DNA of 64,000 bases, taken from the NCBI GenBank assembly GCA_004022145.1, contig RCNU01000005.1, one strand, 5' to 3'. Each line of letters starts with the position of its first letter. The stretch's first letter is position 1. The notes below the pieces were generated by a model. It had not been told where the DNA came from. It saw only the letters and a list, made by a program, of their open reading frames with translations, and made no database searches. Below are positions 1 to 64,000 of the stretch, piece by piece. The position numbers were made by a program, and so were the translations under genes. Source of the DNA: Paecilomyces variotii (taxonomy: Eukaryota).

Positions 1-371
1 GAGCACGCCCTCCGTTTCGGGGTTCAGGGTGGCTTTAACTAATTAATTAACTGCTCGTGGCGGAGCCGATGATCCCTTGAGCACGTTCACCTCCCGAACC
101 GTGGCGAACGAAATAATCGCTCCGGAGAGAGTAAGGGTATTGGTCTATCATTGGCGGGGCATGGACATCGTCGAAGCGTATTGACATTCACCTGAAACAC
201 TTCTGCATATAATTGAACATAGCTGTATTCGCTGGATATATGGTTACATGCCAGGTTTCGACTTCTAACATAATTACAGCTTCTAGCGACAAAGAAACGA
301 CTGCTGACTGATGACCAGCGTATGCACATGCGAAAAAAAAACAACTTAAAATCAGGAACCCTCGCGGATGT

Positions 372-1922
372 TCAGTTATCAAAGGTATATCGCAGCCACT
401 CCCCGACCGCTTTCAGACTCTCCCATCTCACCGATTCGTCTGAATCCGCCATCAGTTCCATGACCCTCGTCTTTAACCCCAGTTTCTCCAGTTGCGCGCG
501 CCTTTCTGGGACCTCCTTCACGAGGTTACCCACATCGTTACATCCGATAGCCAGGACCTGCTTGTCATTGTCCCAGCTCTTAGACAGAATCTCCGCCAGT
601 TTCTTAGGCAGAGCACCCCGATCGGCGTCGAGAATGCGACGTGCGTTCTCTCTCCAGAAGGTGGGGTTGCGGTGAGGCGGCGACCAACGCAGGTGACCGG
701 ACTGCACTTCGGCTGCGTACTGGTCAAACGTCGTCTGGGTCTTCGTGTACTCGTCCAACATCTCGGACAGTGACTGTAGGTCCTCAAGCAGGTCCGGGTC
801 CGTCAAATGGCGACCGCCCAGGTTGGAGAGTAGTGCCGGGAGGCGGACAAACACAGCCACAGGCAGCAGTGTCGTCCGGTTCGTAGAAAGCAAGTTGTTC
901 AGCGTAGCCAGGAGTAGACGAGTGGTCTTCTCCTTTGGAGAGAGTCGTAGCAATTGGGTGTACAATGCAATGAATTCATGGTCCCTAGAGAGCGTTAGAA
1001 TGGCTCGTCGTCGATTGCGTACGGGGTCCTCACGATTCCAGATCGTCGCCCACCAGTTCACCTGCAAAGCTTAATTGCCAAAGAACAAGAAGGACGTGGT
1101 AGAGAAGCTGCAGTCCCACGCCTCCTCCAATGCCGGGTTCAAGACTCCGGATGCTTCCCGTCGCCCCCAGAGTTGTGGAACCTGTTTCTTTCGCACCAGC
1201 GGCTGCACGGAGTATCTCAATCAAAGGGTCTACCGTCTCCTTCCTCTGACTCCAAAAGATCTCTCTGGACCGCTGTGTCTGGAGCAATGCGGAGAAACCT
1301 TGGACGCCGATATCTTGCAGTCCGCTATCCTGGTTCTTAGTGAGCGTGGATAGGTAAGCGTAGAGCTGCGTAAGAGCCTCCTCGTCTCGTCCAGCAGACT
1401 TTGTCGAGGATTTTAAACTGGTGGAAACAAGCGCTGTCAAGAAGGTCGAGGTGAGGAGAGGTATCGGGTCTTCCGTGCTCGTGGAGTGACGGAGAAGGGG
1501 GAGGAACGGCTTGTATGGATCGGGATGCGCAACGATTGCAGGTGCAAGTGACGGTGCATCTACAGCGGATGTGATTAGCGTCGAATATAGCAGATAGATC
1601 GAGACCTCGTCGTTACTGGCACTATACCATTGATCAGATCCGTAGCCAGAACTAGGATGTACTGGACGATATCTGTCCGGCGAGACGCCGTCTCCAAGAC
1701 ACTCTTGCCATCTGGACCTCCGGCCAGCAGAGTCGTATAGCCTTTCAGATCACCCTCCACGGTCTGTTTCCGCTGCTCCTTGCGCACCTTATCCACCGCC
1801 TTGATCTTCTTTAGGTGGTCATCGGTGATGTTTCCAGCTCGGACGGCACCTTCCCAGGGGATTGGCCGCGCGCGGATGTTGTTCTCCAGGGAGCTGAGAT
1901 AGGTCGGTGGCTCCAACGACAT
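372..1922 (-). CDS. VMA13: V-type ATPase V1 subunit H, 3 exons (introns ~1560-1627 and ~985-1033)
   Basis: Joined ORFs give MSLEPPTYL..RARPIPWEGAVRAG ... SPKEKTTRLLLATLNNL ... SGHLRWSPPHRNPTFWRENA ... VLAIGCNDVG ... VRWESLKAV, typical of V-ATPase H; GT..CTAAY..AG introns keep frame. Confidence 0.95.
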
Positions 1923-2411
1923 CGTGCGCGAAAAGACTAAGGAGAGAAGAGACGTCTGAGAAAGTCGATCGTGTTCGCAACTCGAGCTCCGGACGTCGTC
2001 GAGAGTGAGCTGGGACGGAGCTCCGCGTGCCAGGACTCCCCACGCCAAGAGCGGCTGGGCGGCTGCGGTGGTACCTCATAGTTAGTAGTTAGCCTCGTCG
2101 TCTTCTTCCCATCGTCAACGAGGCGGGAAGCACTTAAACACGCGCAATCTGACCAGGGTGTCCTCTTGCTTTGTACCACCGTACCCATGGCCTTCTTGGT
2201 CCCAGTCGCTCGTTTATGACCGTTTTCTCCATCCAGCAGAATTAATCCGCGACCCGAAAAGGCTTACGAAGCTTCCGTTTCGACGTTGACAACACTGTAA
2301 CTACGAGCCTCGAACTACGCCCAGGAATTGCCCCCACCCATGCGCATTGCGCGCTCCATATATGTCCTGGGAAGTAACTGGATATCGATTTGCCCATAAT
2401 CCCAGAGCACC

Positions 2412-5117
2412 ATGTCGCAGAATTCGCAGCAGACGAAACCCAAATGGGGTGTGGGATCTTTTCTGCAGCAGGCAGTAGCAGGTGTCGAGTCGAGATTAGA
2501 TCAGATTCTCGCCGAGGAAGACGTTCAGAAACATGGGGCTACAAGGAATAAACCGCTAGAGGATATGGCAAGTCAGGCAGGAACTTCCGCGCAAAAATTG
2601 GCAGCGAGTTGTATGATGCCTCTATAAATATTTGTCTGAGCCTGTGGCTAACAACTCTTCCAGCCGTCTCGCGCAGCTCGTCCACTGCGCGAAAGAACGA
2701 CCGTTTACAGGAACGACTGGCTCGTGCCATGGCGAAATCTAACACAGCCGGAAGCTTGGCAAGTCCCCCTTCGAGTGGAGCACCATCTCGAACGTCCAGC
2801 CCTCTGCCTGGAAACGACCCGCGTTCTAGCATCGACAGTTCCGCTGGCAATGTTGAAGAGACCGTACGGAGCCCTACGAAAGAACGAAGCCCATCTATTA
2901 CCTCATCTGCACCTCGAAGTAGTCATGATTCCGACCGGCTGTTACAAGATTCCAAAGAGACGCAGTTGGAGCTGGGCGAGGGACCGATATCGACCGCTGC
3001 TTCAGAGGAGAAGGAGACACAGCATGACGAAGTCGATAGTAAACCAGAGACCCCCGAAGTACTCCAAGACCGCGTACAGACCTCGACACCAGATACGACT
3101 GGAGCTACTCCTGCGCCATTAAACGAATATGAAGCGACTGTAGCTCAACTGAAAGCAGATCATAAAGCCTCTGAGTCAAAGTGGCAGGAAGAGATGTATG
3201 GATACCTTGAGCGGATCGACGCGCTGCAATCGAAGTTGAAATACCTGGCGAAAGAGGCTGCTGAGTCCGCAAAGAAAGCCGCCGCTACTGCCGAGCCTGG
3301 AAGCATCCAAAAGCAACTCCTGGAAAAGGATGAACGAATCGCTCTACTACTTGAAGAAGGCCAAAAGTTATCGAAGAGTGAAATGGACCACCGAATAGCA
3401 ATCAAGAAACTCCGACAACAGCTTTCGGAGAATAGTAAAAGCCAGGTTGAGGCTAAAAAGAAGACCGACAAGTTGGAGCGGGATCTAGCTGCTGCAGAAG
3501 CAAGAGCCAAACGAGCGGAAGCAGCGGAGAAAAAGGCGAGCGAATCGTTAAGTGTCCAGACAAAGATTTCCAAAGAGGCGGAAGCCGTCGCCGCGGAAAG
3601 GAGCTCCCTGAAAGCGATGATACAGGATTTGAAAGATCAACTCGCCCAGGAAAAAGCAAGAGCCGAAGCTGCAGAAGAGAAGGCCCAGACGGAGGCTTTG
3701 GAGGAAGAGAGACGGCGGGTAGCCGGGCTCCAGGATGACCTCTCGAGTGCCAAGATTGAACGTGAGCTAAGCGAAGAAAAGCTAAGGAGAGAGATCAGGG
3801 ACCTTAAGGATGGCATCGAGCGGGAAAAGGAAAAGGCCAGAGTCCTGGAGGTGGAGTTGAAAGGCGAACAATCTGCTATGGAAAGCCAGATGGAAACGCT
3901 CCGCGCCAGAGCAGAAGAGGTTTCATCAAGCGCTGCAGGGGACTCTCAAGCGAAGCTGCTCCGCCAGATTGAAACACTTCAGACCCAATACTCTGTTGCT
4001 AGCCAGAATTGGCAGACTCTGGAGGGCTCCTTGCTTTCTCGCCTGGCGAATGTAGAGAAAGAACGCGACGAATGCGCAAAACGGGAGGGAGACCTACGAC
4101 GAAAAGTCCGCGAACTGGTAAGTCTAAACCTAATATTTAGTGTCTGAGTATCAGAACTGATGCTGACTGGCTATACAGAGTATTAATGCGAAGAAGACTG
4201 AGGAAGAGCTCGAGAACTCCAAAGAACATATACAGGATCTGGAGCGTAGTCTTGAAGAAACCAAACAGGAGGTGCAAAAGCTGACAGAGAAGCTCAAGAA
4301 GGCCAATGATGATGTAAACGCAGCAAAGAAAGAATTAACAGAGCAGCAGAAGCTTTCCGAGGCGACTCTCTCTCAAAAACTAGAGGAAGAAAGGAGCAAA
4401 TGGCGCGAACAAGCTACCTCGCCAACTTCATTCCTTCAACAACCTCGTACAGAATCACCAGTGGCGTCCAGCCGCAGATCCACGGTGGGACTCGATCCCA
4501 TGTCTGACCTCAGACCGCTAAGTCGTCGCTCATCGACATTACCAGTACAATCTCCTGAATTCGGTACTCCTTCGCGACAAGACTCTTATCCTTCCATAAG
4601 CTCTCCACCCACTACCAACGGAGCATCAAACCCGATGCTCATGCGAACCCCTTCCATCACTTTTGAGCCGGACGAATTCTATGGAGGCCCCGGTACTCCT
4701 GTGACACCATCTGCATTCGGTGCCGGACAGACACACCATTCACGAGGCATCAATGATATTATTTCCGTCTCGACAGTAGGGGCGGGCCCATCTGTTCAAC
4801 TAGTTGAGCGAATGAGTGCCACTGTTCGTCGTCTTGAAAGCGAGAGAGCGGCGTCGAAAGATGAACTTGCACGTATCACAGCCCAGCGTGACACAGCCAG
4901 GCAGGAAGTTGTCGAACTGATGCGCGAGGTTGAGGACAAGAGGAAGTCAGACGCCCGTGTACAGGAGCTGGAAGCGCATATTGCGGATCTCGACCAGCGG
5001 TACGAGACGACTCTCGAGTTGCTCGGGGAGAAGAGCGAACAAGTGGAAGAACTACAAGCAGACATCGCTGATCTAAAGAAGATCTATCGGGAACTGGTTG
5101 ACAGTACGATGAAGTGA
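2412..5117 (+). CDS. TMF1/Sgm1-like coiled-coil golgin (TATA element modulatory factor family), 3 exons
   Basis: N-terminal W..SFLQQAVAGVESRLDQIL, long coiled coil with EKDERIALLLEEGQKLSK, C-terminal SVQLVERMSATVRRLESE...YETTLELLGEKSEQVEELQADIADLKKIYR; introns ~2611-2663 and ~4118-4178. Confidence 0.88.
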
Positions 5118-5425
5118 TGTTGGCCCACCTTTCAAATTTAATTCTTGTATATCTACAGTTTCCAGACCTTTCTTTTCAGGAATTCATGACGCAATGTGTC
5201 TATGTGAACTAGATTTTGTGATGGATGTCCTTGATATCATTGTATACATAATTTTACGAACATGTCATGGAAATTATGTATGGACACTGGGGTATCTTCT
5301 AGGTCCTATGTCAATATTTTGAGCCCTTCCTACCGCTAGTATTAAACGAGAGTCCTCCCAATCCTTTTTGCGCCATTCTCATGCAAATATGCGGACTCTG
5401 CCAAATCTGCCCAAGCTAAGTATTT

Positions 5426-6520
5426 CTATGGAAGGTCTATACCTTCCCTCTCGGCAGTCTGCAAAATATACTTGCGTACCTAGATACCACCCCGCGTCAG
5501 CTAGGACATAACATGAATATCTAGATTCCGCAGCAAACCAGCCTTACCTTCGTGTCAGGGGCCAGGTCAATGGCTAAAGCACCACTTGAGTCTCTCTTAT
5601 CGGGCTCTGCGCCGGCCTTAAGCAGTAGGATTGCCGCATCACCATGTCCTTCTGCGATTGAATGGTGTAGAGCTGTCAAACCGTCCACATCCGTTGCATT
5701 TACCGGGCTCTTACCCTCCTCCAGGAGTATCTTGAGTATGGGAATTGATCCAACAGCGGCAGCTCTGTGTAGTGGTAGCTGCCCGCGCTTGTCCTTTACC
5801 CTTGCGCTGCATTTGTGGGCTATGAGCGTCTTCACAGTACTAAGATTTGATTTCGATGTAGCGAGGTGAAGAGCGTTCTGTATGTAGACAAGATGCGTCA
5901 GTCTCACTTGTTAAGACAAACGTTTGTCTTGCAGAAAACTGACCTGTCCATTGATACTTTTCATATTCACATCTGCTTCTTTGCGCAGTAGCAACTCAAT
6001 GATCGGGTCGCCTTCGGCATCTTTCAGACTAGCTGCGATCATAAGAGGTGTCCATCCCGAACCATCCTGCACCAATACCATGAGCATTCGTCTTATAAAA
6101 AAATTGAACGAATAGCGAGCAGATATCGTGTATTACGGACCGTCACATCAGGGTCAAAGTTCTTCTGAGCTACAAGGAGCTCTACGATGGGTAAGCGGTT
6201 ATAGGCCACGGCCCAGTGTATCGGGAGTCGTTCATCGTCGTCTTTTAAGGAAGCAAGCTTAGGATTTGCCTATGGGAAACTAGCGTAAGTAAGAGCGACA
6301 CCACACAACGCATGCCTTGCGATTTGAGAGCTCTATTGTGATCGATGAGCCTCGAGCATGCGGGGCAACTTTAGGTGGTTCACTTACATTGAGAAGTGAC
6401 TCAACAACGGTGGCTGCGACTGTCAGAAATAAATTCCTCACGATGTATCAGGTGGAGCATACTCTTTCCTTCACGAGAAGCCTCGTGTATAGCGAATTTA
6501 GCGGCGTGATCTGGATCCAT
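5426..6520 (-). CDS. NAS6: Ankyrin-repeat 26S proteasome assembly chaperone (gankyrin/Nas6), about 6 exons
   Basis: MDPDHAAKFAIHEASREGK start; ankyrin motifs LPIHWA, WTPLMIAAS, NALHLATSK, GQLPLHRAAAVG, GLTALHHSIAEGH; ends VRKYILQTAEREGIDLP-stop. Confidence 0.88.
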
Positions 6521-6892
6521 TGCGAATAGCTGCTTCGATCTACAGCGGAATCTATGGAGGAGAGTGGCGGGGGAGCTTCGGGCGAGGATGAAGGCGCATC
6601 GGTGGTCCGAGCTCCCAACTTCTGAAAGTCGAAAGTTGCGCGACACCGTGAAGACTATCCGCTCAGCACCTTTTCACGTCCTCAACCTCTGCCTTCTGTG
6701 AGGCACCTGTCTGTCTCTCGAATCACGAGGATTCTGCACATTCTGTCTTGGATGTGCTAGGATTCTGTTTTGTCCTTTGCACGTTTGCTGTGACTGGAGC
6801 TGGGTCTTCTCACTCGAACCTGTTCCGTACCACCGTCGAAATATTCATATTCTCCATCATATACGGAGAACACAGCGCAATTGATACAGACC

Positions 6893-8254
6893 ATGGATGT
6901 ACTACCGAATCCTCTTCCTCCTGACCAGGCGGTCCGCGCATCGACGAAACGAACCATCGAGCTTTTTGGTTCCGACTACTTGCTAGCCACGCCATCTACG
7001 GACGGAAATGGTTCGATTGGGCTATCGTATAGACGAAAGGCAGAATACGAGGATGTGAAAGAGCTCCCACCATCCCTCGCGGAGAAGCAGGCCAAGGCAC
7101 TGGCCGGTCGGGCGAAGCGTCCCAGAACCCAAGCGCAAGCACAGGCGGCAGCAGGCCCGGGCGGTTCATCAATGGCACTTGTGAAGGGCGCTCCTGGTGC
7201 CGCAGCAGGTGCTGCTGGCGAGAACCAGGCCAGAAGTCTGATACAGAGACCATCTGCTACCCGCCAGCAGAAACCCGACTGGCATGCTCCTTGGAAGCTG
7301 ATGAGGGTGATATCTGGACACCTTGGATGGGTGCGATGTTTAGCGGTTGAACCCAACAACGAATGGTTTGCAAGTGGTGCCGGAGATCGGACAATCAAAA
7401 TTTGGAATTTGGCGACGGGAAGCTTGCGTCTTACGCTCACTGGTCATATATCTACAGTCAGAGGTCTGGCTGTTTCTCCTCGGCATCCGTATCTGTTCTC
7501 ATGTGGTGAGGACAAAATGGTGAAGTGCTGGGATCTTGAGACGAATAAGGTCATCCGTCATTATCACGGTCATCTGAGCGGGGTGTACACCTTGGCTCTT
7601 CATCCTAGGCTCGACGTTCTGGTAACTGGTGGTCGTGACGGTGTTGCCAGAGTCTGGGATATGCGGACTCGAAGCAACATTCACGTCTTGAGCGGCCACA
7701 AGGGTACCGTGGCGGATGTGAAGTGCCAGGAAGCAGATCCCCAGATAATCACTGGATCCCTCGATACAACTGTTCGCCTCTGGGATCTTGCTGCAGGCAA
7801 GTCTATGGGCGTCCTAACTCACCACAAGAAGGGCGTGCGGAGTATCGTGACACATCCGAAGGAGTTCACCTTTGCTAGCGCCAGCACAGGAAGCATCAAA
7901 CAGTGGAAGTGCCCCGAAGGTGCCTTCATGCAGAACTTCGAAGGCCACAACGCAGTCATCAATACTATGGCCGTCAACGAAGACAACGTTCTCTTCTCCG
8001 GTGGTGATAACGGCTCTATGTCGTTCTGGGACTGGAAAACAGGATATCGCTTCCAATCTCTCGATACTACTGCTCAACCTGGTTCATTGGATGCTGAGGC
8101 TGGTATTATGTCCTCTACCTTTGATCGCACTGGTCTGCGATTAATCGTCGGAGAGGCCGACAAGACCATCAAGATCTGGAAGCCAGATGACGAAGCTACC
8201 CCCGAAACCCATCCACTGGACTGGAAGCCCACTCTGGGCCGACAGAAATATTAG
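6893..8254 (+). CDS. PRP46: WD40 pre-mRNA splicing factor Prp46/PLRG1, single exon
   Basis: [23 protein letters not shown], multiple GH..WD repeats, SLDAEAGI and [19 protein letters not shown] signature. Confidence 0.96.
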
Positions 8255-8702
8255 TCCGCTTGTCTCTATTGATCGCTATGTTATTCTACGGGCCGTTACG
8301 GTATGGCATTGTTTTTTCTTTTAGCTGCGAAAGCCCGGTGTATTAGAAGGCGTTCTGGTGCTCTATATTTGTCGCGAACTGGGAACACGGAAATGCATAC
8401 ATATCCTTACCTTGGTTCGTACAAGGTGAAAAGACATATTTTATACCATACTACTACTCTAGTGTCCTGATCAATATATCTCAATGCGCTGCTGCATTCC
8501 TTGAATTTTTTATATTGTTCTATCTGAACCATAATAATACAATTTCGCGCGATTCGAATCGATCCATCTATCTGATAATAAAGTCTTATGGGAGGGTATC
8601 ATTCCAAGAAAAAACGCCGGTTTGATGCCTCTGCTTATTTTCATCCATAGCCATCTTCATAACCCGGTGGCATGATAAATAGAAAAGGGGAAAAGGGGAT
8701 TA

Positions 8703-11235
8703 TCACTGATCAAATCCCAAACCCAGACCTTTTGCCTCTGGATCTTCTCTAAATGCAGCTCTCACATCTTCTGGAGCAACGCGTAGTCTGACCTTACCAC
8801 TCCTGTCACCTCTGCCTAAGAGTCCTGTGCCTAGAGCACCTTTCATACCGATTCTGGTCTCTAACACCACGACACCCGAATCCATTAGTTCCATGGCTGC
8901 GAATCCCATCGCTTTCACACGCGCACCGGTGGACCCGCCAAGAAGGAACTGTTTGATGCTTGTTCCAGCAGCGCCAGCGACAGCGACGGCTGCATCGGCG
9001 ATGCGTCTTGCTTCGTCGAGGACATCCCCGAGCGTGGACTCAGATATGCCAGTGCGTCGTGCGCGTGCAAGAAGCGCAGCGAGGAAGAGCTTGGCGGACA
9101 AGGGTAGAGTTCGGAGGGATTGCTGAAGGGGAGTGGAAGTGGCTTCGTTGATGGCTTGTTTGATTGTTGCTATCGTGACACGAGGCATAGCGTTGGGCTG
9201 TGGCTTCTTCCGAGGAGACTCGGTTTGTGATTTCTGGAGACGTTTCGACAGAGCCTTGTTCTGCCGTGCGGGCGTCTTTGATGGTGTTGGTGGAAGCGAT
9301 TCTACATCGTCCATATCTGTAGTGTCTTCCCCTTCGGCCTTCGCAGTTGTAGCCTCACTCGCTTGCTCCGCAATCTCTACGGCTCTGCGGCAGATGTCCA
9401 GCGCTCGTCGGGCATCTCCGCTGACTGCGGCGACTTTGCGACTGGCGAACTGAATAGCATCCGGGTCGACAATGTTTCCTGGGACATTGGCCAGTCGTGA
9501 TCCGATGATCTCCATAAGATCAGTGTGTTTGTAACCGGGAAACGTAATTCTAGTGAGACCAAGACGACTTGAGATCTTGTTGCTCAACGTCCGCTCCGGA
9601 AGATCCATGGTGTTCGCAACGGCGAGAACAATCAGACGGGAATGGCGGAGAGCAGGCCAGTTGAAAAAGTTGTACATCACTGATTGGTTCTTTGTGACCA
9701 GTTGATCAAGCTCGTCCATGAGAACCACACATGGTACTCTTCGAGGCGAAGGGTGAGAGAACTCTCGTTCAAGGAGGTCGAGGGCGTGAGAGGGAGATAC
9801 TCGGTCACCTTTCAGAGCCTCCCAGAGCAATGAATAAGACTGGTGCGGGTCCGTGACTTTCATGCCGTTGATCTCGACGAATATGAAATCGTCCATCTCC
9901 TCCGCCAGCACAGCAGCATTGAGCTGTGCGACAACTTCACGAACTGTCGCTGTCTTCCCTGTTCCCGGAGTCCCTGAGATATAGATACACGTTCCCGTTC
10001 CCTCGGAAATGGCAGCGCTTAGGTGTGCGTAGACTGTCTCGAACTCAGCGTTTCGGCATGGGAGAGAGGCCGGAACACTTGAGACGTGAAGTAGGGTACG
10101 TGCTTGAACATATGGAGAGGAAGCGAAGTGAGTCGGTGAGAGCATGCGGGTACCGAGGGGCGTAAACTCAAGGGGTTTCTTTATAACAATCCTAGAGGGA
10201 ATCGTCAGTTCTTATCTTAGGATAGATGTAACTTGGAAAATTGTAACATGCCGCTTATTGGAAGGCGTAGTAAGGGTCTTTTTCCGCTGCGACTGAGGTG
10301 TCACATTGAGAGCTGTCATCTTCTGTCGTTTCCTTGGTGTAGTCGGAGGGACGTCGTTATCCTTCCTGTCAACATACTGGACGACTGTCAGAACAAACCC
10401 CTGGGTTTCATTCAACGACCAGTATACTCACATCTTCGTCGGCAGCCTTGCGCTTCTTAGCTGCTTTCAACCCAGCTTTGACCATATCAATGAGTTCGAA
10501 TACTGCCTCACTATCTTCTTTGTATACGTCTTCCCAGACAAACTCTTGGGTATATCGACCCTGTAGCTGGTTGACACCCCTTCTGCAAATTATGGACCGG
10601 TTGTACTCCGCCAGCGCCTCCTTCCCCTTCGGCGGCGCACCGTTCGGATACTTGGCATAAAAGGCATCTTTGGACATAACAGTAGCCTTCCCGTTGATAG
10701 AGGTCAAAGGGTTCACGTTGAAATCGGCCGTGAGGTATTGCTCGTTGGGCAATGCATCTGCGCGCTTCTTATTCCTCGTGGAAAGGAATTCGTCCGGGGA
10801 GGCAAACCACATGACGTTGACCGACTTGACTGGTTCCCCAGTATCCTCACTTTCATCTTCCAAGAATTCAGATATAATGCCGACCCAGTCCTTTCCAGCC
10901 TCAGGCGATTTCAGCAGGATGACTTGACCCAGCTTGCATTCGAAAGAACCCATCCGGGCTGCGATGATCTTGCGCGCCTTTCTTGTAGCTGGCCGTGAGG
11001 ATCGCCTTCGACGTGGCTGGCTATCTGCATCATGCTGGACTGAATCCGTAGCGTCTTGGTCACCATCTTGTTCTTCTTCAGGTTCATAAACCCACTCCCA
11101 AGGGTGGTCTTCGTAGCCCAATTCATCGTCAGAGTCGTCGTGGACCACACCACCCTTGGTCAGCCATTCATGGCCTCGTTCCCGAACATTGCGATTCGGT
11201 CTGCCACCTGCTTGTTTGCTGTTGAGGGGGTCCAT
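8703..11235 (-). CDS. ORC1: Origin recognition complex subunit 1 (BAH-like N-terminus plus AAA+), 3 exons
   Basis: SLPCRNAEF, Walker A YISGTPGTGKT, Walker B VLMDELD, VMYNFFNWP, ANTMDLPER, SGDARRALDICRRA; introns ~10375-10428 and 10192-10251 (GC-AG). Confidence 0.95.
10192..10251 (-). other. Non-canonical GC-AG intron in ORC1
   Basis: Donor CG|GCATGT, branch ACTGAC, acceptor CTCTAG|G; this junction restores SNKR-IVIKKPLEFTPLGTRML in frame. Confidence 0.8.
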
Positions 11236-11335
11236 ATTGGCTGTAGCTCCTCTAGCCGTGAGGTTGGCGGTATTGCGGAGGACATCTGGTGGTAACTTGA
11301 ACACAAACGCATGGGCCAACTCCAAAATTCACAAG

Positions 11336-11360
11336 ACGCGTTTGGATCTCCGCAACGCGT
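11336..11360. promoter_or_regulatory. Two MluI cell-cycle boxes (ACGCGT) about 100 bp upstream of ORC1
   Basis: ACGCGTTTG at 11336 and 11355; MCB elements are the MBF-binding sites of fungal G1/S replication genes. Confidence 0.6.
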
Positions 11361-12124
11361 TTGCGCTGCTAATTATCACATTTACGGTTAGCACTATCGG
11401 GATGATCTTTGGGTGGGACCAATAATACCTGTTAGTTGTGTGTTGTATTGACTACCTAGGTATATTGACCATTTTACTATTTTGTACTCAGAATTGTTCG
11501 CATTCCAGTCTTATAATTCCCTTAAGTGAGAGAAGTTCCAAATTCACTTATATATCTGAGTCCATTGATCTTATTCTTACCATCTACTCAATTGAAACTA
11601 GTCCACAGGAGTTTAGGCTTGAGTCCCATTCAATTCTCTTAACAATTCCTATTTTCCTATGGATATTGCTATTCAAATCAATAGATGCCAAAGGTTCATT
11701 GGCATAGATACATGGATATCTCCTTTCAGTGTAGTTAAACAGGCAGTGCTGAGTCACTGGGGCGTGAGAAGTGAAAAGTGAAAGACCCTTGTTCCTTCAC
11801 GTTGCAGGAAGTCTTGCGGTTACCCGCGACAACATATGCTGCACAGCAAATTTGTCTCTCGCAAGTGTCCATTCACTTCCCTCTCCCACCTTTTTACCCC
11901 AGTTTTCAGTCCTAGGTGGTGGTCTCTCCCACATCAGCCCATTACCCCGAAAGTTGAGAGCTTCCCTTCCACTCTTGCCTTTCCCACACACAAGGGGACT
12001 GGGGGACGTCGTCTAGAAGGCTACGCTCTACCTTTCCCACACCTGTCCCATTTCCTCGACGAGCTGCATCTCTGGAGTTCGAGATTCTAATCAATAGAAG
12101 CTCAACACGAGGAATCGCGCAAAG

Positions 12125-14943
12125 ATGGCTGAGTGAGTGATTGTCATTATCTGCTGAGATCTGCTAACGTTGAATCAGCCACGAAACCTTCGGTGCACAA
12201 GGTAAGCCAAACATTCCCTTTTATTTTGATACTGATTTTAACACTGTGTACAGAATGGCAGCTGCCAGGCTACGGAAAGGTTCCCTCTGCGCGAGCAAAT
12301 AACGTCTCCAACGACATAGTGGCAAAGCCAGCCCCAGCTCCAGCTCCTCCTTTGCAACCCTCTCGAGGACCAGGGAATAGCTTCCGCGGTAGAGCACGAA
12401 CGCAAAATGGCTTTCCAATACGTGGGGGATCTCCTCCTAAGCCTGTAGGTCATAGTCGTGACAGGCGTTTCCCAGGAACTCCTAGCGGTCTAACAGGACG
12501 TGGGAATATCCGTTCATTCCCACGCGGCCATGGAAACCGAGCAGCTTTTGTTCCCGGTTCGAACAATTTCCCCAGAGATTCGCCTGCAAAAGCAAATTGG
12601 AGAGCAGGGTTGAGACCCGACGGTTAGTGACACTCAAAACAATCTATCGAGCGAGCTTACGAACTGGGGAACAGGTGTTTTTCAGTTACCCGCTCCTTTT
12701 GGTACATTCAAACATGAGTAAGGAGACCTTTTCCTGTTTCCTTGACAAGCCCTGACGATATACAAGATTCTTCGGTGTCGCTCGTGGTACAGTGACTGGC
12801 GGACGTTCCGCAAACAAGGGTAGATTCGAAGTGTTTGACGATATTTCCCAAAAGACGGGCACCCATGTAAAGCCTCCAGCCTATACAGACAACGTAAGTT
12901 AATCTGGACGTATATTTTCCAATACCTAAGCTGACTTGGGCAGGTTATTCTTCTCTGGGGTGATTCCAGCCAAGTCCTAGCTGCTCAGAAGCTATTGCAA
13001 CAACTCGTCAACAAATGCACTTCCTTACAGAGCAAGAAGCCATTATGGGCCAAGATCAATGCATACTCTCTCAAGAAAGAAATTGACATTTTCCGTGACG
13101 AGCAGCAAGACGTCGTCTTACAGCAGTTGAGAAAAGCTCCCGAAGCTACTGTCCGTTTTGCGGAGAAGGTAGGGCAGGCTATTTCAATGTTTCCATCGGG
13201 AGCTAACTTCACTTTCCCCTTCTTGCAGTTGCTGTTTCTTTGGCCAACTGAGGAGCTTCCTTTCAAAGAATATCTCGGCCCTGAGCTCCAAGGTCTGGAT
13301 CCGATCCGTGAAGAGTTCGATTGTCATATCTATGTCCCTGACGGTCTACCTGATTACATTTGCGTTCTCGCCCATAATCATGGCACCATACGAGAAGCCA
13401 TTCGTCGTATCCGTACCAAGTGGAGCGAGTTGATGGCTTCTGCTAACATAAGATCAAAGGTGTACCTCGTGGAACCACCTGAATTAATCTATGCGCAGCG
13501 AGGTATTATCGTCAAGCAGAGTCATACCCTGGCGAGGCCTTTCCTTGACGGTGGTATTATGACGGCTTTCGAAATCACGCAGTGGCTTGATCGCGCTGCT
13601 CTAATGCGCTCTAGGAATGATGTTCGCTTACTCAACACGACAGAACGGGCAATGAGAGCTCTCCCATTCTTTCGAGGTCACCTACGGATGCGAGTGAATA
13701 TAGGGGCATTTATCCTTGACGAGTATCGGCTTTCTAAAGACTTGAAAGCTTCGTACAGTTTTGAAGAATTTCGCGAGATGCTGTTACATGATCAGACCAA
13801 AGGGCGTCTACTTCCCGGGTACGGCATATCTTTTTGAATCGGAAGGCTTCATGCTGATCTTATACGTGTTTAGTCTTGAGATTAATCAAGCAGAGCTTCT
13901 TGGTAGATGTTTCAAAGCTTCCTACCTCCTAGAGCCTTTCGAGACAACCTCTCGTTCCCTAGAAAAGCCCGAGCCATCGTATTCTGTGAACTTCGAGTTT
14001 GTGGGTTCGGACAGTGCTCTCCTACGCCTGGAAGCGGAATTCGAAAGACACCCCGGTGCCGAAGAGTATGAGGTCGCTCAGCGTCGTTGGGTCAAAGTTC
14101 AGGGCAATAATCAACACGGAAATGAAAGGCCACCTCTCCAGGCCGCTATGATTGAATTTGGAAGGTACATATTGAACTGTATTCCCGCCGGATTCCAGAG
14201 TCCACGAACTAATAACTTCCAGAGCGGACTGGCAGCTAGAGATCAAGGCTCTCCAATTCCACGAGCCTGCCAACATAGGAGCGGCCTTGAAAGACTTTTC
14301 TCATGCAATTGGGTTCGAATTCGATGCCACCAGTAGTGGAATTACTGCTCCACCAAAGAGAAGAGTTACCTTTCCACCGACTGCTCCCGTATCCAGGTTT
14401 GTTGAGAAGACCGCTTTACGTTACCGTCTCAAAGGTACAAACTACATACTTGAAATTGCACGTTACGATGAGTATAGAAGGACGGGGATTCAATTTTCAC
14501 AGGGGCAGGTACAAATCTCTAACCCCGGTCCTATTTTGAATGCTCCATTCACGACCTGGGGTGCATCTATCTTTGGGCTTGATTGGGACAATTTGCTTGG
14601 TGAGCATGCCAACATGGGCGTGGGCCATTCAGCGAGCTGGAGTCCCAATCTCAAGACCTTCTTTCCACCGAAGGCGAAAACAAACCCTACCGACACATCT
14701 TCCGGATTCTGGGAATTCGTGAATTTGGTCAAAGACGTTGCTGAACTGTTGGGCCCAAGGAGGCCTGAGGCCTTGGCGAAAATGGCGACAGAGACTATCG
14801 ATCAGAGGACTCGTCCAAACAGACAGTCTTCCCCGCTGAAGGCCGAAACTGTCGGCGATGTGTCTTCTGGCCGCTCTTCGCCGGTCTCAGAATCAAAGGA
14901 ATCAAACAAAGTTCTTGTGGCAGAGCTTGGGACCTTGTTCTAG
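12125..14943 (+). CDS. Conserved-type hypothetical protein, about 9 exons; RG-rich N-terminus and possible degenerate KH-like repeats
   Basis: ATG GCT GA|gtgagt micro-exon joins to give MADHETFGAQEWQLPGYGK; successive GT-AG introns link ORFs 12133-12627, 12995-13837, 13761-14336 and 14287-14943 into one frame. Confidence 0.72.
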
Positions 14944-15495
14944 AGAGGATTCCACCTGAACACTTTACGAACCTATGCGTTCACAATATTTCTTTACTCC
15001 TACAAGATCTTTCCAAGTGCCAGACAACAAAACGAGAAACCCAATCTCAGCTGCCGCTGCGGTACTATCTGGTGCTACGGTGCTTTCTAAGGGAGATACT
15101 TATCAAGGCTGATGCGATGAAACGGATGTTTGGAAAGGACTTACGTGGTCGCACCAATTCCCTCCCACGGAGTGGATATTATTGCGGTTGACTCATATGC
15201 CTACGCGACCAAGAATGGACCATAATATTTTTTCCATTTTCTGTATCATGCGACCATACATGGCGCGTGTTGTTGCTGCCATTGTGACAAAATCAAATCA
15301 GAGATCGAAAATATTGAAAGGTCGAAAGTCCGTCTAGTGCATAGAGCTATCGTAGCGTTTCCATGTCGGTTTGCCGACCCAATGACCGAATATGATACCG
15401 AACTTAGCGGTTATGCCAGCATTTCTGCGCTCTCTAAATAAGGCCCTCCTTTCTCCACACATATAATACTGACAAGAACTTTGAAGTGGCCATGT

Positions 15496-16400
15496 TTATC
15501 CAGCAGCTACGCCAGCCGCAGGAGTTGTAACGGCCTCTCCACTCATCACTTTCTGCCTCAGAACTAGTAACAATGTCAGGTAACCTCCTGGAAAGCATCG
15601 ACATGCGTAAAATCGTCCAGAAACACAAATATATGTCCGCGAGAGATTAGTAAAAGCAACGTACCATCTTCGACTATCCTCAAATTCGCGCTCTTGCCCT
15701 GCACAATCTTCTCCAGATCCTTCAAGTTCGTTTCCAACTCCTTAGCTTTGTTATTGTAGAATTCGATCGCCTTCGCAGTCGTCTTGTCAAAAATAACCAT
15801 TAGTATCTTTGTTTTCTTTGCCCTTCCCTTCCCCAAATCACACATTGCTAGCATAGCAAGAGAACACAACACCAGACAAACCTACCTTCTCAACATAAAA
15901 TCCCGTTCCCACATCCACAAGGACCTTTTCCCGATCCGCCAATTTACCCTTAACGTACAACGAACTCGTCAAGGGCACGAGCAGATCATCCCGACTCTCG
16001 CCCCCAGCACCACTCTTCTTCTCCACACCATCGGTAATCGAGCGAACACAATCACGGAACTTGGACTGCGCCGCGCGCAGCTTCGCATGCGAGTTTGTCA
16101 GATGCTCGAGCTCGGAGGATAGACGGGTCTGGAGGGCGCGGAGCTGTGGGAGGGAGAGGGTTGTTATGTCGACTACGATAAGAGGAGTGTCGGATTAGTT
16201 AACTGTTTCTTTCTCTCTTTCTCTCCTCTTCACTTGTTCTTTTTCTATGCGGCTTTTCTTGAGAAGTAGGGGGATAATGCTTTTCAAGCCAGCTCAAAGA
16301 GTAGAAATTTGGTTTGGTTAAGAAAGAGACTTAATGGTTTCGCTCGCATACCTGCGCCTGGAGGGGCACCGCCTGACGCGGGGTTTGACGGTGGTGCCAT
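15496..16400 (-). CDS. GIM5: Prefoldin subunit 5, 4 exons
   Basis: LLVPLTSSLYVKGKLADREKVLVDVGTGFYVEK prefoldin-alpha signature; start MAPPSNPASGG; last exon VLRQKVMSGEAVTTPAAGVAAG-stop. Confidence 0.92.
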
Positions 16401-16877
16401 TTCTTTCTGTGTTGTTGTTTTTTTCGCACTGTATGGAAGAGATGCAAAAAGTATAGACGTCAATTGGAGCTGGCGCTCAGGGAAAAGTCAAGCTCCCTAA
16501 GTATTGAAAGGGGAGATTGGAGGTCGCTGAGAGAAGCTCAATTCGACCTTCCCCGGTAACTTGAGCCTTTGGGATGCTTTTCTGGGTGCTGTCGAAAGAT
16601 GCGCGCCGGGACGTGGAAATAGTGGCTGTAACGCAATCGCTGCGTCAACGCCAAGATATCGCAATAATACACACGCACTGTCATAAAGAAAAAGTAGGGT
16701 CTTTCTAATGGAGTATATTGAGAAAGGGATTTGAGTATTTATCTCGGGATCTACTAAAGTACATGAATTAATAGTACACATTTTGGGATCCGCATGTGCA
16801 GGTGCTGTTATGAGCATACAACAACAGCCATGATCCGTCCGCTGAGGGCAGGAATTCAGCTCCGAGGACTCCCGCGA

Positions 16878-19098
16878 TCAAAGTCGGTCGAGTAAAGACC
16901 TGATGAACTGCGGGAGACGGTCCAGAGTTACTTCTTCTCGTAGGCCGTCCAGGCGACGGCATTGCACTTCCAGTGTTTGCTGCTTTTTCCATCCCTTGCC
17001 AACGACCACAATCACAGGATAGCCGATCAGGTCGGCGTCACCGAGTTTCCAGCCAATCTGTTTATCACGGTCATCGAGGATGGCGTCGATCGCAGGACCT
17101 CCACTGGACGTGAGCGTGTCATATACATTTTCTGCGTCCGCTTCCAGGCCTTTTGCTGGAACAATAACAACCTCATAAGGTGCCATTGCTCTCGGCCAGT
17201 TCAAGCCTTTCGAGTCAGCGAGCATGTCAGCAACAGCTGATATCATGCGAGAGACACCGATACCATGGCAGCCCATCTGCATGGGAACTGTCTGGGTCTT
17301 CGACGCTGATTGAAGTGACTTGCTTGGTTCACTAATAAGGGCCGAATCAACAGTTACGACGGCTTGCAACACGTCGCTGTATCGTGTCCCGAGGTGGAAA
17401 GTATGGCCCAGTTCGACTGCACTCTGTGGCTTCAGAGTGCCCTTTTCGCACCGTGGACACTTGTCTCCTTCATGAGCCTTAACAAGTTGGAGGCCGTCCT
17501 CAGTTCCGGGGAAGCGGCTTAGCAGCGCATATTCAATGTCGGTGTCGACGTCAATTTCGTGGAGCAGATCGCTCAAAGGAGGCCGCTTATAGATCCTAAC
17601 ATGCGAGTCGTAGAGATCAAGAACCTTAAGCGGTTGACTGCTGGATGAGGCAGGGCTTGGGTTACGTTTGAGTTCCGCGGCCCATTGCTCCAGGGGATTC
17701 TCGACACTGAGATCAAGATCGACTCCAGCTGCGTCCGTGATGGATTTAACAGCATGGGAGTTGACATGCCTCTCTGCTGGCTCTGCAGCCCCCTCCTGCA
17801 GCAAGAACTTCGGGTACCATCCTCTCACAAGAGTTCTCTTGTCTTTAGAGATCGCCATCCATAGGCCTGTCGAGATTGCTTCCGGAGCTTGGTCGCTTAT
17901 CTCGAGCGTATCATGTGCCTGTTCGCTTTCTGAGCCCTTCGTGGACCCATACGCTCGTCCGTCCGATAGCTCTTCATTGTAAACATGGTCACAACTTGAA
18001 CAGCTAATGACAGTATCCTCCCCTTTTGAGCTCGGGAAGTGGAATTCATGACTGAGGTTCCCACCCATGTTGCCAGAATCCGCCGCGGCAACAAGATACG
18101 GGATCTTCAACTCGTTGAACAGCCGGACGTAAGCCTCTTTCACCGACTTGTATGTCTTCAGTGCTTCCTCGTTGTTGTAGTCAAAAGTGTACAGGTCTTT
18201 CATGATGAACTCTCGACCACGTAGCAGTCCTTGTCTTGGCCTTGGTTCATCTCTGTATTTTCTCGCTATATGCATATAAATTAGATTCTGTCAGATGACA
18301 ATCTAATACAACTCACATATTTGGTAAACTCGAAGCGGCAGGTCTTTATAGGACTTGACTAGACTGGCTACCAGTGTAGTAATCTCTTCCTCATGAGTAG
18401 GAGCTAGAAGAAATCGCGATTCTTTGCGATCATTGAAGCGGAAAACCTAACTCAACATCAGAACCTGCTCAAGTATCTAGATGCATCGGCAAGCTCACCT
18501 CAGAGCCTTCCTTTAATCTGCCTGATCGCTCCCATAATTCCTGGGAGGAAATTGATGACAATGAAACCTTAGATGCGCCTGTGAGTCGTTAGAGAAGGAC
18601 CAGGAAACTTATAGTGCAACATACCAACTGAGCGCATATGTTTGTCTATGAGCCGCTCTAATTTTTCCTGCACCCGCAACCCAAGAGGCAGCATGTGAAA
18701 GACGCCCGAATACGCCTAGATAACACTTAACCGGAGGCAAGAGATCAATCATAGAACCGCGCATACCTGTCGGAGGAATCCACCTCGTATTAAAAGGTCA
18801 TTCGCATCCTCTGCTTGATTGTCAGCTAATCCAACCTGCAACAGGGCTTATATCATTGACAATACCTCTTTCTCCTTCAGCAGCCTTTTTGGATATCCCG
18901 CCTGTAGGGATCCAAAAACTCGATGTTCGAGTCCGTGCATCAGACTACTTGATGATTAATATCAATTAATATCTTTGGGATCTGTAGATTGCATACATGA
19001 TATCCGCATCTTTTGATACTAAGGTACCGATTTCGAAGAACAAAAGGCCGATTTACACCCGAGATGAAGCTCGGGGCTGGACGGAGCCGGACAATCAT
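16878..19098 (-). CDS. Prolyl-tRNA synthetase, bacterial-type (probably mitochondrial), about 7 exons
   Basis: Arg-rich N-terminus; LAPTHEEEIT; RKYRDEPRPRQGLLRGREFIMKDLYTF (motif 2); ELGHTFHLGTRYS; MGCHGIGVSR (motif 3); anticodon-binding DDRDKQIGWKLGDADLIGYP. Confidence 0.93.
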
Positions 19099-19391
19099 AG
19101 ACGATTGAATTTGCTGAGATGATAGAAACACGCAGTAGAATTCATTAAACCGAATTGTAAAGATGGACTATAATTATACAAGGACGAATGGACTGGACAT
19201 ATCGCAGCTCTTTAGATCTCCGCGCTTTCTGCCGCAACGTTCGCGCTTTGCGGGTTGCCGTTCTGGCCCGAGCGTCTAGATATCGGCGGTCGCGAAACTA
19301 TTCTCCGGCGGCCTCGAACCGCCAAAAAGATAATTTTGGTTTTGAAGCGGCAGAAAAATCCACGGATTTTCGTCTCGACAAGACAGTCGCC

Positions 19392-22300
19392 ATGGCGAAA
19401 AATAAGGGCAGACGGTCTACAGGTGGAGAGACAAGTCTCTCTAATGGCGCGGCAGCTATTCAAGAATCTGCTCCTGCCGAGGATTCTCTCCCGAATTTGG
19501 ACGAATCCGCATTGGCGAACTTGACCAAAAGAATCGAGCAAAGGCTGAAAGACGGGAATGGCACACCGAAGAAGGACCACAAAAAGTCCAAGGATGATTC
19601 AGTCAATGAGGGAAAGAAGGGTAAAAAGGATCGAAAGGATAAAAAGGACGAACGGAAGAATCCAGCCAAACAAGATTCCAACAAAGGCAAAAAGCGGGAT
19701 CGCAACGGCGATGTGATATCGAGAGAAGAGAAAGAGGCGGGGAAGAAGAAGAAGGACGAGGCAAATGATGCGCTGCGACAAGAAATTTTGGCTCTCGGTG
19801 GAAGCAAGGAAGACTTCGATCTGATTGCCGGGGTGGACTCTGACTCTGAAGTTGAGGGCCAGAACATCGCTTCCGCTAAATCAAAGGATGGAAACAGCGA
19901 AGATGCGCTGCGCAAGGAACTATCCAAGATGCTTGAAGGTGCAGGTCATATTGTCCCGAAAGATATCGAACAGGATGAAGAACAGGAGGAAGACGACTCT
20001 CAAGGAGAAGATGACGAGGAGGCTAGCGACCAAAGTCAAGAGGTCTCCGACGTTGAGGAAGACATCCCAGAAGATGTCTCCCCACCGGCACCCTCTAAAG
20101 CCGAAAAAGAAGCTTTCAAGAAAGAATCTACCGCCAAAAACCCTACGAAGAATGAAACGGAAGTGCTTCCCAAGGCTTATTCTAAGCTGGTACGTGTATC
20201 GGGAACAGATCTTTTGGGCTAGGACCCAGCTAACTCTTTGACAGACTGTTCCACCAAAGTCTGACTGGTACTCGACCTCCCTCCCTCCTCTCTCTACATC
20301 CGCAAAGAATGTCACTGCTCTCCCCCGGCATCTTGTCGACCGCATTCACCAACATGCCAAGTCGTTGCTGGAGAAAGAGAACAAGATGTATGCGGAAGCA
20401 CAGCAATCGCTGTCATCATCCTCCCACAAGTTCTACTCGACAATTATGACTTCGGGAACCCTCAGCGACAAGATTTCAGCTTTGACGCTGGCTGTCCAGG
20501 AGTCTCCATTGCATAATACGAAGGCGTTGGAAAACTTGATAGGGCTCGGGAAAAAGCGGAGTCGTGCCCAGGCGGTCGAAGTTCTCCGATCTCTAAAGGA
20601 TATGTTTGCGCAGGGAACACTACTTCCCAGTGATCGTAGATTGAAGGCTTTCGCGAATCAGCCGTCCCTTGTGGCAGCGTTCCAAGGCGGTGCTGGTAGC
20701 AGATGGAGCGAGAGAGACCCCCTCCCTGGAGGTCTTCAGCCCATCCACCTCATCGTTTGGGCATACGAAGATTATGTTAAGGAGCAGTACTTCGAAGTCC
20801 TGAAGATTCTTGAAGTATGGTGTAATGACGAGATCGAGTTCTCCCGCTCCAGAGCTGTGAGCTACGTCTACGAATTGCTGAAGGAAAAGCCAGAGCAAGA
20901 GTCCAACCTCCTGAGGCTTCTTGTTAACAAACTCGGTGATCCTAGCAAAAAGATTGCCTCGAGAGCTTCCTACTTGCTCCTTCAACTTGAGCAAGCCCAT
21001 CCTCTGATGAAACCGACCATCATCTCTTCTATTGAGTCAGAACTGCTTTTCCGGCCACACCAGAGCCAGCACGCCCGGTATTATGCCGTGATCACACTCA
21101 ACCAGACAGTCTTGAGTACCAAAGAGGAGAAGGTTGCTCTTCAGTTACTTGATATCTACTTCTCGCTCTTTGTCACGCTCCTGAAGCCGACGAAGGAGCA
21201 AAAGATCCAATCCGACCAAAAGCGAGGCAAATTTGGAAAGGGCGGTAAAAAGTCACAGCAGAAGAACACAAAGGTTAAGGGTCAGGATCCGGAGGATGAA
21301 TTACGGGAGAAGGTTATCTCTGCGGTTTTGACCGGTGTCAATCGGGCTTATCCTTTCTCTCAGTCTGACAGTGACAGGTGTGTATATTGTCGTACAGCTT
21401 TTGAAGATCGCCTGCTAACGAGGTTTCTAGGATCACCAAACATATCGATACCTTGTTCCGCATCACACATTCCTCGAACTTCAACACGAGCATCCAAGCT
21501 CTCATGCTCATTCAGCAGATCACGTACTCGAACCAAATATCTGGTGACCGTTTCTACCGGACCCTTTACGAGTCTCTCCTTGATCCCAGAGTTGCCACGT
21601 CGTCAAAACAGTCTCTGTATCTCAACCTGCTCTTCAAGGCGTTGAAGAACGACTTAAACGTGAAACGCGTGAAGGCATTCGTGAAACGTCTTGTTCAGAT
21701 TCTTGGGTTACACCAGCCATCGTTCGTCGTGGGCGTGTTCTACTTGATTCGCGAGCTGGAAAAGATATTCCCCGGTCTCCAGTCTCTGGTGGATCAGCCT
21801 GAGGAGAACGACGATGATGACGAGGAAGTGTTCCGGGATGTACCCGATGAAGATGATCAGGAGGCCACAGTCCCGACAACCGACGGGGACTCAAAGAAGC
21901 AAAATGACGCCTATGATCCTCGTAAAAGAGATCCTGAACACAGCAACGCTGATAAGAGTTGTCTGTGGGAACTTGTAAGTCGTCGTGTTATACCCCGCGA
22001 GACTCCAATGAAAAATACTAACGTCTATTTGCACAGCTTCCCTACCTATCGCATTTCCATCCGTCTGTCTCTGTCAATGCATCCCATCTCATTGACCATA
22101 GTCCTATGTCGGGCAAAGCGGATATGACACTGCATACACTGACGCACTTCCTTGACCGTTTCGTTTACCGTACTCCGAAGGCCAATGCTGGTACTAAAGG
22201 TTCTTCCATCATGCAACCGTTGGCCGGAGGTGACACTAGTGGTCTCCTCGTCACCGTTGGTGGCGTGGCCGGCAAAGGAAAACAAATGGATCCTGTCAAC

Positions 22301-22960
22301 TCAGAAGCATTCTGGCGCAAAAAGGCCGAGGATGTCGCGGCAGAGGATGTTTTCTTCCACGAGTACTTCAACCGTATTGGCAAGGACAAGACTCGCAAAG
22401 GAAAGAAGGGAGCCAAGGACCCGGTTGACCGGGATGAGGAGGCCGATGTCGATGCCAGTGACAACGAATCCGAGATTTGGCAGGCAATGCTGGACTCCAA
22501 GCCTGATCTTGAAGGCATTGATGACGATGATGCGGATCTCGACGACGCATCCGATCTCGAGGAGTTCGACTACGATGAGGACGAGGACATGGATGAAGAG
22601 GGAGACGAAGGGGTCATTTTCAATGACGAGAGTGACGAGGCTGAGGAAGAGGAAGAGGAAGCGAAGCCTACGAAGCCCACGAAGGGCAAGAAGGCGGCAG
22701 AGAAACAGCCATCCGACGATGAGGCTGACGACGATGATGTTTTCGACATGGATGTCTCTGACGACGAAGCGTTCCGTGACAGTGACGAAGACCTACCTTC
22801 GGACATGGAGATGGGTGGTGTTGAGATTCCGTCTGCGGAACCAGAAGATACCAAAGACAAGTCTGGTCGGAAGAAGAGGCGCAAGCTCAAGCACCTGCCG
22901 ACCTTCGCATCTGCGGACGACTATGCCGCCTTATTGGGAGACGAGGAGGATGGTATGTAA
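19392..22960 (+). CDS. MAK21: Ribosome biogenesis protein Mak21/Noc1 (CBF domain), 4 exons
   Basis: SGTLSDKISALTL, LLVNKLGD, LTGVNRAYPF, FNTSIQALMLI, DRFYRTLYESL, YDPRKRDP, HFHPSV, FLDRFVYR, acidic tail ending LPTFASADDYAALL. Confidence 0.95.
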
Positions 22961-23376
22961 GCTTTTCTCTTGGGGGATTTTCACTTCGAGCTCACTTCAG
23001 TCATGTAAATTCCTTTGTTTGTGGTAGATATCTGAACTGCATACATTCCCCTAGTTTATCCTTTTTACTTCTAAAATATCAACGGTTATCTACGCGAATT
23101 CTAGAGAGAAACTAGATAACAGCCGTAGCATTAGTTATGATCTACATACATACATAAGACGACGTAGCATTTTACGTATAATTTCTCCTTCCCCTCGAGC
23201 TGGATAAATCAAGCAAAGGAATACTCGATAAGTTCCCCATTGAGAGCAGTAGTTGACGGATTATTGGTAACTTGTTTCATAGTAAAAAAAAAAAAGCTTC
23301 CACCGCGCTGGGACCTAAGTAAGTACTTAAACGTATCTCCGTGATCGAGATCCCGCTAGACAACTTTTGCCGCGCT

Positions 23377-23473
23377 CACGTGACCCCAAGGGCCGCCCTG
23401 GAAATTTTTCTGGGACGCTTCTCTTATCGTCCGCTATCAGGATCACAAGAGGGAAAAAAAAAGGAAATTTTTC
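23377..23473 (+). promoter_or_regulatory. HAS1 promoter: CACGTGAC E-box and two identical RRPE-like GGAAATTTTTC motifs
   Basis: TCACGTGAC at 23377-23385; GGAAATTTTTC at 23400-23410 and 23463-23473 (reverse complement GAAAAATTTCC resembles the RRPE core). Confidence 0.5.
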
Positions 23474-23487
23474 CCACAACAGCCAAA

Positions 23488-25545
23488 ATGTCGAACGACA
23501 AGATCCAGACCGCTCAAGAGCAAGCGAAGAAGCGAAAGAGAAAGCACAAGAGCACGACTCAGGATGTGAAACGCGCTGCTGAATCGCAAAACGTCGAGGC
23601 GGAAGAACAGCCTGAGCAGGCCGAGGAGAAAACAAGCAAGAAGCAGAAGATCGATCGCGCGTCTCCCTCCGATGACGAAGAGGCCAATTCTGAGAAGCCT
23701 CAGGAGACTGGATCCGTGCAGGAACAGGAGGACAATGGAGAGACCGAAGGGAAAGAAATGGCTGCTCTGCCATCTGCGAACGGAGTGTCGCTGCCCACGG
23801 AAGATTCCGTGCCCCAGAACTTTAGCGATTTGCAATTGTCAGAGCCGACCATGAAGGCGATTGAGGATATGGGTTTTACGAAGATGACGGAGATCCAGCA
23901 GCGGGCAATTCCGCCATCGTTGGCTGGTCGCGATATTCTGGGAGCTGCGAAGACTGGATCGGGAAAGACACTGGCTTTCTTGATTCCCGCTGTGGAGCTC
24001 TTGCGAGCGTTGAAGTTCAAGCCTAGGAATGGTATGTTGTGTTTCGTTCAAAAATTGTTAGGATATGAATTCTGACTTTGGACGTCAGGTACTGGAGCTC
24101 TCATCATCACCCCCACTCGAGAACTTGCCCTGCAGATCTTCGGAGTCGCTCGTGAGCTCATGGCCCATCATCACTCTCAGACTTACGGAGTCGTCATTGG
24201 AGGTGCAAACAGAAGAGCGGAAGCGGAGAAGCTCGCCAAGGGTGTGAATCTTTTGATCGCCACTCCCGGACGTCTGCTGGACCACCTTCGATCGACTGAA
24301 GGCTTCGTTTTCAAGAACTTGAAGTCTCTGGTCATCGATGAAGCTGACCGGTAAGTCCCACTTGAGGTTATAGTTGGCAAATAGGTCTAATGGTCGTAAA
24401 TAGGATTCTGGAGGTCGGTTTCGAGGATGAACTTCGACAGATCATCTCTATCCTCCCCAAGGACAACAGACAAACGATGCTGTTCTCCGCAACACAGACA
24501 ACCAAGGTCGAGGACTTGGCGCGGATATCGCTCAAACCCGGGCCGCTGTACATCAATGTCGACCACAGAAAGGAGCACAGCACGGTGGACGGGGTCGAAC
24601 AAGGCTATATCATCTGTGAAGCCGACAAGCGCTTCCTGCTCCTATTCGCCCTGCTGAAGAAGAACCAAAAGAAGAAGATCATCGTCTTCTTTTCCAGCTG
24701 TAACTCCGTCAAGTACTACTCAGAGCTATTAAACTACGTAAGTACACCAGGGATGTATGCCAATTGATCTGACACTGACAATGCGGCCAGATCGATCTTC
24801 CCGTCCTAGCACTCCATGGAAAGCAAAAGCAGCAGAAGCGTACAAACACATTCTTTGAGTTCTGTAACGCCGAGAAGGGAACTCTGATCTGCACAGATGT
24901 CGCTGCCAGAGGTTTGGATATCCCAGCAGTCGACTATATCGTGCAGCTGGACCCTCCCGACGATGTAAGTCTGGATGAAGAAATCTTCAATCAAGTCAAT
25001 ACTAACGAAAGCCACAATAGCCCAGAGACTACATTCACCGTGTCGGACGTACCGCTCGTGGTACTACTGGCAAGGTCGGCCGCAGTCTGATGTTCCTGCA
25101 GCCGTCCGAAGTTGGGTTCCTCACCCATCTGAAGGAAGCTCGTGTCCCCGTCGTGGAGTTCGAGTTCCCCGCCAAACACATTGTCAACATCCAGTCCCAG
25201 CTAGAGAAGCTGATCGGACAGAACTACTATCTGAACCAGGTAAGATCATTCCCTCACCCTCGAACATTATTTACAGATTCACCAACTAACAATGTATGAT
25301 AGTCCGCGAAGGAAGGATACCGATCATACCTTCACGCCTACGCTTCTCACTCGCTCCGATCCGTCTTCGACATCAACAAGCTTGATCTGAAGAAGGTCGC
25401 CAAGAGCTTCGGTTTCACGACGCCCCCGCGTGTCGATATCACGCTAGGAGCCAGCATGAGCCGAGACAAGAAGGTGCAGGGACGAAGAGCCTATGGTAGT
25501 CAGCCCAAGGGCGCGCGATTCAAGCGGAGACGAGATGACGATTAA
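23488..25545 (+). CDS. HAS1: DEAD-box RNA helicase Has1, 6 exons
   Basis: Q motif [59 protein letters not shown], Has1-type [14 protein letters not shown] and PPRVDITL. Confidence 0.96.
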
Positions 25546-26161
25546 AAAAACAAAAGCAAAAGGCTGTTTGTATTCTGTTGTTCTGTACATACATAATACC
25601 ATCGGATCGGAGTGGAGTGGACTGGCAATTCAAAAGTTTTCTTAACTTCTTTTTTCTAAACTTCGTTCTCTTTCTCTTAAGTCCCGTCGTTATCGAGTTC
25701 TCTCAGTGTATTTCCGTAATGATGTACATTGGGAAATGCTAGACCGCTCAATCACCCGTGTCGATATTTTCCGGGGAAAAGATACTATGTATCACATTCG
25801 CGCAAACCTAGATAACAGTCGCGACCTGTCGCCTTACCATAATGATTAACCATCCATCTACCTAAGGTACCTACCTAGCTGATGTCCCGCATTAGAGCAC
25901 TACTAACTCGTTTGCATCTGGAGCATCTCTCAATGGGAATGTAACTATAGCCCACGTGACTGATTCTTGGTTGTGAGAAGCTCAACTTGAACCCTGGGAA
26001 GTGCCGAATTAGGAGGTTGTCCGGTAAAGACTTCCGAATAGGCCTTGGATGCACTTGTCCCTGATAAAGCGGCCACCTACGACTGAGGCGTTCTAAGATC
26101 GTTTAGCCTGTTCAATTCAACCATTCTCGTCAATAGTTATCGTGCGCTCTTCACATATTGA

Positions 26162-26165
<4 letters not shown>

Positions 26166-26205
<40 letters not shown>
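26166..26205. repeat. Poly(T) homopolymer, 40 nt
   Basis: Uninterrupted T run read directly from the sequence. Confidence 0.95.
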
Positions 26206-26207
<2 letters not shown>

Positions 26208-27504
26208 GCGAAGTACCACCTCACATGGTAGTGAGTCGGACAGAAAGGCATCTGCGTGCCAAAAAGCCGCCCCAGGTTTTCGTTCCCAGCTTCCGCTCCA
26301 AGAAGAGATCTTCTTATTTGGGACCATGCCTATTTCAAATCTCGCTTAATGCGTAAGGGCTTGGGATTAAAAATTATACGAGGTTGAAGCGCACGATGTC
26401 ATGTGCAAGTCGCGCACAGGTCACGAACTTGACTTGCAGCAAGATGCGTGCGCCACAAGATCTATCTGATCAATAGAGTAAAGCGGAGACCAAGATCGGC
26501 CATGCAGCTAAATGAGCCTCAATATGATAAAAGACGACGGAATGTCATTGTCGAGGAATGGAGGGGCAGCGATCGAACCAATCATGGATTTGTTCTGGAA
26601 TCCTATGTTCGATCTCGGCGTGGAGGAAAAAAGCCCCTGACTAGGCGGTTGAGCCATACCATTGTGACGAAAGTGGATATGAAAACGGCATCGTTGAGAT
26701 GATGAAAACAGCCGATATGCGTTCTCTTCAGGAACCGTATAAAGTCGATGCCTGCGCTATATGGGCGGTTCCATGGATGACAGATGCTCACATTCACTAA
26801 TCCTCTTTTTGTTTCGTTCTTTTTTCCTGTTCTTTGCGCCAGAGGGGCCTAGTACTAGTAAGTCGTGACACAGGATGAATGCGAAGGGAGTGATTGATGC
26901 TCATTACTGGAGTCGCTTCCACCGGACTTCATTTTAGCCTCGATCGCGTCCCTGGCGAGACCAAACGCGAGTCGAGATCTCCCATGGGATGACATCAAGG
27001 GGGCGATGTTTGTTCAACGCCTCCCGAACGCGGTGGCGGCGCTTGGCTGGCGCCTGGGGCTGTTGCTCCCGAGGGAGTATTTTAATTACAACCTTGCAAA
27101 TGGAGTCGGAGACCCCGTTGGGTGGTTGCGTATGCCGTACACAGACCCCAGACTGGTTGGCCTAGTCACGACTAGGCTGAGAAGTCTCTGCAACAGCGGG
27201 GCTGAAGCTTTCTTGGGGGGCCATGGAGTTGAGGGATTGAGATGTTGAGATGTTGAGACGTTGCAGTGGTGAGATGGTGAAGAGCACGGAGAGCAGAATG
27301 ATAATATGATGATATGATAATAATAATCAATCATTAGGCCGTCTGCAGTTTGTCGTGGACGTCAGATAGCAAGTTTCAACTAACAATTAGCTGTTCCTGG
27401 AGAAAATGGAGGCGGGGGCGGCGTCTGCGCCTGCCGCTCTCTCCGCGCGGAAATCGGCTGGGCCGGATTGGGAGCCAGTATACTTTGTACTCTATCTGGC
27501 ATGC

Positions 27505-27527
27505 ATTATTATTATTATTATTATTAT
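27505..27527. repeat. (ATT)n microsatellite, about 7 units
   Basis: gcattattattattattattattattt. Confidence 0.85.
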
Positions 27528-28017
27528 TTGGCTGCACCGCTATTAGTTGAGTCGGATTTCCTGGACAGTGGAGACGATGATAATAATGCAGAAGACCAGG
27601 ATGATTATTATTTCTGGCAGATGGATGGAGACATTATTGCAAATCCAGACCCTGCAGTTGAACAGAGGCAACGCTTGACAGCAGTCTCGAACACTGCCCT
27701 AGCGACGAGATCTCTGCAGACCACGCACAAACCACGTTTTCTGTCTGCTCCACAAAGACATCCCAGATCGTACTTGGTGTTGCTCGACGTATCGGCTGTC
27801 GTACTGACCCGGGATAGCGAATATTGGGCCCGCAAGCACGTCATTACCGGCCTCAATCTTCGCTCTTTTCGGCGAGTGGATAGCGCCGTGTCGGTGGAAC
27901 AAAAATAGTCGCCGCTGCATAAAGATATCCAGATCTGCTTTTCTCGCTCGTGGATTTTTTTTTAACACGGTTCCTCCATTATTATTGTCCATTCCGCAGT
28001 CGTGGTTTGGACCTGAG

Positions 28018-28238
28018 CTTATCTCGACTGATACTTACTTATCTCCGCCTCAGGATCAGTTGCCGCCATTGGGATCAGCGCTGCGCCAATTAGTGCGAGG
28101 CTCCGGGCCGCCTGACAATTGCTCTGCTTGATAAAGACGCCTGTCGTGTCTCAACTCGCCCAGAGCTGGTCGTTTTCTTTATCGGGGACTCCCTTTCCTG
28201 ATATGTTGAATATCTCCTCGCGTCGTCGGTCTAGATAA
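28018..28238. promoter_or_regulatory. Cluster of five GATAA sites upstream of the amino-acid permease (candidate AreA/NIT2 sites)
   Basis: CTTATC 28018, CTTATC 28038, TGATAA 28129, TTTATC 28178, AGATAA 28233, all within 330 bp of the ATG. Confidence 0.55.
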
Positions 28239-28343
28239 ACGCCGTATAATACGAAGGTGGCACATGTGTCCGAGGGTCTTCACAATTGAATTTCTCTCTC
28301 TGCCGGTCGCTCTCCTACAAAAGGAGACGGTTCGTTCAGTGAA

Positions 28344-30119
28344 ATGGCGATGAATCACGACTCCTGGGACTATGTCGCCCGCAGGAACAGTCACGGATCT
28401 CAGTCGCCTTCCGAGAAGAGTGGACATGAGGTTCCCAAACTGAAAGACGGTTACGATCTCGAGGACCAAAGTTCAGAACGGAGGAACAGTCGCATTGCGC
28501 CCATCCACTCGAATACCTCCGTCGATAGGCTCAGTGTGAGTCGACAGGTCGAGCTGGAAGCGGAGAATGCGATCAAGTACCGAACATGCAGTTGGCAAAA
28601 GGTGGGCAGTGCTGTTTGATGGACATCTGCGCAATGGACAATGTTAACAAATCTGCGCAGACCGCCGCATTGCTCTTTTCGGAGTATATCTGCCTGGCCA
28701 TCATGTCATTTCCGTGGTCGTATTCGATCCTGGGGCTCGTCCCGGGCTTGATCTTGACTGTCGTGGTGGCCGCTCTAGTGCTCTATACCTCACTTATCGT
28801 CTGGTATGTGGAACCTTATCGGGAAGCATGTCCCCGGATCTGCAATGCTGACACTCGCTTAGGCAATTCTGCCTACGCCATCCAGAAGTCCGTGATGTTT
28901 GTGATATTGGCCAGTATTTGTTCTGGGACTCCAGGATCGCATGGTGGGTGACGGCCATCATGTTCCTGTTGAACAACACCTTCATTCAGGTATGAAGGCT
29001 CATGTCTATATGTTTTCACAATGCCCTAACGCTTTTCAGGGTCTCCACTGCTTGGTGGGTGCGAAGTATCTCAACACGATGACGGGCGGTGGAACTTGCA
29101 CCATCGTTTGGACTGTCGTGGCCGCAGTGATCTCTTGGGTTTTTTCATTGCCTCGAACGTTCGATACACTGTCGAAAGCTGCCACTCTCTCCGCCTTCTT
29201 CACCTTCATCTCGGTACTCCTCGCCACTATCTTCGCAGCGATCGAGCCCCATCCCGCGGGATTTGATCCGAATCCCAATGCCGCTGTTGGTGGAAACCCC
29301 ATTGTAACGGCTATCCCTATCGCCGGAACGACCTTCGTGTCAGGCATGAGCGCATTCCTGAATATCAGCTATACATTCATCGGTCAGATCACACTGCCCA
29401 GTTTCATCGCGGAGATGAAGGAGCCCAAGGACTTCTGGAAAGCGGTCACTGCCGTCACAGTCGCCGAAGTGATTGTGTTCAGCATAGTAGGAGCGGTTGT
29501 CTACGCCTATACTGGAAACCAGTATATGACCTCTCCGGCGTTCGGCTCGCTGGGTGAACAAGTCTACAAAAAGGTGTCTTTTTCGTTCATGATTCCGACG
29601 TTGATCTTTTTGGGAGTACTGTACGCCTCAGTCTCTGCTCGCTTCATCTTCTTCCGAATTTTCGAAGGAACACGCCACAAGAGCAACCATACAGTTGTGG
29701 GCTGGGCTTCCTGGGCTGGCATCCTAGCGGTTCTCTGGATCGCGGCGTGGATCATCGCTGAGGTTATCCCCTTCTTCTCCGATCTTCTGTCCATCATGAG
29801 TTCACTTTTCGACTCCTTCTTTGGGTTTATCTTCTGGGGTGTCGCATACCTGCGGATGCGACGTGCGGACTATGGCCCTGGTTTCTATAGGAAACGGGGT
29901 ATCCGTGGTTCGATTGGGTTCATTGTTAATATCCTCATCATCCTGGCCGGTCTTTTCTTCCTCGGCCCTGGCACCTACGTAAGTTCACACATACACCACG
30001 TTTTACCGAGCATGATGACTGACTGTTTTCTTCCAAAGGCCTCCGTTGACAGTGTTGTCCTGAGCTACGAAGCTGGCACCGTCGGCAGCGCTTTCTCCTG
30101 CGCTAACAATGGTCTGTAG
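28344..30119 (+). CDS. Neutral amino-acid permease (Aa_trans / Neurospora Mtr-like), 5 exons
   Basis: IKYRTCSWQK|TAALLFSEYICLAIMSFPWSYSILGLVPG, HPEVRDVCDIG, FLNISYTFIGQITLPSFIAEMKEPKDF, IAEVIPFFSDLLSIMSSLF; many hydrophobic segments. Confidence 0.92.
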
Positions 30120-30617
30120 GCTATACATTCCATCCTGTTGCCAATAGTAGCAGTTGCATCGCATTTTGCACAATAGGGGTCTTTTTTTTTATGTCGGTAT
30201 ATTTTTCTTTATAAAAGTTTTGGGAAATGGAGATTCCCCTCTTGGAAGCGTTGAAACATATATACCCTCACAAGACGGCTATCTGCACCGGGCTTCTTGT
30301 GCCTTGTGGCCATTGATTCTCCGTGGGGCACTTGCCACTCAATCAAGCATGATAATGTTCTGGCTCTTCCATAGAAGTATATACCGTCGTGCAGCTTCAC
30401 TTAGCCGCAGTACTAGCCTATACCCACTGCGCTTGTACTCTTAGCTGGCGGCGCCCCCATCTTGCTAGCAAAGAGTATTCCGGAGTGGATCAGCGGAGAA
30501 CCGTATCACCACGTGACTTTTCCGTTATCGCCGGCAAGTTGCCCGCCTCCGCATCTTATTATTCTCGCGGACAAGCAGTCCACGTTCCTTAAACCGTCTA
30601 ATTTTTTGTCAAAAATC

Positions 30618-32163
30618 ATGGTTAAAGCGATGAGGCCGTTTACTAGAGCATCAAGGCTCATCAACACCCGGGCGTTATGTCCCAAGTCCTTCTCCACGGC
30701 TGCCAATGGCTCTATCTCGACCACCCAGCTTCGGAGACAGCTCCCCTCGCACGCCGTCCGTTGCCCGACAGCTCGTCTGCTCCCCGGCATCAGAGCTGGA
30801 GCGCTCGTCCAGCAGAATGCGGCGAGATATGCATCCTCTACGGTCGTTGATCCGGCGACACTGGGTAAGACGCAGCTCTATGATCTGCACATCTCCCGCG
30901 GGGCAAAGATGGTGCCATTCGCCGATTTTGCCATGCCTTTGCAGTATTCCGACCTGAGCCACGTTGAAAGTCACAAGTGGACAAGAGAGAAGGCTAGTTT
31001 ATTTGATGTTAGTCACATGTGAGTCTATCAATTGCTTCCTCAGATGGGCCGTAGTTATATATCGTCTTTGTTCTCCATGTACATAGCTGACGTGACGCCT
31101 CGACAGGGTGCAGCATTCCCTCCGAGGACCTGGTGCAATTGACCTCCTCATGAAGGTCACCCCATCGTCCCTGGATAAGCTGCCTAATAACCAGTCGACG
31201 CTTTCATGCTTGCTGGAGGAGGGAACTGGTGGTATCATCGATGATACCGTTATCACTCGCCTGGACAAGGACTCGTTCTATTTCGTCACCAACGCTGGCC
31301 GGCGAAAGGATGACCTAGCCTTCTTGCAGGCCGAAATTGATGCGTACAAGAAGGAGCACGGTGAGAGCAGCATCACATGGGATGTGCTCGAGGATCGGGC
31401 GCTTGTTGCTCTGCAGGGTCCCTTGGCTGCTTCTGTCCTGCAGCCATTGATCCACAAGGACCAGCAGGCGGACACCGATCTCAGCACCCTTTACTTCGGA
31501 CAGTGCCGCTCCTTGTACCTGACTCTTCCCGACGGATCTGCGACCCCTCACCCTCTCCTTATCTCCCGTACTGGATACACAGGAGAGGATGGGTTTGAGA
31601 TCTCCATTCCTACTGCCGATGCTCCATCTCTGCCCAACGACATCGTTGAGCTTCTCCTGTCAAACCCTGACGAGGTCCGTCTCGCTGGTCTTGCGGCACG
31701 AGACTCCCTCCGTCTTGAGGCGGGTATGTGTCTCTACGGTCAAGACATCACTACTTCGCACACCCCGCCTATGGCCGCTCTCACCTGGCTCGTCGGAAAG
31801 GATCGTCGAGACCCTTCCACAGCCAAGTTCAATGGTGCTTCCGTAATCCTGCCCCAGATCGCGTCTCCGTCAAAGACGCTCAGCCAGCGTCGTGTTGGAT
31901 TCACGATCGAGAAAGGACCACCAGCCCGTGAGGGTGCCATCATCGTCGAACTGTCAGAGGACGGTCACAAAAACCAGGTCGGCGTCATCACCTCCGGTCT
32001 TCCGAGTCCCACCTTGGGTGGCACCAACATTGCCATGGGATACATCAAGCAGGGCCTGCACAAGAAGGGAACGGAGGTTGGTGTTCTTGTAAGGAACAAG
32101 CTACGCAAGGCAACCGTTACTGGTATGCCATTTGTCGAGAGCAAATTCTACCGCAAGCAATGA
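30618..32163 (+). CDS. GCV1: Glycine cleavage system T protein (aminomethyltransferase), mitochondrial, 2 exons
   Basis: Presequence-like N-terminus; KTQLYDLH, GAKMVPFA, SLFDVSHM, GGIIDD, ALQGP, SRTGYTGEDGFEI, GLAARDSLRLEAGMCLYG, IAMGY. Confidence 0.96.
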
Positions 32164-32829
32164 TTTATCTCCAGGCAATGACCTGCATCACCTATCCATC
32201 TTTTTTATTATATCCATTTGCTATTTCTTACATCTCATGTTCTATGTCTCCGACGTTTTCGTTTCACGGTTTTTTTTTATTACCTTATGGGAGATGAACA
32301 TATGCTGGGAATCGTTGTGCATTACCACCACATATTCAACATATTAGACGATATTATAGGAGAAACGAACCAAAAAATGGCGAGTACAGTGAATGACAAT
32401 CACCAAAGTTAACCAGCTAGCGTGTCACTAGCTGGATCCATGGTAAAGCAGTCACTGTCCCTTGCGTAGTATTCGGTGTAACATCCAATAACCTAGAACA
32501 TACTGTGCCCTGTCTTATATTGAATCCATACTCCCATATCCATGCTACGGGTGAGACCTCGTGACCTTACGTCCAATACAACAACCTCGCCTAACTTCAC
32601 CATAATTCGAGGGAAGAGTGCTTCAGATGACATGTAATTGTGTTACCTTATACGTAGAGATGGACCGAGATTCTCATAGATATGAATCCTACAGCTAGCT
32701 AGAATTAATTCTCCTCTAGCATAACGAAACATGACATCCATCCCTCCCAAGACCAAGCCCAAAGAAAAAAACAAAAAAAAAAATACAATACCTAACTTAA
32801 AACCAGCCATTATCTCTCTCTCTCACACA

Positions 32830-34119
32830 ATGTCCTCATCCTCCCCCCGAGTCCTAATCATCGGTGCTGGAATATCCGGCCTCGCACTCGCCCAAGGCCT
32901 CCGCCGCCGGGGTATATCATTCACGATCTTCGAACGCGACATCCTCTCCGAACCCAAACGGCAAAACTACCGACACAAGATCGCGGGGCCGATCCAAACC
33001 AAATTGCGCGATCTCCTAACAGACGAAGCGTGGGAGGAATTCGTCAAAAACGTCGCGGAGACGGCGTTGGGTGAGACGACGGTTAATGCGATTGATGGGA
33101 GTGTGATTGCGTGTCGAAAGGGGAGGATTCAGAAGGGGACGACAGTTCCATGGACGGTGGAAAGGAATCTGTTGAGGAGGGCGATGATGAAGGGGATTGA
33201 AGAGGATATTCAGTTTGGGATGCGGTTTGTGAGGTTTGAAGTTCGTGATGATGATTATAGTCACGATCATGATAATAAGGACGAGGATGATGAGAAGGAA
33301 AAGAAGGAGGAAAGAAAAGGTGCAGTAGTAGCAGCATACTTCCAAGATGGGACGATCGAATACGGCACTCTCCTCGTCGGTGCAGATGGTATACGTTCAA
33401 AAGTCCGCAAACAACTCCTCCCTGACCTCAAGCCCGTCGATACAGAAACATGCTGTATCTACGGTAAAACATGGCTGAGTCACGAGCTACTATCACGATT
33501 CCCGCCTCAATATCGGAAATGGCTAACCGTCATTCGAGACCGGACTCCATTTTTCCATTCGACTATCTCCGGCGAGGCGCCTATCGCGCTGATATGCGAG
33601 CCGATTCGCTTCTTCAGTCTTGATAGAGGAATTGTCCGCCCAGGTTCGATCCATTGGTGTCTGGTATTTCCGCAGGATACGTCTGGGTTAGGATCAATGG
33701 AGTTGAATGAAGCGCTGGCTTCTTTACCTGCCGAATTGGCGATGGAGATGACGAGCGACTGGCATGTCTCGATTCGATCGCTGATTGAGCTTCAGGATCC
33801 TTCACTCACGATTGGGATGAGGATTTATTCTGCGGATCCGAATATGGAGGCATGGACGCCCTCGGAGAGGGTGACTGTTATGGGAGATGCGGTTCATGTC
33901 ATGTCGCCGTGTGGGGGTGTGGGAGCTGCTGCGGCGTTGAATGATGCGTATGCTTTGGTGAAGATCATATGTGAGGAAGGGGTGTCTGGAACATCGATTG
34001 GGAAGTATGAAGAGAGGATGAGGGAGTTTGCAAAGGTGTGTATTCAGAGGAGTTATGAAGTAGGGGGGAAGATGGTGGCAGTGCCGGCTTTTGAGGAGTG
34101 TGCGAAGGTAGATCTATAA
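32830..34119 (+). CDS. FAD-dependent monooxygenase (group A aromatic hydroxylase family), intronless; alternative upstream ATG at 32731
   Basis: VLIIGAGISGLALA (GxGxxG), LLVGADGIRS (DG motif), VTVMGDAVHVMSPCGGVGAAAALNDA (GD motif). Confidence 0.9.
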   Translation: MSSSSPRVLIIGAGISGLALAQGLRRRGISFTIFERDILSEPKRQNYRHKIAGPIQTKLRDLLTDEAWEEFVKNVAETALGETTVNAIDGSVIACRKGRIQKGTTVPWTVERNLLRRAMMKGIEEDIQFGMRFVRFEVRDDDYSHDHDNKDEDDEKEKKEERKGAVVAAYFQDGTIEYGTLLVGADGIRSKVRKQLLPDLKPVDTETCCIYGKTWLSHELLSRFPPQYRKWLTVIRDRTPFFHSTISGEAPIALICEPIRFFSLDRGIVRPGSIHWCLVFPQDTSGLGSMELNEALASLPAELAMEMTSDWHVSIRSLIELQDPSLTIGMRIYSADPNMEAWTPSERVTVMGDAVHVMSPCGGVGAAAALNDAYALVKIICEEGVSGTSIGKYEERMREFAKVCIQRSYEVGGKMVAVPAFEECAKVDL

Positions 34120-34429
34120 TATGCTTTGTGCGTTGTGGTTGGGTGAGATCAAGTAGGGCTGCTTTTGTTGTATACTTATAGGAGGATTGTCTTAAGCTGA
34201 AGATATGGGTTGTACTCAATATCAGATTGCCATTATTAGTGATGTTTCTTCATTCATTGTCAAGATTGACTCTTCAACGCCCGAAATCATGTCCCTCAGG
34301 GTATCATAATCCAACAACATACGTAGACATGGAAAAGTGAAAAAAGAAAAAAAGAAAAAGAAATTTAAATATAAATAAATAACAAAACACCTTGCCATCC
34401 AAGTGTGACATGCTGGCCAGCCAGCATCA

Positions 34430-36063
34430 CTAATACTTCGTTAATGTCTGAACTATATCTTTACGCTTGGATCGAACCACCCGGTATATGCGTCGCTTGC
34501 CAATCTTGATCAACTCACGCGGCTTCATCGCTTTAGGACGAACCGAGACCGTCGGAACAATAGCCACGCGAGGCTTCATCTCAGGAGAGGGATAAATCAC
34601 CGGAGGACTGGCCGGAGGCAAAGGAGGCGGCGTCAAAGTATCCGCCGTCTCTTGTACCTTCTCCCAGCCACTGCTATCATCCTCCGTAGAGCACGTCTCA
34701 TGAGAATCTTCGCATGAGGAACCATCCTGCTCATGTGAGCGCCATCCAAGAGGATCCCAATCCTCTGACGGAGTATATGATTCAACGGCACATTCGTCCA
34801 GGGGGAAATTCCGCTGCAGGAGTCGGGCTCTCATTTCCCTGAGGGCTCTGAGAGAGGTATATGTTTCGAGTGAGATCATTGGCCGCATTGATTGACTGGA
34901 TTCGCTAGATGAAGAAGGGGAAGAAGTGGAAAGGCTCGGTGCAACAGGCTGGCGTTCTCCTGGAGGAGTATAAGATTCGATGGCGCATCCACTTAGCACA
35001 GCACTGTATCCCTGCTCATGGCCACCCATCTCGTTGACGAGATCTTCCAGGACATTTGACGATGTGGGAGCAGCAAGGTTGCGTGTGTCGGTTGGAGATT
35101 CACGGTGCAGCATAGAGGTGAGTGCTGATACTCGAGAAGGTCCAGGCGACGACATGACCTTGGGAAACGACAAGTTTGAAGCTCGTGCTTTTCCAGCGGC
35201 GCGCAAAGAGTGAGGACTGGATAAGTCCTGCTCCCTCAGTATGTTCGACCGTGCACGTCGCAACACTAGAGAATGGGCTTCTCGCGATGCTGTACTCCCA
35301 GATCCCGATTGACCTGGCCTCTTACCGCGCATTATGTTTTTAACTGACTCCTTGATCCGCCAGATATCGGGCCCATGATTCCGTAAATATAGTTCCTCCA
35401 GATTATCATGGAGCTGTTTCCACCCTGGGAAACCAGGCTCGTTCTCTATACCTGATTGAATGACAGGATATAGAGAACGATGGTTGCCCATAATGAAAGC
35501 CGGGGTCGGAATATATTCCTCCCCATCTTCCCTTTCATAACAACAGCGCAAAGATATCTCTGAAAATCGAGTATTCGGCAATCGCTGTTCCCTAGCCATT
35601 GCCTCATCATATTCATGGCACAGATCGTGCCCTTCTTGGTGTAGCCCGCCGTTGAAGCCTTCTGGGTAACACTCTGTCCCGGCCCCCCTGGGCACTGAGA
35701 CAACCCACTCGTCGCCAATAAGTTGAATACGCGTGTGACGAGAGGCTGCCTCCCCGGGGCGTATAGTAGCCGAACAGGTCCTCTCCAGAACCGGACGTTT
35801 CTTGCTCAGGGGTTCGTCCCCTGATGTGCTTGGGCGCTTGCTCCTCTTGACCGAAGCACGATATATCTTCTCAAGCTTCGATATGTGAAGCTTCCTTGCA
35901 AGACCTATGTGTAGAGAAACACGTCAGAATATAAATCGCATGGCGTAAGATTAATATATAAGTAGCAAGCCAAGCATAATAAGAAAGAAAGAACTCGGGG
36001 CTCCTCACCACTTCCAGCAACCTTTTCCAACATCCTATCCCAAAAGCCACTCATTTTGCCCAT
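34430..36063 (-). CDS. Hypothetical Ser/Pro-rich protein, probably 2 exons (intron 35905-36008); start uncertain
   Basis: 421-codon ORF extends upstream stop-free to a CTGAC..CATAG acceptor; donor G|GTGAGG joins MGKMSGFWDRMLEKVAGS in frame; no recognisable domain. Confidence 0.6.
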
Positions 36064-38127
36064 AGACCAGCGGCTATGATTGGCAGAAGATTCCATCTAT
36101 AGATCAAGCCTGGGAAATTAAAAGTGGGCAGAGACAAAGAAAACCAGACGACGGGTAATACCACCGAGTAGTAACAGAGTGGCAGTGTTGAAAAGTGTGG
36201 TATTATTAGGGAAACAAGCTAAATATGAGCAGGTCTATGGGAAACAAAGAATAATAAGACACAAAGGGCATGAAGGGGAAAGGAAAAAGTGTTGGTAGTC
36301 GATGTAATGAATTCTCGGGGCAGGATGGAAAAGGAAGAGAAGTCCAAATAAATAGATAGTGGGCGTATAAACAATAACAATAGGTATACAAAGGGAGTAA
36401 GTCAGTCATAGGGAGGTTACCGTCATTTAGACAGTACAATAATATAGTCAGTCGACGGGAGTCACCCTCTGATTATGACTGGGTGTTTCCGGGGAATATT
36501 CACGTAGGAACATGATGTATACCACAATGCGCTGGTTCATCGTATATTTTCTTTATATGGGTCATACCCAGGCGTATTTGGCAAGACTCGTCGATTATAA
36601 ACTAGCGGGTAGTTAATTCATTATCTATCTCCAAGTAGGAAAAAGTGACATACCCTGTTCATCACAATCGAGATCCTGTACGCCAGCATATAATACCATA
36701 TCTTGGAATGAAATGGCCAGCTGTGGACAGCCGGTGAAGTATATCTCATTTAACTTGCTGTCTCGAAGTATAGGATGGATTCTAGGAGGTCGCTGATGAT
36801 CAACTAATGAATAATCATTTGAAACGCAGAACATGACTTGACTCTATATCCCGCTGTGAATATCGACAGTCAATAGAGATAGTCTATTGTATATGCACTT
36901 TTATAGATGTCATTGAGTCGTTTGCGCGTCGCATCCATGACTCTAACTCGGGGTCACTGGATAAGAGCAAACATGTGGTCTATCAATCGACAATATTAGT
37001 GTCTGTCAGGGAAACAAAAAGTTTTTGACATTGAATAAGGTTCGTATAAACTGACAGTGTTACTGTCACAACACGAAGAATCAATATTGCCAGAAAGGAA
37101 TCCTGAGGACATCGGAGTTCGCCTTGCTAGAAGCTCAAGGGGAGTCCTTGGTCCTGACTACATAGATTAGACAATCAATATAATCTAAATGGCCAACCGT
37201 CCATATTCATAATCTGAGTAATCAAACATAAATGCTGAAATTCCTCCAAGTATGCTGTTATAAAGGTCTAGCAGCTAGCTCATAAGAGTAAGGTCTGTAC
37301 AATAGAAACACGATAGATACTCTAACCTTGGCATGTAGCCTAACCAGTATTCTTTGACAATCAGCGGAAGACTGACATGTTTGTCTTCCCAGCAATCCAA
37401 AATAAATTACTGAACCCGATCATACATACTACGATGACAGATGACAGGATACAATAACTACTCTGGCCGTTCTCTGTTGCGCCAAGCCTTCATCTCCCTC
37501 AAATGTTGCAGATCGACATTTCCCCAATCAAACCAGACGGGTTCCTCTCACGGTTTGAATAGTTTCAAACACCCAGGGCGTGACGATTAAGGTCGTATCG
37601 TCCACACCTACAGTAACATGCGGTGTGGATGCCTCGTCTCTTTTTCCCCGAATAAGTAAGAAGTAAGTAGGTCGTAAGAATACTGTTTCAACCCCCCATT
37701 GAAAACTCCGATTCCCTACTTGCGTAATGATATAGATATTTACCTAGTTAAGAGAGATTGACGCGCGTTCGAATCTCAGGAGTCAAAAAAGAAACATAAA
37801 CATGTCACGCGAAAATTGATAGTTATCTATAGTTATTATATTAAAAATACTCCGTAGTACTTCCAAATTCAATCTGTTCTTTAACCTGCCCCTCCGCTCC
37901 GCCTCCCGCCCGCGCGGCTTTTTCTCCATATTTTCTAAGTGCCGCTTCGTACTTACTTAGAACTTCCTCCCCCCCACTTGGTCAACCAACTTCTTTCCCT
38001 TGAGCCTCTTTCTTTTCCTACTTTCGTTCTTTTTTCCAGATCAATTATTCCGCGTTGGGGAACTTTTCTGAGATACCCTATATAACCCTTTGCTTTTCGG
38101 GAGTGATTCTTCTTTTGTGTGGAAAAT

Positions 38128-38927
38128 ATGGCGACGTACGTTTTTTTAACCCCTCCTTTGCCCCTCAATTTGGCCCAGCGGTTTGTGGCCGGTGCAGATG
38201 AAGAGGAACGGAACAAATAAACCAGTCCTCAGGAAATATATTGCGAGAGTCTCAATTCCTAGAAAATCGTACACAAAAACTAACGTCCGTTTTTCTCCCT
38301 ATTAGCAACATCACCTACCACGCCGCAGCCGTCACCCGTCCTGAGCGCTGTGCGCTCCGTAAGCAGCGCGGTCTGACCATCTGGCTGACCGGTCTGTCTG
38401 CATCCGGCAAGTCGACTATCGCCGTCGAGCTCGAGCACCAGCTGCTGCAGCGTGGTGTCGGCGCGTACCGTCTGGATGGCGACAACATCCGATTCGGCCT
38501 GAACAAGGACCTGGGTTTCAGCGAGAAGGACCGCAACGAGAACATCCGTCGTATCGCTGAGGTCGCGAAGTTGTTCGCTGATAGTGCGACTGTCGCTATT
38601 ACTTCGTTCATCTCCCCGTACCGAGCGGACCGTGACACTGCGCGTCAGCTGCATGAGGTCCCTACTCCCGGTGAGGAGACGGGACTGCCTTTCGTTGAGG
38701 TCTACGTTGATGTTCCTGTCGAAGTCGCTGAGAAGCGCGACCCCAAGGGTCTGTACAAGAAGGCTCGCGAGGGTATCATTAAGGAGTTCACCGGTATCAG
38801 TGCCCCGTATGAGGCGCCGCTGAAGCCCGAGGTTCACATCGTCAACAACGACATCTCGGTACAGCAGGCCGTGAAGCAGATCATCGATTACCTTGAAGAG
38901 AAGGACTATCTGCCCAAGCAGCAGTAA
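38128..38927 (+). CDS. MET14: Adenylyl-sulfate (APS) kinase (Aspergillus sD), 2 exons, intron 38136-38305
   Basis: ATG GCG AC|gtacgt..ctaac..attag|C gives [23 protein letters not shown]-loop, [39 protein letters not shown]. Confidence 0.97.
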
Positions 38928-39388
38928 ATCTCTGGCTTAAACAGACGGACGTGACTTGCTTTGTGTTGTCATTGTTGAGGATAGCGAGGACTTGCATAGG
39001 AATGGGCCCAGGCTGCGGATATAGAATAGCGCCCCATTGCACATAGAGCACCTCTCGAATCCTCAGTATATACCTTGTTTAGAGCGACGACATGCTAAAT
39101 GATGAAACGTCTGAAGGGACAACGTCGATCGACTTGACCATTGCAGACACAACAGAGTATTTTATTGGAAACTATCAAACTTCATCCACATAATAGGAGT
39201 ATTGGACATTGAAGAGTCAAAAAAATATATATGTAAGCGCTACAGATCCAATGTGAGTATCCAAAGTGCCAACCGTAGAAGCTAAGAAACCTGGATTCAT
39301 GCATGCGAAAAGAGTACACGGCGAATTCAACTATGACCCCCTCCTGCGATCCTTCCAAGAGGCATGCAGCAATACTCGCCGTCATCGC

Positions 39389-40822
39389 TTAGTCAAACTG
39401 GAATTCGTAATAGACGTATGGAGTATACTCCGCACCACCCTCGCCGGCAGCGTGGAGCTCCCCAGGGTCATCTTTCTTGACGCGGCCCTTCTTGTCACGC
39501 CCGAATGCGTTACCCGCCAAGTACGAGTACTTCTCGTCGAGTGCACTCTTTGCCTTTGCGGATTGCTTCGGTGTCGTCTACGCAGACTGTTAGCCGCAAA
39601 TCACGAATCCTCCACCGGATTTGGGGGGCTTACCCTGATGATCGTGCACACAAAGTCCAGTGGCAGACCATACCGGAGAACTGTCTCCACGAATACCCGT
39701 AGAACAAGCACATGGATCCAAGCCATTACGGCCTCACTCCAGGCAGTTCTTCCCAGCCGCAATGTTTCTCCCCATAGCTTCCTCTCGTCACCACCAACCC
39801 GCTCGACCTCTTTTCTCTCCTCTTCCCGTCCACCTTCCACATATTTGAAATCTCGGGGGATCCACTTATGCTCCCTGCACTTGTGGATAAACTCCGGGCT
39901 GTGCTTCTTGAAGGTAGTCACAGCGTAGAGGGTGAACTCATCATCGGCGGCAACCAGTGTCGCAGAGCGCGGAACAACCATGGGCGATACAGTCTCATAC
40001 GTCTTTAGGAACTCCTTCACCTGCTGCTTGAGAACAGCAACAAGGTGCGTCTCGATATATTCAGACTCTTGCACAAGCAGACGAGGGTCCACGACGGACG
40101 TCAGGGATCTCGTCGAGAGGTTGCCCCTAAAGTCCAAGTTAGCCATTGCTCGACGGCCAAATATAAGATGCTACCAGCACTCACGTTTGTTTCCGCTGTA
40201 GAGTCGCCAGATTAGACTTGACTTGGTTGTACTGAGAGTATTTACTCCGGATATCATTATCAATGCTAGCTGTTTCCTGTAAGCAGCATCGCGATTAGCC
40301 ACGGTATAGTTCACACCAGCAATTACAGCGACCGACCCACACACCTTCTGCAAGAGATCAATCAACTCTGCCAATGGCTTATCAGCCCGGTACTTCACCT
40401 TGTTCCATGTGAACGTTCGGAGATAGTGGTCAACAGGCTCTATATTTCCAGGCCGTTAGCGCCCAAGTCCCACCACTCTGTAAACCACAGTCCTGCACGA
40501 TTTGACGGATGGACACCATACTATCATTGACAGTTTTCATCTTCTCAATCTGTGCCTCGTCGTTGTCCAGGATGTTCCTCAGTGCATCGGTGACTTTCGA
40601 AACGACGGCTTGGCATCCCGACTCGAGTTTCGCCAGCTCATCCGCCTGCTGGACCAGGGCGTCCAGGGTCCCGATCTTGAATTCGGGGATAGGGAACTGG
40701 GTGACAGTGCCATTGTCCGCAACGGTTGAGGAAATTGCCCCCAGAGCGTCGTCCCGGTGGGAGGAGGGGGTGATGGAGGAGGGGAGCGAGACGAGGAGAT
40801 ACTTGGTTGTTGTCTTCGACAT
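39389..40822 (-). CDS. VMA5: V-type ATPase V1 subunit C, 5 exons
   Basis: FPIPEFKIGTLDALVQQADEL, FTWNKVKY, GNLSTRSL, MVVPRSA, WIHVLVLRVFVETVLRYGLP, EYTPYVYYEF-end. Confidence 0.95.
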
Positions 40823-41459
40823 GGTGACGGCCGGGGAGACAGGAACAGGTCGTGGATAAGATGACTAGGAGGGTTCTTAGGGAATAGACCCGTCGCCGCG
40901 CTCGAGCAAGCGGGCAGAAGGCAGCCGGGGGACTTGTAGAGCTTCAAGACGTTTGGAAGTCGGAGTTGGTTGCGGGAGCTGGAGCTGGAGCTGGGCGGTA
41001 GGCGGTCGTTGGGTCGAGCGCGCCATCCCGCACCTTCTGATGCTGGTCGACTCCACCCCGAAACTCCGCAGAATACAACAGTTGGAGTCTCAGACAAGAA
41101 CACCGTAGGGAAAGGATCTGTCGAATTCTTCTCTCATAGTATTCACACAGTGCCATGTTGGTATTATGAAGGGGAACCCTACAATCTCGTCCGCTGCCTT
41201 GTCTGCTGTCTCACCCCGCTTGGCTTTCCCCATGGTGGTATGTAGATCATACGACTCGGGCTGTCTGTTGAATCGACTAGTATTTATATCTATATTTATT
41301 CTAAGCCCGCAGGTCCATATATCAAAACTCTAGGCTTCTATAGACAAGAAATGAATATCCATGTCGTTGCACCCGTTCCTTATTAGACGCCTATCCCACA
41401 TGTACAAACGCAAGATCATCAGCTGGCTCTCCAACCTCGTCCACTGGCCATTTCTCAGA

Positions 41460-42578
41460 TTACGAAGAGGCCGACTTGTACACACTGGGCATGTTCTGTG
41501 GCAATATAAACATCAGCATATAAATCCCTCTGCAACAAAAAGACGGTTTGACGTGGAGTTTATGACATACCGCTGCTCCCTTGGGCTCGATGAACAAGGC
41601 TTTAGCCTCGACTAGTACGACCGGTTCCTTACCCTCTTCCGGCAGCGTCTCAATGCGACCTTCTACCCAGGCCTTTCGACCTTCGACCTTGGTAGTCTCT
41701 GCTCTCAGCACGGCATACGCATTGGCCGGCGCCGGTCGTCGATAATCAATGTTCAGGTTTGCAGTAACACCCACGCCGTTAGGCAGAGCAGGGAAGCAGC
41801 ACCTGGCCAATCCTTCGTCGAGAATAGTGGCCAACATACCGCCGTGGACGATTCCAGGGTGACCGCATACATCAGAACCAAGATAGAAGATCGACACCAT
41901 GCTCTTTCCACCCTTCTCACTCCAGATGTACGGCGGCACGACTATCCTATCCGGTCCAGCCAGTGTGCCCGCGGTGAGATTCCGCCTGCGCATCTCCTCT
42001 GGGATCTTCAGGTGTGGGCGGGACTCGGTGAACAGAGGGTTGGCACGCAGCTCCTCTGATAAGGGATGATGTTTGATGAAATTGTCAACCTCGCGAGAGA
42101 ACTCATCTTCCGGTTGGAAGAGCGTGAGAGTCTCCTCATCGGTGGGAATGGGAGACGCCATTATGCGAGACACTGCTCGGATATTCGGATAGACGAAACC
42201 CGCTACAAATGCGACAATTGCAATGGATGTGAAACCGAGTGCACGGCGCAACCTGGAAGGAGACTTGGGAGGGTGAGACGCCGCAAAAGCTGCTGCTTCT
42301 AGGGTAATCGTCAGCATCAATTGGCATACATCGGTGGTGTCATTTCCGGCCAGAACGGCGGATGGCCCTGTCGATTACATAGATTCGGGGAACCCGGGGG
42401 AAGACATACCAGTCGCGTAGAGCCTGTTCAAAGATGCACATGAAGGACGCAAAAAGCCAGTGCCAACAGGGACGGCCGCGGGGTATCGTGCTTTATAAAG
42501 ATTCCCACGTCTGCTTAGGGCCGATAAGGATCTAGTTGCGGTGGGACTCAGCGCGCCCTTGGACCGGAAGCACAGCAT
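41460..42578 (-). CDS. Hot-dog-fold acyl-CoA thioesterase (PaaI/THEM4-like), probably mitochondrial, 3 exons
   Basis: Presequence-like N-terminus, one hydrophobic segment, CGHPGIVHGGMLATILDE, VTANLNIDYRRP, EAKALFIEPK. Confidence 0.88.
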
Positions 42579-43464
42579 GTCAAATGCGCTCACCGCTGGC
42601 GGCCTATTTCTTTATAATTAATCGCCAGAAAAAGAACGAAAAAGACACAGCCGCGCAGAGCGAATCCACTCGCGACCTCAACGCCTCTCAAACAGGGACC
42701 GCCAGGGCGAACGGAGAAAGGACAACGCTGAAAGGATGCGTACTAATTGGCCTGGAGCAGCTGGTTGGGGAAAGCGGGCTGAGGTCGGAGAACGGACTGA
42801 AATGCCCGAACTGCCGCGGGAACCACCGTGTAAGTATGGTTGTGCCTGGCAAGAAGAACAACCTCGGCTCATTCCGAGTCTCGATGGACTATACTCCATA
42901 ATTATATCGGCGAGTCCGGTCCCATCTGGATGGCAAAGGCAGCTGGATTCGATTTTGACGGGGACTTTCTAATAGTATTCTCTAGTGATTTGGTTCCTTT
43001 GGGTCCGAAGAACCTTATGAGGTCAGGATCAACACCAATCATGTTTTCCGTTTGGAGCAGCATTCTGGCATTCGTACCATATGGACAATTCTTGTGGATA
43101 TGTTCAATTCAGGAACTAATATTTTCTAGCCACGTATGATCTGATAGTCCAAAGGTCTGATTGCGCATGTCTATTAGATCTCATTCAAAGATATGACTGA
43201 CTTCTCTCCGGCTGATAAGGTACCTAGTAAACGAAGAACAAAGATGCAGTCTCTATTGTCTCCACTCTATGATAAGATTGTTGTATTGCGTAATTGTAGT
43301 CATCCATGCTTGGAAAACATGACGGAAGCGAGTAGAGATGACACCGACAGTTCGTGCTAATATCAAATATGACCAATCCTATTTAAAAAATGGCATATGC
43401 GTAATAAAGGTCTTAAAAATGCGACTCCATCCGTAGATGGCAGGATACTCATGTGATTCATGAT

Positions 43465-46043
43465 TTAAGATTGGCGTGCCAGACTAATGACCTTTTTGGC
43501 AGCGTCCTCAAAGCTGTCGAAAGCGTGCAATGGGAGGCCGCTCTCCGCAATCTGTATGAAGGTGTTAGCCATGGTCTAGATTCATTTTATCCACTTGGGC
43601 CGTACCATCTTCTGTCCCGCTTCCTCGTTCGTACCCCTGAGTCTGACAACCACTGGGACTTTCATGTCCAGATCCCGGAACGCCAAGATGACACCTTCAG
43701 CGATCATGTCGCATCTGGTCAACCCACCGAAGATGTTAACGAAGATAGTCTTAACGCGTGGGTCGGAAGAGATAATGCGGAACGAGGACTTGACAGTCTC
43801 TGAAGTTGCCTTGCCACCAGTGTCAAGGAAGTTCGCGCAATGGCCACCATGCAGTGTAAGCGCATCAACTGTGTTCATAGCAAGTCCAGCACCATTGACT
43901 ATGCAGTGTTAGAACCATTTATGGCTACTTGGGCCCATAAGAGCAACTTACCCAGTGTCCCTATGCTTCCTTCGCCTTGAAGTCTTTAACAGCTCTATTA
44001 GTGCGGGTTCTGCGAAAAGAGTTCGGTTGCTGGTGCCATACTTAACGTAGACAATACCATCTTTCTCAGCTTCTACCTCTTCAGGGACCTCCTCGGCTTT
44101 ATTCCTTAGCTTATGAATCTCCTCTTGTCGGCCAGAGCTTCTGTACGCAGCATCGTCGAACCCGAAATGTGCGCCGTGGACTTCAAATTGTCCCGCTGGG
44201 GTCAAGGAGGCTCTGGTCTCGAGCAGGAACGCTTCCTTCTCCTTAAATATGCGCCAGAGCTTCTCAACTAGGTTCTGAAGCCCTCCTCTGGCATTCGCCG
44301 GAAGGTTAAGATGTGACGTGAGGGAAGGAATCAGGGAGCCATCTTTGGAGAAATCCGGATTCGCGTAACTGATTGGGAATTTGCGGGTAAAAGCTAATAA
44401 GAACTCTTCTTCGATCGTAGGAGACGCAATGATGCATGGGGACAGAGCACTCCGGTCAACAGAGATTGAAAGGATAAATTCCTCATCTGGGTCGACTGTG
44501 TTATAAATGGCGATACCTTCACCTCTGAGTATGTCGAATGCTTGATGTTGCTTGATATAGAGACGGCGTCGCTGGGGCTTATTCGAAAACACGTCTCTAT
44601 TCTTTACAACGGAAGGAGTCCGTCTCACAGTATGAAAACTCCGTTTCTGACCTTGGTTCCCAGATGTAGACTGGGAGAAATCAGTGTTTGGTGGCGTACA
44701 GTAGCACTATCATGGACTCACTTGGATGGTAGGACGTCGGGTAGTGTTGTTGAGCAGATCTCTCATACCCTCTCCAAACTTTTCGGGATGATTGACGAGT
44801 ACCGCGCCAGCATTTTGCAGTGCCTTATACTTCGCTCTGGCATCTGGCTCACCGGGAGCAGCCCAGGCTCCTGCATGACCCATAATTCTTCCTGGGGGTG
44901 CTTCCATACCACCAACTAGGGCCATGATTGGTCTTTTCTCAGTTAGCCGTGCGACCTAAAGATGGCATGAAGGTGTCATACTTAGGATTAGAAGTCCTCC
45001 TATGGTAGTCCTTGATCCACTCAGCAGCATCAATTTCTGCAGTGCCACCGATCTCACCCACAAGGATGATACCCTCCGTGTCGGGATCATTCTCAAAGAT
45101 CTGCAGAGCGTCCACGAAATTGGTTCCCGCCAGAACATCACCGCCCATGCTGATGCATAGAGATTGCCCCAAGCCAGCTCGGGTCAATGACGCGACAGTC
45201 TCGTAGCTCAGAGTGCCGGACTTCGCAACGACACCAATACTACCAGGCGAAAAGCAGGGTAGGGGCTGAAATCCAATGCGACATTTTCCAATTGCAGATA
45301 TTATCCCAGGGCAGTTTGCTCCCACAAGTCTGGTCTTGGATTGCGTCTGCAATATTGAATGGACCTGTGAGATGTTAGATGTTAGAGTGAAATAGAGATT
45401 GTCACTGCGATCCACTGACTCTGAGCATGTCATGAAGAGGAACGTGCTCCGCAACAGCAACTACGAGGGGTATTTCAGCTTCGATGGCTTCCTCAATCGC
45501 CTTGGCTGTCTGGTTTCCTGGGACGTAGATGGCAGATGCATCAGGTTTCGCCCTATCCACTGCCTATGTACTACAATGAGCATACTGCTGCAATTTGCAC
45601 ATGTAGAGGCGTTCTCCGTAATACGCACCGTTCTCACAGAGGGAAAGACAGGAAGCCCCAAATGCTCGCCTTCCACACCAGGCTTCACGCCTCCAACAAT
45701 CCTCGTACCCCATGCTAGAGATTCCTTCGCATTGGCAGTGGCCTGGAACTAGCGTAAGCACTGATTCCAATGATAGATTACTCCCATTAATTTACCTGTC
45801 GACCTGCTAAAGTATCAGCAACTATCCGGTATTTCCCAACCCTATATAGTATGTATGTTGTTTGAACCTACCAGTAAACCCTTGATAAAGGACCTTTGTA
45901 TGGGCTCCAATCTTGAGATTTGGAAGCGTATCCGCATATCCCCATGTCCTCGTTGACGTTGAGAACTTGGACCTTAACATATGTGAGGCATGGGGTAAGA
46001 CGCGAGCCCGTGAAAGCCGCACGGGCGATGAAGTCACGGGCAT
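43465..46043 (-). CDS. Succinyl-CoA-ligase-like single-chain alpha+beta fusion protein, about 10 exons
   Basis: Alpha: [41 protein letters not shown]. Phase-0 intron 44671-44721 joins it to beta: [67 protein letters not shown]. Confidence 0.88.
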
Positions 46044-46283
46044 GACTGGCAAAAACCGAATTGAGCTCAAAATCAGAAAGCACCCACTACCAAACTACAT
46101 CTGAATGCTTTTTGACGCAGAGACAGGGACGTTCCCGACCACGCTGTGATTCTTCTGCCAATAAAACCACCTCTTGAAAACAGAATTTGGGAGAGGGAAA
46201 GTTGGTCATCATATTCTCCCCGAGCCCTAGTCGATGCACCGGCGCTTCTCCGCATTCACCGGCAACTTTGCGTTTTGCCGAAA

Positions 46284-46326
46284 CACTCGTACGATGCACT
46301 CATACGACCGGCACTCGTACGACCGG
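46284..46326. repeat. Three imperfect tandem copies of CACTCRTACGA(TG/CCGG)
   Basis: cactcgtacgatg-cactcatacgaccgg-cactcgtacgaccgg, about 240 bp upstream of the SCS-like fusion ATG. Confidence 0.8.
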
Positions 46327-47593
46327 CTTCGGAACGGCTAAAACTTCGGAGCTGGTTTGCTTTACGGAGTACTACTCGCTTCGTTTCAAGGATAACAAGA
46401 ATAATAATTACTGTTGCTATGAAGTGCATAAACCCCTCTCGGAAGTTCGGTCTACCCCAGGTTTCAAGGTCGGCCGAAAAAGGGTGCGGCGTTTGCTCCG
46501 TAGTCTAAGGCTAACTTAAACCCGATATTATTGGAAGCAGAGTACCTAGGCATTAGCAATCTCGAGTTTATCATACGTCGTTTTTTAAAAAGGTTCCTGC
46601 AAAAGATACCTTTCTAACCAGCTATTCCCTAGTGAATAACTAACTAGTTAGAATTTCGAACAAGGGAAAGGTATGAGAAATCTAGCCACCTCTACCTATT
46701 TTGCTAATTGAGACTCGCTTTTCTAGGTATATAACGAATCCTCTGTATAACGAACGAAAATACGTGTTCAAATTGATTCCTCATGGTCAGGTTTGATTGT
46801 ATCTATATCAAGAGAATATGAGACATAGTTCAAGTCGCAACCCAAGCAGCTTAATCTCCATGAACCTCCAAAGAACTTATCAAGGCTAGTTAGTTAACTA
46901 GTTAGCACAGGGGTTTATGTAAGATTTGATAATCTTCTTTCTTCGGTTCATGTTTCTATAAATATAAACGAAAAATGAGCGTATTCTGATGAATTTTAAT
47001 TCGATTCTATTGGATGGCCATATATAGTAGTTATAGGAACCATATTGAAGTCCTCTAGAGTAGTTAGATATACTACGTGTACTTTAACTTATTAATATCA
47101 CCCCTGTAGCTCGATCCTCGAATCCCGGAGACTGGCATAGGGTTGAGCGTTGATCACGATTGCGTGCACTTTTCTTCACAAGTCTTGAGATGACCAAACA
47201 TGTGGCACCTAAATGGCACAGTGAATTCAATAGATCAGCCAAACAAAAAGTGTAACCGTGTGGAGATTAACGGGTAAAGAGACTCCATAAAATAGGCGGT
47301 GCAGTGAGTTCTAGACCACCATGGAAGATTAGATGCAGTCAGAAGAGAAGAGTATTATTCCAGCCACGGAAACACCGGTCTTCAAAAATAGAATTCGCCC
47401 CAGAGATTGAATACTATTATTACTGAACTTTCAACGGCAACATCAATAATGATCATGAGTAGGTATACTGGTGATCTCTGACAGATAACGGGATGATCCA
47501 CTGCACTACAATTCATCTGTAGCGCATTGTCTCAATTTTGAAACTACAACACATTCGGAAAACAAGAGACTCCCAAATAATAATGAGTAGCGT

Positions 47594-48005
47594 CTCTGTC
47601 TCAGTCCCCGAAGTCTTGTGTGATCTGCTGCTTCGTTAAGTGACCTGGTCGAACGTTGGTCACGTGCTGCAATTGGCCAGTAAGGAGAACAAGAGGGAGA
47701 ACCACACCACGGAATGTCCGTTGGCTGTACGGAGTACCAACAAGTGTGACAGACCCGTCGGTCTGAAACGGCTCGACAACGCCATCTTCACAGGTCGACC
47801 GGGCAGAAATATGGGGTAATGAGTTAGACAAGAGACGCGTACGGAGTAGAAATGGTGAGCCCATCGACCGTTCGACGGCAGGACGCGGAACCATGGGAGC
47901 AAGCGCTTTGCTCTCGGCGCAAGCTTCTTTCGACTCTATTCTCGAACTGCACGAGCGTCGCTCCTCTCCGCTAGAACTCACCCACAAGCATCATCAGTGA
48001 CGGAA
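47594..48005 (-). ncRNA. Candidate large (~410 nt) box C/D-type structured ncRNA
   Basis: UGAUGA at 47996-47991, CUGA at 47604-47601, terminal stem UUCCGUC/GACAGAG with correct 3-nt kink-turn bulge, and several internal hairpins. Confidence 0.62.
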
Positions 48006-48290
48006 CAAAAACAACAGTGCTGGCTACGTTGAAACCTGCCTTGTCTTTGCCTTGCTGACCGGTTATTCCCGCCGAGGTTGATCTACGATTTTGGCTCCCA
48101 TAGCCAATCAGAACGCTCCCCCTGTGACATCGTCGAGAATCCCAGCAAGGCGGGGGGTCGATCCAAGTACTCTAGGGCCCCATGCCTGCCCCGTCGACGC
48201 TATACTCAGATTACTTCTAGTGTCGCTGAGTCGCATGCAAGCATACTACTTCGAGTACTCAAGTCTGATCTCACATCGACATATTGACCC

Positions 48291-48976
48291 ATGTCCATTA
48301 TGGCTGATCGAACGCCCGATACATCAAAAGGTGAGTAGCTTGGATCAATGGCAATGTATATCGAAGAAGTGTTGCGAGAAACATCAACTGACTAGGCTCG
48401 TGATTCGATACAGGCACCAAGGAGTTGGAGTCCCAGTTGGAATCGTGTCTGCAAGATCTCAGCCTCACCAACAAGAGACCGGATAAAGACATACCACGAC
48501 CTATAACCAAGAAAGGTCCAACGAAACCGAAGAAGGACGCAATCGCAGATTCCTGGGAAGACGAGATCGATTCGTCTGGTTCTGAGACGGAGAAAGAAAA
48601 GGAAGAGACATCAACACCACTCACGCCGTCAGCTGAAGGACCGCTAGCTCCCCCGCCCACACCTATCTCACCACAGACAAGTGCTACCTGGACAGCTACA
48701 GGCAATGCTCCATACGCAGATGCTGTCCCGCCCGCCGTGCCCAACAGTCGAGCGCCTGGCCCTCCTCGCGTGAGGCCGGCGAAGCAGACAGCTGTGGCTG
48801 CTAGGCTCATAGCTGGAGGACTAGGGATCCGAGCACCGAAGAGGACAGAAGAGCAGCGAGCATACGACCGAGCTGTCAGAGAGCAAGAGCTCAAGAGACG
48901 AAACCGCGAAAAGGAAGAAGCAGCGAGAGCCAAGGAAGAGGAAGAACGGGCCAAGTCTGCAGTCTGGGATGCTTAA
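48291..48976 (+). CDS. Small conserved-type hypothetical protein with IADSWED motif and C-terminal RPxKQTAVAARLIAGGLG plus coiled coil; intron 48331-48413
   Basis: ATG at 48291 or 48300, donor G|GTGAGT, branch ACTGAC, acceptor TACAG| joins in frame to ORF 48425-48976. Confidence 0.8.
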
Positions 48977-49787
48977 TGCATTCTCCATTCAGCGATCCAA
49001 TCCTTTAATTCCCCTGTATATATATACATATATGTGGTGTATCTGCTTCCCATTCTCTGGTTCCTTTCGCTCCCTTAGTGAAATTTTGGGCTCCGATCTC
49101 GGCTGCATACTCCGCATAGTGTCCTGTATATAATAATATCTATATCCGATTCTGTCATATTAATATATCTGCAGCCGAACTTCTGATCTGCTTTCTGTTC
49201 ACCTTGATCTAGCGGTCTTATTAAAGCCTCCCTGACAAGCATCCATTGTGTCTCGTGGGAGTGTCATGTTATGACGTAATGGGCCAATCCTTGTCTATCT
49301 AGTAGTATTAGTAGCGTCTAAGGAGTCGCATCGGGACTTGGTTTTGGAAGCAAGAGAATATAAGAAAAGACTGGAATGATTCTGAGTCCTGAGAAAGTAG
49401 TCTTGCCGCACTATCTATTAGAGACGAAGAGGTAGCAACACATTCAGTCTCCGCCAATGTCTAGTTCACATGACGAAGAACGAGTGCACCTTGAGCAGCT
49501 TAGAAAAGTGTAGACGCTCAAAATAGTGAGACGGGAGACGAATGCACGCAGATGCGGCGCAGTAGAAAAAAAAAGACTCGTCCCTTTTCCTCGCTTGCGT
49601 TCAACCAGATACCCCTCCCCCAAAGCGCGAGCCTAAATCACGAGTGAACACGCCGCACGCCCATTAATTCTCATGAAAAAGTAGCACCACACAGTATCCC
49701 GTCCAAATAAGACCGAATCTCTTCGTGACAGACATTTCGTTCCTCTTTCGTGTTGTAACGTGAGAGTTTTGTGAAAGTGGTACGCGA

Positions 49788-50177
49788 TCACCCGCCGATC
49801 TGCTCCTGGTGAACTTCGAGCGTATCGCCGTCGGCCATTTCGAGCTGAAAGAATGAATTAGCACCACTTAGCTCCATGGATTTGTAGAATCCGGTTCAGT
49901 AGCCTCTTGCCAGCGTTTCCGGGTTCATAGACATATGGCGCAGCAGGGGGGTCTCAGAACTTACCGTATCAGGAGTGTCCTCTGGCCGCACTCGGGTTCC
50001 GTCGAAAAGGAAACGGACGGTCGATGGCTGCTTTCCTTGGCGTTCACAGAAAGCATCCATCAGCTTCTTCAGTTGCGTGGTTCGCTTGATCTTGAAGAAG
50101 ACCTCGTTGTTGTTATCCGTGACCTTGATGTTCAGGTGCTCCACAGGAGCAGGAGCGTCGCCAGCATTCTCAGCCAT
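49788..50177 (-). CDS. SMT3: SUMO (Smt3/SumO), 2 coding exons (intron ~49845-49964)
   Basis: EHLNIKVTDNNNEVFFKIKRTTQLKKLMDAFCERQGK..VRFLFDGTRVRPEDTPDT|LEMADGDTLEVHQEQIGG-stop. Confidence 0.97.
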
Positions 50178-50259
50178 GATTGTCCTATCGCACAGAGATC
50201 TTGAAGCAGAAAACACGGGGTTGTAGTGTGGGATGTGAAAGTCAGGTGTTGGCACGTTT

Positions 50260-50348
50260 CTGCAGTGAGAGAAATGGGTTAGTTCTGCTGAAGAAAGATG
50301 CCAGCTCAAAAGGTATAGGTCCTGTCACTGAGAATGCAGCATACTTAC
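50260..50348 (-). other. Probable 5'-UTR intron of the SUMO gene
   Basis: Consensus G|GTAAGT donor, ACTAAC branch and pyrimidine-rich CTGCAG| acceptor about 80 nt upstream of the ATG. Confidence 0.75.
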
Positions 50349-51678
50349 CAAAAGAGCTACAGTAGGAATAGTCAGGTGTCACAATTCTTGACGAGGATCT
50401 GAGGTGAAAGTAAAGAGGCGGACAAGAGCTGATATACCAGTGAAATGATGGGTGCAACAGCCACCCCACCGTCCGCGGAGAGAGCCCGGATAATCTGTTT
50501 TTGCGGCGCAGGTCCAATACAGGGACCGTCAATGGTCTCTCTCTTTGAAAGAGATGATCTATTGCAGATATTCTGCGGTTATTCTTTTCCTCCCATCAAT
50601 CAACCGAATATACACCGATTTTATGTTTTAGAGGGGCTTCCTGCTTACTCTTCCGTCTAAATTCAGTGCTGAGTTCACTTCCGGGATCTCAAACTGCCAA
50701 ACAGACGGCTTTGGTAGTTTACTTATTGCGTCATGGTAGAGTGTCCCAATGAGGTTGTGATCGAGAAATGAACAAACACTGAAGCCAAATGAATGATGTT
50801 CAGGGAGAGCTCAAAGATGATGTGAAGTATGATCCTCCTTGCCATCCACGAGCAGTACGTATAACCATGTTTGCCCTGTGCTATCCCGAGTCATGGCCCT
50901 AACTAACACTGCTCAGTGTGCTATACAAAGTGATTTCCCCTGCCCCCAAGTTCAAGTAGAAAAGGCTAACTAGCCTAAGCTTGCTTGACCAAGAACAATT
51001 ATAAAGAGGAGAGATGCCAAGCTCAACTAGACGCCTTATACGAATGTTGCAACGCATTCTATAAGGAGCGGGGTGAGGATGCGCAGACACCAAGCTGTCC
51101 TAAGCCGAGTCTGCTTAAGGTCAAATTGAAGCAGCGCGGCTTACAGAGCTGATCTCTTCCCAGTGCTCAGATGAGAAATATTGAGACAGAAGTAATCGGT
51201 GACAGGCGTTCATACACATGTACATATTTGATATCTTGTAGAAGCGCAATGCGAATTTCGACCGTTGTTTATCTTACGAGAGAATGCGCTGGTATGTAAC
51301 AGTTCTTTTGCAGTCTGAGCCCTCATAAAAATTAAAGGCTAGGCTAGTTGAAGAACTGCTAGATTGTTCTAAGACAACCTTGAGCGCGCGAGAGGTCCTT
51401 TGACCTGAATGGACACTGATCGATCCGTTCCGAGACTCTAATGGTTGCCTATTTGACATTTGTTGAAGAAAGAAAAAGAAGTTCAAAAAAAGGGCGAAGC
51501 GAAGAGATTTTGTACTGTGCAGGATCGTCTTGTGCTAGTCCCGATCGGAGCTAGCGTAAATGTTGGCCGGGAGGCGCGCCCGTAACATTATTGGGATCCA
51601 AGAAAGCTGGAAATAGCAGAGCTACAAACACCGCACGAGTGCGACAGCGAGCCTGAGTGCTGCTGCCTTCTGTCATAC

Positions 51679-54600
51679 ATGGCGCCTCTGACAAGAGCGG
51701 CTGGCGCTGCCAGAAGTAATGGTAGCTTTAATTTCGCACAGGTAAGTTCTCATCTTTTTTCCAGGCCCCCTTGAATTTGTTCGCTCATAGGTCACCAGGC
51801 TCCTCAACCCGCGTCATCGAATGAACCTGAAGTGATCGAGATCGACGATGACGACGACGAAGAAGATCAAGAAGATCAAGAAGATGAAGTAAGCGATGAG
51901 GAGGTCGAAGACGACGAAGATGAAATGGTAGACGACGAAGACGAAATAGTTGAAGACGAGGATGAAGAAGATGAGGACGAGGAGCCTGACGAGGGGCCCG
52001 AGGAAGAAACGAATGGAGTGGACGCTACATACGAGAATCCAAAAGCGAAACTGAAGGAGAACCGTCAAGGTAGGTTATTGGGCGGGAGCTATCAATGGGG
52101 CTTCAATTAACTGGAATCTTTCAGATGTCCGCATGTCGACACCGGACCTCTTCACCTCCGCAGGCGTTCAACAGGCCTTACACCCTCTGCGCCGTACAGC
52201 TGATCGCGTTACACGCCAGATCGAGGCATTTGCAGAGAAGCTAGATCGCTTTAAACAACATGAGCATCGCCCCAACGATATTAGCAGTTTCCAGGCCGCA
52301 TACCAACTTGTCAAGAGCTACCAGGTCATCGCAGAGGATCAGATCCAAGGGATTACAAGGCAAAACACTCTAAAGCGCGCAAAGTCTGGGTGGAGAGCTA
52401 GCCGTGACTCGCAGGACGGAATTGGTAGTCCTAAGACTGAGGAGGAGCTGAAACGACTACAATTGGAGGCTGATACTTGGGACCTTTTGCTGAACTTCCT
52501 AAGTGTCGACGATCCCGCTACCCGTGCGCATTCTACAAGCGCGCAAGAAACAGCTTTCCAGCATCTGCATCGGTATTCTACGGATCGCGAAGTATGGGAG
52601 CAGTTCCTCTCAGCTGATCGATTCGCTTCGGAGTGTGTTATCGTTATGAAGTGGCTTGAGCAAACTGCTAGGGCATCTAGCAATGATATCGACTCCCTGA
52701 TCGCCGATTTGGAGGCACAGGCGGAAAGAGGACAGGGATTGTGGGCTCACGGTTGGCTCTATACCAAGGAAACAATCAAAGGCCAAAAACGGTTACGCGC
52801 ATGGCCTCAGCCGCTTGAGCCAGACGATCCAGGACTTATTCGCTCCCTCCTGGGCTCGGAAAATCGTCAACCTCTAGTTACGCAATTAGACCCGGATGCG
52901 ATAACTAGACAGAAACATGGCCTTGAAAAGCAGGATCAATTCTTCGAACGGGCAACTTGGTTGACTTGCTGGAAAATGCTGAGAGAAGGCCAGAGTTGGA
53001 GCAAAATCCGAGAATGGTCGCAGGAGCGCCTGGAAAGCTGGCGAGCCGTTAGTTTGTGTGGTTCGAACATCGACACACAATCAAAAACCAGTCAAGAAGA
53101 TGATGGAATGACTCGAATGATGAACTGCCGGTCCCACGAATCCTGGAGGACTGCCTGCTCAGCACTAGCTCAGAATCAAAACACGGAAGACTTTGAGCGA
53201 GCTGTTTACGCGCTACTCGCGGGTGAGACTGAGCCTGCATACAAGGTCTGTCAGAGCTGGGATGATTATCTCTATGTCTTCTACAACCATGTTCTGCTGT
53301 CGCGTTACCAGGGATTCTGCAAGCAGTTCCAACGGAAACTGAACCATCCTGCGAACGGCAATGTAGCCTTCTTGCCAGAGCCTGAAGCATATGACGAAGT
53401 TCGCAAGTTCCTGGAAACAGTCAAGGGTCATGAGCGCATCAGCGTCGAAGCTCGAAACCCTTATCGCACTATTCAAAGCGCCATCTTATGCAAGGACTAT
53501 GATTCATTTTTTGTTGCCTTTGCAAATGCAGTTTCTAAAGTCGCCACGACCTCGGAGTCTGATCTCGTGCCTGACCTCTCGCCCACGCATGTGGAAGATT
53601 CTGCTCTTATTGCAGCCAAAGACCAGGACTCTCTGCGAATTGCGACACATTTATATGTGATTGCAAAATCGCTTGGTTACGCTCGCGCAGATTCTCACTT
53701 CTCTCAGACTGCAGCCGTGACCTTGATAGGATACATCGACTTCCTGCAGAAGGTGCACTTGGTGGACCTCATAGCGTCCTATGCCTCTCTTCTTCCGGCT
53801 CCTCTAGCGCACTCCGTACTTGCTAGAGTGCTGATTGACGTTGTCGACCCTAGAGAGCGAAAGATCCAGGCCCGGTCAATGCATAAGCATAAGATTGACA
53901 TGCAGGCTGTACTACGCACTCAGTGGGAATGGGTCCTCAGCGACGCTATGCAGGTAGAAGATGTAAACTCCACTATCCGTCTTTCCAAGAGCGTCCGGGG
54001 CGGCGACGGTTATAAGGAGTTGGCGCCGGTGAAGAAGAATTTTGTCGGAAAGTATGTGTCTCCTGAAGACGAACGAACAATTCGTTGTCTTGAGTGGCAC
54101 CGCTACCTTGAAGACCAGTGGCAGCGTATATGCCAACTCGGCACATTGTTGTACAAGAGATTTTACGGTACGTTCTGTTGCGCGCCACTAGAAAACGTGC
54201 ACTAATATGTCGAATAGCTTCTGGGTCTCTTGCGGCAGCTCGTGAGCTATCCAGGCGCATGAGATTATCCGACATCTCCCGGGAGATACTGGGCATTGAT
54301 GTCGCGGACGTACCCCTTCTCGATGAGGATGGTGCCGGAATACCAGCCTCAGAACCCGCTAGCCCGGTGAAGACAAGCCCATCGAAGAAGTCAAGTCGTT
54401 CGAAGAACCAAGCAACGAACGGTCTACAGTCTCGTAGTCGCCAAGCGATCATGTATGAACAGTCTCAGATGATGCGCGAATTTGAGCGACTTATTCTGGT
54501 CTTTGACGCCTTGGAGGATTTCGCCGTGACCTATGAAGACTTTGAACAGTGCGTCTCGCCTCTTTTAAATACGCAAACAACTTTTGCTAATTGTTTCTAT

Positions 54601-55137
54601 AGGAACAAGACTTCAGGAGAGCCTACTGCAGTACACGAATTGAGAAACAATCTGCAAGTCCTACTTGACCAGCTTACCGAGCATATCAACTACCTATGCG
54701 ACGATTGGCTTATTCAGGCTCGGGATGGTGAGTATAATAGCAGATTCCCCGTTGCACCTTCATGCTCTTGCTTATTTTCTCCTGTTGCAGAACTCGAGGA
54801 GACTCAATTGGAGTACATCCGCAGCACTTATCTACCGGAGGTCTTCCTTTACTACCACAATGCTCTTTATTTTGCGGGCCATTCACTCTCTGGCGAGTTC
54901 CTAGTTGAATGCGTGAATCTTTCCACGGTCATTGCAGGCAACCCTAGTTTGACTAGCAGTTTCGTATCTGCGGGCCGCATGTGCGAGCTGGTAGATGCGT
55001 TGGCTTTGTCGAGTACGGCACTTGTGAATACCCCAACACCTAAAAACAAAAAGAAGCTTGCACATGGAGCGAGATTCGACATCTGGAAGATCAAGCTTGA
55101 AGGCGACGATCCGACTGCAATCTTCCGCCAACCCTGA
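51679..55137 (+). CDS. NUP84: Nucleoporin Nup84/Nup107, about 6 exons, with acidic N-terminal exon
   Basis: LQLEADTWDLL, VMKWLE, LVTQLDPDA, WKMLREG, WRAVSLCG, FERAVYALLAG, CQSWDDYL, IRSTYLPE are typical Nup84/107 motifs; introns at ~51742-51798, 52069-52124, 54168-54217, 54549-54602, 54728-54790. Confidence 0.88.
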
Positions 55138-55627
55138 TGACGATACGCGGTTTGTCTTTGTTGTTGCAATTGAATCGTGCCGCCAGGCGGCGTAGAATTG
55201 AATATGGAGGGGTCAGACATCTGCGGTATTGGAAGGAGCACTGCCGTGACTGCATCGGGACGGGATACTCATCGTGTTTATGGGATCTATCGGGGCACTT
55301 TTTAGGGTGTTGGTGTAAATTAGGACTCGATCCACTTGATTATCAATCTGCATGAGAGATATCTCTAGGCTATGGGCTTCAGATCAGGGATCACAAATAC
55401 TTCCCTGTCCAAGGGCGCCTCAAAACGCTTAGTATCAACCTTTGTAATAACTGTCGCAATATCATATGAGGTAATACTCGTTTCATTTACAGCTAGGACT
55501 GGGATACTGTCATCGCATCACGCATTCATAGTCCTGACCCTCATTATCGGCCAGTTAGAACAAGACCACCGATAACGATGGGAGATGCATCGTCGCTTGC
55601 TTCCCGACAAAATCTCCGATGCAAAGC

Positions 55628-56611
55628 CTACTCATACTCTGCCATGAGCCTATTCCCCTGAACCTTTGCCGGGAAGGCCTCTTCGCCCAAAGTGGTCGTA
55701 TGCGCCCATGGCTTCAGGCTATTCTCCCGATGGATGACAGCAGTGAAGCAATCGCTCCACTTCAGACGCGGGTAGTGTTTGGTTACATCTTCGATTGTTG
55801 CTTTGTGGACTAGTTGAGAGTGCGTGCCTGTGTTATCTATTGATTTCTATTAGTAGTTGATTCATGTGGTGGAGTTTTGAGCATGGTCATAGCCACATAA
55901 TATCCATACATGAGCTATGTCTATGGTTCTAAGTAACCTACGATAGGAACCATGACAAGACAGGGAGAGGGGGGCCATGGGGGAAAAGGGAGTCAAAGAA
56001 AGGAGAAAGAAAGTACCAAAGATCGTGGCCAGCTGCAATAATTGCCCTAACGCTGTAATCTTCCCCTCCTGGCACAGATCCTGATGTCGAATAATAGCTT
56101 CCGTAACACTCTCAGCCTGCTCACGCGGAGCTGCCATGGGCGACGCAACCGCGATTGCTCCAGTTGACTGTAGTAAATTGAGAGCCAAGATACCACCGTA
56201 GAACTCGAAGCTGATATGGGTCTTATGCAGATTCTCTTCCGTCGTACCGATGTCATGCAGCAGACAGCTGAGGAAGTATGTCTCGTCCGTAAATGCCCAG
56301 GTCGGGAAGCGGTAACGCTTCATGGCGATTCCGTACAGGTAGACACGCAGTGAGTGGTTGTATGTCGGTTCTGGGAGATGCGATTTCGCATAGTCGTGGA
56401 TGCGTTGAGCGAGGGGCGTATTGGGAATAGGGATGTCTGAGACGGATATAGGTGCTGGAGGTGAGGATGGAGCCGGGTAGGGCGTTGAGGAATTGAGCAG
56501 CGTTTCCGCGGAGGAAGGAACAGCTGTGAATCCATAGGTCTCAACGGGGTCGATGGCCGTATTCTTTTTCTTTGTGGGTTGATCCTTGTTGTGAGGGAGA
56601 ACTGAGGACAT
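55628..56611 (-). CDS. Cyanamide hydratase / HD-domain urea hydro-lyase (Ddi2/Ddi3-like), 2 exons
   Basis: YGFTAVP, TYNHSLRVY, CLLHDIGTT (HD), SFEFYGG, EAIIRHQD, LQLATIF|DNTG, YPRLKWSDCF, KPWAHTT; intron ~55837-56015. Confidence 0.92.
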
Positions 56612-59328
56612 GTTGATTTGATAAAAGCGTGACTTTGTAATTATTTATATAGTTAATACCGAACTATACTGTGGAGTCGTAGAAAACCTGTCGAAGGACT
56701 CGATGGCTTTTTTATATAGATGAATAAGTAGAATTATATGATCTCTACAGATTGATTTATAAGGACTGATGTCATTTATGGTGCTGGAGAGGTTATTCAT
56801 TACATTTTGCCATGAAGACCGAGTGGAAGACTTTCGTGGTTGACAACCTCAGGGCGTGACGACGGCTCCGCATGGCTTCCGCAGAATCAATCTATGACGA
56901 GTGAATTACTGTGCATGTTCCCTCTTTGTATGGAATCACAAGCACATTGACAATTGCAGTATTGGTGGAAAATCAAGAGCATCCCCTATCCGGTTCTTAC
57001 ACTTGGGCATCATATGGAATTGGACTCGTTGGGTGTGACTGTCAGTCGTCGGAAAGGAATACAGAATGCGCGAACAAGGCTGGGATTATCAACATCTGTG
57101 ATATGACCGCATAAGAGACTGGTTATATGATCAGCAGAACAGAAAACCGCTGTTGATGTGATCTAAATAATCGATTCCTCTGCAAATGAGTTTTCATCTT
57201 TTTTTGCATAGTCTGGTACAGTGGCATATCTCAAGCAGCCAAGCTAGGGGCGATATCCTACAGTCTACATCCAAAAGCCGTCAAACATCAAAGTGGCTCA
57301 GTATGACAGACCCAAGCGCGATAACAAAATATTCACTGGGGTTGAATCTTTTTCGTCCGCGCTAGTGGTCTGATGCGCCTACACGTCTAACGCATCGGTG
57401 CAAGGGATACCCCGGAAATGCAAACAGGAATATTAAGTTATGTAGATTCGGCTGACAGCTTGTGAGACAGATCATATTAGTCTTATTTATTGTAGGGGCA
57501 CATGGGAGGCAACATGTTGTCAAGACTGCTGCCATTCAGTTCTGGTCATTATTATTTGCATTCCAGGGAGGACACTGTCTCCTAGGATACTATTAGGAAA
57601 GTATTAGGCGAATAAGCGCCATGATTGCACAGCATTCTCTTGACTGGAGTTGAACAATCCTGGTAATGAGGGCCCTAGCACAAGGAGCCTTGGTCCCGCG
57701 ATTTACCTATGTGGTTTTGAACCCGTCACAACGTCCTCTTTGACATACGGAGCTCTCTTTTCCTGACTATTAGCTGTGGGACCGTATAGCAACAAGGATA
57801 ACTATATGGATGTGGACAAGAGAAAGAACCACTTTGGATGATTCTTACTGGGGGTCTGTTCTGTCGTTGGTGTCCTCGAATCGGCGCTGACGAGTCGATC
57901 TCCAAAAGATGTGTCCTCGAACACTGAAGAACCATCACTCTTGAACAGCGCGTTTGGACCTTCCTGAAGCAGTCGAAACAGCCAGTCGGGCTTATCTTTT
58001 ATCTGATAAGTTAGCAGTAGCAGCAGTTCCATAAGCGACCAGAAACGCCGACTGACAAAGGTCGTCTCCCATGGGGCCCCTCTAGACCGATCGACCTGTG
58101 CCAAGAACGGCTTTGATGGACCCTTTTTGTATCTCGAATTGACGTAGCAAGCCCGGCGGATCTTGGGTGGAGCTCGTTAAGCTCAAGTTGACTAGAATAT
58201 GCCGCCCCTAAAGGCCGGCCGAAAGCGTACCTGCGCGGGTAGACTACCAAGGCATAACTAAGTGGCCGTTCTGTAGCCGGTAAGCTCCTTCTGTCGCGTG
58301 GTTGATTATTGCCAGGATGCAGTCGTCTGGGTTACTCTGTCGATAACATTATCGGTTCTGCGATGGCATGTCCGTCACAACATGACATCTGGCATTGCCG
58401 CCCTGAAAATGCCTCATCCTGTTTGGGTGGAAAGGAAGACTGGGTTCGTGGTTCATGTTGGCCGACGCTCTGAATGCGAGTCCAATGAAGGACAAGTGAG
58501 TGAGGCTGTGCAAACGCTAAAGCAACCCCCAACCCCATCTCCCGTCTGGGCAAAGAAATTTTCTTGTCTGGATCCTGCTTTGCCAGTAGTGGCGAGCTCT
58601 TGCGGTCAGGAGCCATGATGCTGATGGTACGTTAGCTTTGGAATCAGGCTTCTTGTGGGGGAGTTGGCTGATGGGAGAAGAGAGTAGACGTATCTATATC
58701 CCGTCAATCGTGAAGGCCTATCTCAAGTATCAATCTGAATCAGCGAGGCCTGTCATCGGCGAGTTGTACCTAACTGTACCATAAGCCCTGGTAATTAATA
58801 TCGATGATGACAGGGCAATAATAATATATGCTCTGGAACGGCTGCTCAAGGAGCAATGGCAGCCCTGAGTGGCTGCTGTTGGCATTCGGGTGCAAATAGT
58901 CTTCCCGCATGCAACTGTCTAGTGGAGAACTAGTGTAACAAGGGGAGAGCAACAGTCCGGAGGCGTCGATTGATGCCCATGGATCTGCCCATTACTCTCT
59001 GTTGCAAAGACGGGGGATAGCTCCGTCTGGTCAAACGTTTGGGTCCGGAGGTTGGAAGGTTTCCCGCCCGTTGTTATTACTGTTAATATTGTAAGAAAAG
59101 CCTGGGCTCTGATCATCACGCTCCTGAGCCCCGACGAAAAGCTCGCCCAGTGTGTGCTTAACTCTACTCCAAACACGGTGCTCGTTGCACACTGTTGATG
59201 GCAGTCTTCGCACTTTCATTGGACATATCCCCGACCATCGTGGTTCGTCGACAAGACGATCGTTGTGTTGTCTTTGCTGGCGATCCAACCTGATCAGTTC
59301 GACGGGGAATCCTGGACAGGCACGACTG

Positions 59329-59422
59329 GTATGTACGCCATTTCAACGGTTCGCACTCGATCGTTTCCCTACAACAGCCAAAAATCGCGGTTCTCAGTGG
59401 ATGGACTGACGCAGTTTGATAG
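59329..59422 (+). other. Probable 5'-UTR intron of the Ca2+-ATPase gene
   Basis: G|GTATGT donor, ACTGAC branch, GATAG| acceptor about 250 nt before the ATG. Confidence 0.55.
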
Positions 59423-59674
59423 GTGTGAGCGCCATCTCTCTCTAGTGGCCATCAGCAGCGTCACAACGAGGGCTGGGAAGGAAGCTCTTTTTCCAGCGAC
59501 GTCTTTATACACACTCTCTTCTAAGGCCATCTAGGTTCAGACATTCCTTTTGGTGGGATAAGCTTGAGCTATGACATAGTGGGTTGCAAGAGAGGCGAAT
59601 CGACCTTCGTTACTTCCTTCCAGGACCTCTCTGCTATTCTTATATGATCGTATCACCGGCCAGTTACCATAACC

Positions 59675-62600
59675 ATGTCGGACCGAAAGGAAAATGGGGA
59701 TGGCGCACGACAGAACAACAACCCTTTCCGGAGGGCACGAGCGCCCACTATCACCATCGATACATCTGCGGTGAATCTCGCTACGGACTCACCCTCGCAA
59801 GGCCAAGGGGGAGCTGCACCGGCTCGACCTCAACCTTCCTTGCGGATCTCAACAAGCAATGTGGAAACTGACACGGGCACACTGCTACCAAGCAACGACG
59901 TGTCGCCTACTGATCAACGATCCATGCGCTCTTTCGAAGGTCGGGAGAGGGAGAGCAGGCCTACATCGCCGCACAACGTTTCGTCGCCGACCTTCAAAGG
60001 GCCTGATGTTCACTCCAACTTTCTAGCGGTTCCTGGCAGCAGGTCTCGCGGCAACTCAATCGAATCAGAAGGGACAACCCATAGCGGAAGCTCGTTTGGA
60101 AGTGATACTTACGTTCAATCTTCCCCAGTCGACAATTCCAGGACGAATAGCACCGTTATGAACGACGAAGATGCTTTGCTCCCTGATCCAGGAACGGAAG
60201 GTGACTTCGAGGTGGAGGATAACAAATTCGCATTTTCTCCGGGCCAACTGAACAAACTTCTGAATCCAAAGAGCCTATCGGCCTTTCATGCTATCGGTGG
60301 TCTCGCTGGTCTTGAGCGGGGACTTAGGTCCGATAGGCGGAGCGGTTTGAGCCTGGACGAGACTTATTTGGACGGTACGGTCAGCTTCGAGGAGGCAACA
60401 GGAAGAGATGTTCAACAACAGACACCAAAGGTTGCGTCAAATACCCCCTTGGCGGATTCAAACCAGGGCGCCAGTGGCCAAGGTGGTGACGCGTTTGCCG
60501 ATCGAAAGCGCGTATTTGGGGATAATAGGCTGCCAGAAAAGAAGGCCAAGTCGTTCTTGGAACTGGCATGGATTGCATATAACGACAAGGTTCTGATTCT
60601 GTTGACAATAGCTGCCGTCATCTCACTTGCACTTGGAATCTACCAGTCTGTCACGGCCAAGAACGGCGAGCCGGGCGTCGAATGGGTAGAAGGTGTCGCT
60701 ATTATAGTAGCCATTTTGATCGTGGTCATTGTCGGTGCTGTCAACGATTGGCAGAAAGAACGGCAGTTTGTCAAACTGAATAAGAAGAAAGAAGATCGTC
60801 ATGTTAAGGTGATACGGTCAGGGAAAACAGTCGAGATCTCCGTGTTCGATGTCCTCGTTGGCGACGTGGTGCATCTGGAGCCGGGTGACCTGGTACCGGT
60901 GGATGGTATTTTCATTGAAGGTCACAATCTGAAATGCGACGAGTCGTCTGCAACGGGAGAGTCCGACATGTTACGCAAGCACTCAGCAGACGACGTTTAC
61001 AGAGCCATTGAAAACCATGAGAACCTTTCCAAGATGGACCCTTTCATCGTGTCGGGTGCCAAGGTTTCTGAAGGTGTTGGAACGTTTCTCGTCACATCCA
61101 CCGGCGTCAACTCAAGTTATGGAAAGACCATGATGTCCCTACAAGATGAAGGCCAGACAACACCGTTACAGTCCAAACTGAATGTTCTGGCTGAACACAT
61201 CGCCAAGCTTGGTCTCGCTTCAGGTCTACTCCTGTTTGTGGTGCTGTTTATCAAGTTTCTCGTCGAGCTGAAGAACATCGATGGTGCCGATGCAAAGGGA
61301 CAAGCTTTCCTCCAGATTTTCATTGTTGCAGTGACAATCATCGTCGTTGCAGTGCCGGAGGGGTTGCCCTTGGCTGTTACTCTTGCTCTCGCCTTTGCCA
61401 CCACACGTATGTTGAAGGACAACAATCTGGTTCGTCTTCTGCGAGCTTGCGAGACTATGGGCAATGCGACTACCATCTGCTCGGACAAGACTGGTACACT
61501 CACTCAAAATAAGATGAGTGTAGTGGCCGGTACCTTGGGCACCTCTTCTAGGTTTGGGGATAAAAAGAAGCCGCAGAACTCATCGACTGAAGTCGAGACT
61601 AGCAACAATGGCGGTGACGATTCTAGTAACGTCTCTCCTTCAGAATTTGTCGCTACTTTGTCTCCGTCTGTAAAGGATATGCTATTGCAATCTATCGTGC
61701 AGAATTCGACTGCGTTTGAAGGTGACGAAGATGGTGTACCTACTTTCGTTGGGTCAAAGACAGAGACCGCACTGTTGAATTTTGCACGCGATTTCCTTGG
61801 TATGGGCGCTCTCAGTGAAGCCCGGTCCAACTCTCAGATGGTTCAAATGGTCCCTTTCGATTCTGGAAGGAAGTGTATGGCCGTGGTGATCAAACAGCAG
61901 GATGGACGATATCGAATGTTTGTCAAAGGTGCCTCTGAGATACTGATTTCCAAATCGACGCGAATCATAAGCGATCCCACGAAAGAACCGGCGGATACCC
62001 CTCTGACGGATCAAATGCGTTCATCTCTCAATGACATTGTCGCCAATTATGCGTCCCGCTCGCTACGAACTATTGGTCTCTTGTACCGTGACTTTGACCA
62101 GTGGCCTCCACGAGGTGCTCCTACTCTGGAAGAAGATCGAAAACTCGCGCAGTTCGATGCTATCTTCAAAGATATGGTCTTCCTCGGAGTGGTCGGAATT
62201 CAGGATCCTCTCCGCCCTGGTGTCGCTGACTCCGTCCATCAGTGTCAGAAAGCCGGTGTATTTGTACGCATGGTTACAGGTGACAACATATTAACAGCGA
62301 AGGCTATTGCGCAAGAATGTGGCATATTCACTCCTGGCGGCGTCGCAATGGAAGGCCCCAAATTCCGCAAGCTCAGCTCTCATCAGATGAATCAAGTGAT
62401 CCCTAGACTTCAGGTACTTGCGAGATCAAGTCCTGAGGATAAGAGAATTCTCGTTGCGCGGTTAAAGAAACTGGGCGAGACGGTTGCTGTCACTGGTGAT
62501 GGCACGAACGACGCGCCAGCTCTGAAAACTGCTGATGTTGGTTTCTCCATGGGAATTGCTGGAACCGAGGTGGCCAAGGAGGCGTCGGATATTATTCTGA

Positions 62601-64000
62601 TGGATGACAATTTCACTTCCATTGTGAAGGCCATTGCGTGGGGCCGGACTGTCAATGATGCCGTGAAAAAGTTCCTGCAGGTCAGTCCAATCTATATTCG
62701 TAATCGCTTGATGCATACTAAACCGAATCTAGTTCCAAATCACTGTGAACGTCACTGCTGTCGTCTTGACATTTGTATCTGCTGTAGCTAGCGGTGATGA
62801 GAGCTCTGTACTCACGGCAGTGCAGTTGTTGTGGGTTAATCTTATCATGGATACTTTCGCAGCTCTTGCTCTGGCAACGGATCCGCCCTCGCCTTATGTC
62901 CTGGATCGGAGGCCTGAACCGAAGTCGTCATCTCTCATTTCGTTGACCATGTGGAAAATGATCATTGGACAGTCGATATACCAGTTGGTTGTGACGTTGG
63001 TTTTGAATTTTGCCGGGAACAGAATATTCGGTTACAAGACCTCTGAGGAGCAGGCGGCACTGGAGACGGTCGTGTTCAACACTTTCGTCTGGATGCAGAT
63101 ATTCAATCAGTATAAGTGAGTACTATCGGGCCCTGGTAATATGGGATTATATGCTAATGTCTTTCCAAGTTGTCGCCGCCTAGACAACCATTTCAATATT
63201 TTCGAGGGAATACACCGCAATGTCTGGTTTATAGGTATTCAGGCTATTATTATAGCGGGGCAAGTTATGATTATCTTTGTCGGTGGACGGGCCTTCTCCG
63301 TGAAGCGTCTGAACGGACCACAATGGGGCGTCTCCTTGGTTCTTGGAGCCATCTCTGTCCCCGTTGCAGTCATCATTCGATTAATTCCCGATTCACTTAT
63401 TCAGCGACTCGTCCCGCACTTTTTGAGCCGCAAGAAACCACCACAGCTTTTTGTGTCGGACGAGGAAAGCCGTTTTGAGTGGAACCCAGCGTTGGAGGAG
63501 ATTCGAGATCAACTGAGCTTCCTTAAGACGGTTCGCGGAGGACGGTTGAGGCATCTCAAGCACAAGCTTCAGCATCCGGAAACTCTTCTTCCAAGGTCTC
63601 GCAGCGGCTCACGCTCAAGAGAAGAATCTGCTCCTGCAACCCCAGTGAGCGAAGAGGCTCCTCCATCAACCTCGGCCTCGCCCCCACCTGCTACTCCAGA
63701 ATCGCGTTCAAGAAACCGAACACGCTCTCGTTCTAACTCGGCTTTCGGCCCGGCGGCTGCTATGGCTGGTATAGTGGCAGGTAGTATCGCCGGCTGGTCT
63801 CCTATTGAGAGAGGCCACGGTGACAATGATTCTCTTAAGTTCTCCCGCAATGGCAATGGTCGAGATGATCAAGCCGCCATTGAGGTGCATCCCGATACGC
63901 ATCCTGATGATCCTGTTATTACGGATTACGCAGTTTCGTCCACCACTCCTCCAAGTCAGAATCCGGATCTTGTTCCAAGCTTCGACTTTGTGCCGTCAGA
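59675..64000 (+). CDS. PMC1: PMCA-type (P2B) vacuolar Ca2+-ATPase (PmcA); continues past the window end
   Basis: DESSATGES, VAVPEGLPLAVT, ICSDKTGTLT phosphorylation site, KGASE, MVTGDN, GDGTNDAPAL, QLLWVNLIMDT, FVWMQIFN; introns ~62681-62731 and ~63116-63168. Confidence 0.97.

Follow-up and report, generated by a model that had tools for sequence, protein, structure and literature searches.

A fused alpha-beta succinyl-CoA synthetase-like precursor with a lost nucleotide site from Paecilomyces variotii: predicted mitochondrial processing and a possible role in CoA transfer

Results and Discussion

The analysed window, 64,000 nucleotides of contig RCNU01000005.1 from Paecilomyces variotii, contains a gene whose single spliced mRNA codes for a presequence, a succinyl-CoA synthetase (SCS) alpha-like half (alpha'), a presequence-like linker and an SCS beta-like half (beta'). 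By its fold the fusion protein belongs to the SCS/ACD superfamily, yet it fails as a member of the succinate-CoA ligases. As the ATP/GTP site is lost, some other CoA chemistry would be expected of the enzyme. The best explanation overall, which we advance tentatively, is that the chain is processed to alpha' and beta' and that these may catalyze a phosphate-dependent CoA transfer via phospho-histidine, from succinyl-CoA to another dicarboxylate. The gene is real and widespread, and apparently no study has dealt with it.

Gene structure and transcripts

The gene (46043..43465, minus strand) comprises ten exons and nine GT..AG introns and codes for 690 amino acids followed by one terminal stop. 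The exons are located at 46043-45872, 45803-45796, 45742-45629, 45563-45420, 45364-44982, 44932-44722, 44670-44042, 43983-43952, 43898-43606 and 43551-43465. The predicted product is identical (0 differences) to P0570, a Paecilomyces variotii database protein, and is separated by 7 residues from a second database protein of this species, P0001.

The linker intron (44671..44721, minus strand) is 51 nt long, lies in phase 0 (GTGAGT..CTGAT..CAG) and contains in-frame stops. Contigs of X3, X4 and X9, which stem from three studies and of which X3 and X4 are classed as RNA by guess only, omit exactly the 51 bases 44671-44721, and in each of the three a single contig covers both the alpha and the beta half. 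Six further predicted introns are missing from these contigs, and in X3 and X4 a single joint stands for the two introns that flank the 8-nt exon. The contigs of a fourth run, X8, are unspliced, may be DNA and are not counted as support. Residues 330-572 of the fusion protein contain no methionine. The joining of alpha and beta blocks by a 51-nt phase-0 intron and a beta part devoid of an early Met, both proposed by a first-pass annotation of this DNA, are thus borne out. Separate alpha and beta genes are ruled out by the RNA contigs, and a hidden exon carrying the ATP-grasp lid by the same contigs together with the position of the deletion inside a single exon.

About residues 1-35 (45939..46043, minus strand) form a predicted mitochondrial presequence with six R/K and no D/E, the putative targeting signal being recognizable by composition and by disorder (low pLDDT over residues 1-26). 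Since structure prediction from the single sequence gave a pLDDT of 35.7, an alignment-based AlphaFold2 model was used instead, which is SCS-like (pLDDT 89.6, pTM 0.87) and disordered at residues 1-26 and 349-378.

The alpha-like half retains the CoA and phospho-histidine site

The alpha-like half (residues 36-334; 44752..45938, minus strand) harbors the CoA-binding domain with QGFTG at residues 54-58, the KSGTLSYE power helix, Glu250, which corresponds to E208 alpha, and the phospho-His loop GRIMGHAGA with His293, the equivalent of H246 alpha; the first-pass annotation had already recognized both loops as kept. The modeled alpha half superposes on human SUCLG1 with an rmsd of 1.4 Å at 48% identity, and solved SCS alpha chains match it at E about 1e-87. 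The CoA-binding domain and two CoA-ligase subdomains with the SCS fold are found, as are, judging from the residues, the phospho-His loop, its partner Glu and the two power helices (H293, E250, [15 protein letters not shown]).

In an alignment of 141 alpha-beta proteins site I is conserved wherever aligned, with E137 and N163 each in 116/116, E250 in 124/124, S195 and G196 in 119/119 and K594 in 141/141 sequences; T591 and T625 are each present in 140/141. The conservation of His293, NGAGLA and the NxFGG loop is partly built in, because these elements served as selection criteria. Differences from SCS are found in the alpha-side pocket, where TEG is changed to AEH and GIMP to GFQP.

The beta-like half has lost the nucleotide site

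The ATP-grasp of the beta-like half (44042..44562, minus strand) is truncated, its lid subdomain being deleted near 44512, and P0001 gives no PF08442 match. Solved beta chains align with the beta half only from about their residue 100. Relative to E. coli SucC (annotated K-12 record), I397 is equivalent to L17 and E408 to E107, with 79 residues missing inside one exon. These residues constitute the ATP-grasp lid, including K46 and GGRGK, which is described as important for binding and phosphate transfer (PMC11494057). E197 of SucC is kept as E495, whereas N199 is replaced by R497 within ETRA (44220-44209, minus strand) and D213 by G510 (44175-44173, minus strand). The loss of roughly 80 residues including GGRGK, the change of EINP to ETRA and the missing Asp of LDGK had been read from the sequence before, and the comparison with the annotated record agrees on all three.

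The loss is a property of the family: GGRGK occurs in 0/141 alpha-beta-order proteins and a lid match in 0/80 metagenome loci (the best 80 of 244 confirmed), in line with the earlier view of a dead nucleotide site. Among the 141 proteins the N199 column is variable (R71/K21/Q18/H6/T6), which rules out Arg497 as a conserved Mg substitute, and so is the D213 column (G91/S11/D10/E8/A7). The complete ATP-grasp of a succinate-CoA ligase, that is lid, K46, GGRGK, N199 and D213, is therefore not present.

The beta CoA-ligase domain (43468..43983, minus strand) carries NGAGLAM (43896-43876), DTGGKA (43824-43807) and GGLTRC (43728-43711), all on the minus strand. The last two replace DVGGGA and GGIVRC, the loops that we take to form the acid pocket of SCS, so that the canonical loops of a succinate-CoA ligase are absent and the changes noted at first pass stand; the individual substitutions are V289T, G292K, I322L and V323T. 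This altered beta' pocket is the best-conserved region, with a mean column conservation of 0.85 vs 0.74 for alpha. For neither subunit does P0001 reach the NCBIfam cut-offs (alpha 306.9 < 336 and 305.9 < 353.2; beta 236 < 370 and 224.6 < 375.55).

Family, selection and gene neighborhood

Of 1521 candidates obtained with the beta N-exon as query, 333 were longer proteins. The 120 listed of these are for the most part alpha-beta proteins of 630-750 aa from Eurotiomycetes, and remoter members occur in Xylariales, Elsinoe, Letrouitia and Mycena. Orthologues are present in A. nidulans (AN1193, the annotated orthologue of AFUA_1G10830), A. niger and A. flavus, and databases label the family 'succinyl-CoA synthetase subunit alpha'. 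NCU09810 is presumably a further locus tag of this gene; AN1193 and AFUA_1G10830 are confirmed. A literature search, whose coverage excluded most subscription papers, returned no published description of the fusion gene, including under AN1193/AFUA_1G10830, and the supplementary files with text of PMC6320622 and PMC12279275 hold no data on it.

Among the best 80 of 244 confirmed metagenome loci, chosen by family-specific patterns, the alpha half lies immediately upstream on the same strand in 67, and the other 13 start <=175 bases from a contig edge. In the same 80 loci the recurrent neighbors are an unnamed ORF (33/80), SUMO (27/80) and Nup84 (22/80), and no substrate clue was found in the gene neighborhood. 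The neighborhood in the window is of housekeeping type. A 4HBT thioesterase gene adjoins the fusion gene and recurs in only few near relatives (80 loci; P0116).

Purifying selection acts on the beta half, a point on which the first-pass annotation had made its reading depend. Among beta-N pairs whose dN is below 0.1, the five closest have dN/dS of 0.03-0.26; for the eight closest beta-C pairs it is 0-0.22. A strict filter left one pair; a looser one, which includes saturated pairs, retained 12 of 1275, 74 of 2278 and 200 of 2278 pairs, the medians being 0.06, 0.42 and 0.13, respectively. Values near 1 (maximum 1.12) occur in some distant pairs of the beta N-part (dN 0.3-0.8) and probably reflect dS underestimated through saturation and codon bias.

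Canonical genes, unfused paralogues and origin

The genome contains a canonical alpha gene on contig C5 and a canonical beta gene on contig C78 with K46, GGRGK, EINP and D213 intact, in addition to ATP-citrate lyase-like genes on contig C6. The fusion gene is thus not the TCA-cycle enzyme, as had been suggested before. In A. flavus, which possesses the fusion gene, loss of canonical beta is reported to cause accumulation of succinyl-CoA (PMC12279275), which argues that the fusion gene is no replacement for canonical beta.

Two intron positions are common to the beta half and the fungal canonical beta gene, and beta' groups with stand-alone second betas (beta2) with a support of 0.83 in a rough tree (FastTree local supports, one canonical eukaryotic beta, 4/47 planned rows dropped for a missing anchor motif). 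Together these indicate duplication of a fungal nuclear gene and rule out bacterial transfer. In the alpha tree the corresponding alpha'/alpha2 grouping has a support of only 0.17. Many fungi contain such stand-alone second beta and second alpha genes sharing signatures with the fusion protein, in some cases close to each other by locus tag (CDD83_270/272, FANTH_10027/10035, RJ55_04851/04859); the pair is absent from the Paecilomyces variotii genome.

Among 78 near-full-length second betas the nucleotide site (site II) is intact in 33 and decayed in 45, with losses in several clades. Thr323, as in the fusion, occurs in 39/45 decayed vs 5/33 intact second betas, counts that are phylogenetically non-independent and concern sister paralogues. 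A hydratase link concerns the sister paralogues likewise: two merged gene models, P0394 and, by eye, P0247, fuse a second beta with a hydratase-like gene, P0394 matching itaconyl-CoA hydratase 8khg at E 8.5e-22. Merged gene models also place an SDR beside second betas.

The linker resembles an internal presequence

The linker (residues 335-380; 44563..44751, minus strand) is presequence-like in composition, with 12 R/K and 1 D/E over residues 335-381, and disordered in the model, a character that the first-pass annotation did not mention. Residues 335-380 are hypervariable save two islands, Q-[KR]-R-x-hydrophobic-H-T and Q-x-R-x-L. Candidate MPP site 1 is QKRSFHT (residues 352-358; 44629..44649, minus strand), with R in 136, H in 134 and T in 129 of 142 rows, and candidate site 2 is QRRRLY (residues 377-382; 44557..44574, minus strand), with R in 137/142 rows. 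The second island aligns with QRRNLS(IHEY), which is located at the start of the canonical beta precursor encoded elsewhere in this genome. Over the 141 proteins the linker contains 16.8% R, 1.9% D+E and 23.6% S+T, to be compared with 16.3, 0.8 and 24.9% in 82 N-terminal presequences evaluated by the same measures, and with 4-5% R and 10-15% D+E in the folded parts.

The motif R-x-hydrophobic-[HST]-[TSA], defined post hoc from the alignment of these mostly Eurotiales proteins, is found in 124/141 linkers (200 shuffles: mean 8.9, maximum 17), is missing from 17/141 and has 0 occurrences in 35,360 alpha residues. At <60% identity (n=31) the motif is present in 20/31, the site-1 Arg in 29/31 and the site-2 Arg in 26/31 proteins. 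In two relatives of beta-alpha order the linkers contain RTFST and RSFSS; P0157 (Trichosporon), a further beta-alpha relative, has an acidic linker without the motif. An internal presequence-like stretch with a conserved R-2 motif is thus located at the junction of the two halves, as in composite precursors. MPP is reported to cut R-2 sites in internal presequence-like stretches, twice in Atp25, and linker removal by two cuts is documented for Arg5,6 and Atp25 (PMC8734313, PMC5063612).

The linker looks like an internal signal for matrix targeting with two candidate sites of MPP type, which suggests that the enzyme probably matures into a heterodimer of two chains. The fusion chain would, with good probability, be an MPP-processed composite precursor: after import into the matrix MPP would remove the N-terminal presequence and cut at both linker Arg motifs, leaving an alpha'/beta' heterodimer at 1:1 as for Arg5,6 and Atp25. 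The designation 'single-chain', used in the first-pass annotation, would accordingly hold for the precursor, the mature form probably consisting of two chains. Alternatively, the protein may remain one chain whose linker is a relic presequence helping import, an arrangement that fits any chemistry. We regard this as somewhat unlikely. A disordered linker of 46 residues fits the confident single-chain model, uncut internal MTS-like stretches can assist import (PMC5881500) and 17/141 linkers lack the motif, but the sharp conservation of two Arg motifs amid a hypervariable linker would be difficult to understand if no protease recognized them.

Proposed reaction and alternatives

In SCS, acyl-phosphate is formed, the histidine is then phosphorylated with release of the acid, and finally NDP is phosphorylated (PMC2440562, PMC10342173). 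The first two steps need only the site conserved in the fusion, while the third needs the lost part. A CoA-transferase or phosphorolase activity is plausible on this basis. We consider the chances about evenly balanced that the processed dimer is limited to the first two reversible steps at its intact alpha/beta site. Acyl-CoA and phosphate would give bound acyl-phosphate and then phospho-His293, acid and CoA; as an NDP acceptor for the phosphate is lacking, a second acid would discharge the phospho-His. The net reaction would be A-CoA + B = A + B-CoA with catalytic phosphate, i.e. that of a CoA transferase which has the SCS fold and uses no nucleotide. Such CoA transfer would agree both with a pocket that is altered but invariant and with nucleotide sites that decayed repeatedly in the paralogues.

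The donor would be succinyl-CoA and the acceptor perhaps a substituted C4-C5 dicarboxylate of the methylsuccinate, mesaconate or citramalate type. This faint suggestion derives from the reported ability of SCS to activate itaconate and from related clusters serving methylsuccinate (PMC12290011). Itaconate itself is disfavored: A. niger has the fusion gene, yet deletion of ictA ends itaconate conversion, and the authors state that no other enzyme makes itaconyl-CoA (PMC6320622). Ordinary CoA transferases (IctA, Ach1) already exist in fungi, which speaks against the CoA-transfer reading as such. The literature search returned no report of an SCS fold transferring CoA without a nucleotide.

The same processed heterodimer might dispose of its phosphate otherwise, by releasing acyl-phosphate as an acyl-CoA phosphorolase/phosphotransacylase, by hydrolyzing phospho-His as a net thioesterase that frees CoA, or by handover to a partner such as mitochondrial NDP kinase; taken together these variants appear unlikely. 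Although the intact site I would suffice and a thioesterase gene adjoins, this neighbor is restricted to few near relatives, such machinery is superfluous for a simple hydrolase, and free acyl-phosphate is normally not released by SCS. A distant precedent is FdrA/AllF, which carries the same Pfam 00549 annotation and belongs to an enzyme whose phosphorolysis, oxalurate + Pi = oxamate + carbamoyl phosphate, is formulated with no nucleotide (PMC11326118); P0001 matches the FdrA model weakly (E 6.7e-8, under the cut-off). A link between SCS and NDPK is discussed in PMC10342173; the succinyl-CoA that accumulates in A. flavus on deletion of canonical beta, with the fusion gene present (PMC12279275), counts against these exits. 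Quite unlikely in our view is a non-catalytic function, in which an acyl-CoA/phosphate sensor or CoA-ester-binding scaffold would regulate another matrix enzyme through its phospho-His state. It would suit a single-copy gene in a housekeeping synteny block outside any metabolic cluster, and bacterial Pat acetyltransferases use catalytically changed ACD-like domains as acyl-CoA sensors. Sensors usually lose the His, however, whereas here every catalytic residue of site I is retained, and the repeated pocket change in sister paralogues suits a substrate.

A nucleotide site could also be supplied in trans, by canonical beta pairing with freed alpha' or by charging of the His loop in a mixed oligomer, which would leave an NDP-forming ligase for another acid. 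We rate this a shade lower still. Cleavage would release alpha', an intact canonical beta is encoded in the same genome, and site II is kept in the 33 unfused paralogous betas mentioned above; but the acid pocket lies mostly in beta and that of beta' is the best conserved, which argues that alpha' works with beta', and for eukaryotes a simple heterodimeric SCS is described (PMC10342173). Very improbable, finally, is an annotation artifact, a pseudogene or an ordinary SCS, as might be read from the database name and the dN/dS near 1 of some distant beta-N pairs: the spliced contigs, conservation from Eurotiomycetes to Mycena, low dN/dS in the closest pairs and NCBIfam scores under the cut-offs for both subunits all oppose it.

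If phosphate-dependent CoA transfer is the function, the fusion might represent a new CoA-transferase class in filamentous fungi, derived from SCS, operating through acyl-phosphate and phospho-His and made as an MPP-cut polyprotein, the nucleotide-free state having been reached independently several times in a second fungal SCS lineage tied to branched-dicarboxylate catabolism. This wider proposal is more doubtful than the reaction itself. Model as well as industrial molds share the gene (A. nidulans AN1193, A. niger, A. oryzae), and its annotation as a plain SCS alpha subunit may mislead metabolic models. A nucleotide-free enzyme would mean a new reaction type on a textbook fold and a new CoA-transfer route relevant to organic-acid turnover in production strains; a cleaved one would add a metabolic heterodimer to the few MPP-cut composite precursors.

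Comparison with known systems

Compared with SCS (human SUCLG1-SUCLA2 6G4Q, pig 2FP4, E. coli SucCD 1JKJ/2SCU), subdomains 1, 2, 4 and 5 are alike, with rmsd values of 1.4 Å for alpha and 1.9-2.5 Å for beta, and the CoA site, the power helices, the phospho-His and its Glu are shared. SCS is encoded by two genes, whereas the fusion is made as one precursor without lid, K46, GGRGK, N199 and D213 and with a changed pocket. The unfused alpha2/beta2 proteins (Fusarium, Colletotrichum, Cordyceps, Rhizodiscina and others) share the alpha signatures ATxNA and AEHxPx[10 protein letters not shown] and the D[AT]GG[QK]A pocket type of beta', but are encoded by separate genes, possess the lid and have site II intact in 33/78. 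As far as searched, no characterization of an unfused fungal alpha2/beta2 pair was found.

The known MPP-cut precursors (yeast Arg5,6 and Atp25, N. crassa arg-6, S. pombe Rsm22-Cox11) are likewise described as tandem proteins joined by a presequence-like R-2 stretch. The linker of the fusion resembles Atp25 in its two internal sites, and its halves resemble Arg5,6 in being partners of one complex; Arg5,6 and Atp25 are cleaved by MPP, while for the fusion cleavage is a prediction. Neither PMC8734313 nor PMC5063612 has 'succin' anywhere in its main text.

Known CoA transferases proceed through Glu/Asp-CoA or anhydride intermediates, not phospho-His, and for P0001 only SCS-type families and no CoA transferase family match were obtained in Pfam/NCBIfam. 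E. coli FdrA/AllF of the oxamic transcarbamylase AllFGH is, like the fusion, a protein annotated with the CoA-ligase domain PF00549, and is part of an enzyme for a phosphorolysis formulated with no nucleotide (PMC11326118); it differs in being very distant (E 6.7e-8), in its three subunits and in its carbamoyl chemistry. The net exchange between acyl-CoA and acid without nucleotide that is proposed for the fusion is the reaction described for Ict/IctA and fungal Ach1/CoaT (PMC6320622, PMC12279275, PMC12290011).

Splicing of the fused gene and its surroundings

The fused SCS-like gene (43465..46043, minus strand) contains a micro-exon of only 8 nt at 45796-45803 (-), which lies within the region of the CoA-binding loop. 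Retention of the intron at 44671-44721 (-) would end the frame just past the alpha half and give an alpha-only protein; none of the three runs with spliced contigs, X3, X4 and X9, shows such retention.

The next gene downstream, also on the minus strand, encodes a 4HBT thioesterase (41460-42374), a neighbour that recurs in the related metagenome loci L020-L024 as well as in the merged gene model P0116 from Myotisia. A conserved open reading frame with a KQTAVA motif (48404-48976, plus strand) is located between the fused gene and the SUMO-like gene; it has no Pfam match, and its counterpart appears merged in the database protein P0007. The HD-domain gene at 55862-56644 (-), assigned by a weak Pfam match, resembles cyanamide hydratase-type proteins. 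In Penicillium, a carnitine acyltransferase gene (PF00755) is found directly upstream, as judged from the merged gene models P0009, P0019, P0028 and P0029.

Reversed, stand-alone and unfused relatives

Four relatives (P0136, P0141, P0143 and P0157) harbor the two halves in reversed order, beta then alpha. The ATP-grasp lid is absent from P0136, P0141 and P0157; the linker is arginine-rich with an RxF[ST] motif in two of the four, and acidic in the Trichosporon protein P0157. The same order is found in eight SCS-like proteins of about 700 residues with intact GGRGK (P0179, P0181, P0190, P0194, P0200, P0203, P0211 and P0222), which are probably prokaryotic fusions.

The stand-alone beta protein P0240 from Saitoella retains the lid, with GGRGK replaced by NQRQT and Asp213 by serine. 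It adjoins the fused forms in the beta tree and may represent an intermediate state.

Sordariomycetes and other fungi possess a second, unfused SCS-like alpha/beta pair (P0256/P0455, P0300/P0474, P0364/P0490, P0247, P0394 and P0305), the two genes of which are a few locus tags apart and are adjoined by an itaconyl-CoA-hydratase-like gene and an SDR gene. The nucleotide site of this second beta protein is decayed in several clades. Together, the pair, the hydratase-like gene and the SDR gene look like an undescribed catabolic cluster.
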